From: Isurus oxyrinchus
Lineage: Eukaryota
NCBI GenBank assembly: GCA_026770705.1
Contig: JANJGN010000026.1
Span: 32,798,001-32,862,000, forward strand
Direction: 5' to 3'
Length of the DNA: 64,000 nt
The translations under genes and the position numbers were made by a program. The number at the start of each line of letters is the position of its first letter. The stretch's first letter is position 1. This document shows positions 1-64,000 of this stretch, piece after piece. A model generated the notes under the pieces. That model was not told the origin of the DNA. It saw nothing but the letters and a program-made list of their open reading frames with translations, and searched no databases.

Positions 1-1020
1 GCCAAGAGTAACATACGAAGAGTTATGTTCTTGCGTTAAATAAACCAGAACAGCGTCTTCTTTAACATAAAACAAGAAATGGATGACTGCACAAATAACC
101 GAATCAGCCACTAGCGTAATATGGCCGAAGCATAATTTAACGCATTGAAATCTAATGCCTGGCCTGCTGTAATGTCAACAGGTATATATTCAACTGCAGT
201 AATAATTGACGCCGGTTCTCCTCTCATGAACGCAGAGATATGGTGGAGCAGAATAATAACTTAGAGACGGCCAATCTGAATTTACATTGACACATGTTCG
301 AGAGCAGAAGGAAATGAGACAGAAGCTAGTGCAAAGAGGTCAGAGACGGGGTCCAGTGAAATATGCACCGATATGCATTCTCGTGCAGTAATAACCGAAC
401 GAGGACCAAGTGCAATACAAAACTGAGACACGGTCTGTAGAAATATTATCATGTAATATAAACAGAAACGTTATCTAGCGTGAAATGAGACAAAGACCTT
501 GGGTAAAATAGACAGAGGGAGCATCCAGTGTAATAATATCTTGGATAAAGCCTGGAATAATCTGCAAATAGACATTTCTTACTTGAGCACTAACAATGGC
601 AGGATGTAAATTAAACAGTTCCATAATCTCGTGCAGTAAAAAATGAGGCTGGTTCAGCGTGATATAAGTACAGGCCTAGTCTCGTGCTGTAATACCAGTG
701 GACTTAGTGCAATATAACCAGAGGCATGGAGGCTTTAGTAATTATTAAAGACAGAAAGTTGTGGAAAAACTCTGCAGGTCTCGAAGCTCTGCGGACTCGA
801 AACGTTAACTCTGTTTCTCTCTCTACAGATGCTGTCAGACTTGCTGTGTTTTTCCAGCATTTTCTGCCTTTATTTCAGACTTCTAGCATCCGCAGTATTT
901 TGCTTTTGATTGTAGGCTTTGTCTGGTGCGGTAAAAACTGAGAAAGGATCTCCTTTAAAAACTAGCGGCATGGTTTAGTGCCTTTTTAAATAGAAAAGTC
1001 CGATAGTAATAGAAACGGAG
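1..1020. repeat. Highly degenerate ~28-bp minisatellite (consensus roughly AAACAGAGACATGGTCTAGTGCAATATA)
   Basis: Recurring GAGAC..GG...AGTGCAATA-like units by eye. Similar tracts at ~2160-2310, ~29120-29900 and ~34660-35000. Confidence 0.5.
748..908. mobile_element. Short Penelope-like terminal fragment with inverted ends
   Basis: GGAAAAACTC.GCAGGTCT...CAGATGCTGTCAGAC.TGCTG.GTTTTTCCAGC, the same sequence as the ends of the 4377-5546 element. Confidence 0.5.
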
Positions 1021-1339
1021 GTGTTGCTGATAAAAGTGAAATTCTGTCATAGCTTTTCATCTAGCACTCATCAGGACAGTTATGCAACAATAAGCTGTCC
1101 TGCTGAGTGCGAGACGGAAAGCTTCGACAGCATTTCCCTTTTTTCAACAACACTCAAGGTCTATTTAGTTTTCCAAGTTACCTTCCCAACTCGCAGCTGT
1201 TAAAACTTATGTTGCTAACTCGATTGTTGCATTCTTCTCTTGTTGTTTGTACAACTGGGCAGCTTTCTCAAGTTCTGCACTAAGAAACAAAGGTATGGTC
1301 CACTGGCACCGGGTGGACGCAGATTAAAACAACAGTGGT

Positions 1340-2130
1340 TAATTGAAGTTAGCTGGAAATGTAAGCAATGAGGAGGACGCTAAAATTTTGATAAGGAATA
1401 CCGACAGACTACGTGGGTGGAAAAACCATACAAGATTGACCAATTGTGAAATTATACACTTTGCAAGGGAAAATTTGAAGAAAAAAAAGGATATTGCAAA
1501 TTGTGAGAGAGTGTTGGTAATCAATGGGAGGTGTGCACTTTGCAGGTCACAGGAAGCTAACATGCTGCCACAGCAATAAATTAGGAAGCCAAATGGTGTG
1601 TTAGCCTTTCTTAACATTGGATGATAGTTCAAGAGTTAAGTCGTCTTTCTGCAATTGTATCGGGCCTTGGTGATATTGCCTAGAGTACTGTGGTACGGTT
1701 TTAATCTCCTTAGCGAAGGAAGGTTATACTAAGTCCTGGAGGGAAAGCGGCAAATGTTGACTGGATTGATTCCTGGCATGAGGTATTTGTTCCATGAGGG
1801 GAGGTTAATTCGACTGTGCGCATATTCAACGGAAATTCTTATGGGTATTGATAGAATAGATGCTGGAGAATCTATAATTAAGGTTCACATTCCCAGAATA
1901 ATTGATTGAACATTTAGGGCTGAGGTTTCTGCACCCAACTGAATGCTCAGTTTTTACATATATAAAATGTAAAGATCGATAGACTTTCGGATATAAAGAG
2001 AATTAAAGGATGTAGAAAAAGTGAAGGATTGTGGAATTGATATAGAAGATCAGCCATGCACTTGTTGCTTCGTGGTGAAAATTCGAAGAATCCATAACCT
2101 CATCTATTCCTTTTTCTTAAGGTTTTATGT
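1340..2130 (+). mobile_element. Degenerate CR1-type LINE 3' fragment (RT C-terminus and 3' UTR)
   Basis: Translation KLAGNVSNEED...CEIIHF and LEYC-like motifs, multiple disruptions. Confidence 0.7.
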
Positions 2131-2619
2131 AGAACTGTCTCATTATTTCTCCATCAAATAGAAGACGTGATTTGGTGCAGTAATTAATGCTACAATGTCT
2201 CGTACAATATAAAAAGATACATGATGCAGTGCAACTGAAACAAACGGTCACATACTCCAATGCAGTCATAACAGAAATAGATCCTCGTAGACTATGAACA
2301 GAAACTCCGTTTAGCTGCCACTAGGTGGCTACAGTTTGCCATAGCACCAGTCCAGATCTGCTTTATTACTGCTACACGTGCGTTTATTTCCAACACTGAT
2401 CTGAAGTTTTCCATCTAACCATGGTGAAAATGGTGCTGAAAGTTATTGTTTGTCACGTTGTCAGGTCAACAAACACTGATTTTTTTTACCCCTTCACGTT
2501 CTGTGGGAGGTCAAAATGGATTTAAAGTGCAACTAATTGCATATGAACTTATCTGATTTGAGCACAGAAATATCAGCGGTGGAGCGACGGGTCTCGCATC
2601 AGAGTAACGCATTTTTGAT

Positions 2620-3330
2620 TATTTTGTTTGAAAAGTTTGAGGTGATACACTTTGGAGGGAGTAATTTGACAAGAAGTTATTTAATGAACAGCATAGCAAT
2701 AGGAATTTCTGAGGAACAAACGGACCTTGACGTGTGTGTCGACATATCTCTAAGGCTGCGGGGTATGTTAGTGGGGTGGTGAAAAAAGCATATGGGACAC
2801 TTGCCTTTATCAATCGAGGCATAGATTACAAAAGTAGGGAGGTCATGTGGACTTGAATAGAACCTTGGTGAGGTCAGAGCTGGAGTACTGTGTGCAGTTC
2901 TGGTCGCCACATTATAGGAAGGATGTGATTGCACTGCACTGGGTGCAGAGGAGATTCCCCAGGGTGTTTTCTGGGATCACACATTTATGTTATGAAGAGA
3001 GGTTGGATAGTCTTGGGTTCAGAATCACAGAATCACAGTGCAGAAGAGGCCCTTTGGCCCATCTAGTCTTCACCGACACGTGAGAAACATGTAACCTACC
3101 TACCTAATGCCATTTACCAGCACTTGGCCCATAGGCTTGAATGTTATGATGTGCCAAGTGCACACCCAGCTACTTTTTAAAGGATGTGAGGCAACCCGCC
3201 TCCACCATCCTCCCAAGCAGTGCATTCTAGACCATCACCACCCGCTGGGTAAAGAGGTTTTTCTCACACAAGCCCCCCCCCCCGCCCCCCACAAACGTCC
3301 TGCCCCTCGCCTTGAACTTATATCGACGTT
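2620..3330. mobile_element. CR1 LINE fragment (+, ~2620-3020) joined to an inverted CR1 3' tail (-, ~3020-3330)
   Basis: ORF LVRSELEYCVQFWSPHYRKDVIAL..VQRRF, then an (AGAATCAC)n tail in reverse orientation. Confidence 0.75.
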
Positions 3331-3879
3331 GATCCATGCAAAATAAACATCTGTGAGGCATTTTAAGGCTAGTTAAAAACTTTTCCTGTTTATTGAGTGG
3401 GTTTCACTCTGGACAATATATAAGTGCTGTTAAAATCTGTACTACCGCTGCCCTCTGCTTATGGCTGCGAATGTGTTGTTTGTTTAAAATTAATTCACAA
3501 GGTGTAGCTTCCGTTGGCAGGGCCAACGATTATTGTCCATCCCTACTTCCCCTTCCGACGACTCAGTGGCATGCTGGGCATTTCTTAGGGCAGTCAATAG
3601 TGAACCATATATCTGTGAGTGCGCAGTCACATAAACACCAGGCAAGGTATGGCTCGGAAAGTTCTTTCACAGAAAGGTGGTTGGCGTTCACGACTAACCA
3701 ATGGTTTCATGGGCACAGTTAGCAATCATGATCCTTTTTTACATTCGGATATACTTGCTTTACTTAATTTGAATTTCCAGGTGGCGATATATATCCTCAT
3801 GCTTCTGGACCATTCGCCCAGCATCTTAATGCCTTGTCCAGTAACATAAGCACTATGACGGGACTGTGATTATTCAACC

Positions 3880-4290
3880 ACGTGGTTCAATGGTAATATC
3901 ACGTCACTGAGTTAGGTGATCATGGGTTAAAGGCCCAATCCCGAGAATTGAGTTCAAAATCTCTCGCTCAATACCGAAGGAGTGTTGAACTGTGGAAATT
4001 TTGTTTTCCACATATATCATCAAATACTATGTCTGCCCACTCAGGTGGATTTAAAATATCTATTGCACTATTTCGAAGAAGAGCAGGGCTGTTCTTGCTG
4101 GCATCTCCCTCAGTGATTGTCTCTTGTGCAACATTGCTATAAAGAAAACATCATCCAGACATTACCACGTTGCTTTTTGTGGGGTGTCGTTGAGGGTAAT
4201 TGGTTCTGTGCTTCTTACAGCAGTGTCTACAATTCGGTGGCTGTACGGATCTCTCGTACGTGAAGAGCTGGAAAAATTGCTATATCTGCA
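3880..4290 (+). mobile_element. Degenerate SINE (Deu-domain/SacSINE-like)
   Basis: CTGCCC.CTCAGGTGGA...GAAGAAGAGCAGG...TTGCT.TTTGTGGG core. Similar copies at ~10540-10750 (-) and ~33010-33320 (+). Confidence 0.5.
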
Positions 4291-4376
4291 GTTTCTAATT
4301 GTTGTTTCACATGTTATCACACACAGTAAAGGCTGTACGACTTTGGTGCATTACAACTCTTGCTCCTTTCCCTATC

Positions 4377-5546
4377 AAAAACAAAAATAAAAATACCTGG
4401 AAAAACTCAGCAGGTCTGACAGCATCTGCGGAGAGGAACACAGTTAACGTGGCGAGTCCGTATGAGTCTTCAACAGAACTAAGGAAAAATAGAAGAGAAG
4501 TGTAATATAAGGTGGTTTGGGGGGGGGGGGAGGGGGTTGCAGTGCGACAGTTAGAGCTGGAGAGAGGGCTAGTGATAGGTGGAGATTGTCAAAAGATGTC
4601 AGAGACAGAAGGACAAAGAGGTGTTGATGGTGGTGATATCTGCAAAGCAATGTGCTAATAGGTGACATTAAGGGTAGAAAGCAGGACAATAGTAGGGGTG
4701 GGCAGGAGGAAGGGGTCGAAATAGGCTGAAAGGTAGAGATTAAACAATGGATGGAAATACATTTAAAAATAATGGAAATAGGTGGGTAAAGAAAAATGTT
4801 TGTAAATTATTGGAAAAAATGGGGATTGGAAAGAAGGTGGGGATGGAGGAGAGAGTTCATGATCTAAAGTTGTTGAACTCAATATTAAGTCCGGAAGGCT
4901 GTAAAGTGCCTAGTCGGAAGATGAGGTGCTGTTCCACAAACTTCACAGCATCTTCAGATTAAGCACTTTATAGCCTTCCAGATTGAATATTGAATTCAAC
5001 AACTTTAGACCATGAACTTGCTCTTCCATCCCCACTCCCTTTCTGATCCCCCTTTTTTCCAATAATTTATATAGATTGTTCTTTTCCCACCTATTTCCAT
5101 TATTTTTAAATGAATTTCCAGCCATTGTTTTATCTCTACCTTTTAGCCTATTTCGATCACTTCCCTTCCCCTCACCCCACCCCCACTCGGGCTATCTGTA
5201 CAGTGCTCATCCTGTTTTCTACCCTTAATGTCGCCATTAGCACGTCTCTTAGCTAATATCACCACCGTCAACACCTCTTTCTCCTTTTGCCTATGACATC
5301 TGTTGGCAGTCTCCAACTATCACAGGCCTTCTATCAAGCTCTACTATCTGCCCCCGCCCCCCTAAACATGTTTATATTTCTTCTCTCTTCTATTTTTCCT
5401 TAGTTCTGTTGAAGAGTCATAAGACTCGAAAAGTTAACTGTATTCTTCCTCGCAGATGCTGTCAGACCTGTTGAGTTTTTCCAGGTATTTTTATTTTTGT
5501 TTTTGATTTGGATTTCCAGCATCCGCAGATCTTTGCTTTTACCTTT
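4377..5546. mobile_element. Penelope-like retroelement insertion forming a ~560-bp inverted repeat with a 17-bp target-site duplication
   Basis: Left arm ~4377-4928 is the reverse complement of the right arm ~4946-5507. Flanks are TTGCTCCTTTCCCTATC (4360-4376) and TTGCTCCCTTCGCTATC (5547-5563). The family name is from recognition of the terminal sequence. Confidence 0.7.
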
Positions 5547-6395
5547 TTGCTCCCTTCGCTATCTCCCTCCTCAGTGTAGTTGGGTGGGAGTACGAAATTC
5601 TTTCCTGGTCCTGTTCAACATCTGTTTTTTATCGGAAATTTGAAACTCTTCCAAGTGCAGCAAAGCATTGAGCCCGTCCCCGGTGCAGAATCTCAGATCG
5701 CCATGAATATAGAATCAGCACCCATGCACTGTCAGGCGGACAACCATTAGGGCATTAGAATAACTACTTTTACAGTCTTTGTAACGATGTTTAAAATCTG
5801 TCTCCATACTTCAATCTCCACACGGAGGCGATTAATCCACTTCCTATAAATAGGTTGGCCGTGACTTTACAACAAAGGAAAAAAACATCCCGACGCTAAT
5901 GCATCAAGTCACTCAGAAGTCAGAATCCCGCCGTGGAATTTCTGCGCCCTGATTTCACCACCTCCTTCCTCTCCATGTGCAAAGTAGTTTCGCTGAAGCC
6001 ACTTGGGGGCCGTTTTTCTTCCTGTTGGATTCAGAGCAGCATATTCTGTCCGCGCTCCTATTGGACGAAAGAGAAATTGTGGCTCACAGAACCAGGTAGG
6101 CAACCCAACACTCAGATATTAGTTTCCAAACATTAGAAACATTAGGGCCGAATGCAGTTCGGGTCCAGATTGCCTTCTCGAAATTTTCAAAGTCTGTGGA
6201 GCATTAGATTCGGAAAGAAGAAAATGTCAAAGGATTTCGGAGCTTCCGTTATAATTTTTTCTCTGAAACTAGGTGAGTGGTGTAAGCCCCATTAAAACAC
6301 AAGTTTGATAAAATTGACATGCATCTGATGAGTGAGGGTATGTGGTGCGAACACAAGGAGAGCTGTGGTGAGACAAAGGGAATAACAAGTTATGT

Positions 6396-6498
6396 AGGAC
6401 GGACGGACGGATGGACGGAAGGATGGACGGACAGATAGATGGCAGGACGGATGGATGGGCTGATGCATGAATGGATCGTTGGGTGTGCGGACGGATGG
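6396..6498. repeat. (GGAY)n tetranucleotide microsatellite, degenerate
   Basis: GGAC/GGAT repeats. Confidence 0.85.
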
Positions 6499-6689
6499 AG
6501 CGAGGCAAAAGTGAATGAGGGATCGGTATTCGGATAGATTTAATTGATTATTCGTTTGGATGTGGATGGAATTTGCAAGCGCATTCCTTAAACTTCAATA
6601 CACGGGCCAGTGATTTATACACAATAATTATAAGAAAACCATAATCCAGTGAACATAACAATGTAATACTCTGGTATATTTAGCTCAGA

Positions 6690-7560
6690 CTTTGCAGATG
6701 ACATGAGATGTTTATAATAAACAATGAAGCAGACGGTAACAAACCTCAGAAGGGATGTGGACATTTCAATTTGCCAGTCACATACCAGATGGAATTTAAC
6801 CTGGAGAAGTGTGAAGCGATGCATTTTGGTGGGAAGAATGAGGGTATCTGATATAAACTAAATGATGCACTTTGATCGACGCCGTAGGAACAGAGACATG
6901 GATACAGTGCAATGTGCAGAAACTTTTAAAGTTAGCAGTGAATGCTGAGACTTCGGTAAAGAACCTTTTAGATTCTTGGTTTCATTAATAGGAATAAGAT
7001 GCTATGCTAAACATTTCTACAAAGCTGGGGCGCCCTCAGTTGTGTACTAATATGCGAACCACACCTGATGGATAATTTGAGGGTCTTGGAGAAGATGCGG
7101 GAGAGATTTATGAGGAAGGTAAGAATGAAGAGGGGCTTTAGCTTTGTGGAGATACGGAGAATCTGCAGTTGTTCTGTGTAGAACAGAAGCCTGGGAGGAG
7201 ATTTGATGGAGATATTAACAACTATGAGCTGTTTTGGTTGAATAAATAAGGCAAGTTGTATCCAGCGGCGGAACGCTGATAATCAGAGGACTTGGATTGA
7301 AATTAATTTGCAAAAGAATCAGAGGCATCCCGAGCAGCCATTTATTTACAATGTGTGTTGTTGTGTTGCAGAATGCGCTGCCTGAAACGATGGTGGAAGC
7401 AGATTCAATATCAACTATCAAAAAATAATTGGGTATCTACTTGAAATGGGAACTTTAGCTAGGCAAAGCTCGCGGGACAAACAGTGGAGTGGGAACAATT
7501 TGTTGTCTCTGCCAAAGAGGCTACAAAGACACGATATGCTCAATGGCCTCATTCCATAGT
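6690..7560 (+). mobile_element. Degenerate CR1 LINE 3' fragment
   Basis: TTTGCAGATGAC (FADD) motif, then QMEFN.EKCE.MHFG-like translation and CR1 3' UTR. Confidence 0.7.
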
Positions 7561-7642
7561 GCGATGAAGGAAGGGAACGTGTATTCATTGATGTCTCCAG
7601 TACTTAAGGCCCATTTGTTTCCTGTTCATTTACTATTCGAAG

Positions 7643-7950
7643 GTCTGTGCTATTCAAATATAGTTAAGCAACCTGCATCTTCAGTGTCATGTTTGGAGAA
7701 AGAACGCATGGTGTTGCCCTATTCATACTCCACAGACAGCCACTGATATCATCTGCTCTGGTACCGACAAGAAAGGGCAGAGGCGCCGGAACTTTTAGTC
7801 AAAATGAATTCGGAGGAACAAGGGTAGGAAGCAGAACGTCCAGGAGGCCGGATCTCGTCAAAACTCCGAGCATTTGATCGTTTTTTCAATTTAACCCTGA
7901 CAGATGTGCAGCCGAGTGACAGTGGGATGTTTTATTGTGTGCTGAATATT
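7643..7950 (+). pseudogene. TCR alpha/delta V pseudogene
   Basis: GLCYSNIVKQP...YSYSTDSH*YHLLWYRQ...QG*...FNLTLTDVQPSDSGMFYCVLNI, with two in-frame stops, followed by an RSS. Confidence 0.85.
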
Positions 7951-7989
7951 CACTTTGATACAAACTGATACAAGCCCCGTACGGAAACT
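7951..7989 (+). promoter_or_regulatory. 23-RSS (degenerate)
   Basis: CACTTTG - 23 nt - ACGGAAACT. Confidence 0.8.
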
Positions 7990-8318
7990 ATCGCCGGATT
8001 GCAATATAACCTGAATAGTGGGAGTTAATTTTGTGAACACTGAATCTTCACCTCTGGCAGCACCAGAATTAGATACCGACTCCTTCCGGCTGTAAATTTG
8101 CATCCGGAGTTAAAAAGGTTAATTGACAGAAAGTCAAGTTTGCGAACATTTCGGATTCGGAACAAAAACGGGAGAATTTTAACTTTCGATTGGAAACAAA
8201 GAGGGAACAGCCTGCGACAGGAAAAGCGAAAGCCAAGGAAAAGAGGAAATAAAGAGAGGGAGTGAGAGAGAGAGAGAGAGAGGGAGAGAGAGAGAAAGGG
8301 AGGAAAATATGCCGAGGT

Positions 8319-8405
8319 GTTGGGAAAGATACAGAGGAAGAAAACAAGGGTTGACGCAGGGAATAGAAAGAGTGTGTGTCCGTCTGTGTGTACTTGCAAT
8401 TGTCT

Positions 8406-8445
<40 letters not shown>

Positions 8446-9339
8446 CAACGGAGGGAGACACAGACAAAGACAGAAATTTAGAAAAAGGACAAGAATGCGA
8501 TTGACAAAGAGGGACATGTGCAGCCGGGGGCAGGGGCAGTAAGATATAAGACAGAGGAAAACATAGACAGTCAAAGAGAGAGAGAACCCGCTGCTCATTC
8601 TATAAAATCCTCCGGTTCAATTTCTGATTTCCAGCAAATCGTGTTTTAATTTTGTCCCATTGTGTGATTTCAATGTGACTAAATTCTGTTCGATTGATCA
8701 AGGGACATCGAGCTCTCGGCGACCGCAATGCAGAAACCGCTCGTTTAACTGTTCAGCGTGGAATTGGGAAACTGAACAGTGGAAACGGTTAATAGCTGCA
8801 CGTCCCTCAGGCACTGAGGTTGGAAGTTGGGAAAGATACAGAGGAAGAAAACAAGGGTTGACGCAGGGAACAGAAAGAGTGTGTGTCAGTCTGTGTATAC
8901 TTGCAATTGCCTGTGTGTGTGTGAGAGAGAAAGAGAGAGAGAGACAACGGAGGGAGACACAGACAAAGACAGAAATTTAGAAAAAGGACAAGAATGCGAT
9001 TGACAAAGAGGGACATGTGCGGGGGGGGGGGGGATGTGGGGGCAGGGGCAGTAAGATATAAAGACAGAGGAAAACAGAGACAGTCAAAGAGAGAGAACCC
9101 ACTGCCCATTCTATAAAATCCTCCGGTTCAATTTCTGATTTCCAGCAAATCGTGTTTTAATTTTGTCCCATTGTGTGATTTCAATGTGACTAAATTCTGT
9201 TCGATTGATCAAGGCACATCGAGCTCTCGGCGACCGCAATGCAGAAACCGCTCGTTTAACTGTTCAGCGTGGAATTGGGAAACTGAACAGTGGAAACTGT
9301 TAACAGCTGCACATCCCTCAGGCACTGAGGTTAGAAGTT
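8319..9339. repeat. Tandem duplication of a ~510-bp unit (8319-8825 / 8826-~9339) containing (GT)n(GA)n
   Basis: Near-identical sequence. The ORF track shows the duplicated MCDFNVTKF... peptides. Confidence 0.9.
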
Positions 9340-11069
9340 TAGAAAAGTGTAGTTGTTACGAGCGGCAGTCTCTAGCATTCCCATTCACCTCCTTTTATTT
9401 ATTAGGTGTTTTTAATGAACTGAAAGGAAATTAAGAGATGTAATACAGAAATAGGAGTTCAAACACCCGCCCATTTTACGACATTGTTTTTTTGAACACT
9501 ACAGTATATAATGTTTTTAATTCCAATTGTCTTCAACTGTCCCCAATTAAACACGAATTGTCTTCAAGCATCAATAACTGCCTTTCCAAAATCGTCTTTC
9601 AAACTCCTCAACTCATCTGCCATTGTCACACACTGTGTCAAAATTTCTTTATGTTTAAATAAATTGCTCGGTCAGTCAAACATTCTATTTTTCTGTGAAT
9701 CTGACTCTCCCCCATTCTGTATGTCTCTCCATTGGACAAATTCTACCGCTGCATTTGGAAACATAATATTTCTGGATAGGAATAGAAGGAGGCCATTCGA
9801 GCCTGCTCGGCATTTATTAAGAGAATTGTCGGTCTGTCCATCAACTTCATTACCTTACCTCCATTTCCGTAGGAACAGCACTGGTAAACAAACTCTGAGG
9901 AATGGAGTTCAAACACACGTGAGCATTCGTTTGTTCAATTTTATCTCTATTGCCTCAATCACTCGACCATCCCGCTTCACTGGAATTACCTACCTTTCGT
10001 TCAATCAACCTGATGGTTGGTTGGTTTCCGTCAAAAATTTATCCATCCCTATCCTTGCCTGAAAGCATTATTATGTTATGGTCAGCAATGCCTAGATGTT
10101 CCCCTGGCTTTATTCCCTTCCTGATTTGTTTCATTCCCCGTTATTTTGCTGTTCTTTTTCTTTTGCATTTTGCTTTAGAAAGACATCCAGTGCACATTCT
10201 GGGAACTCCATTCCCTTAGCGCCTTTACATACTTCTCCCAGGGAAGTAATAGTAGATAGTGCAAGCCCCATTATTATTACTCTGTTTGTTACTAAATTCC
10301 TTAATTTGTCTGTCGATTACATTCTTCAACTCCCTTCAAGACACAGATCAATTCAGAGATGGAGATGTGGAAATAAAGAGCTACAGAGTGACGCAGAGAC
10401 ACACAAAGAGAGTGAGAAAATTCCAGTGAGAGAGAGTCCTGTTAGTGGGATTTAATGTAACAGTTAACACTGCAATCAGTGTAACGAATTGAATCCCATC
10501 TTCTGACTCTAATTCGCATTCTGTCTCTCAAAAGCAAACAAGAAAGGAAAACATATATTTATATAGCGCCTTTCATGAAATCTGAACTTTACCAAGCACT
10601 TTAGAGCCAAAGAAGGCTTTGGACCGTATTCACTTCCTTTATATGGGAAACTTGGCAGGCAATTTACGTACGTCAAGCTCCCACAAACAGCAAGGTGATA
10701 ACTAAGGAATATTCTAATGACCCAATTTACAGTGATGTTGATTAGGCGCGGTGGGGGAGGGGGTGTGGGTGGTGGTTGGAGGGGGCAATTAAAATTGGCA
10801 TATATCATGCAACCTGTCAGTCTGTCATTGAAGCTGCCATTTCCACTCTTGCATCGCAGAGATTTAAATTCCTGTACATTTTTTCTGGCGGCTGCCTCAC
10901 GTAACTCCACTGTTCACATGGACAGTGGGCTGTATCCCATAACATATGGTTCAGGATTTATGTAGTTCTTGCTGATGGTATGAAGCTCTATTGCTGGTAT
11001 GCTTTTTATTTTGATAACATGTTGTCTTTCATCTGTTTGACACCGATATTCATTTTCATTAACCCACTG

Positions 11070-12305
11070 AGGAAATGGGGCCCGTGGTTCAGGATTCACC
11101 GTACATCATGGTGAGTTACGGAGGCAGTGTGACCTTGAACTGCAATTATTCCACACCACACCTTCATCCTTCACTTCTCTGGTATATTCAATACCCAGAG
11201 AGAAAACCTCAATATATATTGGAAAAAAAGCGAGTTCGGAAAAAACAATGCGACACAAAACCATAACAATCTTTATCATGTTTTTGTGATTTATTTGTAA
11301 AGTAGGTTTATGGGGTGGGTGTGTACGATTCTGTCTGTGTGATTTAGTTAATTTTGAGTCAGATAGACTGCAAGCTTGAAATTGTCAAAAGGAGTTAGGA
11401 GTGGAGGGGTGCTTGAAATGTTAAGGAGTAAACATGGACGAGATCTTAGCACATAAGTTGTGAAGGAAACTTGCATTTTAGACAAGTGGAGTGGTTTGGA
11501 TTTCAAAGGAATGGTCGGATGTTTACAACTGGCAAGATAACCAAGGCATGCAGTGTGTTTATTTTTCCCAAAAAGAAGGAGGTCATTTTGGAAACATGAA
11601 ATATTTTACATTATGGGGAAAATATATTTGCAAATGCATATGGAACAATAGAATTTACAGATCAAAGAGAGAGAAACATATATAAAGGGGAATGAAAGGC
11701 TCTGTTGGGGGGCGGTATGTATGTATGATCTAACAGGAGTGTGTGAAACAGCCTTAGGGAAGCCTCCAGCCATGTTAGCAAAAGTATGCTGTGTACAGTA
11801 ACTAAAGTTGGGCAAACGCCTTTGGAATTCTACTGGCGAGCGGGTGCTGTGGTAACATTGCTGGCTTGTTTTCTATCATTTAAAATCTATTTTGGGCTCC
11901 AGCTCTAAGTGCGTGTGTAGTTGGAAGGCAAGTTAATTAGGAAGTTTGAGATTTGGTATCGTATTAAGTGACTCTAATCTTATGCATTCGCTTGAAATGT
12001 TTTCTTTTGTAAATTCATGCTTAAATATAGTATTTTTTTAAATCTATAAATGTGCTAGTGGACTCATTACTTCACAATTCAGTGCACAAAACGTCTTTTA
12101 ATAAGAAAAATTGCAAAATCATTGTGGTAGCGTGGCCAAGTTTCCCTCGTGCATTTGGTCCGCCAGGCACACATCACCTGCCACGTCATAACAAACACCT
12201 TTGGGAAGTATCTGTTGTATGCTACATTACATAAAGCTGCAAGAATGGTCCATTTAACCATTGACTAGGCGAAGTTGTCTGACAACGGTCTGTGTAGCTA
12301 GGAAA
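11070..12305 (+). pseudogene. TCR V pseudogene split by a ~0.9-kb insertion
   Basis: 5' half 11075-~11270 reads GPVVQDSPYIMVSYGGSVTLNCNYST...LLWYIQYPERKPQYIL. 3' half 12194-12305 reads NTFGKYLLYATLHKAARMVHLTID*AKLSDNGLC. Degenerate RSS CACAACA-23-ACAATAAGC at 12306-12344. Confidence 0.75.
11274..12193. mobile_element. Insertion interrupting the V exon, possibly a solo LTR
   Basis: Non-coding block between the two V halves. Ends TATCATG...CATAACA are imperfect TG..CA-type termini. No clear TSD. Confidence 0.4.
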
Positions 12306-12769
12306 CACAACATCACCTGACCACGAGAGACCCGGACAATAAGCTTTCCTTTCTTTCCAATGTGACATCCTGACTCCAAACAACAGGCAATTGTTTGGAA
12401 CCCCCAAACACCAGTGCCTCCGCACCTGCCTCCCCACTCCACACACACACACCCCACACCCAGCCGCACCGCCCCCCCCCACCCCCCGCAAGTTAAGTGA
12501 TGCAAATTCTGTTAAAAGCACTCATCGGTTATTTATATTTGTTTCAGCATCTTGCCAATTAGTCTTTCTACACCTCTCTTGGTTCTTACTGCTCATTTCG
12601 TTCTGTGTGACTTCCTGCATGCCTGTCTGTCATTCTCTCTCTCTCTCCGCAATAACAATTTAACGAGCCTCAAGACCCAGAAACTCCGCAATAATCGTGG
12701 AATTTGATTTGCTTCAGCTGCTCATGTAATTGGCTTTTGAAAGGCATGTGCCTTTTCCACCCCCTTGTC

Positions 12770-14100
12770 TGATTGTGGCCTCAACGTCACTTTCCTGTCT
12801 GCCTCCTATAACCTTTGACCCCCTTGTAGATCAAAAACATTTCCAACTCAGGCTTGAATACGTGCAATAATACAGCCTCTACTCCTCGCTGCGCAGGAAA
12901 CTATAAAAAAAAACGCCTCTGAGAGAGGAGATTTCTGCACAACTCTGTTAAATTGGAGACTTCTAATTTTGACTTGTGCCCACGGTTCCCGCTTCCCCAA
13001 TCTCAACATTTATTATCTGAACCCCGCTTAGTACTGCATTTGCTTCCAAAATATCACCTCTCACTCTTCTAAACTCTAATGTGTATAGGCTCAACCATGT
13101 CAACTTTTCATCGGAAGTCAACTCTTTGATCCCAGGAACAACCCTATTGAATCTTATCTGAACAGCCTCCATGCAGGTATAATCTTCCTTGAATAATGAC
13201 ACCAAAAATGTACAAGGTACCTTGAATGTGGTCTCATCAACTCCCTGTGCAATTGCAATATTCTACAACAACCTCTCCCTTGCTCACATTTTGTGACTTG
13301 TGTACGAGAACACCCAGATACCTCTGTACTGTGTCAGTCTGTAGTTTCTTGCCAGACATTCCGATTTTCTATTCATACAACCAATGTGGACAACTTCACT
13401 TTTACACATATTTGGCTAACGGTTAAGGTAGACAGTGATGTTTCCCAACGTTCAGTACTAAGGCCAGGGCCTTGTTATACGGAAATTTCATTGTATTGCA
13501 TTACTGAGTAAAATTTCCAAATTGGCCATTGCTACCAAATTTTGAAATGTGTCACAATTGACAATGATACAATAGGTTAGGTTAGCAATGGTTGGCAGAC
13601 AAGTAAGAGGGGAATTAAATGTGAAACATCTTAGTAGAAGGGTTAGGGAGAGGCAATACATACTAAATTGAAGAGTTCACAGGAACAGCGGGTCCTCCGG
13701 AGTCATATGGATAGATATTTGATTGTGGCAGGATATATCCAGAGAGGAGTTAGAAAGGCACAGTCGATCTTGGGCTTTCTTAATAAAGGCATTGAATGCA
13801 AAAGTCAGAAAATATGCTGAACCTTTAAATAGATTTGCTTGGGCCACAACTGGAGCATTGCGCCCAGTTCAGTTCATCACACTTTAGGAAGAATGTGAAG
13901 TTCCTGGAGATAGTGCAGGGAAAAATGATCAGAATGATTCCAGATTATGATTTCGAGCTCCACCATTCCTCTAATTTTAAAAGGAAATTTTATGGTGGTT
14001 GACAAAAATAAACACACAGAGCTAATGGGATAGAGCGGATATATGGTAATGATGGATTGATGGATAGGCCAGGACATGAGGTTGCAGATTGTGCTGGAAT
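12770..14100. mobile_element. Two degenerate CR1 LINE fragments (- ~12770-13390; + ~13410-14100)
   Basis: LYTLEFRRVRGDILE and LEHCAQF..SHFRKNV-like translations. Confidence 0.6.
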
Positions 14101-15425
14101 GCAATTCTGCTGCTCTTGAGGGCTCAAAGGTGCTTGAAGAAACCCAGTTTTTTTTGTAAGGTTGGGGGGAGGGGGGGGGGGCGGGTAGTGAAGACGTCTT
14201 AATGAAACAAACTATTCTCCTCTCCAGGGCCAGGTTTCAGCAATGTTAGGGTTATATTTGAGGAGTGATCAATGTTTACAAATCATGTTTGTTCAATTCG
14301 GTGAGCAGAAACTCCCAGTATCTAAAACCCCTTAATTGGCGTAAAAGAGGTGACATGAAATAAATTGTGCCTCTTATTGCGTCTGTTGGCAAGATTTCAA
14401 GATACCCTACTGTAGTCAGTGTCGGTTAGACAGTGTCAACACTTAATCAGGCATTTCGGGAAGCACGGCAAGAGCTTGGAACAGTCGGGAAGGCAGAATG
14501 CCAATGGAGAATTTCCTTCTTGAAGGCTTAACATTGTTGTGTAAATGATTCCTCACAACTGTTAGCACATTTGTTTGAAATACTTGAATGACCCATGTAA
14601 ATATAAATCGCCGAGTAATGTAGTGCACTTTTAGGAGTTCACTTGTGAACTTTACCGACCTGCAAATCTACCAGGGCACTTTACACTATCCTTCAGTATC
14701 CGCAGGAAGGAACTGGGACAGAACTGCCCTGTACCAGGGAGTCAAGGTGAAGATTCAGTGGAATGGGCCTCTAGTCTCAGAGTTTCGAAGCATGATAAGC
14801 AATCTCACTGAAAGTTTTCAATTTGTTTGGGAAATTGACAAGCAGACATCGAGAAGCTGTTTCTCCATCCAGATAGTGTGAAAACAAGGGTCATAGTTTC
14901 ACGGTAAGAAATGCGGGACTTGGATGATGAGGAAGTTATGCATTCAAGGAGTTGCCAATTTTTGGAATTCTCTATGCTAGCGGTTTGTGGGCATTCAGTA
15001 ACTGAGCATATTCAGGGTTGAGAATGATAGATTTTGGGGCACTAATGGAATCAGTGGATAAAAGGACGGAGCAGAATCCTGACTTTGATATAGAGGTTCA
15101 GTCACGATCGTATTAAATGAAGGGCAGGCTGGAGGAATTGCATGGCCCTCCCTACTCCTATTTCTTATGTCCCTAAGAAGAAATCTCTAAAGGTGGGCGG
15201 GACAGGATTGGAGGGAGTGGTTACACAAACCTAGCAATTTGAACCGGTTGTCGATTTTACATCAGCTACGATTTTCCTCACTTCACACATCAGTGAAACA
15301 GGATACAAACCGATGGCAGGTTGTTTAGAGCGCGTTAAACTTCGCTTTCCCAGACCATTTTCACCCCACATGTCAGGGGCGAAAAATGAAGAGATAAAAA
15401 TATACATTTTGGCTAGTAATCGAAA

Positions 15426-16343
15426 CTAAGACCTGTGACTTTCCGACTTTACTAACTTCACAATTAGATTCCTAAGATATTTTGCTGCATTCTTCAGCTC
15501 CTCTCTGAATTTTCTCTGGGTCATTAAATAGACACACATGTTGATGCAGCAGCTTAGGAGCTGAAGCATGTTTCCGCTTTCTTGGTGAATGAATTTGGGG
15601 TCATTGAAATTGGAACGTGCGAAATACGGTTCGTTTGTAATCTTCACATATAGGAAATTTACAACGTACGTTATCCACAACAGGATGAAGTTTCCCGAGA
15701 TGGTAAAGAGTAAAATGATTGACTTTCTCCGGTTCTCCATCACTGGATCACTCAGCTTCTTTCTGCTGCTGTGAGCCCATAGTCTCCTGCGAGCTCCACT
15801 GGCCACGAGGATGTGCCCGATGGTCAGAGCATTGAACAACATAATCAGGAGTAATAGCAGACCCGCATTTAAAATATGTGCAAACCAATCATAGCCTGTC
15901 CATGCGAGTGAAATTTGATTTTATATTACAAAACAACGGCACATTGTTCATCATATAGAGTGGTTCATACATAAAGTACCAAGCTACACTTTTTAAACAG
16001 CTTAACAGACAGACTGTCCCTCTAACCACAGTCACCACTCTCTCAGTGCAATAATTTGTTTTCAGCTTTTGGAAGTAAATGGCTATGTATCGATCAAAGG
16101 TGAAAGCGATGGTTAACCAGACAGAACTCTTCGTGACTGCGTAGATTAGGACCTTACTGAGAGTATATGCTGGAGTCATGGACATAAAACTAACGGGAAA
16201 ATAAATGCCAATGATCTGATTGAATATCACAGCGCTGACAACGACTAGGAGATCCGTCACTGCCATGGACACCAGCTACCGAGTGATGCCTTTGGAGAGA
16301 CCACACCTTCCTCGGGATAGGACCAGAATCGCCACCATGTTAA
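15426..16343 (-). pseudogene. GPR139/142-like class A GPCR pseudogene, exon 2
   Basis: Acceptor ctctcag| then VNMVAILVLSRGRCGLSKGITR*LVSMAVTDLL...FTFDRYIAI.... TAG at 16276-16278 and a frameshift near 15900. C-terminal ORF ...LQLLSCCINMCVY..TQRKFREEL. Confidence 0.9.
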
Positions 16344-17029
16344 CTGAGAGAAGAAACAAAATTAACATTGTAAAGTTCAAGCAGGGATGTGAACTTCACA
16401 GGCTTTTGATACATTGTCCTCTTTTTTCGAAGACAACCAAATCAATGAATAGTAGCTTTTCAATGTCACCTCTGTTTCAACATAAACAACACGGATAGGC
16501 TGCATTTATTTAGCTCCTTTAATGTAAGAAAGTGGCCCAAACGCTTCACAGGAGAGTGATACCCCAAAATCTGACATCCAACCACATAAGGAGATACGAT
16601 GTGAAATAATGAAAAAGAATGAGAATGAGATAGGTTGACGGGGCAGAGAGGCGGTATGTTTTAGGGAGTGAATTTCAGAGAGCATAGGACATAGCAGCTG
16701 AAGGCCTCAAGGTTACTTGTAATATTTGGCACTCAACTTTTCGATATTGCATCATTTAAAGGGCATTTCCTCTAAATACAGTAGACATATTAATCATCTT
16801 TCTGCTGTTGAAAGGTACACTGTGACATCATTTAAGTTGGCTCATTAGGATTCCACGGAAGGATGTTTAGGAAGCAGGATGTGTCAGGTGAATGCAATTG
16901 GAGAAATACTAAATGGTTTGTGTCTGATATGCTGCTAGTTTGGAGAGGACATGTCTACGTTTCCACATTTCCCATTCTGTTGAGGTGTGATGTTTATTGC
17001 CTCACACTGAAATGCTAAATAACTTAGTC

Positions 17030-17450
17030 TTATATTGTCAGGGATTTAGAAGAATAAGAGGTAATCTCATGGAAGCAAACACTATTCTCAAGGAGTTTGA
17101 TGTGATAGTTATGGGGAGGTTTTTCCTGCTGGCTGCAAAAACTAAACCACCAGGGAACACCCTCGGGATAAGAAAGCGATCATTTAGGACGGAGATCAGC
17201 AGAAATTTCTTCATCCAAAGGCTTGTGCATTTTTGGAATGCTACACTCAGATGTCTGTGGATATTTCATTGTTGAGAATGTTTCAGCTTTGGATAGACGG
17301 ATTTTTGGCGTCTCAGGGAATCAAATAATATGTGGACCGGGCGGAAAGTGGATTGAAGCCCAGGATCAGCCATGAATGCATTTAACGGAGGAGCTGGCTC
17401 GACGTGCCAGATGGTCTTCTGCTGCTTCTATCTCTGGTGTTCTTGTGCAA
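17030..17450 (+). mobile_element. CR1 LINE 3' fragment in the GPCR pseudogene intron
   Basis: FRRIRGNLME...FRTEISRNFFIQRLV..WN translation and CR1 3' UTR. Confidence 0.7.
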
Positions 17451-18260
17451 TAACCTGTCTGATCTTCCTGAAAAAAGTTAATAACACCACAGCGAGAATG
17501 GAGCCATATGTAAATCTCCAGCTTCAAGAGCACATGGCCACATATATATGGCATTACAATGATCCGAGCAGGTCATCTCACATCGCCCATCTAGACAATT
17601 AAATCAAATAACTTTCAGTAATTGTTTGGTGCTCAGTGCTGAGAAGTCCCCTGGATTGGATCAGAGACCTCAGATCCTGGTGACTATGCTACCTCTAAGT
17701 GTGGATGCATGACATACTTTAACGTTCTAAAGACATTAATTAAATCAACAAATTGGTTTATTGCTGGTGTTCAAGCTGATATAATTTGCGTTAAACTAAT
17801 AAAAATGGGGCGATTTTCATGTATACCACTTGTCTTTAGAGGGCATCAAAATGGGAGCGATAATTTTCAGGCCCTGTGACACCAATGAAGATGCGGGGCT
17901 ACAATTCAAGGCCCAGAGCAATCATTACTTAAGATAATCAAAAGCCGTTAGACTGCGCACCAGATGGAACCAGCATTATGTCCGGAGTTCTTCCCCCACT
18001 CTTCACCCCCAAAAGGCAATTCAATGCCTCTAGGAAGTCAAACTAAATATTGGCATTGAAGTTGTTCTTTGGGTCAATGCACATTGAATGAAGTAAAAAT
18101 CCAGCAAGGTTTGAAGTTTGCTGGGAATCTCGCTAACTCTGGGCTACAGGAAAGAATAATTTTATCCCTGACATTTGCCTTCACTCGGTGAATTCTGGCA
18201 TTTGACTGACTGAATTATGGAGTGTGCCAATTGGTTGCCTGTAACTGCAATGAATATAGG

Positions 18261-20028
18261 GTTACTATGGTGGCTTTTCAACAAAACTATTAATTCAGAA
18301 ACCTTGGGCGAATGTTTCGGGGCATACAAATATACAAATCAGGCCATTCGGCCCTTCTCGCCTGCTTGACCATTCAATAAGGTCATGGCTGATCTGATTA
18401 TTTCCTCAACTCCACATTCCCCCCTGCCCCCGATTTCCTTTCAATCCCATGGGGCAGAAACCGCTTTTGGACTGGAGATCCCCAGGGCGTCAAACGAATA
18501 TCCCAATGCAGTTTCCCGATTTTACACCTCGCCAACATTGGGAACGTTTGGTTCTATGTGAATTTCCCATTCATCACGTTTCACCTCGCACTGAATGGAA
18601 TGCAAATTTTGCAGCTTATTGGCACATATATAAACACTGCTTATCACTAAAACCTTATCATGATCATTTAGAGCTGCACATAATGACAGACACATTGAAT
18701 CTGCCCATTGTTCATTTAACCGCAGGTAGCTGCTCATGTGTTCAGCTGTATGTTTGTTCCAGTGGTGCACGGCTCAGCACAATGCCTGACTCTCAAATTA
18801 ACAGCGGATTAAATTTATCTTTCAGTTCCCGGAACTCTGGTGAGCACTCCAGTCCCTCCTATGCCCAGGTCCTTTTTATTTATTAATTCAAAGGGTTTAG
18901 GCGACATTGGAGCACCAGCATTTGTCCATCACTAATTGTCTTTCAGAGGGTGGTGGCGAGCCGCCACTTACCGATTGAGTGGTTTTCTGGGTCTTTTAAG
19001 AAGGCGGTTAATGTTCAACCACATTCCCGTCGATCTGGGCTGGAGTAGATTTCCTTTCCTGAAAGACGTTCGTGAACTTGGTAGGGTTTATTGTGATGAT
19101 CTGGTAGTTTACTGATCAATATTCCTGATACAACAACTTTATTCCAAATGTATTTATTATCTCTATTTAAAGTAAGTAGTAGAATTGGAACTCAGGTCTC
19201 CGGGTCATTGTTTCAGGCCTCTGGATTATTAATCCAGTGACGCAACCATGAGTTTGCGTTCACAGAATATAACCTGAATACAACCCATGAGAGATCTATA
19301 TTAAATTGTAAATTCCTTTGCTCGGCCTCAACAATATTACTTCAAAACGTCTGATCTCGGTTATCTAACGGGAATTTTGTTATGTATGAAGCAAAACAAC
19401 AGCATTTCCTTCATCCCTCAACCAGCTTTGGCCAGAGAAAATGTTTCAGAACACAGAATAGTAAAACCACCCATTAGAACAAAGTTGCTGCACCTCAGTA
19501 GGAGTCGTTCCAGCAAGTAAATACTCATCTGGTTTCCTCATGAAAGTGACAAAGAACTGAAAGGTAATTACTTATGTTAAATTACTCGGTAAAAATAATG
19601 ATTGAGTTTGTAATTAGAAACATTTGACGACAGTGATTCTTCTGATCCGATCTCCGCATTCATTTTCAGGCTGAATTTAATTCATAACTTCAGGGCTTTC
19701 GTTATAACAGAAAACCCACACTGAGACAAATTAAATGGCAATTTTAACGCAGACTGGGAAATAATAATTGATGGGCGTAATGTAAAGGAGCCCAAACTCA
19801 AAGGGAAGATTACTATAGTGGCTGTGCCACTGAACTATTAATTCAGTAGCCTTGGGTGAATGTTTCAAGGACATCGAAACATACGAATCAGGAGCAGAGG
19901 CAGGTCATGCGGTCCCTCTAGCCTGCTTTGCCATTGAATAAGATCATGGCTGATCTGATTATGGCCTCAATTCCACATTCCCTATATCCTTTGACTCCCA
20001 TGGGGCAGGAACCGTTTTTGGGCTGGAT
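18261..20028. repeat. Diverged ~220-bp direct repeat pair (18261-18478 and 19809-20028)
   Basis: Shared AACTATTAATTCAG...CCTTGGG.GAATGTTTC...CATGGCTGATCTGATTAT...CCCATGGGGCAG.AACCG.TTTTGG. Confidence 0.65.
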
Positions 20029-20705
20029 CGAATGAGCCGCCTGTTACACACTCGCTCCGATTTCTACTGCCCTGATGTCAATGGGACAGAGAACTGGATC
20101 GAGTGTAAAGCTGGCAGCAAGATTGCTAAAAAATTCAAGACCAATTTCACCCTTCAATCATTTCAAGCAGGTGAAGCTTATCTTCAAGCGGAAGTGTGAA
20201 ATGGCTGATAATGAACCTGCAGCTCATTCCACATTCCTCCAGAATTGTAATTCACCTGAAAACAACGGATCCATAATTCAAGGCAGATATTACACCGGCA
20301 ATCGCCATTTTTAGACTATCACAAATTCAAAATCTACCCAAAGTTGGCATCGTTGGAAATGTATTCTTAAGCTTTTCACTTGTATAGAAGAATAGCCATG
20401 AACTATAGGTTTTGAAAAGGTTACCAGAATATTACCTTTTAGAAATCAATCAAGCAACCTACAAAGCCTCGGCATAGGATGGTGTAAAGGCATAGATGCA
20501 AAGTTTTGGGTGTTTCAGAGACTTCATTATTAATGCTTGAGTTTGAAACAAAGAAATATTAAAGCGATGGAAAGTTAGTGTACCCCTGAGAAAATGAGTT
20601 TAAAGAAATAACTGGAGATGACTAAGTCACATTGTTAATTGGCAATGACAGAACCGGCTTCATAAACAGTGATTTGTCCAATCAATGATTTGCCCAAAGA
20701 CATAC

Positions 20706-20775
20706 CCGGAATTCCAATAGCAGCAAGAATTGGATAGAAAATGGCATAAACTACACCAGATATTCGGCTGTGCAT
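20706..20775 (-). pseudogene. GPR139/142-like GPCR pseudogene, exon 1
   Basis: ATG at 20775, MHSRISGVVYAIFYPILAAIGIP+G, donor GTATG. 70 nt, phase 1, matches exon 2 at 16343. Confidence 0.9.
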
Positions 20776-23074
20776 TTTCTTTGAGACGAGATGGTCTCTG
20801 CCCGTGATAGTTGATCACAGAGATTCTCTGTGATAAGCTCAAACAGATCCTCGCTTATACTGTTGGAATTCTCCAGGGAAACAATTAGCTTCCATAATTA
20901 TTTACAGTTACCTGAACAAATAGATTCAGTATTTATTTTCCATGTTCTTTTTTGGACGTGGTAGAATGTTGCGAGACACTAGGGAGATGATTATCGAGTC
21001 TTGGTGTCATATGCAGCCCAGTGTAGTTTTCAATGTAACTTGTTAATACTCGGGCAGGTCTAAAGTAGGCTTAGTCATATGGAACGTTCATTTATGGGAG
21101 ACATTGAAAGAAACATTGTTAGCCATTAGGCCGAAGACAGCATAGCTCAGTGACATGAGACCAGCTAAGAATCAGAATGACAGTCAGAGTCAAATACTGC
21201 TGAATGTATTGAAATAATAGCAGTTAGACTCACGCACAACATATAGGATCCCCACACTACGCACGTTATACCCACAGAATGCAAGTTATGCCAGCATTAG
21301 CCAACGAATATCCACACAACTCTAAGCGTAATCTCACAACAACAACAACGTGCATTCACACACATTTAACATGTATTATAACATTTTAAAACATTTTAAA
21401 TGTTACAAAGCACCTCCCACGGGGACAACAAAACAAAAGTGGGATTAAGTCATGTAAGGAAATATTCGGATATTTTTGTACCAGTCTTAGGCCCCTTGAT
21501 TATGATGCTATGCTCTTTCTCTGTGAATGTTTTAATGGATCCCCATTATTAGCCACTTCTTCCTTGGTTATTACACAGGGCTCTGTCTCTGTCAGCATTC
21601 ACCAGGCCTTATTTTTAATTGTTTTCCCAAGTCCATTTGCTTTGCTTTATGAGGATACAGGGATAAGAAAAGATCCAGATTGTGTTTATTACAACAACAT
21701 TGCATTGAATTGGTGGCATGTACTCCTCTATTTTACGTGTTGACTGTAAGAAATTGTTTTTAGCTATTCAAAACAAATAATTGATATTTAGCCACCTTAC
21801 TGAATCAATGCATTAAAAAATGTAACTTTCTTCCGATCCATATTTCAACCACTATTCATTCCTCCTAAATACTAAAACTTAGCGAAATATGCAGGGCGCC
21901 TTTATCAACTGCAGTTGGGCCGCTCTTTCAAGATCCGGGTCAAGAGTTACGCGATTTTCCAGCTGGGTGACCCCCTGACCCCGAATCAATGGGAGAAAGA
22001 GCCAATCACCGTGCTGTTTTCGTGCTGACAAGACTTTGCCTTGAGCCATTTGAAACCGGCGGCCATGTTTGTGTGACGCAGAGTCGGCCCTGTGTGTGTG
22101 TGTGTGAGACAAGCAGGCTGTGCATACCTGACTTGTTTCTGGATTACAAAACCCGATTTATACGAACGATGACTTCAAACTAAACATTCGGTCTGAATGG
22201 AGAAAACCGATGGATTTGCACAGCCGCGAATGTGCGGACAATTCTCGCAGAGTGCCGGTCGCACTCCCTGTGTGGCAGAGAGAGGGCGTTCCCAGTCGCA
22301 TTGAGTTGCTGGAGCTGCAGCATTACACGGCCCAATCACCAAGGAAATGAACCGAAACCCAATCTCCTGTTCTTCCTCCCTACCCTTCCACCAATGGAAA
22401 CAGTTTATTTTGATCTACTCGGCCCAGACCGACATAATTTTGAACACCTCTATCAGATCTACCCTAAGCCTTCCATTCTCCATGGAGAACAAGCATAGTT
22501 TTCCCGATCAATTCAATTAATTGAAGTTCTGCATCCCTGGGACGATTCTGGTAAACTTCTCTGCGCCCTTTCTAAACCATTCACACCCTTCCTGAAGTGC
22601 GATGCCCGGAAGTGGACACAATGCTCCAGCTGAGGTGAAACCAGTGCTTTCCAGAGGATCAGTAACATTTCCTTTCTTTTGGACTCTATGCCGCTGTTAC
22701 GAAGCCGATGGTCTCGGAGGTTTTAACATCACTTTCTCAGGCTGCCCGGCAATTCACCCATTTATGCCCTATTACTGCACATCGCCTTTGTGAAGAATGG
22801 ATAATTGAACGAATTATTTTAGCAGGAATATTGTAGGCGGTTCCAAGTATAAACAAAATTAAAGGCTCCGAGGAGCCAGAAGGAATGTGCGAACTTGATG
22901 GGTTTGACGGCTTTATTCTGTGCGACAAAATTATAAGATCAATTGCCAATACATTCGTGGAGATTAGATAATTCCCTCCACCCACCCCCCCCCCCCCCCC
23001 CCCCCACCACCGCCAGCTCCCTCCCGCCCCCCGCAAACCCCTTAATCCCGGAAATTGTCAAGAATTTGAACTAG

Positions 23075-23591
23075 CTCCGTGCTCTGTATCACTGTGTGTC
23101 TGTAATCCCTCCATGTTCAGGTTTTTGTTCAGCTCCTTCCTTGCTCAGTATCACTATGTCTGTAATCCCTTCATGTTCAGGTTTTTGTTCAGCTCTCCGC
23201 GTGCTCTGTATCACTGTGTGTTTGTAATCCCACCATATTCAGGTTTTTGTACAGCTCTCTCCGTGCTCTGTTTCACTGTGTGTCTGCAATCCCACCATGT
23301 TCAGGTTTTTGTACAGCTCTTTCCGTGCTCTGTATCACTGTGCGTCTGTAATACCACGATGTTCATGGCTTTTGTAGAGCTTTCTCCGTGCTCTGTATCA
23401 CTGTGTGTCTGTAATCCCACCATGTTCATGTTTATGTGCAGCTCTCTCCGTGCTCTGTATCACTGTGTTTCTGTAATCCCACCATGTTCAGGTTTTTGTA
23501 CAGCTCTCTCCCTGCTCTCTATCACTGTCTGTCTGTAATCAAACCATGTTCAGGTTTTTGTACAGCTTTCTCCGTGCTCTGTATCACTGTG
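23075..23591 (-). repeat. Tandem array of ~62-bp units, each containing a 23-RSS (9 heptamers, 8 complete RSS)
   Basis: Unit on - strand: CACAGTG-ATACAGAGCACGGAGAGAGCTGT-ACAAAAACC-TGAACATGGTGGGATTACAGACA. Heptamers start at + coordinates 23090, 23152, 23212, 23274, 23336, 23399, 23461, 23523, 23585. Confidence 0.95.
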
Positions 23592-23889
23592 CTGTGCGGC
23601 GACTCAGTGCACAGTAATACACTGCGGAGTCATTCAGTTGTAGTTTGAAGATCTTTAACCGCTCGACTTTCTCGGCAGGGTCGATAGAAGCAGAAATTCT
23701 CCCCCCAGCAACTTGTTTTTATTCTCCTCTCCTGAAATGTGTCTCTGAAGCAGATATTCCGGAGCCTGTCCGGGGGACTGACGGTACCAGTGTACTGTGT
23801 ACTGCCAGAACCCTGAATATTCACAGCTTAAAGTAAATGTGTCACCGGCAGCAGAGATTTGTACAGGCGAATTCCGGGAAACTACGGAA
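23592..23889 (-). pseudogene. NAR-TCR supporting V-delta (leaderless), frameshifted
   Basis: VSRNSPVQISAAGDTFTLSCEYSGFWQYTVHWYRQSPGQAPEYLLQRHISGEENKN/fs/VAGGRISASIDPAEKVERLKIFKLQLNDSAVYYCALSRRT. Acceptor AG at 23890-91, or in frame at 23882-83. No leader recognised between it and the J. Perfect RSS 23553-23591. Confidence 0.9.
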
Positions 23890-24499
23890 CTGGAATCGGG
23901 AGGATTAAAAAAAATGAAAATTATCGTTTTGCTTAACCACTGTTTGTCCAGTTGAATTCAATCGCGTGAATAGCTCTGCTTTTTGCAGTAATTTTATTTG
24001 CTGGAAGCTTGTTTGAACGGTGTTCACTGTTATTGAACTATGATCAAGTGGGAAATGAGGTGATAATTTATTTTACATGGCGAACACTTCCGATCAGGAC
24101 TTCACTATATGAATTGGTGTTGGGAACAGATTCCATCGTAACTTTCAAACGGGAATTTCTCTCTGCCTTTTGCTCTATTTCTCTATGTTCTATCAACAGG
24201 GTCCTATTTTCTCCGGTTCAGCTTAAGTTCAAATGTGTACAATTAATTTCATTTTATTTCTTTAATTTCACATTCCCTGTAGTTCACATGTTTTTCTGCT
24301 GTTTACGCTTTTTGCAATTGTGGGAACTTATCCCAAAGTCTCTCAGTTGTTGGTTAGGCTCAGTCTGTTCAGTTTCTGTTTTTGGTTTTGGTGTTACTCA
24401 CTGTGAACTGCCTCTTTCGGCTCTCTGACAATTTCAATTCCTTCCGCCCATTGGTTGATTCTCTCCCGGGTTCACTGGGTGGAGCTTTCTCTTCGTTTT

Positions 24500-25500
24500 C
24501 CATTATGTAGGAAGAAGAATGCGGAAGAGAAATGGGCCATCCGACCTGCGTACATACTCAATTCCAACCTGACCCAACCGGAATAACTGACCATTTCCAT
24601 CCAGCTCCCTGTGTCGTCTGTTCCGTTCTCCCACCTGTATTTTCAATTGTTCCAAAAATATATCAATACTATCTCCAACCTCTCCTTGTGGCAGCAAGTT
24701 CCACATTCTGACAGCCTTTGTTTAAATTCATCTGTCTTAAATGTTTTATTTGTTCTGTTAATAACTGTCATATGTTGACAGCTATTGCTTTGGACTCAGC
24801 CACAAATGAACAATTTTCCACACTGAAACCGTTCATTCTTGAAAATATTTCTATAGATTCTCCTCGTGGTTCTGTTTTCCAGAAAAAAGAGACCCAGCCT
24901 GTTCATTCTTCCCAGAGAGATGTGGATTGTTGCTGATTTCTTTCCTCAGGAGTGTAAGACATAAAAGCAGAGAATTCAATCGATAGAAGCAGGAGCTGCC
25001 GCATCGCCTTTCAAAGCTGCTCAGCCATTCAGTAAAATCCTGGCTGACTTACAACCTCAACGACACATTCCCGCGTTCTCGCCATATCGCTGATCCTTTT
25101 AGTGCCCGAAAGCCAATCGAATATTGTCTTGCACAGACACAGATACCGAATACCCACAAAATGAATGCCACAGATTCACAACAATGGTTCTACTGAAGAT
25201 ATTTTTCTTCCTCAGTTCTAATGGATGACTCTTTATTTTGAAGCTGTGACCCTGAGTTCTATACTGCTCAGTCTGGGGAGACACCGACCCAGAATCTGCC
25301 CTGTCAAAGCTCTTTAGAATATTACATGTTTTCATGAGATCACCTCTCATTCTTCTAAACCCGACGAAATATAGACCGAGACGACTCAATCTCGTCCTAT
25401 TGGACAATCCCTTCATCTCAGGAATCAGTCTAATGAACCTTTATTGCACTCCTTCCAATGCGGATTGATCTCTCTTCTGCAAGGAAACCAAAACTTTACA
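24500..25500 (-). mobile_element. CR1 LINE fragments in the J to V-delta intron
   Basis: RLSRLGLYFVGFRRMRGDLMKT...VVNLW and WNLLPQ translations. Confidence 0.7.
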
Positions 25501-26417
25501 CAGCATTCCGGACTGGAGTCCACTTCAGCCCTTCCCTCCATAAAACTCAATCGACACCCTGGGGTCGGATTGGACTTTGAAAGGCGCCCAGAAATCATCC
25601 AATCCTTCTCTCACTTTCGATTAATTATTTCTTGCTGTTTCTAAATGAACATTCCCCCAGTTTATAATTGTTCCCTTTTGTTCTTGTTCTCCTGTATGAG
25701 ATTAATGCATATCCTCCATCTCTCATTGTTTTAATTCACAGTAATCAGAGATACAGATAAATTACAGCAATACCGTCTCTCAAATATCAGGACTCAAAAT
25801 AGAGAAATGCTGCATTTCCAAACTTCCGCATTTATGTCTGAGGACGGAAAAGGAGGAAAGTGATTGGTTATATGAAATAACTTGAAATAAATGGCGGGGA
25901 CAATGTCACTAATTTCAGTCACTGATTGTCCAATAATAATATTCCATGTGGGCCCATATCAGGATCTCATATATCGAAATCCGATGCATAATGTTCCTGC
26001 TTTTCTTCCGGGTCAGGTATTGAACTGGCCGCTGCAGGTTTCCGAACTGGCCGCAGTTGTGTTGAGTTTATTCACCTGGTGCTTCATTCACATTGCGCGG
26101 CTCGGACTACAATATGCTGCCCAGGAGAGAGCTCTGTGACCCCGTTCCCGGGCTCTAAGGGACAGACAGAGCTCCCTCAGTCACCGTTAACACCGGTGGT
26201 GAAGTCCAAATTGGCGACAATCTACGCTCATTAAAAGCGATTCAGAGTGTGAGAGTCCGTGAAGTTGTTAGTGTCCCCGATGTGTCTGTTAAGCAAATAA
26301 TGGATCAAAGTCCGTCAACTCCCACATCCCACCCAATCTCCACTGATATCAATAATAAACTGACGGGGAACATTACCCGGGACAGTCAGTAACCCAGCGG
26401 GGTTTGGAGTCACTTAC

Positions 26418-26469
26418 CGGCTGTGGCAGTCACCATCGTCCCGGGTCCATCCACATCTTTATAACTCAC
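26418..26469 (-). other. NAR-TCR J segment
   Basis: VSYKDVDGPGTMVTATA+G (GxG motif), donor GTAAGT. 5' RSS (read on +) CACAGTA-23-ACAACAGTC at 26470-26508. Confidence 0.85.
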
Positions 26470-26851
26470 CACAGTAACACCGCTCTCAGTCTCCCCGGTA
26501 CAACAGTCACGGACACTTCAACCTGCTGGGAACTCAGCATCCGACAGTAGAAACTTCCCAATTATTCAGCGGATTTAAATAACTAAACAATATTCAATGT
26601 TTCGAAGTATCTGTCGGTTCAAACTATTGTTTGTGAGGCCCTGAGCTCTGAGTAAATGATCCCAGGAACGAGATGTTCGCTTCATATAAACCGAGGAAAA
26701 TATCAAAGAAAGAGAACTGAATGGTGGAAATTACAATGAAATGTAGCCAGGTTCCAGCGATAAAAACATCAACCCGGCAATTCACTATCTGGGCCCGGAG
26801 AATTTATATTGTGATCGTAGAGAGGTATTTGCTTCGGTCTCTCCCATTGTG

Positions 26852-26869
26852 AACTGCCCCATCCACCCA
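26852..26869 (-). other. NAR-TCR D segment flanked by 12-RSSs
   Basis: TGGGTGGATGGGGCAGTT. 3' RSS CACAATG-12-GCAAATACC (26824-26851). 5' RSS CAGAGTG-12-ACAAAATCC (26870-26897, heptamer damaged). Confidence 0.85.
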
Positions 26870-27212
26870 CAGAGTGTTACAAGTCAATACAAAATCCCCC
26901 GGGCACTTGGTGAGATTTGGGGACGTTAGTTAAACATCGGGGACTGCGGTTCCCAGTTCCAGCTGTTAGGCCAGGATCACATCTGGTGTTAAGGGTTTGT
27001 AACTGCGATCAGTCATTCCCAATCCCATTCATTGACAGGAATCACGGGAAAGGCATCACCATTCGCACACATTCGGCATTTATAAAGCTCAAGATGTTAA
27101 CGGCTATAATCCAATCTCGTTATAAAATAGACTGTGCGGCAGACGGTGTGAGGCGGAACTGTGGGGGTTTAACCCCGTTTTTTTATTTGTATCTGTGATA
27201 ATCTGCAGTGCG

Positions 27213-27250
27213 AGTTTTTGTATCGCGGGAAGCCGAAGCCGGTCATTGTG
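27213..27250 (-). promoter_or_regulatory. RSS of NAR-TCR V (22-bp spacer)
   Basis: CACAATG - 22 nt - ACAAAAACT. Confidence 0.9.
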
Positions 27251-27507
27251 TGTATCTGTACGCAGCTTTACTGTAATAGTTGGCGGTGTCTTCAACTCTC
27301 ACATCCCGAATCTTACTTTATTCACCGACACAACAAATCTAACCCCGCTGGAGAACCGCTCTCCCTATGCCCCGGTGTGGGTTTGTCTGAAGAAATGTCC
27401 CCTTTGCAAGTAATGCCGCGAATTGAAAACACAGGTGATGGTGAGAGACTGACACTCCTTCTTGGTCACCGCTGCCGGGATTTGTGTCACTGATTGATTG
27501 AAGAAGC
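27251..27507 (-). pseudogene. NAR-TCR V (IgNAR-like V domain) pseudogene
   Basis: GFFNQSVTQIPAAVTKKECQSLTITCVFNSRHYLQRGHFFRQTHTGA*GERFSSGVRFVVSVNK/deletion/KIRDVRVEDTANYYSKAAYRY. Has the extra FR1 Cys, a short CDR2 region, a stop codon and YYC->YYS. Confidence 0.88.
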
Positions 27508-27645
27508 CTGGAAATTAAACAGAGAGAGTTTAATGGAACGAACCAGAGAACAGGGTTAAACGCCAGACAGTGTCTGTAATTAGGATGGACTCGGGCAGCT
27601 TTATATTAAATCCACACAATGTCGGTTTGTTTGATCGGTACTCGC

Positions 27646-27687
27646 GGGGTAAAAGACACACAGGGTGAAAACAAGCAGGATTCCCAT
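27646..27687 (-). pseudogene. Leader exon of NAR-TCR V
   Basis: MGILLVFTLCVFYP, damaged donor GCGAGT. TATAAA about 25-30 bp upstream and octamer-like GTGCAAAT at 27806-27813. Confidence 0.8.
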
Positions 27688-29909
27688 CGTTCTGCTGCCT
27701 GGAGCGGAGGGTTTATATGACGGCGAGCTGGAGACTGCAGCTCTGGACCGCACTGGGTGAGCGGACCTCAAAGCTGGACTGAAATACTTCAGGGGGATCG
27801 AGTTAATTTGCACAGAGCCGTTCCGCTGAGATCATTGATGGGCCGCACGGTTCCCGGGTCGCTGTCTAAGTGTTGTGTGAATAAGAGACAGATTTATAAA
27901 AGGAGGCTGCAATTTTCTGACTCTTCGTTTGGATTGTGGTCCGGATGTGAAAGCTCCTCCCACAATATTCTGGTGTTCAGCGGTGGGGGAGGGGAGCTTT
28001 TCTTTCTGCCAGTTCTGCTGCCGCCTTCCTTTCGCTACAGTAATAAACTGGGAGGTAGGTGCATGTGTTTGTATTCGGTGTTTTTTTTGACGATGGAACG
28101 TGGGCCCAGGGCACCGAGCGAATTCCCCGGTCCTGCTCCTGTTCCAATATTCCGGAGATTGATTAACATCGCTCTAAACAGGCTGATGGGACCTCAGTTA
28201 TTCTTCTGATCTGAAGGTCGGCGCCTCAGACCCGGCATCTTCGCTGCCTCAGCAATTGGGGGCCAGGTTGCAATATGGGGGAGCCCAGTGACATTACCAA
28301 TATCCTGGCAGATCTGCACACCATGCACATAAACTAATTAGGAGCTGATTAGCTCAGTTAGCTGGATTGCCAACAGCACGGGTTCCATTCGTGTCCTGGC
28401 TGAGGTATGCCTGGAACTTGTCTGCTCCTGCGATTGGAAGGCAGTGGCAAACCACCACAAACCATGCTACCAAGAAAACAGCTCAAGACGAAGAAGCCAC
28501 AGAAAATCTTCCAAGGACCTGCCCTCGTGCAACGCACAACTGAATAAATAACAAGAACCAATTCTCCCTGACATTTAGTAAAATGCTTCCCGCACCACCT
28601 CTGCGGTAGGGTATATGTATAATGGTGTTTAAGTTCAAGCTTGCTTATTTCCAGGTTGGGAATATTGAAAACTTCCGTTTGCAGGGACACAGAATGAAAC
28701 GATATTCGGAAGGGCAATCGACATTGGGGGAACCCCGTGCTTGTCGGTTGCTTTAAAGTTCACAGTCACTAACTTCTGTTCTGCAATATCTTACCCAGCA
28801 ACAGCAACACTCGACTGAAGAAACCCCGTGACAAGGCGGAGGTCAAAGGCCTCAAAAACTGACAGCGGAGTTCGCATGCTCAACATTGTGGGCAGTCACC
28901 GAAAGGTCATTAAAGGAAGAAACGGAAAGTAAGAACGGAAGCACGTCACACAAGCATGGCCGCTGATTGGGCCTGCAGTCGGTAAATTCACTTTTTGTAC
29001 ACGTCCAGCCAATTGGTGATAAGTTTTTAAATGTAACTAAAGAATGTTGCGTTGAAAATAATAATGTGTAAAACACGTTTTAAATAAACGTATAAATGTG
29101 TCGTACAGTTATAAACGTATGCAGTATAAATAGGGAATTAATCTAAACAGCATTAACAAAGGCATGGCCTGGTGTAATATAAATAGAGACAGCGTCTATT
29201 TCAGTAATCACTGAGGCAAAGCCTGGAGTAAAATGACTAGAGATAGCGTGGAGCTTAACGTAAACAGGGGTTTCATTTAGAGTGGTCAGATCAACGATAG
29301 GAACTATTGAAATCTAACCAGAGTCACGGGAAGTGCGAAATTAATTCAGATATGTCCCAGAATAATATAAACAAAGACATGGCCTTGTCTAATGTGCACT
29401 AAGATATAGACGATTTTAGTATAGTCTGAGTGCTGACCTGGCGCAATGTCAGCATATGCATGGCCTCGTCTAATGTAATTTAAATCATGTACAATGCAGT
29501 GTAACATAGAAATAGCCTAGTGCAACATAAACCGTTACAGAGCCTAGTATATCAATAATTGAGACAGGGCTAACGTAATGCAAGGAAAAATATGTCTACC
29601 ACCATAAGAAATAAGCTAGGGCCTCATGTCCTGTAAACAGAGGCACCGGCTATTGTACTATGAAGGGTCACTTTGTCCATTGTAAAATGAAAAGAGATGT
29701 AGTCTATTACAAATAACTGAAAAGTGACTCATGCAGCACCAACTGAGATGCAGTACAGTGTAGTTCGATTGAGAGACTGTCTAGTGTGATATACAGATAA
29801 GCATAAATAGTGTAGTGAGTAATAGCAAAAATAAGGTTAATATAGTATAAATAGAGGCATATCTTATGTAGTAGCAGGTGAGAAATCGTCTGCTAGAACA
29901 GTTCAGTGA

Positions 29910-30450
29910 ACATAAGAACATGGGACAGAGTAGGTCATTCAGACCTACTCTACCATTCAATAAGATCATGGCTGCCTTAGTTTTGTCTCAACTCCACTTT
30001 GCCGTCTGCCGCCACAGACGCCACCCCCAAACCCCCTCCCATCACCGCCCCCCCCCCCCCTCACCCCCCGCGCAACCCACCCACCCACCCATAACCCTTG
30101 CCTCCCTTGTTTATCTACTCTGCCTTGGATAAATTCAATGACAAATCCTCCACTGATTTTTAGGGGAAAGAGTTTCACGTCCTAACTACCCTTGAGACAA
30201 AAACGACCCTCATCTGCAACTTAAACGGTTGACCTCTTATTCCAAAGCGTGTCCCCCGGTCCTAGTCTCTCCCGCAAGTGGAAACAATCTTCTGGTACCA
30301 ACCCTTTCAAATTCCTCCAGAATCTTAGAAGTTTCAGTAAGATCACCTCTCATTCTTCTGAGCTCCACTGGGTATAGGCCAAACCTGCCCAACCTTTCTT
30401 AATAAGAAAAGCCTCTCATCGCATCAGTGAGTCGAGGGAACCTTCTCTGA
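29910..30450 (-). mobile_element. CR1 LINE 3' fragment
   Basis: GAACATAAGAACAT tail and AGATCACCTCTCATTCT (RMRGDL on - strand). Confidence 0.7.
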
Positions 30451-31001
30451 AGTGTTTCTAACACATTTATATATTAATTATTTATTATGTTCTTATGTAA
30501 TCAGTTCTTATTTCTTTGAAATCCTATTTTGTGATCGCTGTGTGTGAGAGTGGTAGAAGAGGTGTTAGGCATTAACAGCGATTTCAAACAGGTCAGCTGT
30601 ATATCTCTTAAAATATTTAGGGAACATTAAAGCATTTAAAAAAACGTAAAGGAAAAATACATGGACTAATCTGACGCCAAAAAGCACGAAATAATGGGGC
30701 ACGGGGCAGTGATTGGAAGGACGGTCTTTGATTCGCGATCAGGTGGCGAGTTCGGCATCTGCCATCGTCAGCTCTTCCTAATGAAGGCCCAAATGCACGG
30801 CTTGTGGGGAGGGGGAACCACAGAATTTTCAGCCAACAGTTCGCCCAAAGGAACAAATGGGAGTGAGAAATCGTGTATCAATCTGTTTGTTCACTGAGGT
30901 GCAGATTGTTACTTAATTGTCTCTTTGGAGACTCACATTTGGAATAAATGAGGGGCGCTATGGTGCACAGTTTCAGTAATTACTTGAGTTTCTGAGAGAG
31001 G

Positions 31002-31071
31002 ATGCACGGCCCAGCAAAAGGCCTCTTCTTCGCTATTTTCTATCCAATTCTCGCTCTTATTGGTGCCCCTG
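31002..31071 (+). CDS. GPR139/142-like class A GPCR, exon 1
   Basis: MHGPAKGLFFAIFYPILALIGAP+G, donor GTAAGT. Same 70-nt structure as the paralog exon at 20706-20775. Confidence 0.9.
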
Positions 31072-31947
31072 GTAAGTGATGGATCCCTAATAAATACTTG
31101 TGTTGATGTAAATCTCCAGAAGTTTAGTCTTTTCACTTTCAGGGTCTGAATGTTGGGGTCTGAAAACGAGCTCCAAAGTATATAGGTGCTCTGGATGATA
31201 TTATACTGTGTTATGCTGCTCTATTTACGTTACATTATGGGGCGTTACAAAATATTATTCAATAATGCTGCCCATTTAGAGAAATGCCTTTTATTAGAAT
31301 GCTGAGATATGAATTAAAGTGTTTGGCTTTGCCTGGACATTAACCTGTTATATTGTTGAACAATGCATTTTATTCTAATCCAGTCAAATTCAATCCAGCG
31401 TTTTCAGTGTTGAGCGGGATCATAGAGTATCTGAATGTACTGACCTGCATTCTCTGATCGTATCAATGTATCAGAACATGAATAATTACAGTGCTATCAT
31501 TATATTAGATAAATTATAATATAAAATACTTTCAATAATAATACAAATATACAATGCGATCTCTAGAATAATGTAAAAGTTGCGGTATACTGAGTTCCCA
31601 ATGGACCGCCCTCATTGTTAATGTGGGTTTAGGAATTAATAATGGAAAAGTTTGAAAAAAGGTGAGTGGAGATTCAAGATTTTTAATGTGTTATGGATTT
31701 TGTATTCTGCTGAAAAGCCTTGTGAATTTTGGATAGTTATATTTTTAATCATTAGCGGGATGTGGGTGTCCATGACAAGGTCAACATTAATCGCTCATTC
31801 AGATAAAAGCAAAACACGGCGAATGGTGGAAATCTGAAATTAAAACGGAAAACGCTGGAAAAACTCAGCAGGTATAGCAGCATCTGTGGAGAGAGAAACA
31901 GTGTCAACGTTTCCAGTCCGTTTGACCCCTCTTTTTGTCTCTCACAG

Positions 31948-32867
31948 CCAACTTGCTGGGGATCGTAATCCTGTCCCGACGGCGGTGCGGACTGTCCTGG
32001 TGCATCACCTACTACCTGGTGGCGATAGCAGTGAGCGATTTCCTGGTCATTATCACCGCCGTCATCCTCAATCGGATCGGCCGGATCTACTTTCAGGACA
32101 GTGTCCTGTCCACCACTCCCGCATGCGCACTCAGCGCCGTGCTGGTCTACTTCGCCCGGGATGGCTCAGTCTGGCTGACGGTCGCTTTCACCATCGACCG
32201 TTACGTGGCCATCTGCTGTCAGAGCCTGAAGACCAGATTCTGCACTGAGAAAACTGCATTGCTGGTTATAGGGCTGGTCAGTGCCCTGAGCTGCGTGAGG
32301 AACATCCCTTACTATTTCACCTACCAGCCTTTGTACATCCAGGATGGGGTGCCCTGGTTCTGTGCGGTTAAGCCTACCTATTACACTTTGCCCGCCTGGC
32401 AGGTCTACGATTGGCTGGACCACATCTTAACTCCTTTCCTCCCATTCCTCCTCATTCTGCTGCTCAATGCCCTGACCGTAAGGCACATCTTAGTGGCCAG
32501 CAGAGCCCGCAGGAGGCTCCGGGGCACCGAGGGTCACGGAGACCAGGAGATGGCTAACCGCAAGCGATCCATTGGCCTGCTTTTCGCCATCTCCCTCAGC
32601 TTCGTCCTCCTGTGGGTCACCTTTGTTGGACATTTCCTCTACATTCGGATTTCAGGGGAGGGCTATCTGACCAGCCTGGGTTTCAATGACCCACAGTACA
32701 TCCTCCAGGAGACAGCAAACATGCTCCAGTTAGTCAGTTCTTGCAACAATGTCTTCATCTATGCAGTGGCCCAGAAAAGATTCCGGGAGGAGCTGAAGAA
32801 GATGCTCATGTGTCCCTTCACGACCGTCACTGTTTGTTTTAAACACGGTAAAACGTTCTGTTGTTAA
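31948..32867 (+). CDS. GPR139/142-like class A GPCR, exon 2 (spliced protein 329 aa, intact)
   Basis: Acceptor ctcacag|. ANLLGIVILSRRRCGLS...AVSDFLV...TIDRYVAIC...PFLLILLLNALTVRHI...SSCNNVFIYAVAQKRFREEL. Seven hydrophobic segments, DRY motif, no disruptions. Confidence 0.92.
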
Positions 32868-33357
32868 TTCATTTTCATCATAGTGGTACACTCTGTAGCA
32901 GCTCTCTCTCTCTCTCTCCCTCTCTCTCCTCCGTGCTCTCTCTCTCTCTCTCTCTCTTTCTCCAGAACCAGAACGTCCTTGGCTGACGCTCTCTTGCTTG
33001 AGAGATATTAGCCTCATACTCCAGTGCTGACAGTGTCCCTTTGGCCCTGAATGAACACTGAACTATCGCAGTTGCTGCCTTCCTGTTTGAGACACTAAAC
33101 CACTGTGAGTATCTGCCCTCTCATGTGGAATGTGAATGTCCCATGGTCGCAATTTCAAAAAGGAGCAGGAAGAGCTTTCCCCAGGTTCCTACAATAATTG
33201 TCCCTCATTTAACACCATTGAAAACAGCGATCTGATTATTTCTCCAGTTATATTTGTGAAATCTTGCTCTGTGCGCATTTGCTGACGTGTTTCCCACATT
33301 ACACTGGGGGAAGACTTGATTGGCAGGAAAACACCTCAGGAAATCCTGAGGTCGGTT

Positions 33358-33582
33358 NNNNNNNNNNNNNNNNNNNNNNNNNNNNNNNNNNNNNNNNNNN
33401 NNNNNNNNNNNNNNNNNNNNNNNNNNNNNNNNNNNNNNNNNNNNNNNNNNNNNNNNNNNNNNNNNNNNNNNNNNNNNNNNNNNNNNNNNNNNNNNNNNNN
33501 NNNNNNNNNNNNNNNNNNNNNNNNNNNNNNNNNNNNNNNNNNNNNNNNNNNNNNNNNNNNNNNNNNNNNNNNNNNNNNNNNN
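33358..33582. other. Assembly gap (225 N)
   Basis: Run of N. Confidence 1.
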
Positions 33583-35043
33583 TTCTTGTTTTATTCCTCC
33601 CACTTCGCAGACACAAGTTCCACTAACGTTCATCTTAACACTTAAAACAAAGTATTTGATGGGATGGGAAGTGGGATTTTTGAGCATTGAATTGTGATCT
33701 GGCTTCTGCTGCATGAAAAGGAGCTGGACGCACATTCAATACCAAGTTTCAAAAGTTAATTTAGTAAATTCTAGGGTGACATTTGATTAAGAACGGGTAA
33801 CTATAACTAACCGGGTTGCTCTTTCAGAGACCAGGCATACACGCCGTGACCATCTGATCTGCTATTTTGCTTTATGGTTGCAAACAGCGATGTTCGTTAC
33901 CTCAGGCCACACGAATCATCTCTCTCAGTGAATAAAGTGCTTTTCGAGAAACGCTGAATCACATTTGTGCAGCCGCAGGTCCCTAATTTCATGCTAATCA
34001 CTGAAAACAAACGATCAGTTCATCGTTGTTTGGGATGAGGGGCTTATCTTATGAAGAAATCTTGAATAATTTCGATCAATAGCCAGTGGAATTTGGAAGA
34101 ATGAAAGGTGAACTTACTGAAAAATGTAGGAGCCTGAGGGGGTTGGAGGTGGGGGGTGGGGGGGAGGTGGTACGGGGGTTGGAGGTGGGAGGGATAATGC
34201 GGGTAGGCTGGTGCTGCGTCTTGACAAGGTAGATACCGAAAGGATGTTTCCACTTGTGGGAGTGACCAGAACTAGGGGACAGAGTTTAGCATTAAGGGAC
34301 CTTGATGAGGAGATTTGTTCTTCTCTTAGAGGGTTGTTTGTCTGTGGAATTCTCTTTTCTAGAAAGCAGTGGAGGCTGGTCATTAAACATATTCAAGGGT
34401 GAGTTATGTTGTGCCAATACAAGGCAGATTTTTGATAGGCAAGGGAGTTAGGGGCCAGACGGGAATATGGAATAGAGACCACAAACAGATCAGCCATGAA
34501 CGTATGGAATGGTGGATCCGGTTATGTGGGCTGAACAGCCCACTCCTGCTTAAAGTCCCATTGTCATATATTTTTTTGTTTGGCGAGAGAGTGCTGATGT
34601 GTGTGGGTGGTCTGAAACCCAGAATGACATTAACATCGCCCAGTGTATCATAAACAGCGACATGGGACAGCCTAATCTGATAAGAGCTAAACAATTGTCA
34701 ATTGTAACACGAACAAAACCATAATGTGCCCTCACCTAATCACACAATAAGATCTAATCTCATAAAAGGTGATCTGGTTTAAGCTAATAGACACAAGATC
34801 CAATAAGTCAATAACAGAGATAGGAACAAAGCTAATATAAAAGTGCACATTCCCTACTTCAATGAAAACTGAGGCACGGACTTGCATAACGTAAACAGAG
34901 ACAAGCTCAATTACAATAATAATTGAAAACGGATCTTGTGTGACGTAAACAATGGTATTTCTTTGCAATCTATGAAATAATGCAGAGTCTAATGCGATAT
35001 TACCAGCAACATGCATTTGTAAACATTCAGAATGATGTGTTTC

Positions 35044-35928
35044 GTGCTTTCTACACACTTCTACTCTACGTACGAATTATGCAAACATGCATAATACAAC
35101 ACATGCGTACATGGTTTACTTTTACACACGCAAACACACACACAGACACACACAGAATTGGGAGGGCACAACGCCAGCGTGAAGTAGTAGACTTTCACAC
35201 ACCACATTTGTCTCTAAATATTGCAATGTACGGCGCACACGATAAGGATCTAATCCCGCTTCCTTCTCGGAGATTGTTTAAAGATTCACCCCAACTTCTC
35301 CACCACTTATTACATCCTGAGGATCTCAGAAAGCGACAAGTTCATACTTGTTTTCAAATATAGTCCATATTGTAGGGCAGAAATGTTATTTACACAGGGA
35401 CAGGAGGGAATATACAATTATTTGTCAGGAAGTTTTGCCAATCTGAACCTATCGGGAATAAAGATATTGCAGAATCCAGCTAGTTTCTGGGAAATTTCAA
35501 TTTGTGACCAATAACAAAAATTCCATTATGTCACAAAATGATCATCATATCTCAACATCTGTTTATGAGTTATTGAGTAACCAATCTGGATGAAGAAATT
35601 GCTGGTCCTTTACTTCGGACTACCGGATGCCATTGGACCATGAAATGCAATGATTCCCAGAGCTCATTGTCTAACCCTCCTTTGTTATGTGCTTTCTACA
35701 CACTTCTACTCTACATACGAATGTTGCAAACATGCATAATACAATACATGTGTACATGGATTACTTTTACACACGCACACACACAGAGAATTGGTTGGGC
35801 ACAACGCCAGCGTGAATTAGTAGACTTTCATGCACCACATTTGTCTCTAAATAGTGCAACGTACGGCGCTCACAATAAGGGACTAATCCCGCTTCCTCCT
35901 CGAAGATTGTTAAAAGATTCACCCCAAC
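35044..35928. repeat. ~250-bp direct repeat pair (35044-35297 and 35689-35928)
   Basis: GTGCTTTCTACACACTTCTACTC...AAAGATTCACCCCAACT in both copies. Confidence 0.9.
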
Positions 35929-36534
35929 TGCAAATTATGTACAAGCTCTTGCCCTGAATGTACCATTGTATGAAGTGAAGTGTCACGGAACAAAGATGTT
36001 TCCTGTTATCTCCTTGGCACCAGTAAACGGGTGCTTCGGCACGCTTTGACCAAAGGTGAAATGTTGGAGCGCCAACCTGCGGAAAACAATGACTCTGAAT
36101 TTCGACACGAATATTGCTGCATGAATTTGCTGAAATGTTATTACTTGAGACCGTAATGAATATTATAATTTTGATTATACTATTATTATAACTTCTCTAT
36201 TCTTTTCCATTCGCTGCCGTTGCTCTTTTATGTAAATTGGGAGATTATTTGTCTCAGTTCTCTTATGTGCCCAATTAACTAAGACAATATATGCTCATTT
36301 GCATTCTCTTTAATGATTCCACCATTATAAGATTAGGTTGCAATTTGGTTAAAAAAATCAGCCTGACCAATTCATTAAGCATCAAAGGTGGACACAAAGT
36401 TGAATAGGTCCATCAATTACGGGAGATGGGTATTTGTTATTTCTGTGTTTGTGTGTGTATGTGTGTGTATGCGTGTGAACGTGCTGTTCACCAGCCAAGC
36501 ATGTCACTCAGGGACATCATTAGTTACTCAGCGA

Positions 36535-36780
36535 GAAATTCTCCCTCCACACTACCCTATCAAACACTGACAGGACAAGTGCTCCACGGTTATGATACAA
36601 AATAAATCTCATTCTACGCTGCTCAAACACTCTTATCCAGAGTCACTACTGCATGGGTTAAATACAGTATAAAATCTACCTCTGCACTGGCCTAAAAATA
36701 ATTACAGGGTGGATAGAACAGGGATAAGCTGCAGAGTGCATCTCCCTCTACACTCTACCAACAAAGACTCCTAGTCCTCT
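36535..36780. repeat. Degenerate ~68-bp tandem repeat (CTCCCTCTACACT...CAAACACT...GGGTTAGATACAGAGTAAA-like)
   Basis: About 3-4 diverged units by eye. Confidence 0.55.
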
Positions 36781-37063
36781 CACCACAAATGAATGTGAAG
36801 ATATTCTGTTTCGATGAGCGCAGATTATGCGCGAAATTGTGAAATTAATTAACTTGTAACTTCTAAATCATTAGAAATAATATTTTATTCTATCGAATTA
36901 CTGAGATGGTGTACTTTACACATCGAAATTACATTTCTAAAGGCTTGTGTGTCTCTCACATCTGAAGCCCGTGACTTGTTGTCTCCTCAGTCCCCATGCC
37001 CAGTAAGTTCTCATATATGCTCCTTGTTCATATATGCTCATAAATGCTCTTTATTTCACGGTA

Positions 37064-37305
37064 TCTCACTTCACTGTAACATAACGTAAAGTCTGGCAGT
37101 TGAATCGTGTTAACAGTGAAAGTGGTGGAGGCTACCTCACGGTTCACAGATACTGTAAACCTTCTCCCAATTCATCTCTGTCTGTGAAGACAAGATACTC
37201 GGGAGCTTGATTGGAGAATTGCCAGTACCAGAGTACGAGTTCTAGCCCGAAAGTTCTCCGATACATCGATATCTGAAATGTCTCCGAGTGACAAGAGCAG
37301 CTTCC
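37064..37305 (-). pseudogene. Highly degenerate TCR V remnant
   Basis: LVLWYWQFSNQAPEYLV.../RRFTVSVNREVASTTFTVNTIQLPDFTLCYSEVR, followed by TACCGTG (37057-37063). Confidence 0.65.
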
Positions 37306-37389
37306 AAAACAAGAGTAACATTAAATTAATGATATATGCAAGCAGAAATAAATAAAGTGCTTGCAGATTTCAGCAACATAAGCGGTCTG

Positions 37390-37456
37390 TGTATCTATCT
37401 ATCTATCGATTTATCTATCTATCTATCAATCGATCGATCGATCCCTCTATCCATCC

Positions 37457-37487
<31 letters not shown>

Positions 37488-37520
37488 GATCGATCTATCT
37501 ATTTTTAATCTATCTAACCA
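37390..37520. repeat. (ATCT)n microsatellite
   Basis: Direct reading. Confidence 0.9.
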
Positions 37521-37942
37521 CGTAACTAATGATCTTTCGATCTATTCGCCTGCCTTACTATCTGCGCGCCTGCCTGTCTCCCTGTATATCTATCGACTTA
37601 TCCAACTGTCCGTCTATATATTTATTTCCTTGTTTTTCTAACTTTTTCCCGCATCTCTATCGATCTAAGTATTTGAGGGCAAGAGTTATTTTTCTGTTTG
37701 TCTTTTCATTTTCTAAGTTGAACAACCACACATAGAAATATTTACCTAATATGTTTCGATAATCTGTAGCTGTAACACCAGCTATAGGATGTTGTAACTT
37801 TAATTTTAAACATGGGAACGTGACATTCCTGAATATCACCAGCATTTCTAAAGGTCCTGGGTTCGGGAAAATTTAACGGCACAGCAGACACACGACAGTG
37901 AACAAGGCATTGGAAAGCAGAATCCGTCTTTGTCTCACTGTG

Positions 37943-38222
37943 TCCCCATCGCACAGTAACAAATTCTGACGCCCTGGGCCACAGTTTTAACTATAGACAT
38001 GGTATTGAACGTCTTCACTCAGTCAAAGGACAGTGTGTAGCGTCCTTTGGACATATTCCCCTGGTAAATAGAGGCGATAAATTTCGCAGCCCCTGTCGGT
38101 GTTTGTCTGTACCAGGCAATGGTACTGCTGTACCAACCGAGAGCCGATAATCCAGTTCAATCCGTTCCCTTTCCCGAGATAACACCTGCTCAGGATAGGA
38201 GCTCTGATCCTCACACTGAACA
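37943..38222 (-). pseudogene. TCR V pseudogene
   Basis: VQCEDQSSYPEQV.../SSTIAWYRQTPTGAAKFIASIYQGNMSKGRYTLSFD*VKT...CYCAMG. CACAGTG at 37936-37942, nonamer lost. Confidence 0.75.
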
Positions 38223-41200
38223 CTGTGAACAAAAGAAAAGTCACTCACAAACTTAACGTTATTAAGACATTATTAAAAAAATGATGAGTTAAAGAAACTG
38301 ACACAATATCAACTGCAACGGGGCTGCAACTGAAAACAGGCCTTTGAGGGAATTTCTGTTCGTGACGATGAGGATGGACAAAAGGCGGATCAATCAGGGT
38401 CTGATTTCCAGAGTAAGACTGGTTGCCGAGCCCAGGATCCTCAATGGTGGGGAGAGGAGAAGGAGGAGAAGGGAAAGCTTTACATTCACCTCATACCGCG
38501 GGAGACTGATGGGTGACATTCGCACCGATTGCGCTGTTATGGGATGTCATTATCTGACGGAACTCACGGTGCCACTGAGCGATTGGTAGTTTCTCAAACC
38601 AGAGACCACTTGAACTGTCACAGCTCACGAATTTCTCTGCGTCCGGTGTATCAACGGGTTACACCGTTTCATAAGATTTGTTCTTTGTTGTCCCACCATC
38701 CACGTGCTGAATCTCTGAAAGAGTTAGCCATTTACTCTTAATTATCGGCCTGTGGCCTGCAAGTTTTGCCTTCTTAAATTCCCTTTTACTGGACAAATAT
38801 TTATCCATTTTCTCTTTAAATAATACTTCAAAATTCTGCCTCCATCACTGTTTCTCATGGACAATCATATCTTCTAACAGTGCACTGCTCAAACTACATA
38901 AATAATCGACCCTCAATAACCGGAAACTACGGCATCCAGTTACCCACTGAGCTAAAAGCCGGATTAGCGCTTTTTCTTTCTAACCTTTTAAAACGTTCCT
39001 GGATTGGACATAAGTCTGTCAGACCAGTTCTTAACATTCCCTCTCATGGTGAAAAGATCGCCAGTAGCTCAAGTATTTGTATTATCATCCCTCGCCTTGC
39101 TTTATCTTTCTCAGTCAGTCCTACACTCTGATTTTCAGGTTAACACCAAGCGAAAGAGGAGATCTGAAACTGGCCCAAGTGTTTGAACTGCGTTCTCAGC
39201 AATGATAAGTGCAGCTTTATCCTTGTCTTTTTGTGTTCTACATTCCACATCCCTGTTTACAACCTCGGATTATTTAGCTCTTTAAAGCAATCAGCAGCTT
39301 GTTCCCCACGTTCAGCATCTGAATCCTGAATTATTTCTCGCCCTCTACTCGTTTAGATTAATATTTATTTTTTAGTTCCTTTCGCATTTCATCTAATTTA
39401 CATTTTGTGGGGGGTTTTTTGTATGAAACAGACAGAAATGTTTGGTTGCACTTTAGACCATTACCTCATTTGATCTTCTGACGTTCACTAATTGTCCTTT
39501 CTCTCCTCTATTTGCAGGAAGAAAACCAGAATTGGGCAGACGCGTCACCTACTGTTTTTTCGGGTAAATTTAGTTTGTCGAATCTGTCAAACTCGATATC
39601 AATTCGTGAAATGTCCTATTTTTAAAATTTACTTTACTGTGGAGGGATTAGCTGCTACGTGACGCACTTGGCTGAACATGGTTGGAAATATTGTAGATAT
39701 TGCATTTTTATCTATTTCATTTGAAGAGAGAGTAAATGATGCAAATGATGTTTAACTAACAATAAAAACATACATCTTCGGTATCCTCGGGCGTTGATGG
39801 TAATTCTGGTTCTTATTGTCCATCTGCAACTGAACGCTCCAACGTCTGGACATCCCTACGTGACACTTCAAAAATGTCGCCTGCCTTGTTTGGTGTATCT
39901 CGCTGAACACATGCCCCATGTGGGCAGAGAATTCAGTAGGGAAGTGAACAATACCAATGGGATGTTTAACATCCAGCCAACAAGGACACAAGTCAGAGGA
40001 AGTCCTGAATGAAAAGTAGAAAGGCGTAGTCAGACCTTACTCCATGAACACCGTTTTTAGTTACCGCTGCCATGTACGAATGAGGTTATGGAAGATTGGA
40101 TGTAGTGCAGAGGTGATGCAGGAGGCTGATTCTTCAGTTTGAAGAGGTTGAGTTGAGAGGGAAAACAAAGCCAGTTTTTTTCAGCACTGTTACCGACTGA
40201 TTGTTGGTCGCACTAAGAGTGAAAGCCGGAAGAACTGGCCGTCGCTCTAAATGACAGAATCCAAATCCAAATTAAGATGGGACAAAAGGCTGCCTCGTCC
40301 GCCAGTACCTTATGACTTTGGAATTGGGTCTACGGCAGTGTTAAGGCCAAAATCACGAATGAGCCTCTAGTGCACTTTACGAATTAAAACAACAGCAACC
40401 TCTTTTGTGGTGACCGACTGTGGCTATCTCTCTGAGCGCGCTTATGTGTAAATGTGTGTTTATCTGTCTGCATCTGTGCGGGTTTCCAGTGTTCCCGGTG
40501 AGGCTTGTGCTGTCCAGCGGAGGGCGCTCTCTCATCACTTGATAACGATCAGGATCCCCAGCTACAGGAAGTGGCTGTTCAGCGAGATTGAAATAGAAGA
40601 AATTCCCACTTATCTGCTTTGATCTCGGCGACATTTCAGTTTTATTTCCCCCAGGCGATTAAAGTTTCTGATTCTGGAGCTCAGGCTGGCACCACGGAAG
40701 TGAATTTCTGCCTATTTTTGGTTATTACCCTGACCACTGGTCTGTGATATTGGGACTTCTCTACAATATTCCCCCATAATTTTTTAACTTCCCAACTCCA
40801 GCCCGAGGTGATTACTTCGTCAAACTCGTCGTGTGTCCTCTGTTTATTATCAGAGATGGGTAACGGGCATTCAGTGTCTGATCCAAAACCAGAAGTCGCG
40901 GCAGAAGAGTACCCGAGAATTTATATAGAAACTACAGGAGAAAATACGTCCTGATCCTATCGGGATTCTCTAGCTAAAATCGCCATTTTCAGAATAAGGA
41001 AAAGTGTAATTTCTCACTCGTTTTTAGTTACGGTCAAGTTCGGATATTTCAAACCATAGTTTTAGCAGAGACCTGTAGATTTCGGAATGAATAAAAGAAT
41101 CAGTTTCTGCACGAGTTAGTTTTTGGGTGTGCTGCAAAGACTTCAGGTGATATTTCAAAAGGTCTCTCACCAGTGCACAGTCATGTTCACTTAATCGTGC

Positions 41201-41819
41201 CCCTCATCTCCTCCCGCTTTGACTGGTATTGGAGATCATTAGCTGTGGCAATGCTGACAGAGAATCAGAACCATGACCATTATTTTCTGCTTCAAATGTC
41301 AGCGAATAGAGAGGGTGGGGGATGGGATCAGGGGATAGAGAGAGAGGGGCAGAAAGAAAAACTACGTGTTAACAGACAGAATAAGACTGCGATAAAGGGA
41401 GAAGCATTGAAAGAAATATGCTGAGAGAAAGATTCAAGAGAAACCCAGCTGGTAAGCAAAATGAGTGAAAGCACGACAGATGGAAAGATGGGAAGTGAGG
41501 GAGAAGAGAGATAGATAGAGAGAGAGAGCGATGGGGAGGGAGGGAAGGGGATGGGGAGAGAGAGCTGCAACCATAAAGTCAAAGGGAGATAGAGGAGGTG
41601 TTAACTAGATGGATTGACACCGAAGCATCGACAGACACAGAGAGAGTGAGAGACAAACAGACAGACAGAGTCTCACTCACGCAGCTAGGCAAGGAGAAGT
41701 TTGGGCTGGAGACATCAATAATTGGCCCACAACTAGCAGTGGTTGGCGAATATTTGTAGGTGGTTCTGAGAGACCAGCCAACCTTGACAAAGAGAAAAGC
41801 CCCAGAAACTGAACTGGAC

Positions 41820-42420
41820 TAGCCATATAAATACAATGGCTACAAGAGCAGGTCAGAGGCTCGGAATTCTGCGGCGAGTAATCCAACTCCAGGCTCCCCA
41901 AAGTCTGCACACCATTTAGAAGTCACAAGTCAAAAGTGAGATCGAATACTCCCCACTTGCCTGGATAAGGGCTGCTCCCACAACACTCAAGAAGCTTGAC
42001 ACTGTTCAAGACAAAGTAGCCCGCTTGATTGGCACCACATGCACAAACATTCACTACCTCCACTACCGACGCACTGTGTCACATCTACAAGATGCGTTGC
42101 AGAAATTCCCCAAGGCTCATTCGACAACCCTTTCCAAATCCACGACCACTGCCAACTAGAAGGACAAGGGCAGCAGATTGAAGGGAACGCCACCACCTGG
42201 AAATTTCCCTCCAAGTCACTCGCCACCCTGACTTGGAAATATATCGCCGTTCCCTTATTGTCGCTGGGTCAAAACCCTGGAATACCCTGCCTAACAGCAC
42301 AATGGGCGTACCTACAACACATGGACTGCAGTGGTTCCAGAAGACAGCTCATCATCACCTTCTCAAGGACAAGTAGGGATGTGTAATAAAGGCGGACGCA
42401 GCCAGTGCCACCACATGCCA
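41820..42420 (+). mobile_element. LINE 3' fragment (RT C-terminus and 3' UTR); related copy ~46820-47140
   Basis: EYSPLAW...LKKLDTVQDK..RLIG translation and CAGCTCA.CA.CACCTTCTCAAG...AATAAA tail. Confidence 0.7.
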
Positions 42421-42623
42421 TGAAAGGATAGAAATTTTTTTCACAAAAAACATATACCCCTTTCTCTGAATGTACTCTTTAATGTCAGGTCATGTTCTCC
42501 CCATATTTGTTATTGATAAGAATAGACGTGCTGCCTGTTGAATCTATGTTTAAATGACCAGTTTCTGTTCAATTGGATATATTTACTCGCAAGGTTCTGA
42601 AACCTTTTGCGTTTTTGTTACAG

Positions 42624-42920
42624 GAATGAGCAGCAAAGATTTAGTGGCTCATGAACCGCCAAAATTAACGGTTCAAGAAGGATAGACCCTGATATTAGCT
42701 GCAGATGCTCCACGTTCTGTGGTAATTCCTATCTCTACTGATATGTTCAGTATCCTGGGGCAGTTCCGCGATATTTAATGAAGAGGACAAGGGACAGAGA
42801 GATAAGTCTCCAGATATCCTCGACCTGTTCTCTGCTGTTTTGGGCAGACAAAAAACCTGACCCTGAGCAGTTCCCGGTTCTCTAGTCTCTGTCTCTACCG
42901 TTTATCACTATGCGCCGAGC
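42624..42920 (+). pseudogene. TCR V pseudogene
   Basis: GMSSKDLVAHEPPKLTVQEG*.../SYLY*YVQYPGAVPRYLM...STVYHYAPS. Degenerate RSS CTCGGTG-23-ACAACAACC (42921-42959). Confidence 0.75.
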
Positions 42921-43501
42921 CTCGGTGTTGGAGACGCGCTGACAGGCCCTACAACAACCGACAGAGAACTCTCACTTTTTTTTCATTGAATCAATTATGG
43001 CCCTGAATTGTTAACTGTTAACGGAACAAGTTAACAGTTAACCAAGTTAAAGACTAGTTTTGTGAAATTTCTGTGTTGCAGACCCCATTATTGCAGTGTG
43101 TTGCAGACTCCATCTGTTTAATATTCCTCTTAATATCAGCTGTGCGAATTTCCCATGGTCAGTGAGCAGCTCTTTTAATGCGAGTCTCGGACATTGGTGG
43201 ACAACATTAACTATTTCCCCTCACTACCACCACTTCACACTGACTCTGCGGGAGACCCAGAATTCAGTTCAATCCTTGGTACAGTCCCCTTGGAGGGGAT
43301 GAAGACTTCGCTGATTCGCTTGCACCACGCTCTGACGCAAACAAAATGCGTGAAGCTGATTTGACATCAATTGTCCAGACTTTCAGAAATTAACCAATGG
43401 CTGAAGAGACCGAGTACAAATAAAAATCTTCCCAACCTTTCGCGGAAACATTTACAGATTCAACCTGTTCTGTTTCAATCCGCCATTAGCTCGCTGTAAA
43501 T

Positions 43502-43553
43502 ATGTTGGGTTTCATATTTTATTCATTTCTCACAGTTGCAGCTCGCTTACCCG
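43502..43553 (+). CDS. Leader exon of intact TCR V-alpha
   Basis: MLGFIFYSFLTVAARLP+G, donor GTAAGT. Upstream TGACGCA (43333), TGACATCA (43362) and CCAAT (43394). Confidence 0.88.
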
Positions 43554-43709
43554 GTAAGTCTACTAGTTTTAGGATTTTCCTCTTGCAGGTATCATTAATT
43601 TTTTTTTAATTCGGTCTTATTCCTATTTAGAATATGTTCCCTCACTTAACCTAATAAACTGGGATAAAGTAATAAAATCTTAAAGTGCCTTAATTTTTAA
43701 TTTCTGCAG

Positions 43710-44016
43710 GTGTTAGTACTGCAGATTCGGTCTCACAGTGGCCAGATGCAGCGATGCAGTTTGAAGGAGACTCAGTGACCATTCATTTCAGCTATTCCAC
43801 CATTGCTACTGCATATTCCTTACAGTTGTATCGTCAGCACCGGGGTAATGCTCCCGCATTCTTAATCTACATCCTGAATTACGGCAATATTTTCAGGGCA
43901 AAGGACGTACGGACTCGATTTTCTGGATCTCTCGACACTTCGAAAAGTGAGGGGAATTTCACCATCCGTGACCTGCGGCTGTCTGACAGCGCGGTATATT
44001 ACTGCGGGCTGGGAGA
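43710..44016 (+). CDS. TCR V-alpha segment, open frame, lacking canonical Cys23 and Trp41
   Basis: GVSTADSVSQWPDAAMQFEGDSVTIHFSYSTIATAYSLQLYRQHRGNAPAFLIYILNYG...GNFTIRDLRLSDSAVYYCGLG. Intact splice sites. Confidence 0.9.
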
Positions 44017-44055
44017 CACAGTGACAGGCGCAAGAGGGAGACCCGTACAAAAACT
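44017..44055 (+). promoter_or_regulatory. 23-RSS
   Basis: CACAGTG - 23 nt - ACAAAAACT. Confidence 0.95.
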
Positions 44056-44629
44056 GTGCTGCAATATTTCAAAGTGAATTGAGTAGCGGAATATGTAGCG
44101 ATATACAGGGAATGCACATTCTTCTCCAAGTAAAGCCAAAAGACAACTCCCATCAACTCTGAGTAGGTGAGTTTGAATGCAGAATTTATTCGTTCCATAA
44201 TTCAGCAGGAGAAGCCCTGCGCATGTCTTTTTGGTAACCCGGCCTGTTAATGTCTAATACATAGGAAGTTTCTCCTGTTTATTGCCCGTGTATTTTCACG
44301 CTCTATTTAGTGTGACACTAACGCAGGAATTACAAGTTAAGATCTACTGGTTGCGTTAACGCAGTAGAATGTTGATCAAACCCGACTTCATCCCAGTCAA
44401 CAAGCTCAGTCTAATCTGTGATAATGAGTGAAATAACTGAAAATCTCCATCCGCATTCACACCCCTGTATTTCTTTCTTTGAGAAGAACCTTCATGCTGG
44501 TTCATTAAAGTTCACACTGTCTCTCAGGTCAATTAGAGATCAAGCTGAGTACACTTACCCGTCTTTCTCTCTGATCAGCAGAATGCGACGTTGAAGTCTC
44601 AGTTCTCTGTAATAAAGACTTTCACCATG

Positions 44630-44790
44630 TGGTGACGGAAATAACATCAGTCCAATCAGATCCAGTGATCTCAGCTTCTCCAGTCGTATATTCTGCAGGA
44701 AGTGACATCAGACCAGCCTCAGCCAATGCTGTCAGACTATTCTTGTTCGATACTCTGCAGGTTTCTGAGACACAAAAGGTCCCTTGAATT
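44630..44790 (+). promoter_or_regulatory. V promoter: CCAAT, ETS-CRE composite CAGGAAGTGACATCA (44696-44710), CCAAT
   Basis: Conserved with paralog at ~60405-60560 (composite at 60472-60486). Confidence 0.65.
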
Positions 44791-44805
44791 CCCGGAGCAG
44801 CAGCA

Positions 44806-45597
44806 ATGCGAGTCTCCGTCCTCGCTGTGATCTGGGTGACATTCACTGCCTATGAGGAGTTTAACACTTTTAAAAGGGTTTAATTTTCGAAGGAATTAAT
44901 TTAAAAATAAGGGCGTTCATGTTAAAAGTGCAGCATGTCTTGGTTAGAGCACACTTGAGCTATTGTGAGCTATTCTGACCTCTTCCTCACAAGAGGAATA
45001 TAATGAGGCATAGATACAATTCAGCAAGGCATTACAGTGATGATGCCAGGTTTGAGAGGTAAAGAAAACACTGCACAGACTGGCATCCTTTCCTATATTA
45101 AAGAGAAGACAGATAGGTAACCAAACAGAGTTCTTTTAGTGAGGATGGAGTTTGAAAGGGTAGACATGGGGATGTTTCCACTTGTGCTTAATTCAAAACG
45201 TTTGGATATAATTATAAGTGACCAAAAGATCCAACATGGAGTTCAGGAGAAATTAATTTATCGAGAGATGGGATGGAATATGTAAATCACTATCACCAGC
45301 AGGGACTGAGGCGAACTGAAGCATTTAAGGGACATGGAGGGTGAATGGAATAGGAGGATATGCCGAGAGAGTGAGATAAAGAGGGATAGGCTCGTTGGAA
45401 GTGTAAACACCGAAATATTGAAGAAGGTGCCATTTTATGTGGTGTAGTTTGTAGATCATTTAATGTAGCATTGTTTGCGAAATTTCACAGTTAGTTCATT
45501 TCCAATGAACTTTTAATCTCTAATTTCTGCTTTCTTTAACCTTATGTTGCAGATCTGAGCGATGGAGATTCTGTTATTCAGCGGGAATCCTCAATCT
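44806..45597 (+). pseudogene. Truncated TCR V (leader plus first ~14 codons of V exon), paralog of the 60.6-kb V
   Basis: Leader MRVSVLAVIWVTFTA with donor lost. Exon at 45553 reads DLSDGDSVIQRESSI, then homology stops. Confidence 0.8.
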
Positions 45598-45819
45598 GCA
45601 GTTTGTTCTCTCGGTCGCTGCTGGAAACTGTTGGGTGACTGTTTGATCCAAGATGAATGTAGTTTCGTCTCAGTGTGTGTTTGTGCGGCTGACAGCACCT
45701 CTGAACATTGTGGTTGCATCTGCCCGAGATTCTACACATAAACTCAAATAGACAGGAGCCCCGAGTCACAGTTCAAAGACAGTTTGTGCACAGGTGTGAG
45801 ACTGTTTTCCATCGCTATG

Positions 45820-46266
45820 AGTTTGAGAGAGCAGCAATACACGGCAGCGTCAGTCAACTGCAGACCCAAGATGGTTAAACTAGTGAATTTCGTGGAGGTC
45901 TGGAGCTCGACTGAGAAAAGGATTTGGGCAAAATCTGTTTTTTCATCATAACCGTTCGTGGATTTCAGCAACAGTAACTGGAGCTGGGCGCCTGGATGTT
46001 GCCTGTATAAGTATAACCAATAGCTGCTTTGTGTCGTATGATAGCTGCAGCTTAAAGTCACTGCTTCTCCTTTTGCCTTTGCATCTGAGGACAGCTGCCC
46101 TTACAGAATTTCCATGAATTAGATCTGAACAACATGCTGAAGCAGAAAAAAATCAGGCCATTTAAAAGGTGTGTGGGAAATGAGAAAAATAAAAATGAAA
46201 TGTGTGTATTTCACAATTACCTGTCACAAATGCTCCCCACACAACCCAAATGCTGAGTAACCTCAC
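45820..46266 (-). pseudogene. TCR V-alpha pseudogene (leader 46221-46266, V exon 45820-46124)
   Basis: Start ATG->GTG (xRLLSIWVVWGAFVT), 1-nt frameshift in FR1, then VTLSCSY...LYLYRQHPG...LQLTDAAVYCCSL. RSS CATAGCG-23-GCACAAACT (45781-45819). Confidence 0.88.
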
Positions 46267-49200
46267 TGTCGCTGTCCGCTCTGTAAAAGGGGAGTTGGAT
46301 ATTTGATGACACCCATTTTAAACCCTACCCTCAATAATCTGTTTTCGTGCCTCAGGATGTTCTCACCTCACTTCCTTCTGTCCCCAGTGGTGCTCTGAGA
46401 ACCTAGGTGTTGAGCTGGTCCTCAGTGAATGTAAACGGCCCGAGCTGGGCTACGGCCAGTGTCTTTATAGGGGGAATGGCTCAACTTTAGAGGCCAAGGG
46501 TGGTGTCCTGGCTCTCAGTGAATTTAAACACCCAGAGCTGGGCGATATTCACTGTCCTTATAGGGGGAATGGCTCAGTTTTAGAGACCGGCAAAGAGTGG
46601 CTTTTTATTGTAACCGGGGATCAAAAGACTCATCTGACCAGAAGGAGAGTCGGAACAGTGACTCTGCAGAGATTTCCCTCAAGCATCAGTTAACTAATAA
46701 GCTAAGAGCGATTCCGTGTTTTGTCTCACTGATTTTGAGATCCGTGACATTATAACAAAGATATCTGTTGTTACTGAACAAGTAATTGCACAAAACTGGA
46801 TAAACAAACCTAAAGGGTTCAACAAGGCTCCTTCGATATCAACTTCCAAACCCACGACCACTCCCACTTAGAAGGACAAGGGCATCAGATAGATGGGAAC
46901 ACCACCACCTGGAATTTCCTCTCCGAGTCACTCACCATCCTGACTTGGAAATACATCGCTATTCCTTCACTATCGCTGGGTCAAAATCCTGGAACTCCCT
47001 CCCTAACAGCAATGTGGGTGTGCCTACATGGACTGCATCAGTTCCAGAAGTCAGCTCACCACCACCTTCTCAAGAGCAAATAGGGATGGACAATAAATGC
47101 TGACCCAGCCAGTGAAGCCCACATCCCGTGAATGAATGACAAAAAACCAGCTCCCCCTCTAATTTAAACAACATTCCGAGAACTGACACCTGATGCAGTT
47201 TATACTTAAAACTTTGTTCAAACTCAGTGGTTGATTCTGCCCATCTTTGTGCAAGTAAAGTTATATTTATGCATCCATAACCTTCAGATTTCGGACTTGT
47301 AAATCGAGAGAAAAGAGATTGTGTCACATCGACTCTGTGCAGCCATTTACAGAGGTCAGAACGCTTCGAGCGGGTAAAAGCTCCCAGTGTGAAGTGCAGG
47401 ATGACTACTCATTAAAAAAGTACGTAACACCCACAGTGCATGAAAAACTGTCCTGGCAACTGTCAATCAGATTAGAAAAATATGTGGTGCAAAGAGAAGC
47501 AAAATAAAAGGGTTTTGAATTGCCTTTCGCTCTTTTAACCCAGTGATTAGCATTAGAATTTAACCCATTGATACGACTTTCTGAGAATCATTAAGGAAGA
47601 GCTGCTGTGGGGATAGAAATTGAGTTAGATTACTGACTGTGACTGATGTACATTAAGAATTAAACTCTGGATATCCCGCCCTCACCATGGACCTGTGTTA
47701 ATGCAAGGCAAACATGCAAAATTTTCAACAGCTCCATTTTCCAACCCAGTCTTCTTCGGCTAGGATAGCCACATGAAGATGAAAAGGTGAATGTCCCAAT
47801 TGGATACATCATATTTCAGGACAATGGTTGAAATCATAAAATCATGGAGCATCTACAGCACAGAGGAAGGCCATTCATCCCAAGTTATCCGTGCCAACCC
47901 TTTGTGAGAGCAGCTAAGCCAGAATCATTGCTTTTCCCCCATAGCCCTGCAAATCGTTTCTGGAATTCTAGCAAGATCAGTTGTCTGGAAAATCTTTTCT
48001 TATCGATTCACTTTTTGATGTTTTAATTTTCCAGAGATCAACTAACGTGGCAGCCTCCTATCTGTTTGATCGCCAGCATCGAATCAGGTGGCCGACGTGT
48101 TTCTCACCGACACCTCCGATATTCGGGCTGGTTGCAGTTTTCAAATGTCATAAGCGATTGGTGACAATTCACTTTGGTGGTGCAGTCAGGTCCTCTCAAT
48201 CTGCCCGAAACCAACCTTCACCCACTGCGGCTCTGTGTTGAAATCTGCCCAGACAAAGTGGATCTACACCTACTTTTCTAGTGGAAGGTGACTGGACTGA
48301 GCAGTGAGTCAGAAAGTCCAACTTTTAAGGCACTGGGGACTACCGAATTCAATGGCGACGTCAGCGTTTCTGCTGCCGGTGAATGAATTCACCCAGCCGA
48401 AGGGGGCGGAGGGGTTGGGGTGGTGGGCGGGGGAGGGGGGGACGCTGGTGGGGGTGGGGGAGTAATGCGGGGAATAGAAACAATTAATGCAGCTGAAACA
48501 AACTAGAAAACTGCCTCAAGTATGGAACAGTAAGAAAGTAGAATGGAGAACATGCAGACGTGCCTGTGTTGCTTTCATAACTGCAGATGAATGTGAAAGA
48601 GATCCAAGAGTCGAGAGGGTTCTGATTTGCAGGGAATGCAGTCGAGAATCCCTTGCATACTGGCAGTAAGAGATATCTTTTCATGATACCTTGACATTGG
48701 CAGGGTCAAAAGGATATCATATCTATCGTCACTGTTTAATTGCAGCATTTACCTGTGCAGCACATGGACCAAACAGGCGCGAGGAAGTTGTTTCAATAAT
48801 AATATGCACATTGAAAATGATGCAAGCTCCACATCTCTATGAGAACCATGTTAGTCCCAGGATCGCGAAATGAATTGCAATGTTATTATTTAGCTGCAAA
48901 TACCTTCACCACTGAACTCGGGTTGAAGTGTGCCGGTGAAAGTAGATTTTGAATGACAGAGAAATTCCAACCCAATCCGAATTGTAATTCCTAATGGCAA
49001 ATGTATTTAATTCCAAACTGTCAGCTTGAGGTAACTATCTTATTTGTAATCAAGTAAGGTGTGAAATTATTAACATTAGCAAAGATAGAATATTTTGAAT
49101 TCAAATCGAAGGACTGAAAATAATTTTTTATGTGAATTTAGATGGAAGCAAATGCCAGTCAGCATTCCTTGGGACAATATGACCTTTGGTAGACACAGCG

Positions 49201-49530
49201 ACCCGCAGCGCCACCTGGTAGCCTGGTTTAAATGATCACCTTTGAGAGGATCACACAGATCATTGCTCACGATTTGTGTTCTCTCCATTTCCGTTATTCG
49301 GTCTGATTCAGGATAACGAAACGAACGGCCCTCCCACCTTCTAACAAAGCTGAGCTAGAATCTCCCTTACACTTCACTTCGTGAGGTGAAGTCCCAGAAG
49401 CCTGCTTCTAGCGGGCACAGTGTTCTGGTGTTCCTAAAGGTTGATGCAGAGCAGCACTGTGTTCTCCAGAAGCAGCTACCCTGACCTGGATCTGCCGACA
49501 GTTAATTTACCCAAGTTGATAGGACACGAC

Positions 49531-50357
49531 ATGAAGCTAAGCCTCCTTTTATTGGTGGCCTCTCTGGATTTCGCACTCACTCCTCCACATGAGTGTGGCA
49601 CACATCATTAGATACAATATGACTATACTATCATATATATTGCAATATATATTACCACAATATAATATATATTATTCGTTTATGGGCTGTAGGCGTCTCT
49701 CTCTGGGCTACCATTTATTGCCTACCCCTCCCTGTGTGACCTTGTTCAGGGGGCATTTAAGAGTCAACCACATTGCTGTAAGACTGGAGTCACATGTTGG
49801 CCAGGCCAAGTAAGGATGGCAGATTTCCTGCCCTAAAGAGCGTAAATGAACCAGATGGGTTTTTATGACAACCGACAGTGGTTGCATCGTCATATTCTCA
49901 GATTTGTACTGAATTCAAATTTCACCATTTGCCGGGGTTCTAAAAAATTTATATGTATATTTATATAGAAATAAAACTATGCTACATTCTGATGGATTGA
50001 GTTTTCCTCTATTCTATCAACTTGTCTTTTGTTATTTTGTATTTTATTTTTGTATGTTATTTGAAATTGGGTAATATTTTACTAATTATGTGACATTATG
50101 TCTAATGCAACTGGCAGTGATGGATTATGACAGTCAGCGGTTGTTGCAGAAGGGGACATTGACCTGTTCTACCACAGTAGCAGGGCGAATCCTACTCTGG
50201 TACAGACGATATCCGGACTGAACAATGCAGTACCTGGCAAGAAGTACCAGCGATCGTAACCGGATCAAGGCTTGGCCCAGTTTAGCAAAGTGAAGTGCGC
50301 TGAATGTTAGCAACACTTCAGTGATAGACACTGCCATCTATTTCTCTTCCTTTGAGA
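49531..50357 (+). pseudogene. Degenerate TCR V pseudogene (probable leader at 49531, V exon ~50105-50357)
   Basis: MKLSLLLLVASLDF, then TLTCSTTVAGRILLWYRRYPD*TMQYLA...LNVSNTSVIDTAIYF. RSS CACAATG-23-AGAAAAGCC (50358-50396). Confidence 0.75.
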
Positions 50358-51110
50358 CACAATGTGTCACCTAGCAGTGAGGATCATAGAAAAGCCTTCT
50401 GAGGGAGAGGGTGACAGCTTGTAGCCTCTGCCCTCATCAAGGAACTGGGAGTTTGATAACAATTACCCTGGAAAAGGACCCTCAGTCCCCTAATAAGAGA
50501 ATCCTGCTCTGATCAGAGCTAAAGCTATAAGATCAGACGAGAAGGGTCAACATCCGTTTAATCTTAGTTTATTTCCTGTCAAAATCGAAATCAGACGCCA
50601 TGTGTTCCCCACATTCCTTTCTGAAAATACATTCTATGTTTAAATAATCATTGGGTATTTCATGTTTAAGTCTAGTCCTAGACTTTGGCACAGTTTATGC
50701 TTTGTTACAGGCACGAGGGAGAGAGAGAGAGAGTGAGACTCCCTGCATCCCACTGGGTTAACGGTCTGGAAGAAAAGGTAGCAATGTTAGGCTGCAGTTA
50801 CTGCAAATCTGATAAATTTCTCTAGCTCTGCTGATGCATTAATATTCAGGGCGGGCTCCGAGATATTGACTGAGGACATGTAACTCGAGATATTGAGCTT
50901 GATCTCAATATTTCCATACAGGTTCCCTGTTGCCGTGGACAAGAACTAAAAGAGTAATGCAACTGTTTGAGAAACAAACCTGTCATCTTTCTTCGTGGGC
51001 TTTCTTGGGATCAAAGTCCTCGTCGGTAAAAGCGCAAAAGAGCACTTAACGGTGTTCTAAATAGTCACTAAGGTATTTGTACGGCGTCTTGGCTGTTATC
51101 TGACGCTGTG

Positions 51111-51629
51111 CCTCACTGCACAGTAATACGCCGCTCTGTCCTCCACACTGAGGCCGCTTATATTGAGGTAACCAGATTTTGTAGACCTGTCAGCAGCTGC
51201 CAGATATTATCCTGCGATTTCGTCTTCTTTCAGCACTACTGTTCTGCTAATTATCCAACCTGGAGGCTGTGCCGGCTTCTGCCGATACCATTGCATGTAG
51301 TCAATATCCAGGGTTTTATATTCGCAATGTAACTGCACAGAACCCCCAGCTGATACTGTTGTTGTCAGCGGAGACTGAGTCACTGGATCTGCAAGTAGTC
51401 CACCTATGGAGGTAGAGGAATAAAAAAATACGAGGTTAAATTTAAACCTGTGTCTATCTCTACGAATGTGCAAATTCCCACCTCCCTAGCTGTCTATAAT
51501 ATGTCTGTACCTGATCGCTAACCGCATTAAATCCTAGTGCAAACTCTTTGCATCAATCTGCTAATCTGCCTTGATCAACATAATCCAGTACTTACTGCCC
51601 AACAGAGCGGCCAGTATTATCAGAAACAT
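51111..51629 (-). pseudogene. TCR V with a single nonsense codon (leader 51596-51629, V exon 51111-51403)
   Basis: MFLIILAALLG/SGLLADPVTQSP...QLHCEY...QWYRQKPAQPP...EIAG*YLAAADRSTKSGYLNISGLSVEDRAAYYCAVR. RSS CACAGCG-23-ACAAATACC (51072-51110). Confidence 0.9.
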
Positions 51630-51831
51630 GTCAAAGTGAATCTCTCTCAGTGAATGTCAATGGAATGAGCCAGAGATTGAGGAGGAGAGAGGGAACCCTG
51701 GCTCTGTTCAGCGCATTGTTTCACCCACACACTGCAGGGTGCCAGACCCATCGTGACCTCACTCTGGAAACCATCTTTATCGGCACCGTTGTTGGTCACA
51801 CGTGACTTTCTAATTAACATGCAGGAACAAG

Positions 51832-51845
51832 GCGCCCTCTGCTGG
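51832..51845 (-). promoter_or_regulatory. CTCF-like motif upstream of V promoter
   Basis: CCAGCAGAGGGCGC on - strand. Confidence 0.65.
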
Positions 51846-52880
51846 CAAATTCTGTTCAATTCGGTTTAGAATGGGGCCTTTGAGTGGATGGAGGGTTCAT
51901 TGGCATACATATTAAAACAGGCATGCCAGATATTGTTTCCCAGGAATTTAAATTGGTGCTGATCAGACTCAGGCTTTTTTTTATGTTTATGCTAGAGAAT
52001 AATGCAATTCTTTCTATGTTACTGTTTGAAAATCAGGGAAACGCTATTTAGATAGAATGTCCACATATTAGATATTAGACATTTGAAGTAATACACCAGG
52101 CAGGTACTAAGGGTGGTGGCCTTAAATGTAAACAGACGAGAAACTGGCATTATTCTTTCATCAAATGATTTAAAGGAGATACTTAGCTGAAGTACTCAAA
52201 ATGATAAGGGATCTGATGTAATACATCAGACATAATTGTACCCAGTAGCAGAAAATTCGATAACCCATGCACTCCATTTTCAGTGAGAAAAATATAAGAA
52301 AAAGGTGAAATTCACTCATTACACTGTGTTGAAACCTGAAATGCACGAACCAAAGGGTGGAAGAAGAATATCCAATCGTAACGTTCAAAAGGAAATTGTA
52401 AGTTTAAAATGGGAATACTTGCCCCTCATGCGGAAATTGCAAGAGTTGAAAGGCGATTATGATAACTCTTCCAAACAGACACAGGGATGGTATGACAAAT
52501 AGTCTAATTCAGTGGTCTAAAATTCTATGATTCAAGTTTCTTCATGCCTCTTCTGCTCTATTTGGTCTCTGTCACTTGAACAGTGAGCAGGTGCAGGATT
52601 GTCACAAACTTGCGAAGTTTCAACCGTCGCTATTTCCACTCCCTCCGTTCAGAGTGCGGCTGAGAGTCACTGCACACCTTACTCAATATTGAGTTTGCGG
52701 TATCCCGGCCCACATCTTCCGTTTGCTGCTGTCGCTCTGACCCGATTGTGTAACTGGAGAGATTGCTGCTGCTGGTCCCTTTTTCTCATTGTTTCGGTGG
52801 GCATTGCAGTGGGACGTGGATCTGTATTTCTGCTTTGACAGAGGATTTTTTGCACGTACGTTGCAGACTCAGGACGTATC

Positions 52881-53370
52881 ATGGGGAACAATTTCACTCC
52901 GCTTCCCATTGTGAGCATCTCCTTCCCAGTAAAATCCATTGTCCTCCTGATTGCTGTGCCCCAGGTGTCATTGTTGTTCAAATAATGGTGACGGCGATAA
53001 TGATTATTGTGTTGACCAACACGAAGCTGATGCTGATTATTGTTTTTACTTCTCTTTAATGTTAGAATGGGAGCACCAGGACACAGTGGAACAGCCGCTT
53101 CATGAAATGATGGATGAACAGGAAATTAATGTTGCACAAACTTGCACTTTGAAAGCAAGAAATCGCAATTTTTAATGTGTACTGGCACACTGAGCACCCC
53201 AGGCAGCCTCCAGAGTGCGTGATTTATTATATTGGAGAGAATGTGTGCAGGAGCACCGATATCACTGATCGGTTTTCCTCTACGCTTAATAAAACTGCCA
53301 AGATCGTTGAGTTAACGATCGGCAACACACTGATTTCCCACTTCACCGTACAGTTATGTGTCATGAGCCT
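52881..53370 (+). pseudogene. TCR V pseudogene, tandem paralog of the 54.2-kb V
   Basis: Leader MGNNFTPLPIVSISFP. Exon at 53066 reads EWEHQDTVEQP...TCTLK/fs/VYWHTEHPRQPP...DRFSSTLNKTAKIVELTIG. Heptamer degraded (AACAATT). Confidence 0.85.
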
Positions 53371-53431
53371 AACAATTCTACAGAGAGATAGCGGATCCCA
53401 GACAAAACTCACAGAGATTTTCAGTTAGCGC

Positions 53432-53445
53432 TCAGCAGAGGGCGC
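53432..53445 (+). promoter_or_regulatory. CTCF-like motif just 3' of RSS
   Basis: TCAGCAGAGGGCGC. Confidence 0.6.
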
Positions 53446-54242
53446 GCTCACGCCGTCAAAGCAGAAAGAATTATTCAACTCCCACTGTGAGATCACATGG
53501 AGCATGTTAAAAGATTATAAAACATTTAATATTCAACAAGAAGAGTTGAGGTCCACTTGTACATTTAGATTAGTTTGCCTTTGCAAATTGAATTTATAAT
53601 TAAAAGCGAGCTTTACAAATGGCAACGTAATGCCTCGATTTCATTTTTCTTTATCGACGCATTTCCCTGCGGACTTGTTTCTTATCGTCCCGTCTCCATT
53701 CGGTAATCAGAATTGTGAACAGTTTCCCCTTTCATTCTTTAATTTAAGAGATGGTTCTTTGCTACTTCTCTGTCCATTAAGTCAGAACAACCCCAACCCA
53801 AATGCCTATATATTCAGCCCTGGATTCAAGCGAGGTGATTCATGAAAATTTTGCTTATTATTGAATAATATAATAACCCTGATACTCCTGCCCCGAACAT
53901 ATTCGTATCCAGTGCGGAATGAATATGGAAGTACCACATCTCTTCCGGAGAGACAGGGTTATATCCTTTTCGAAGGGGAAATTACTATTTAATTCAGTTC
54001 CTTGCAAGTGAATCCGAATGTGTGATATCAATGCCTGCTATAACCCCGCCCATAGCATCGGTTTGCTGTCGTCGGTATGACCCGCCTTCCTCGTCCTTTA
54101 TTGTTGGAGAACTTCTTGCCTTTGTTCTCTGTTTGGAATTGATTGGATGAGCAGCTCAGTGAGGACCCGGGGTGGGATGTGGTACTTCTACTCCGACAGG
54201 GTGCTTCCCCGGACTTCACAGTTAACAGACACAGCGAAAATC

Positions 54243-54288
54243 ATGCAGAACCGTCTCACACTGCTGCTCATTATTGTATCCCTTCTCA
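54243..54288 (+). CDS. Leader exon of intact TCR V
   Basis: MQNRLTLLLIIVSLL+A, donor GTAAGC. Confidence 0.88.
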
Positions 54289-54401
54289 GTAAGCAACGAA
54301 AAATTCATTCTTCCCTGAACTGCCCTCACCCAGATGTCACTGTTTGTGAAATGATGATGATGTTAACAATAATGATGTATCTTGTTATTATTCTATGTTA
54401 G

Positions 54402-54705
54402 AATTGAGCCACCAAGACAAAGTGGAACAGCCGGTTCTTGAAAAGATTGTTGAAGAGGAAAGCAATGTCACCCTAAACTGCGCCTTAAAAACAAACGATG
54501 GTCGTCCTACTGTGCTCTGGTACAGTCAGCATCCTGGGAAGCCTCCACAGTACATGTTTCATATTCTTGGACGGATGATAAACCGCCACCCAGACTCGTC
54601 TGCCCGCTTCAATCCTGCATTTGATAAAACAGCGAAGGTAACCGAGCTAATAATCGGCAAGGTCGCAATCTCTGACACCGCCGTGTATTTCTGTGCCATG
54701 AGACC
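54402..54705 (+). CDS. TCR alpha/delta V segment, intact
   Basis: KLSHQDKVEQPVLEKIVEEESNVTLNCALK...VLWYSQHPGKPPQY...RFNPAFDKTAKVTELIIGKVAISDTAVYFCAMR. Canonical Cys/Trp/Cys present. Confidence 0.92.
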
Positions 54706-54745
54706 CACACTGCTGCAGAGATTTAGCGGACTCCGTACAAAATCC
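54706..54745 (+). promoter_or_regulatory. RSS with 24-nt spacer
   Basis: CACACTG - 24 nt - ACAAAATCC. Confidence 0.85.
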
Positions 54746-54761
54746 CACTTGCAGTTGGTGC

Positions 54762-54775
54762 TCACCAGAGGGCGC
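54762..54775 (+). promoter_or_regulatory. CTCF-like motif 16 bp 3' of RSS
   Basis: TCACCAGAGGGCGC, preceded by TGCAG (54750-54754). Confidence 0.65.
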
Positions 54776-55236
54776 AAGAACAGCGACAAATCAAAGCTCT
54801 CAAAAAGCCTCCACAGTGGGAATATCTGGGATGTCCCACCCCCCAAGTCCCGCCACCCTCCCCACCCACCCCCTCCAAAAAAAAGTAACAAAATAACACT
54901 CAACGAGAACAGGCAAGTCTCACTTCTAGAATTACATTTTTATATTTTGGTGATTTCAACTTGCAACTGAGCGATAAATTTAAAGTGGCATGAGTTCAAA
55001 GTGGAAAGTGAGATTAGGCTGGCTGGCTGGTTTTTCGGCCGACGCAGACAGCGATAGGCCAAGTAGCCTCGTTCTGTTCTGTTAACTTTCTATGTTTCTA
55101 TGAAAACCTGTCTGAAAAATCCTGAGACGTATCTTCCACGCTGTATAATTTCACTAAATATCTCGGAGCTTCCCAGGATACTTGATGTACAGAAGAGAGT
55201 GAAAGCAGCACTTGTCGAATAATTGTGGTTCAGTAT

Positions 55237-58200
55237 TAGAACCACAGAACCATAGAAAAGTTACAGCACAGAAGGAGACCATTCGGCCCATCTTGTCCAT
55301 GCCAACCCGAGGACACCCAAGTGCCCTTTCTAATCCCACCTTCCTGCACCCGGCCCATAGCCCTGCAGCTTACAGCCCTTTGGTGCAGATCCAGGTACTT
55401 TTAAAAAGCGCTTATAGTTCCTACCTCCACCACCAGCTTGGGCAGCGAATTCCAGACACCCACTATCCTCTGCGTAAGAAAGTTCTTCCTCATGTCCCCC
55501 CTACACCTCTGCCACTTATCTTGAATCTATGTCCCCGGTTCTACAATTATCCATCATGGGGAACAATTTTATCCTGTCCACTCTGTCTATTCCCCTCATA
55601 GTTTTGTACACCTCAATCAAGTCACCTTTGTTCTATGGAAAATAACCACAACCTATCCAATCTCTCCTTGAAGCTACACTTTTCTAACTCTGGCAACATT
55701 CTTGTAAACGTCCTCTGCACTCTCTCCAGAGCTATTACGTCCTTCCTTTAATGTGGTGACCAGAAATGCACACAATACTCCAGTTGTGGCCTCGTAAGTG
55801 TTTTATACAATTCAACATTATATCCTTACTTTTATATTCTATATCTCTGCCAATGAAGAAGCGCATTCTTTGTAACCTTGTCCACTTGAAATGCCACCTT
55901 CAGGGACCTGTGTACTTCTCCACCAAGATCTCTCACTTGATCTACCTCTCTTAGTATATTCCCATTTATTTTGTAATCCCTGTACCTGTTTGACCTCCCT
56001 AAATGTATGACTTCTCTATGTTAAAATCCATTTGCCAATTTACCGCCCACTCCACCAACCCATCTATATCATTTTGGAGATTTTGGCTATCCTCTACACT
56101 ATCTACTACTCGGCCAATCTTTGTGTCATCTGCAAATTTCCCAATTGTATCCCCCACGTTCACGTCCAAATTGTTCATATATAAAACAAACAGCAAGGGT
56201 CCCAAACCGAGCCCTGTGGAACACCACTTGAGACAACTTTCCATTCGCAAGGGCATCCATCGACCAGTACCCTTTGTTTCCTGTTACAAAGCCAACCTTT
56301 TACCCAGTTTGCCACATTACCCTGAATCCCATGGGCTTTTAATTTCCTGACCAATCTGCCATGTGGGACATTGTGAAATGCCTTGCTAAAATCCATGTAC
56401 ATAACACCCACTGCACTACCTACATCAACCCTTCTTGTCACTTCCTCAAACAATTCAAGCAAATTTGTGAGGCAAGACCTTCCTTTAGCAAATCCATGCT
56501 GACCATCCCTGACTAGTCCTTGCCTTTCCACATGATAGTTAATTCTATCTCTCAGAATTGAGTCTACTAATTTGCTCACCACCGATGTAAGACTAACTGA
56601 CCTATAATTGTTTGACATTTCCTTTTATCCCTTTTTAAACAATGGGAATACGTTTACATTTCTCCAGTCCTCTGGTACCTCCCCTCTATCTAGTGAAGAT
56701 TGGAAAATCATCCTCAGAGCATCTGCTATCTCCTCCCTGACTTCCTTCAGCAGCCTCGGAAACAATCCATCTGGCCCTTGTGACTTATCAACTTTCAAGG
56801 ATTTCAACCTTTCGAGTACTTCCTTTCTCTTTATGACTATCCCGTCCAATATCTCACAGTTTTCCTCCTGGACTACTATATCTGCATCCTCCTTTTCCTT
56901 TGGAAACACGGATAAAAATATTCATTCAAACCGCTTCCCACAGCCTCTGCATCTATGCACAACTTTCCATCTTCATCTCTGATAGTTCCCACTTTTTCCT
57001 TGACTTACCTTTTAGTATTAATATATCGGAAAAACATCTTTGGGTTATCTTTAACTTTAATTGCTAATAATTTTTCATGCCCTCTCTTTGATTTCCTTAT
57101 TTCATTTTTCACTTCGACCCTGCACTTCCTAGGCTATCTGCAGTGTTTAATTCTTTGTGTCTATCGTACGCTTTCTTTTTCTGTTTGATCTTCCCCTGTA
57201 TTCCTCTAGACAACTAGGGTGGTCTAGATTTGGCAGTACCACTCTCATTTTTGTAGGGGACATGTCTACTTTGTACAATTAGGATCTCACTTTTTAGTGC
57301 TTCCCACTGGTTTTCCACTGTTTTATCCTCCAGCAGTGCTGTCCAGTCCACCTCAGCCAAGTCCCTTCTCATTTCTGCAAAATGTGCCTTCCCCCAGTTC
57401 AAGACTTTTAGTCCTGCCTTACCTCTATCCTTTTCCATGGTAATGCTAAATCTAACTGAATTGTGATCACTGTCCCCGATATGGTCGCCAACTGTAATTT
57501 CAGCCATTTGTCCTTCTTCGTTCCCCAAGACTAGGTGTAGAATTGCATCCCCTCTCATTGGGTTTGTCACTAATTGGTTGAAAAAAATTCCTGGACACAC
57601 TGCAGGCATTTCTCTCCCTCAGTGCCGCTTATATTGTTTGAATTCCAGTTGATATTTGGATAGTTGAAGTCTCCTACTATTATTGCCCTCTTGTTCTTAG
57701 AAGCAGAAATTTTCCCACATATATGTTCTTCTATCTCCCTTTCACTATTTGGGGGTCTGTAGTATACTCCCAATAGTGTGACTACCCCGTTTTTATTTCT
57801 AAGCTCAATTCATAAAGCCTCGTTTAGTATATCATTCCTTTACACAACTGGAATTGATTATTTAACCATTAGTGCTACCCCCCTCCCCTTCCTTTTTTAT
57901 CTCCTACTCTATCGTGTCTGAAGACTCTATATCCAGGGATATTGAGCTGCCAGCTTTGTCCCTCCTTTAGCCAGGTCTCCATTATAGCAATGACATCCTG
58001 CTGCCATGTGTCTACCTGTGCCCTTAATTCATCTACCTTGTTTGTAATACTCCTTGCATTGAAGTATAAATAGTTTACCGTCGTCAATTTCCCCTGCTGG
58101 ACACTTTGTAACTTCTCCTGTAACTCCACGTCTATCACAACATCCCTAGCTAATGTTCTACCTCTATTTTACTGATCTGAATCTGACCTATCTGATCCTA

Positions 58201-58500
58201 CTCCTGGGATTCCATTCCCCTGCTAGACTAATTTAACTATTCTCCAACAGAACTAGCAAAAGACCCGCAAGGAGACTGGTCCCAGCTCTGCCTGGGTGCA
58301 GCCCGAATGCCCAAAGGAGACTCCTGCACTATCTTCCTGAGTCTTTTCCTGTTCCTGATAGTCACCCATTCCCTTTCTGCCTGTGTAATCTTCACCTGCG
58401 ATGTGACCACCTCGCTGGAACTCCCAGTTCCAGAGCTGTTCATTCAGCGGGACCCTGAGACAATTCATCTTCTCCATTAGCTCCTGTAACACATTACAAA
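55237..58500 (-). mobile_element. Long decayed CR1 LINE (ORF1 remnant; ORF2 APE endonuclease + reverse transcriptase, frameshifted)
   Basis: LYFNARSI...ETWL, GVYYRPP, GDFNYP, SDHN, NYRSVSLTSVV, QHGF, YMDFSKAF, GVPQGSV, KFADDTK, and a (TTCTRTGG)n-type 3' tail near 55237. Confidence 0.92.
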
Positions 58501-60573
58501 ACGTAACAAATGCCTGACGGTGAATATAATCCTTGGAATAGACATTGAACATTAAAAACAAACTCAAACGGGCAGCAAGGCGAATATTATGAATTTAGGG
58601 GTCACATGGTGCCTGCTTTAGACTAACAGAGTGACTTCTAGCCTGAATTGAAAGAGTAAACAGATATCGGGCAGGCTTCACTTATCCTGTATTTGGAAAC
58701 TCGGGGACGTTTCACAGGGACAGGGTTGGCTGGTCTCTCAGTACTGACGACAGTTGTGCACCAATCAATGTTAATTGGAGATCAATGACTTGATCTGGCT
58801 GTCTCCGTGTATCCCAGTCTTTTTCTGCATCTCTGGCTTTGTCTTCGTATCTATGTCTGTCCTTCTCTCTCTTTCTCTCCCTCGCTCTCAATTGTTCCAC
58901 CTCTCTGAGCCTCTTTCTATCCTGACCCTCTGCGCCTATTCCCCTCTCTCATTTGTTATCCCTCTGTCTTCTTCTGCTGTGTTCCAGGAAGTACAGAACG
59001 TAGAAAATCCAATACCTCCCAATCTACCATTCAAGTAGTTCCCCAAACAACGAACTCAAGTGTTAGGAGGAGCTATAATAGACAATATGTAAAAAACACA
59101 GATCAGGGACAAGTTTAAGTTGGAAACAGCTACACTTAAGGCTACATAGGTTATGTGTGAATCAGGAGTCAAACTGACATGTTTTCTTTGCGTGGACATT
59201 TAAAAGTTGGAATCTCTGTTTAAAACAAGGATGAATTAACTGGTATGTCTGGGATATTGAAAATAAACAAAGACAATCACCAGAATTCGAACTGGAGCTG
59301 GTACTGGTTCCGTGCATAGGTTCACCTGCATTAAAGAATGTTATAATAGGTGTAATAAGAACTAGAAGAACGCGGCATAACTAAGCAAGAGCATAATTCA
59401 GTAATTTGAGAATTCAGTGAACTGCCAAGAAAAGGCCATTTCCCACACATCAGCACAAGAGTCAGCGCACACATCGTGTTTGTGCACTGCAGCAGGTATG
59501 GGTCCACGAATTCAGTGGTTATGTTACCAGACTGGTAATCTGAGTGAACTGGTTTAATAATCCAGCTCCTTGATTTGTATTCCGGCCACGGCACTTGAGG
59601 AATTTAAGTTCTGCTAATAAAATAAAAATCTGGAATTAAAGCTGGCACCGGTGCTGACATGACACTGTTGGATGGTCATAAAGTCCCAGCTGGCTCGATA
59701 ATGTCTTTGAGGGAAAGAAATCCAGCGTCTCTGCCCGTTCTGCCTATCAATGGAAATATGGGGGACTCTTAACCACCCATTGTAATAGCTGTATCATGCA
59801 AACTGCTATGAAAGCCATAAGCCAAATATAGACTGCGGATGTTCAATCGTGATTCAACTCTATCTCTCCCTCAAGTTTTCCCGCCGGGTCTCAATCTGTT
59901 TCTCCCCCAAATCTCCCTCACAGACTGGTTTAAAAACAAGTCTTTAGCCGAATGGGGAGCCAGGTGCTGCTCTGGTCCAGAACAGCACAAGTCGTTTATA
60001 CCTGGGCCCAACCACAAAAAAAGTTTTAAACACCCCCCGAAAGAGTAGGGCCTTCGTTTCCAAAACCCAAAGTGAACTTTCCTCATTTTATGTGCTCTAT
60101 TTAAGCACAGGAGAAATGGGAGCACTAAGCCCACTGATGTGCTTAATGCCCATCACAAATAATAAATGACCATCCTTTTTCTACCCACTGGTTTCCAACC
60201 CAATTCATCGAGGGGGAAAGGTCAGTTTTTGACCGACCGCAACACCCTGTAATCGATCACAGATTGGAGACCATCACTCTCTTCCTGGTCTGGATTTGAC
60301 CCAGGTGCCACATGAAAGTCAGTGTCTGACCCGCTGCCAATTCCTAAGGTCACAGAGAGAGAACGCGGCCTTAATGTCCCTGTTCTCTGCAATAAACACT
60401 AACTCGTGACTGCTGGAGTCAAATCAGACCAATCAAATCCAGTGATTTCAGTTCCTTCGATCCCATATCCTCAGGAAGTGACATCAGAGCCGCCTCAGCC
60501 AATTGACTCAGCTATTTCTTGTCCGATCTTCTGCAGGTTTCTGAGACGCAAAACAGCCCCCGGAACATCAGCA

Positions 60574-61621
60574 ATGCGGCTCTCCGTTCCCGCCGTGATC
60601 TGGGTGACATTCATTGTCGGTAAGAAGTTTAAACTTTGAAAAGCGGGTTTGATTTCTGAGGGAATAAATTTGAAAAGCGGAACATTCATGCTAACCGTGT
60701 TTCGGATCTTGATCAGACCACACTTAGATTTATTGTGAAATGTTCCGCTTTTTTATAAAACGAATACAATTCACAAAAGAAAATGAAAAGAAACCGAATC
60801 ACAATGACGGTATTAGACTTCAGTAAATACTAACAGGTTGGGGTTCTATCCTCTGGTAAAGAAAAACTGAGGGAGAACGAATACAGTTCTTCAAAGGAGT
60901 TCGACGGAAAATATATTTCCACTTCTGGAGGATTCCTAAAGTATGGGTTATAAATATAAGAGTCACGGAAAAGACTGCAAAAGGGATTCAGGACAATTAT
61001 CTTTACTTTTTAGAATAAGGAACTCAACGCCACAAGGAGTAATTGAGACAAAGAGCCTAGTTGTAATTCACGGAAACGAGATAAAAGTGGAGAGGGAAAA
61101 AAGGTTGGTAGGATTTGCTGACAGGGTGAGATGAAGAGTGGGGGAGGATGCTCTTCGGGGTTGGAAACACGTAGATGGACCACTTGGGCCGAATGAGCTT
61201 TTGTGCGCTCGAAATTACGTTTAATTTTATGTCACATTGACTGTGAATTTTCACTCTCAGTTCTGGTCAGTTGACGTTTTAATCACTGATTTCCGCTTTC
61301 TTTAACCGTGTGTCCAGAACTGAGCGATGGAGATTCTGTTACTCAACAGGAATTCTCACTCACACAGACAGAGGGAGAAGATGCCAACTGAACCTGCACC
61401 TATACCGACGATGCTTCTTTCTTATTCCGGTACCGGCAGTACCCAGGCATGCAGCCCGAGTTTGCAGTCCAAAGGCACAAGGGCGGCGGTTCTGAATTTA
61501 AGGCTGATTTCGCTCAGAGCCGCTTTTCTGCTACAGTCCAGCAGACAGACGAGTCGTACCGATTGACCATCTCGAAGCTGCAGCTAACTGACACCGCGGT
61601 TTATTACTGTGCACAGAGTCT
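60574..61621 (+). pseudogene. TCR V-alpha pseudogene (leader 60574-60619, V exon 61318-61621)
   Basis: MRLSVPAVIWVTFIV/ELSDGDSVTQQEFSLTQTEGEDAN*TCTY...LFRYRQYPG...LQLTDTAVYYCAQS. TGA at 61389, Trp41->Arg. RSS CACAGTG-23-ACAATAACT (61622-61660). Confidence 0.9.
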
Positions 61622-62731
61622 CACAGTGATGGGAACGAGTGAAAATCTCGTACAATAACTGCTGCAGCTTTCTGGGGCACAGCTGCTGTCTGCTGAGGGC
61701 TGTTTATAACAGCCGGTCAGACACTGACACGTGAATTCATTCTTCTGAGCACAGACCCCGAGCACAATCCACAGAAGCACCGTCTAAAATCAACCACACT
61801 GAATATTGATTCAGTCTGATTACTGTATTAAAGGTGTGGGGCAGAATCCTGCTGTTTATTTGGGAATGTCTGGGAACTCACCACTGCCATTGAGAATACA
61901 AACACATGAAAGTGGCCGGGGTCTACTTATATCAGTGAACTGCTGTTCATGAAAGATCTCGCGGCAAAGGAACAATTTTTTTTTTCGGTTGAAATGTGCC
62001 AATTGTGTAGACAAAAGGCCACCTGGTGAGGAGAATCTGAATAATTATAATGACCTGATTAAACATCTCTCGATGTTAAAGCTACTTCCATATAATGAAA
62101 TTAAGAACCGATAATAAAAACAGGCACAAAGAGGTTATTTTCAAGATATGATTAGAAGCTGATGACCAATGATTAATAGATTGCATAATCGACAAGGACA
62201 GGCTGCTGTGTTCGAGGCACCGGAACAGATGACCAGAAAACCGATTGAATACTAAACCTTAGTTTCTTTTTAAAAGCGTCAGAAAGTTTGAGCACTGGAT
62301 GCGCTTTCGGAAATCTGAACATACCAGATAAGGCGTTAGGAAAATGCAAAGGCTTTGTTATTTTTTTTCCTGCAGGTCCCTTCAGTGATATATAACTGAT
62401 GCTGCATTTGTGTTGTGTGTACCCTCTGTAACGGCTGGAACATAAAGTCAACTATTTTGATCAGCATTTCTGCCATTGTAACTTTAAGTCACAAAATGGG
62501 GTGAATTCGCTAAACACATTTTACATTATGTTCAGAATGTATTCTTTGTAAATGGAACATTTCAAAATTCCGCACCTGTTGCTATCGGCCTGTTACTTAT
62601 TTGGATTTACTTTCAATGAGCACATTCCGGTTATATGCTTTGAAAGTCTTTCTCCCCACTCTACCCGCCATTCCGTTCAGCTGGTCACGCTTCTGCAGTG
62701 TTTCTGCACGAGGAAGGTTCCTGTCACTGTA

Positions 62732-63214
62732 TCTCTTAGCCCGCAGTGATACACGGATGGTGAAATTCCCCTCACTTCTGGAAATGTCAAAAGATGCAGA
62801 TAATCGAGCCCCCGCGGCCTCTGCATTGAAAACACCCATAGCGGAATGGATATAGGTCAATATTGTAGGGGCTTTGTAGCCCTCTTGTCGGTACAGTTGC
62901 AAGACGCAGAAACCAATCGTGACCGAATAGCTGAAATTAATGGTCAGCGAGTCTCCTTCAAACTGTGCCCCTGCAACCGGCTCCTGTAACACCGACTCTG
63001 CAGCAAATTCAAAGTACAGAACTTCAACTTTTTATTATCACCATTACAATCAGGGTTATCAAGTTAATGGAACCCTTAACAAGTAAAGGGAAAACATAGT
63101 TAAAAGGAAGATTACCCATCATCGCTATCAGTATAACCTGTAAGATGAACATTGTGTAACTTGGGAAATTCCCAGTAAAGAGAATCGCAGCTGTGAAGAA
63201 TCAACAGTCAACAT
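62732..63214 (-). pseudogene. TCR V-alpha pseudogene of the Cys23/Trp41-less family (paralog of the 43.5-kb V)
   Basis: ESVLQEPVAGAQFEGDSLTINFSYS...LQLYRQ...SEGNFTIR[~26-nt deletion]YHCGLR. Heptamer TACAGTG with 17-nt spacer. Degenerate leader at 63214. Confidence 0.88.
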
Positions 63215-63384
63215 GTTTGCAGAGCCGATGGTGGATAGCTTGACTTCAACCAAAATTATTTTAGTGAAGAGTTCAGGAGATGTTGAGTAATATCCGGCCC
63301 CGAGCCCGATTGGTACATTCCTGCATGAGCTCACAGCTCTTTGTCCTTCAGTGCACCCAATCAGCTCATAGTTCCTTCAATTCG

Positions 63385-63392
63385 TGACGTCA
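63385..63392. promoter_or_regulatory. Perfect CRE (TGACGTCA) ~170 bp upstream of V leader
   Basis: Same spacing as the CRE-like site upstream of the 43.5-kb paralog. CCAAT on - strand at 63309-63313. Confidence 0.6.
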
Positions 63393-64000
63393 GAGAGCTC
63401 GAAATAAACTGAGAGAGCATAAGAACATTTGAAACAAGAGCTGGATTCGGGCATTTGGTCTCTCGACCCTGCAGCATCACCTATCTCTAATCTACCTATC
63501 TAAATTGCATCCGCCTTCTTGCACTATTCCCAAATCCCTTGATTCTCTTAATATCCATAGATCTATCAACCTCAGTCTAAAATAAACTCAGCGTCTACGC
63601 TCTGGAGTAGAGAATAATGAGAACTTCATTGAAGCCGATATAGTTTCTTTAAGGGAGTCAATCTTTGATGTAGAGCGATGATGGGTAATGGCTAAAGCTG
63701 TTCCCTGACCAGTGTTCGAGTCTCCCATTAAAAGAGCTTCTCGATGACCATTAAAAATACTCACAGCCGATATAAAGAGGGATTTCACATAGAATGCCGC
63801 AGATTCTGCACCCTCCCCCCAAACCGCTCCACACACACACACACACGCACACACGCGTCTTTCTCCCTTTCTCTTCCTCTTTCTCCTCTCGCTTTGTCGA
63901 CTTGTTTCTCTCTGGGTCATCCTTTTTTCTCTCCATATTACTTTCTCCCTATCTCATTCTCTCCTTTCTCTCTGTGGGATTGTTCGCTCATGTTTTTCAT

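Follow-up and report, generated by a model that had tools for sequence, protein, structure and literature searches.

A decayed NAR-TCR cassette in Isurus oxyrinchus and germline-joined NAR V-D-J exons in its sister cassettes

The window analysed here, a stretch of 64,000 nucleotides from contig JANJGN010000026.1 (C26) of Isurus oxyrinchus, contains what is very probably a NAR-TCR cassette reduced to a pseudogene: judged by its letters, the leader, the NAR-type V, the D signal and the supporting V are each broken, and the copy is predicted to give no receptor chain. By itself this copy matters little, as it is a single dead example of a kind of receptor that is already known. Some of its sister cassettes hold additional, germline-joined NAR V-D-J exons, and it may be that they encode TCR-delta chains with more than two V domains.

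Results

The cassette in the window

It is noted that the minus-strand order given in the preliminary description, namely leader, IgNAR-like V, single D, J with splice donor and leaderless V with 23-RSS, is borne out, with every part at its place (Table 1). The same description called the cassette complete, which stands as a parts list only; it does not stand for the product, as this copy is predicted to be unable to give a protein. The heptamer of the NAR-type V RSS is one base off consensus and the intron between the J and the supporting V is 2524 nt long.

Table 1. Features of the cassette in the window (positions of the window)
Feature	Position	Strand	Remarks
TATA-like box	27719-27710	-	upstream of NAR-type V leader
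Leader exon of NAR-type V	27646..27687	-	42 nt vs 43; 1-nt deletion, donor GT>GC
NAR-type V exon	27251..27507	-	a-b-loop Cys present, FR2 Trp absent
NAR-type V RSS	27213..27250	-	heptamer 27250, 22-nt spacer, nonamer 27221
D 5' 12-RSS	26870..26897	-	heptamer third base broken, CAC>CAG
Single D segment, 18 nt	26852..26869	-	flanked by two 12-RSS
D 3' 12-RSS	26824..26851	-	
J 23-RSS	26470..26508	-	nonamer weaker than in paralogs
NAR-type J, open	26418..26469	-	intact phase-1 GT donor at 26417
Leaderless supporting V	23592..23896	-	acceptor AG>CG, CDR1 Cys>Trp, 1-nt deletion
Supporting V 23-RSS, perfect consensus	23553..23591	-	
Tandem array, 8.4 units x 62 bp	23075..23591	-	one 23-RSS copy per unit

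The lesions were called by comparison with intact paralogs, and those already named for the leader, the NAR-like V, the D 5' RSS and the supporting V all proved real. The NAR-type V has an in-frame TAG at 27367-27365, a 19-nt deletion near 27314 and a change of the second Cys codon from TGT to AGT at 27272-27270 (YYC to YYS). In the supporting V the deletion lies near 23717, the changed splice acceptor at 23898-23897 and the Cys-to-Trp change in CDR1, which is a single base change, at 23807-23805; the latter two, together with the weakened J nonamer and the 62-bp RSS array, were absent from the preliminary description. Relative to the intact paralogs at least eight separate lesions are present, with the J being the sole coding part unbroken. 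It is thus predicted, from the stop, the frameshifts and the lost acceptor, that no product arises from this cassette, and since the CDR1 Cys is missing from its supporting V we class it as a pseudogene derived from a NAR-TCR member and not as a working member. RAG might still cut at its intact 23-RSS, with the only outcome being a non-productive allele.

A twin cassette is located on the same contig at G000:C26:38.535-38.540 Mb, 5.7 Mb from the window copy, with an identity of 97.9-98.2% across the 9.9 kb compared. The twin has the same lesions, the Cys-to-Trp change included, plus one of its own, implying that the copy died first and was duplicated afterwards.

The cassette family

A 20-nt framework pattern gave 113 exact matches, versus 0 for the reversed control, and at least 53 of the matches, corresponding to NAR-type V exons, lie on the contig of the window between 23.1 and 39.2 Mb. 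The order and spacing of the window cassette recur in dozens of paralogs, where the RSS types match too, and with the 113 matches against none this means that the arrangement in the window is not due to chance. Intact cassettes elsewhere on the contig were also counted, a check named in the preliminary description: of the 37 annotated cassettes 23 satisfy the integrity test, as do 8 of the 16 of the window's type. The family grew by segmental duplication, in a process of birth and death. Its NAR-type V exons, at least 53 in number, spread over 16 Mb, so that NAR-TCR makes up a major share of the T-cell repertoire potential in Isurus oxyrinchus.

Identity as NAR-TCR

The founding paper on the NAR-TCR of cartilaginous fish is Criscitiello 2006. 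The window copy resembles this receptor in having a leader-bearing IgNAR-like V, its own D and J, a supporting V that lacks a leader and bears a 23-RSS, and a linkage to a TCR D-J-C block, while it differs in being broken in all coding parts except the J and in the loss of the CDR1 Cys; the very large size of the family in Isurus oxyrinchus is a further difference. The features of the receptor are taken here from passages of PMC1845163, PMC3457774, PMC6795676 and PMC12227049, the first of which, in the part covered, gives as hallmarks an a-b-loop Cys and the lack of the Trp of the WYRK motif. Consistent with these hallmarks, the V in the window reads KEC, which contains the a-b-loop Cys, and FFRQ, which lacks the WYRK Trp. 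Among the open paralog Vs the a-b-loop Cys is present in 60 of 60 and the FR2 Trp in 0 of 60. When the window V was compared with the PDB, the best 23 of its 30 matches proved to be shark VNAR domains, with no VH among them, so that best matches of the IgM/IgW type, which would have spoken against the identification proposed earlier, are absent.

The supporting V at 23592 had been described as leaderless, and a leader-exon scan of the 2524-nt J-to-V intron agrees with this, returning 0 candidates and thus ruling out a hidden leader there; as controls, the scan recovered 56 of 60 leaders of NAR-type Vs and 2 of 5 of other window Vs, and gave 2 of 73 upstream of supporting Vs. Of the 72 supporting Vs of full length, 70 have the CDR1 Cys (a pattern search recognised 68 of 73 and inspection by eye 2 more, with 1 of the 73 truncated). 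In gene models of other sharks a NAR-type V and a supporting V are spliced together, and a basking shark gene model matches the window NAR-type V with 62% identity over 76 aa and the window supporting V with 78% identity over two pieces; no protein named NAR-TCR was among the matches of the homologue searches. Membership in NAR-TCR is therefore supported by the anatomy, by hallmarks cited second-hand and by gene models that do not bear the NAR-TCR name.

Linkage to a TCR D-J-C block

In the same orientation as the window cassette and 2.9 Mb downstream of it, a D-J-C block is present on the minus strand at C26:29.929-29.900 Mb, consisting of a D (12/23 RSS), four J with an FGxGT motif and a 12-RSS, and an exon for a TCR constant region. 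The grounds for calling this exon delta are the D segment ahead of it and its similarity to gene models that carry no delta-chain name. In the intact sisters, by the established NAR-TCR model, it is expected that RAG would join V, D and J within the cassette and would join the supporting V to the distant D and J, that splicing would then yield leader - NAR VDJ - supporting VDJ - C, and that the a-b-loop Cys would bond with the CDR1 Cys of the supporting V.

Germline-joined exons in sister cassettes

In nine of the 37 annotated cassettes the rearranging J is followed, ahead of the supporting V, by one or three NAR V-D-J exons joined in the germline, with the separate supporting V behind them still bearing its RSS; in some sister cassettes V and D are fused in the germline. 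Cassettes with joined exons lie, among other places, at G000:C26:31164869, 30061949, 37914957 and 38769354, all on the minus strand. Neither arrangement occurs in the NAR-TCR accounts, as far as these were covered. Of 25 joined exons, 19 have an open frame in a compatible phase and evolve under purifying selection, whereas a clearly usable leader is kept by only 2. All 25 have the a-b-loop Cys and a fixed Cys in CDR3, and all 25 have an AG acceptor, equal to the normal V acceptor, and a GT donor. The PDB matches of a joined paralog exon are VNAR-like, as for the window V, and white shark and basking shark gene models show the same junctions as the joined exons; XP_041031384.1, XP_078393265.1 and XP_067869961.1 are among the models with such junctions.

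Discussion

Based on these data, we propose, with our confidence evenly poised, that the TCR-delta chains made from these sister cassettes have between three and five V domains, in which a somatically rearranged NAR domain stands on one invariant NAR domain or on three, each joined in the germline, and these on the supporting V. In the model, the tiers are locked by disulfides from the a-b-loop Cys to the fixed CDR3 Cys (at the bottom, to the CDR1 Cys), and the joined exon had a single origin in lamniform sharks; after the loss of its leader it turned into a spacer that can be stacked, raising the domain that binds antigen above the T-cell surface. If true, the chains would exceed the two-V limit of described TCR chains, the longest of which, according to the portions of the reviews covered, are NAR-TCR and TCR-mu with two V domains each. 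Among the titles, abstracts and passages covered by the literature search, none describes germline-joined NAR-TCR exons or a three-V shark TCR.

Alternatively, the joined exons might borrow the upstream leader and form the fixed domain at the top of a chain with two Vs, not being stacked under a rearranged V, which we regard as a possible but somewhat doubtful reading. It has a parallel in the newt, where a pre-joined V without leader appears to use that of its neighbour (PMC12698447, in the part covered), and in the white shark model XP_041031398.1 a leader resembling the first leader is connected directly to the joined exon. In addition, a low-depth contig from a related organism matches the 5' end of a joined exon with 1 difference in 121, and the further 111 letters of that contig are, by depth arithmetic, neither on the upstream J nor on an end of a joined exon. 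However, once V, D and J have been joined, the acceptor opposite the J donor is that of the joined exon; in the triple cassettes even a leader that is borrowed would lead into three joined exons in a row unless these were skipped; and the fixed CDR3 Cys has no partner within its own domain. Note also that leader borrowing and stacking are not mutually exclusive. Four runs presumed to be RNA (0.06-0.13 of words present) were mapped to a cassette with one joined exon, where intronic repeats dominated. Among the 15 listed of 66 mapped joints in these repeat-dominated runs none is exon-exon, while five contig pieces end at most 2 bases from the joined-exon acceptor, one of the five being unspliced germline, and one piece ends exactly at the donor.

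The stacked chains that we propose can be compared with two known systems. In marsupial TCR-mu, likewise, the V at the N terminus rearranges and an invariant V exon, joined in the germline, comes after it; as given in the covered part of PMC3457774, its V is VH-related, its joined exon is thought to be retroposed and replaces the supporting V, and the chain has two V domains in total. By contrast, the joined exons of the sister cassettes are NAR-type, retain traces of leader and intron, and stand as an addition before a supporting V that still rearranges. Being VNAR-like and followed by a separate RSS-bearing supporting V, they do not belong to TCR-mu, and their cassettes at most work like it. 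They would, if our proposal is true, bring to two the independent cases in which a TCR has an internal V joined in the germline. The newt Pleurodeles waltl also has a pre-joined leaderless TCR-delta V exon; the germline-joined TRD V-J gives, according to the part of PMC12698447 covered, a single-V chain with the leader of a neighbour, and its expression has been shown, whereas the shark joined exons are described here from their sequence.

Returning to the window, it is very improbable that the dead copy retains a role as a gene-conversion donor or, by means of its RSS array, as a decoy for RAG. Such a role could draw on the perfect 23-RSS, on seven RSS-like copies 3' of the supporting V and on the many near-identical paralogs close by. 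Yet RSS arrays are a family trait, with two or more copies at 53 of 73 supporting Vs, so that the array in the window copy needs no selection there.

Still less credible is that an orphan IgNAR or IgM/IgW cluster lies beside an unrelated TCR V. IgNAR has three D segments, and constant exons are located behind its J. The window V does resemble the IgNAR V (VNAR) in its best PDB matches, its short FR2-CDR2 region and its 22-nt spacer, but the cassette has one D, the a-b-loop Cys and no FR2 Trp, and behind its J stands a V in place of constant exons. The uniform state of both residues in the open paralog Vs, the same leaderless V family behind the J in nearly all cassettes examined and the splicing of both Vs in other sharks' gene models also argue against an orphan cluster. 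Equally implausible is a functional cassette marred by assembly errors, since, while two of the lesions, each a 1-nt deletion, fall close to short runs of bases, most are substitutions or the 19-nt deletion and the separately placed twin, about 2% divergent, has the same lesion set.

Finally, we note that the window also contains at least eight other V-like segments, and that the PDB matches of the supporting V and of a conventional window V are mostly multi-domain antibody constructs.

The window cassette

The preliminary description placed a decayed NAR-TCR cassette on the minus strand of the window, and the whole series of leader, V, D, J and supporting V (the second, leaderless V) was found there, the signals being called by the RSS consensus. 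In alignment against the intact paralogs every lesion claimed (stop, deletion, YYC to YYS change, frameshift, and those of the leader and D 5' RSS) is present, together with two more, the CG acceptor and the loss of the CDR1 Cys in the supporting V. Of 72 full-length supporting Vs, 70 keep that Cys; it is absent only from the window cassette and its twin, a near-identical paralog 5.7 Mb away (97.9-98.2% identity over 9.9 kb). Because the twin carries the same lesions, the copy died before the duplication.

Positions of the features described (window positions unless a contig is named)
Feature	Position	Strand	Remarks
Window cassette	27719-23553	-	
TATA-like box	27719	-	first element, start of cassette
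Leader exon		-	second element; 1-nt deletion, donor GT>GC
NAR-type V exon		-	third element; 22-spacer RSS; TAG at 27367, 19-nt deletion, YYC>YYS
D		-	fourth element; single, 12-RSS on either side; 5' heptamer broken
J		-	fifth element; 23-RSS, GT donor
Intron after J		-	sixth element; 2.5 kb
Supporting V	23896-23592	-	seventh element; consensus 23-RSS, reaching 23553; CG acceptor, 1-nt deletion, CDR1 Cys to Trp
Tandem 62-bp units	23075-23591		8.4 units, each with a 23-RSS copy, behind supporting V
N stretch	33358-33582		only one in window; far from cassette
V-like segment	7747-7965		
V-like segment	11081-11227		
V-like segment	37947-38138		
V-like segment	43718-44055		recognisable leader; first Cys missing
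V-like segment	45825-46076		
V-like segment	51072-51395		
V-like segment	54422-54745		recognisable leader
V-like segment	61296-61660		
V-like segment	62777-62992		
Twin	C26:38.535-38.540 Mb		
NAR-TCR cassette L121	C26:32791801-32796280	+	~2-6 kb before window start, opposite strand; supporting V seemingly truncated
Constant exon L112	C26:29,902,426	-	TCR-delta type
Constant exon L111	C242:616924	+	TCR-delta type
Three-joined-exon cassette	C26:38769354-38750340	-	L031/L070/L092
Three-joined-exon cassette	C26:37914957-37894870	-	L024/L068/L093
One-joined-exon cassette	C26:31164869	-	L013; joined exon open, leader stop at codon 4
One-joined-exon cassette	C26:30061949	-	L026; joined exon open, leader stop at codon 4
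One-joined-exon cassette	C26:35936104	+	L036; joined exon open, leader stop at codon 4

The window copy is a NAR-TCR pseudogene, and the kind is a known one. The possibility that its V would best match IgM or IgW V was not borne out: translated through the stop, it gave shark VNAR structures as the best 23 of 30 PDB matches, with VH absent among the 30. This V has an a-b-loop Cys and no FR2 Trp, both hallmarks of NAR-TCR V according to PMC1845163, and in the open paralog Vs these residues occur in 60/60 and 0/60, respectively. The supporting V is leaderless as claimed, the scan of the intron ahead of it giving no leader-like exon (controls: 56/60 NAR-V leaders, 2/5 other window Vs, 2/73 before supporting Vs). 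On C26, the contig carrying the window, the constant exon is preceded by a single D, flanked by 12/23 signals, and by four J segments that have the FGxGT motif and 12-RSS; this D-J-C block has the orientation of the window cassette and lies 2.9 Mb downstream of it, and therefore the 23-RSS of the supporting V has a lawful partner. The same two V families are spliced together in gene models of at least seven shark and ray species, none of the models bearing the name NAR-TCR. The VNAR-like V, hallmark residues, leaderless supporting V and D-J-C linkage support the interpretation.

In the established model (PMC3457774, PMC6795676, PMC5931798 and PMC12227049), an unpaired NAR domain stands on the supporting V. 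By this model a working cassette would rearrange twice, and splicing would yield a chain whose NAR domain sits atop the supporting V. The window copy fails at the leader, V, D signal, acceptor and supporting V, and no product is therefore predicted; it is almost certainly a broken NAR-TCR cassette, the rearrangement and splicing steps being those of the model.

Note also that the first heptamer behind the window supporting V reads as an in-frame stop, so that use of a distal RSS copy would be non-productive. The 62-bp repeat occurs in 2-9 copies behind 53/73 supporting Vs, and the read-through tails of two carpet shark models (P0035, P0047) resemble it. The other V-like segments of the window lie on both strands, several with a 23-RSS.

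Family size and integrity

A 20-nt framework pattern gave 113 exact matches (reversed control, 0); among the 100 listed, 53 fall between 23.1 and 39.2 Mb of C26. About 1.2 Mb was fetched around the top matches, which were picked by similarity and hence form a non-random sample, and the first 0.98 Mb was annotated. Intact cassettes elsewhere, of which the preliminary description had asked for a count, do exist: an integrity test requiring canonical splice sites and D heptamers as well as uninterrupted reading frames is passed by 23 of the 37 complete C26 cassettes. The test took no account of how strong the V and J signals are, and the heptamer of one V that passed is poor. Passing are 8/16 plain V-D-J-V cassettes, 8/12 with germline-fused V-D (in 6 of these 8 a stop at the fused end must be trimmed off), 3/5 and 2/2 in two groups with one joined exon, and 2/2 with three. 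About 13 further cassettes, outside the 37, were mapped only.

The fused V-Ds (L039-L048, L082, L096, L097) are directly followed by a 12-RSS and then an unjoined J; they show at least three different junctions, and one class has an in-frame stop right before the heptamer. Seven broken NAR Vs (L014, L060, L062, L064, L079, L128, L131) share a G-run expansion at the SSGG codons of FR2-FR3, which marks either a site prone to repeated mutation or a weak point of the assembly. The two constant exons differ (about 84-92% DNA likeness), and the unplaced contig C242 holds its own row of NAR-TCR cassettes; given these, a second D-J-C block may exist.

Germline-joined exons

The main interest lies in the possibly stacked joined exons of the paralogs rather than in the window copy itself. 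Fused V-D-J exons without RSS, one or three per cassette, lie after the rearranging J and before the supporting V in 9 of the 37 cassettes on C26. Altogether 25 were fetched, 14 of them on C26; all have an AG acceptor and GT donor, the a-b-loop Cys and a CDR3 Cys whose position is constant, and 19 are open (336-348 nt, phase 1-1). We infer that these two Cys may bond tier to tier as disulfides. Both three-exon cassettes on C26, with near-copies on C151 and C210, have a rearranging V-D-J, three open joined exons and an open supporting V, which would give up to five V domains if every exon were spliced in.

The open joined exons appear to be under purifying selection. For the 11 on C26, dN/dS is below 1 in all 54 differing, non-independent pairs (0.16-0.97). 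Seven distinct ones show 36 silent and 48 replacement changes (expected silent share 0.28, p = 0.003), and four with a shared dead leader show 17 and 16 (p = 0.004), counts that exclude the broken exons (one stop and one frameshift event) and ignore gene conversion. Judged from the flanks, neutrality would give about ten lesions.

It is about an even chance that the joined exons are spliced between the rearranged NAR V-D-J and the supporting V, giving a stacked chain. A leader passes the test in only 2 of 25 (a third, the C26 counterpart of those two, is borderline), while in the rest the leader is absent, has lost its ATG, or has a codon-4 stop or a weak donor; 19 of 20 joined exons after an intact leader and V are open, and 0 of 4 after a broken one, with one stop common to all four. 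The alternative, towards which some data lean weakly, is direct splicing of the joined exon from a leader, not under a rearranged V: one joined-type contig runs on for 111 letters that are neither upstream J nor joined-exon end, the white shark model XP_041031398.1 points the same way, and the newt offers a precedent (PMC12698447). Contigs of a related organism, from a source without RNA record, end at the joined exon's splice sites.

As to a stacked chain in other sharks, the white shark model XP_041031384.1 has two joined domains in series and then a supporting V. A tree built from 65 V regions places the ten distinct joined exons on one side of a branch (support 86/81; with one change allowed, in 99% of bootstrap trees, the bootstrap not having settled), together with four model domains, three from white shark and one from basking shark, that share their junction residues. 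In the passages surveyed (PMC12227049, PMC1845163, PMC6795676, PMC3457774, PMC5931798, PMC7615758, PMC3964593, PMC3149040, PMC12698447, PMC13337447), NAR-TCR and TCR-mu have two V domains, and joined or stacked NAR-TCR exons were found neither there nor among the titles and abstracts listed.

The Heterodontus francisci model XP_067869961.1 has a J-like start, then a pair of NAR domains whose one identical junction lacks the CDR3 Cys, and then a supporting V; it is either a stacked cassette that arose independently or an artefact of gene modelling.
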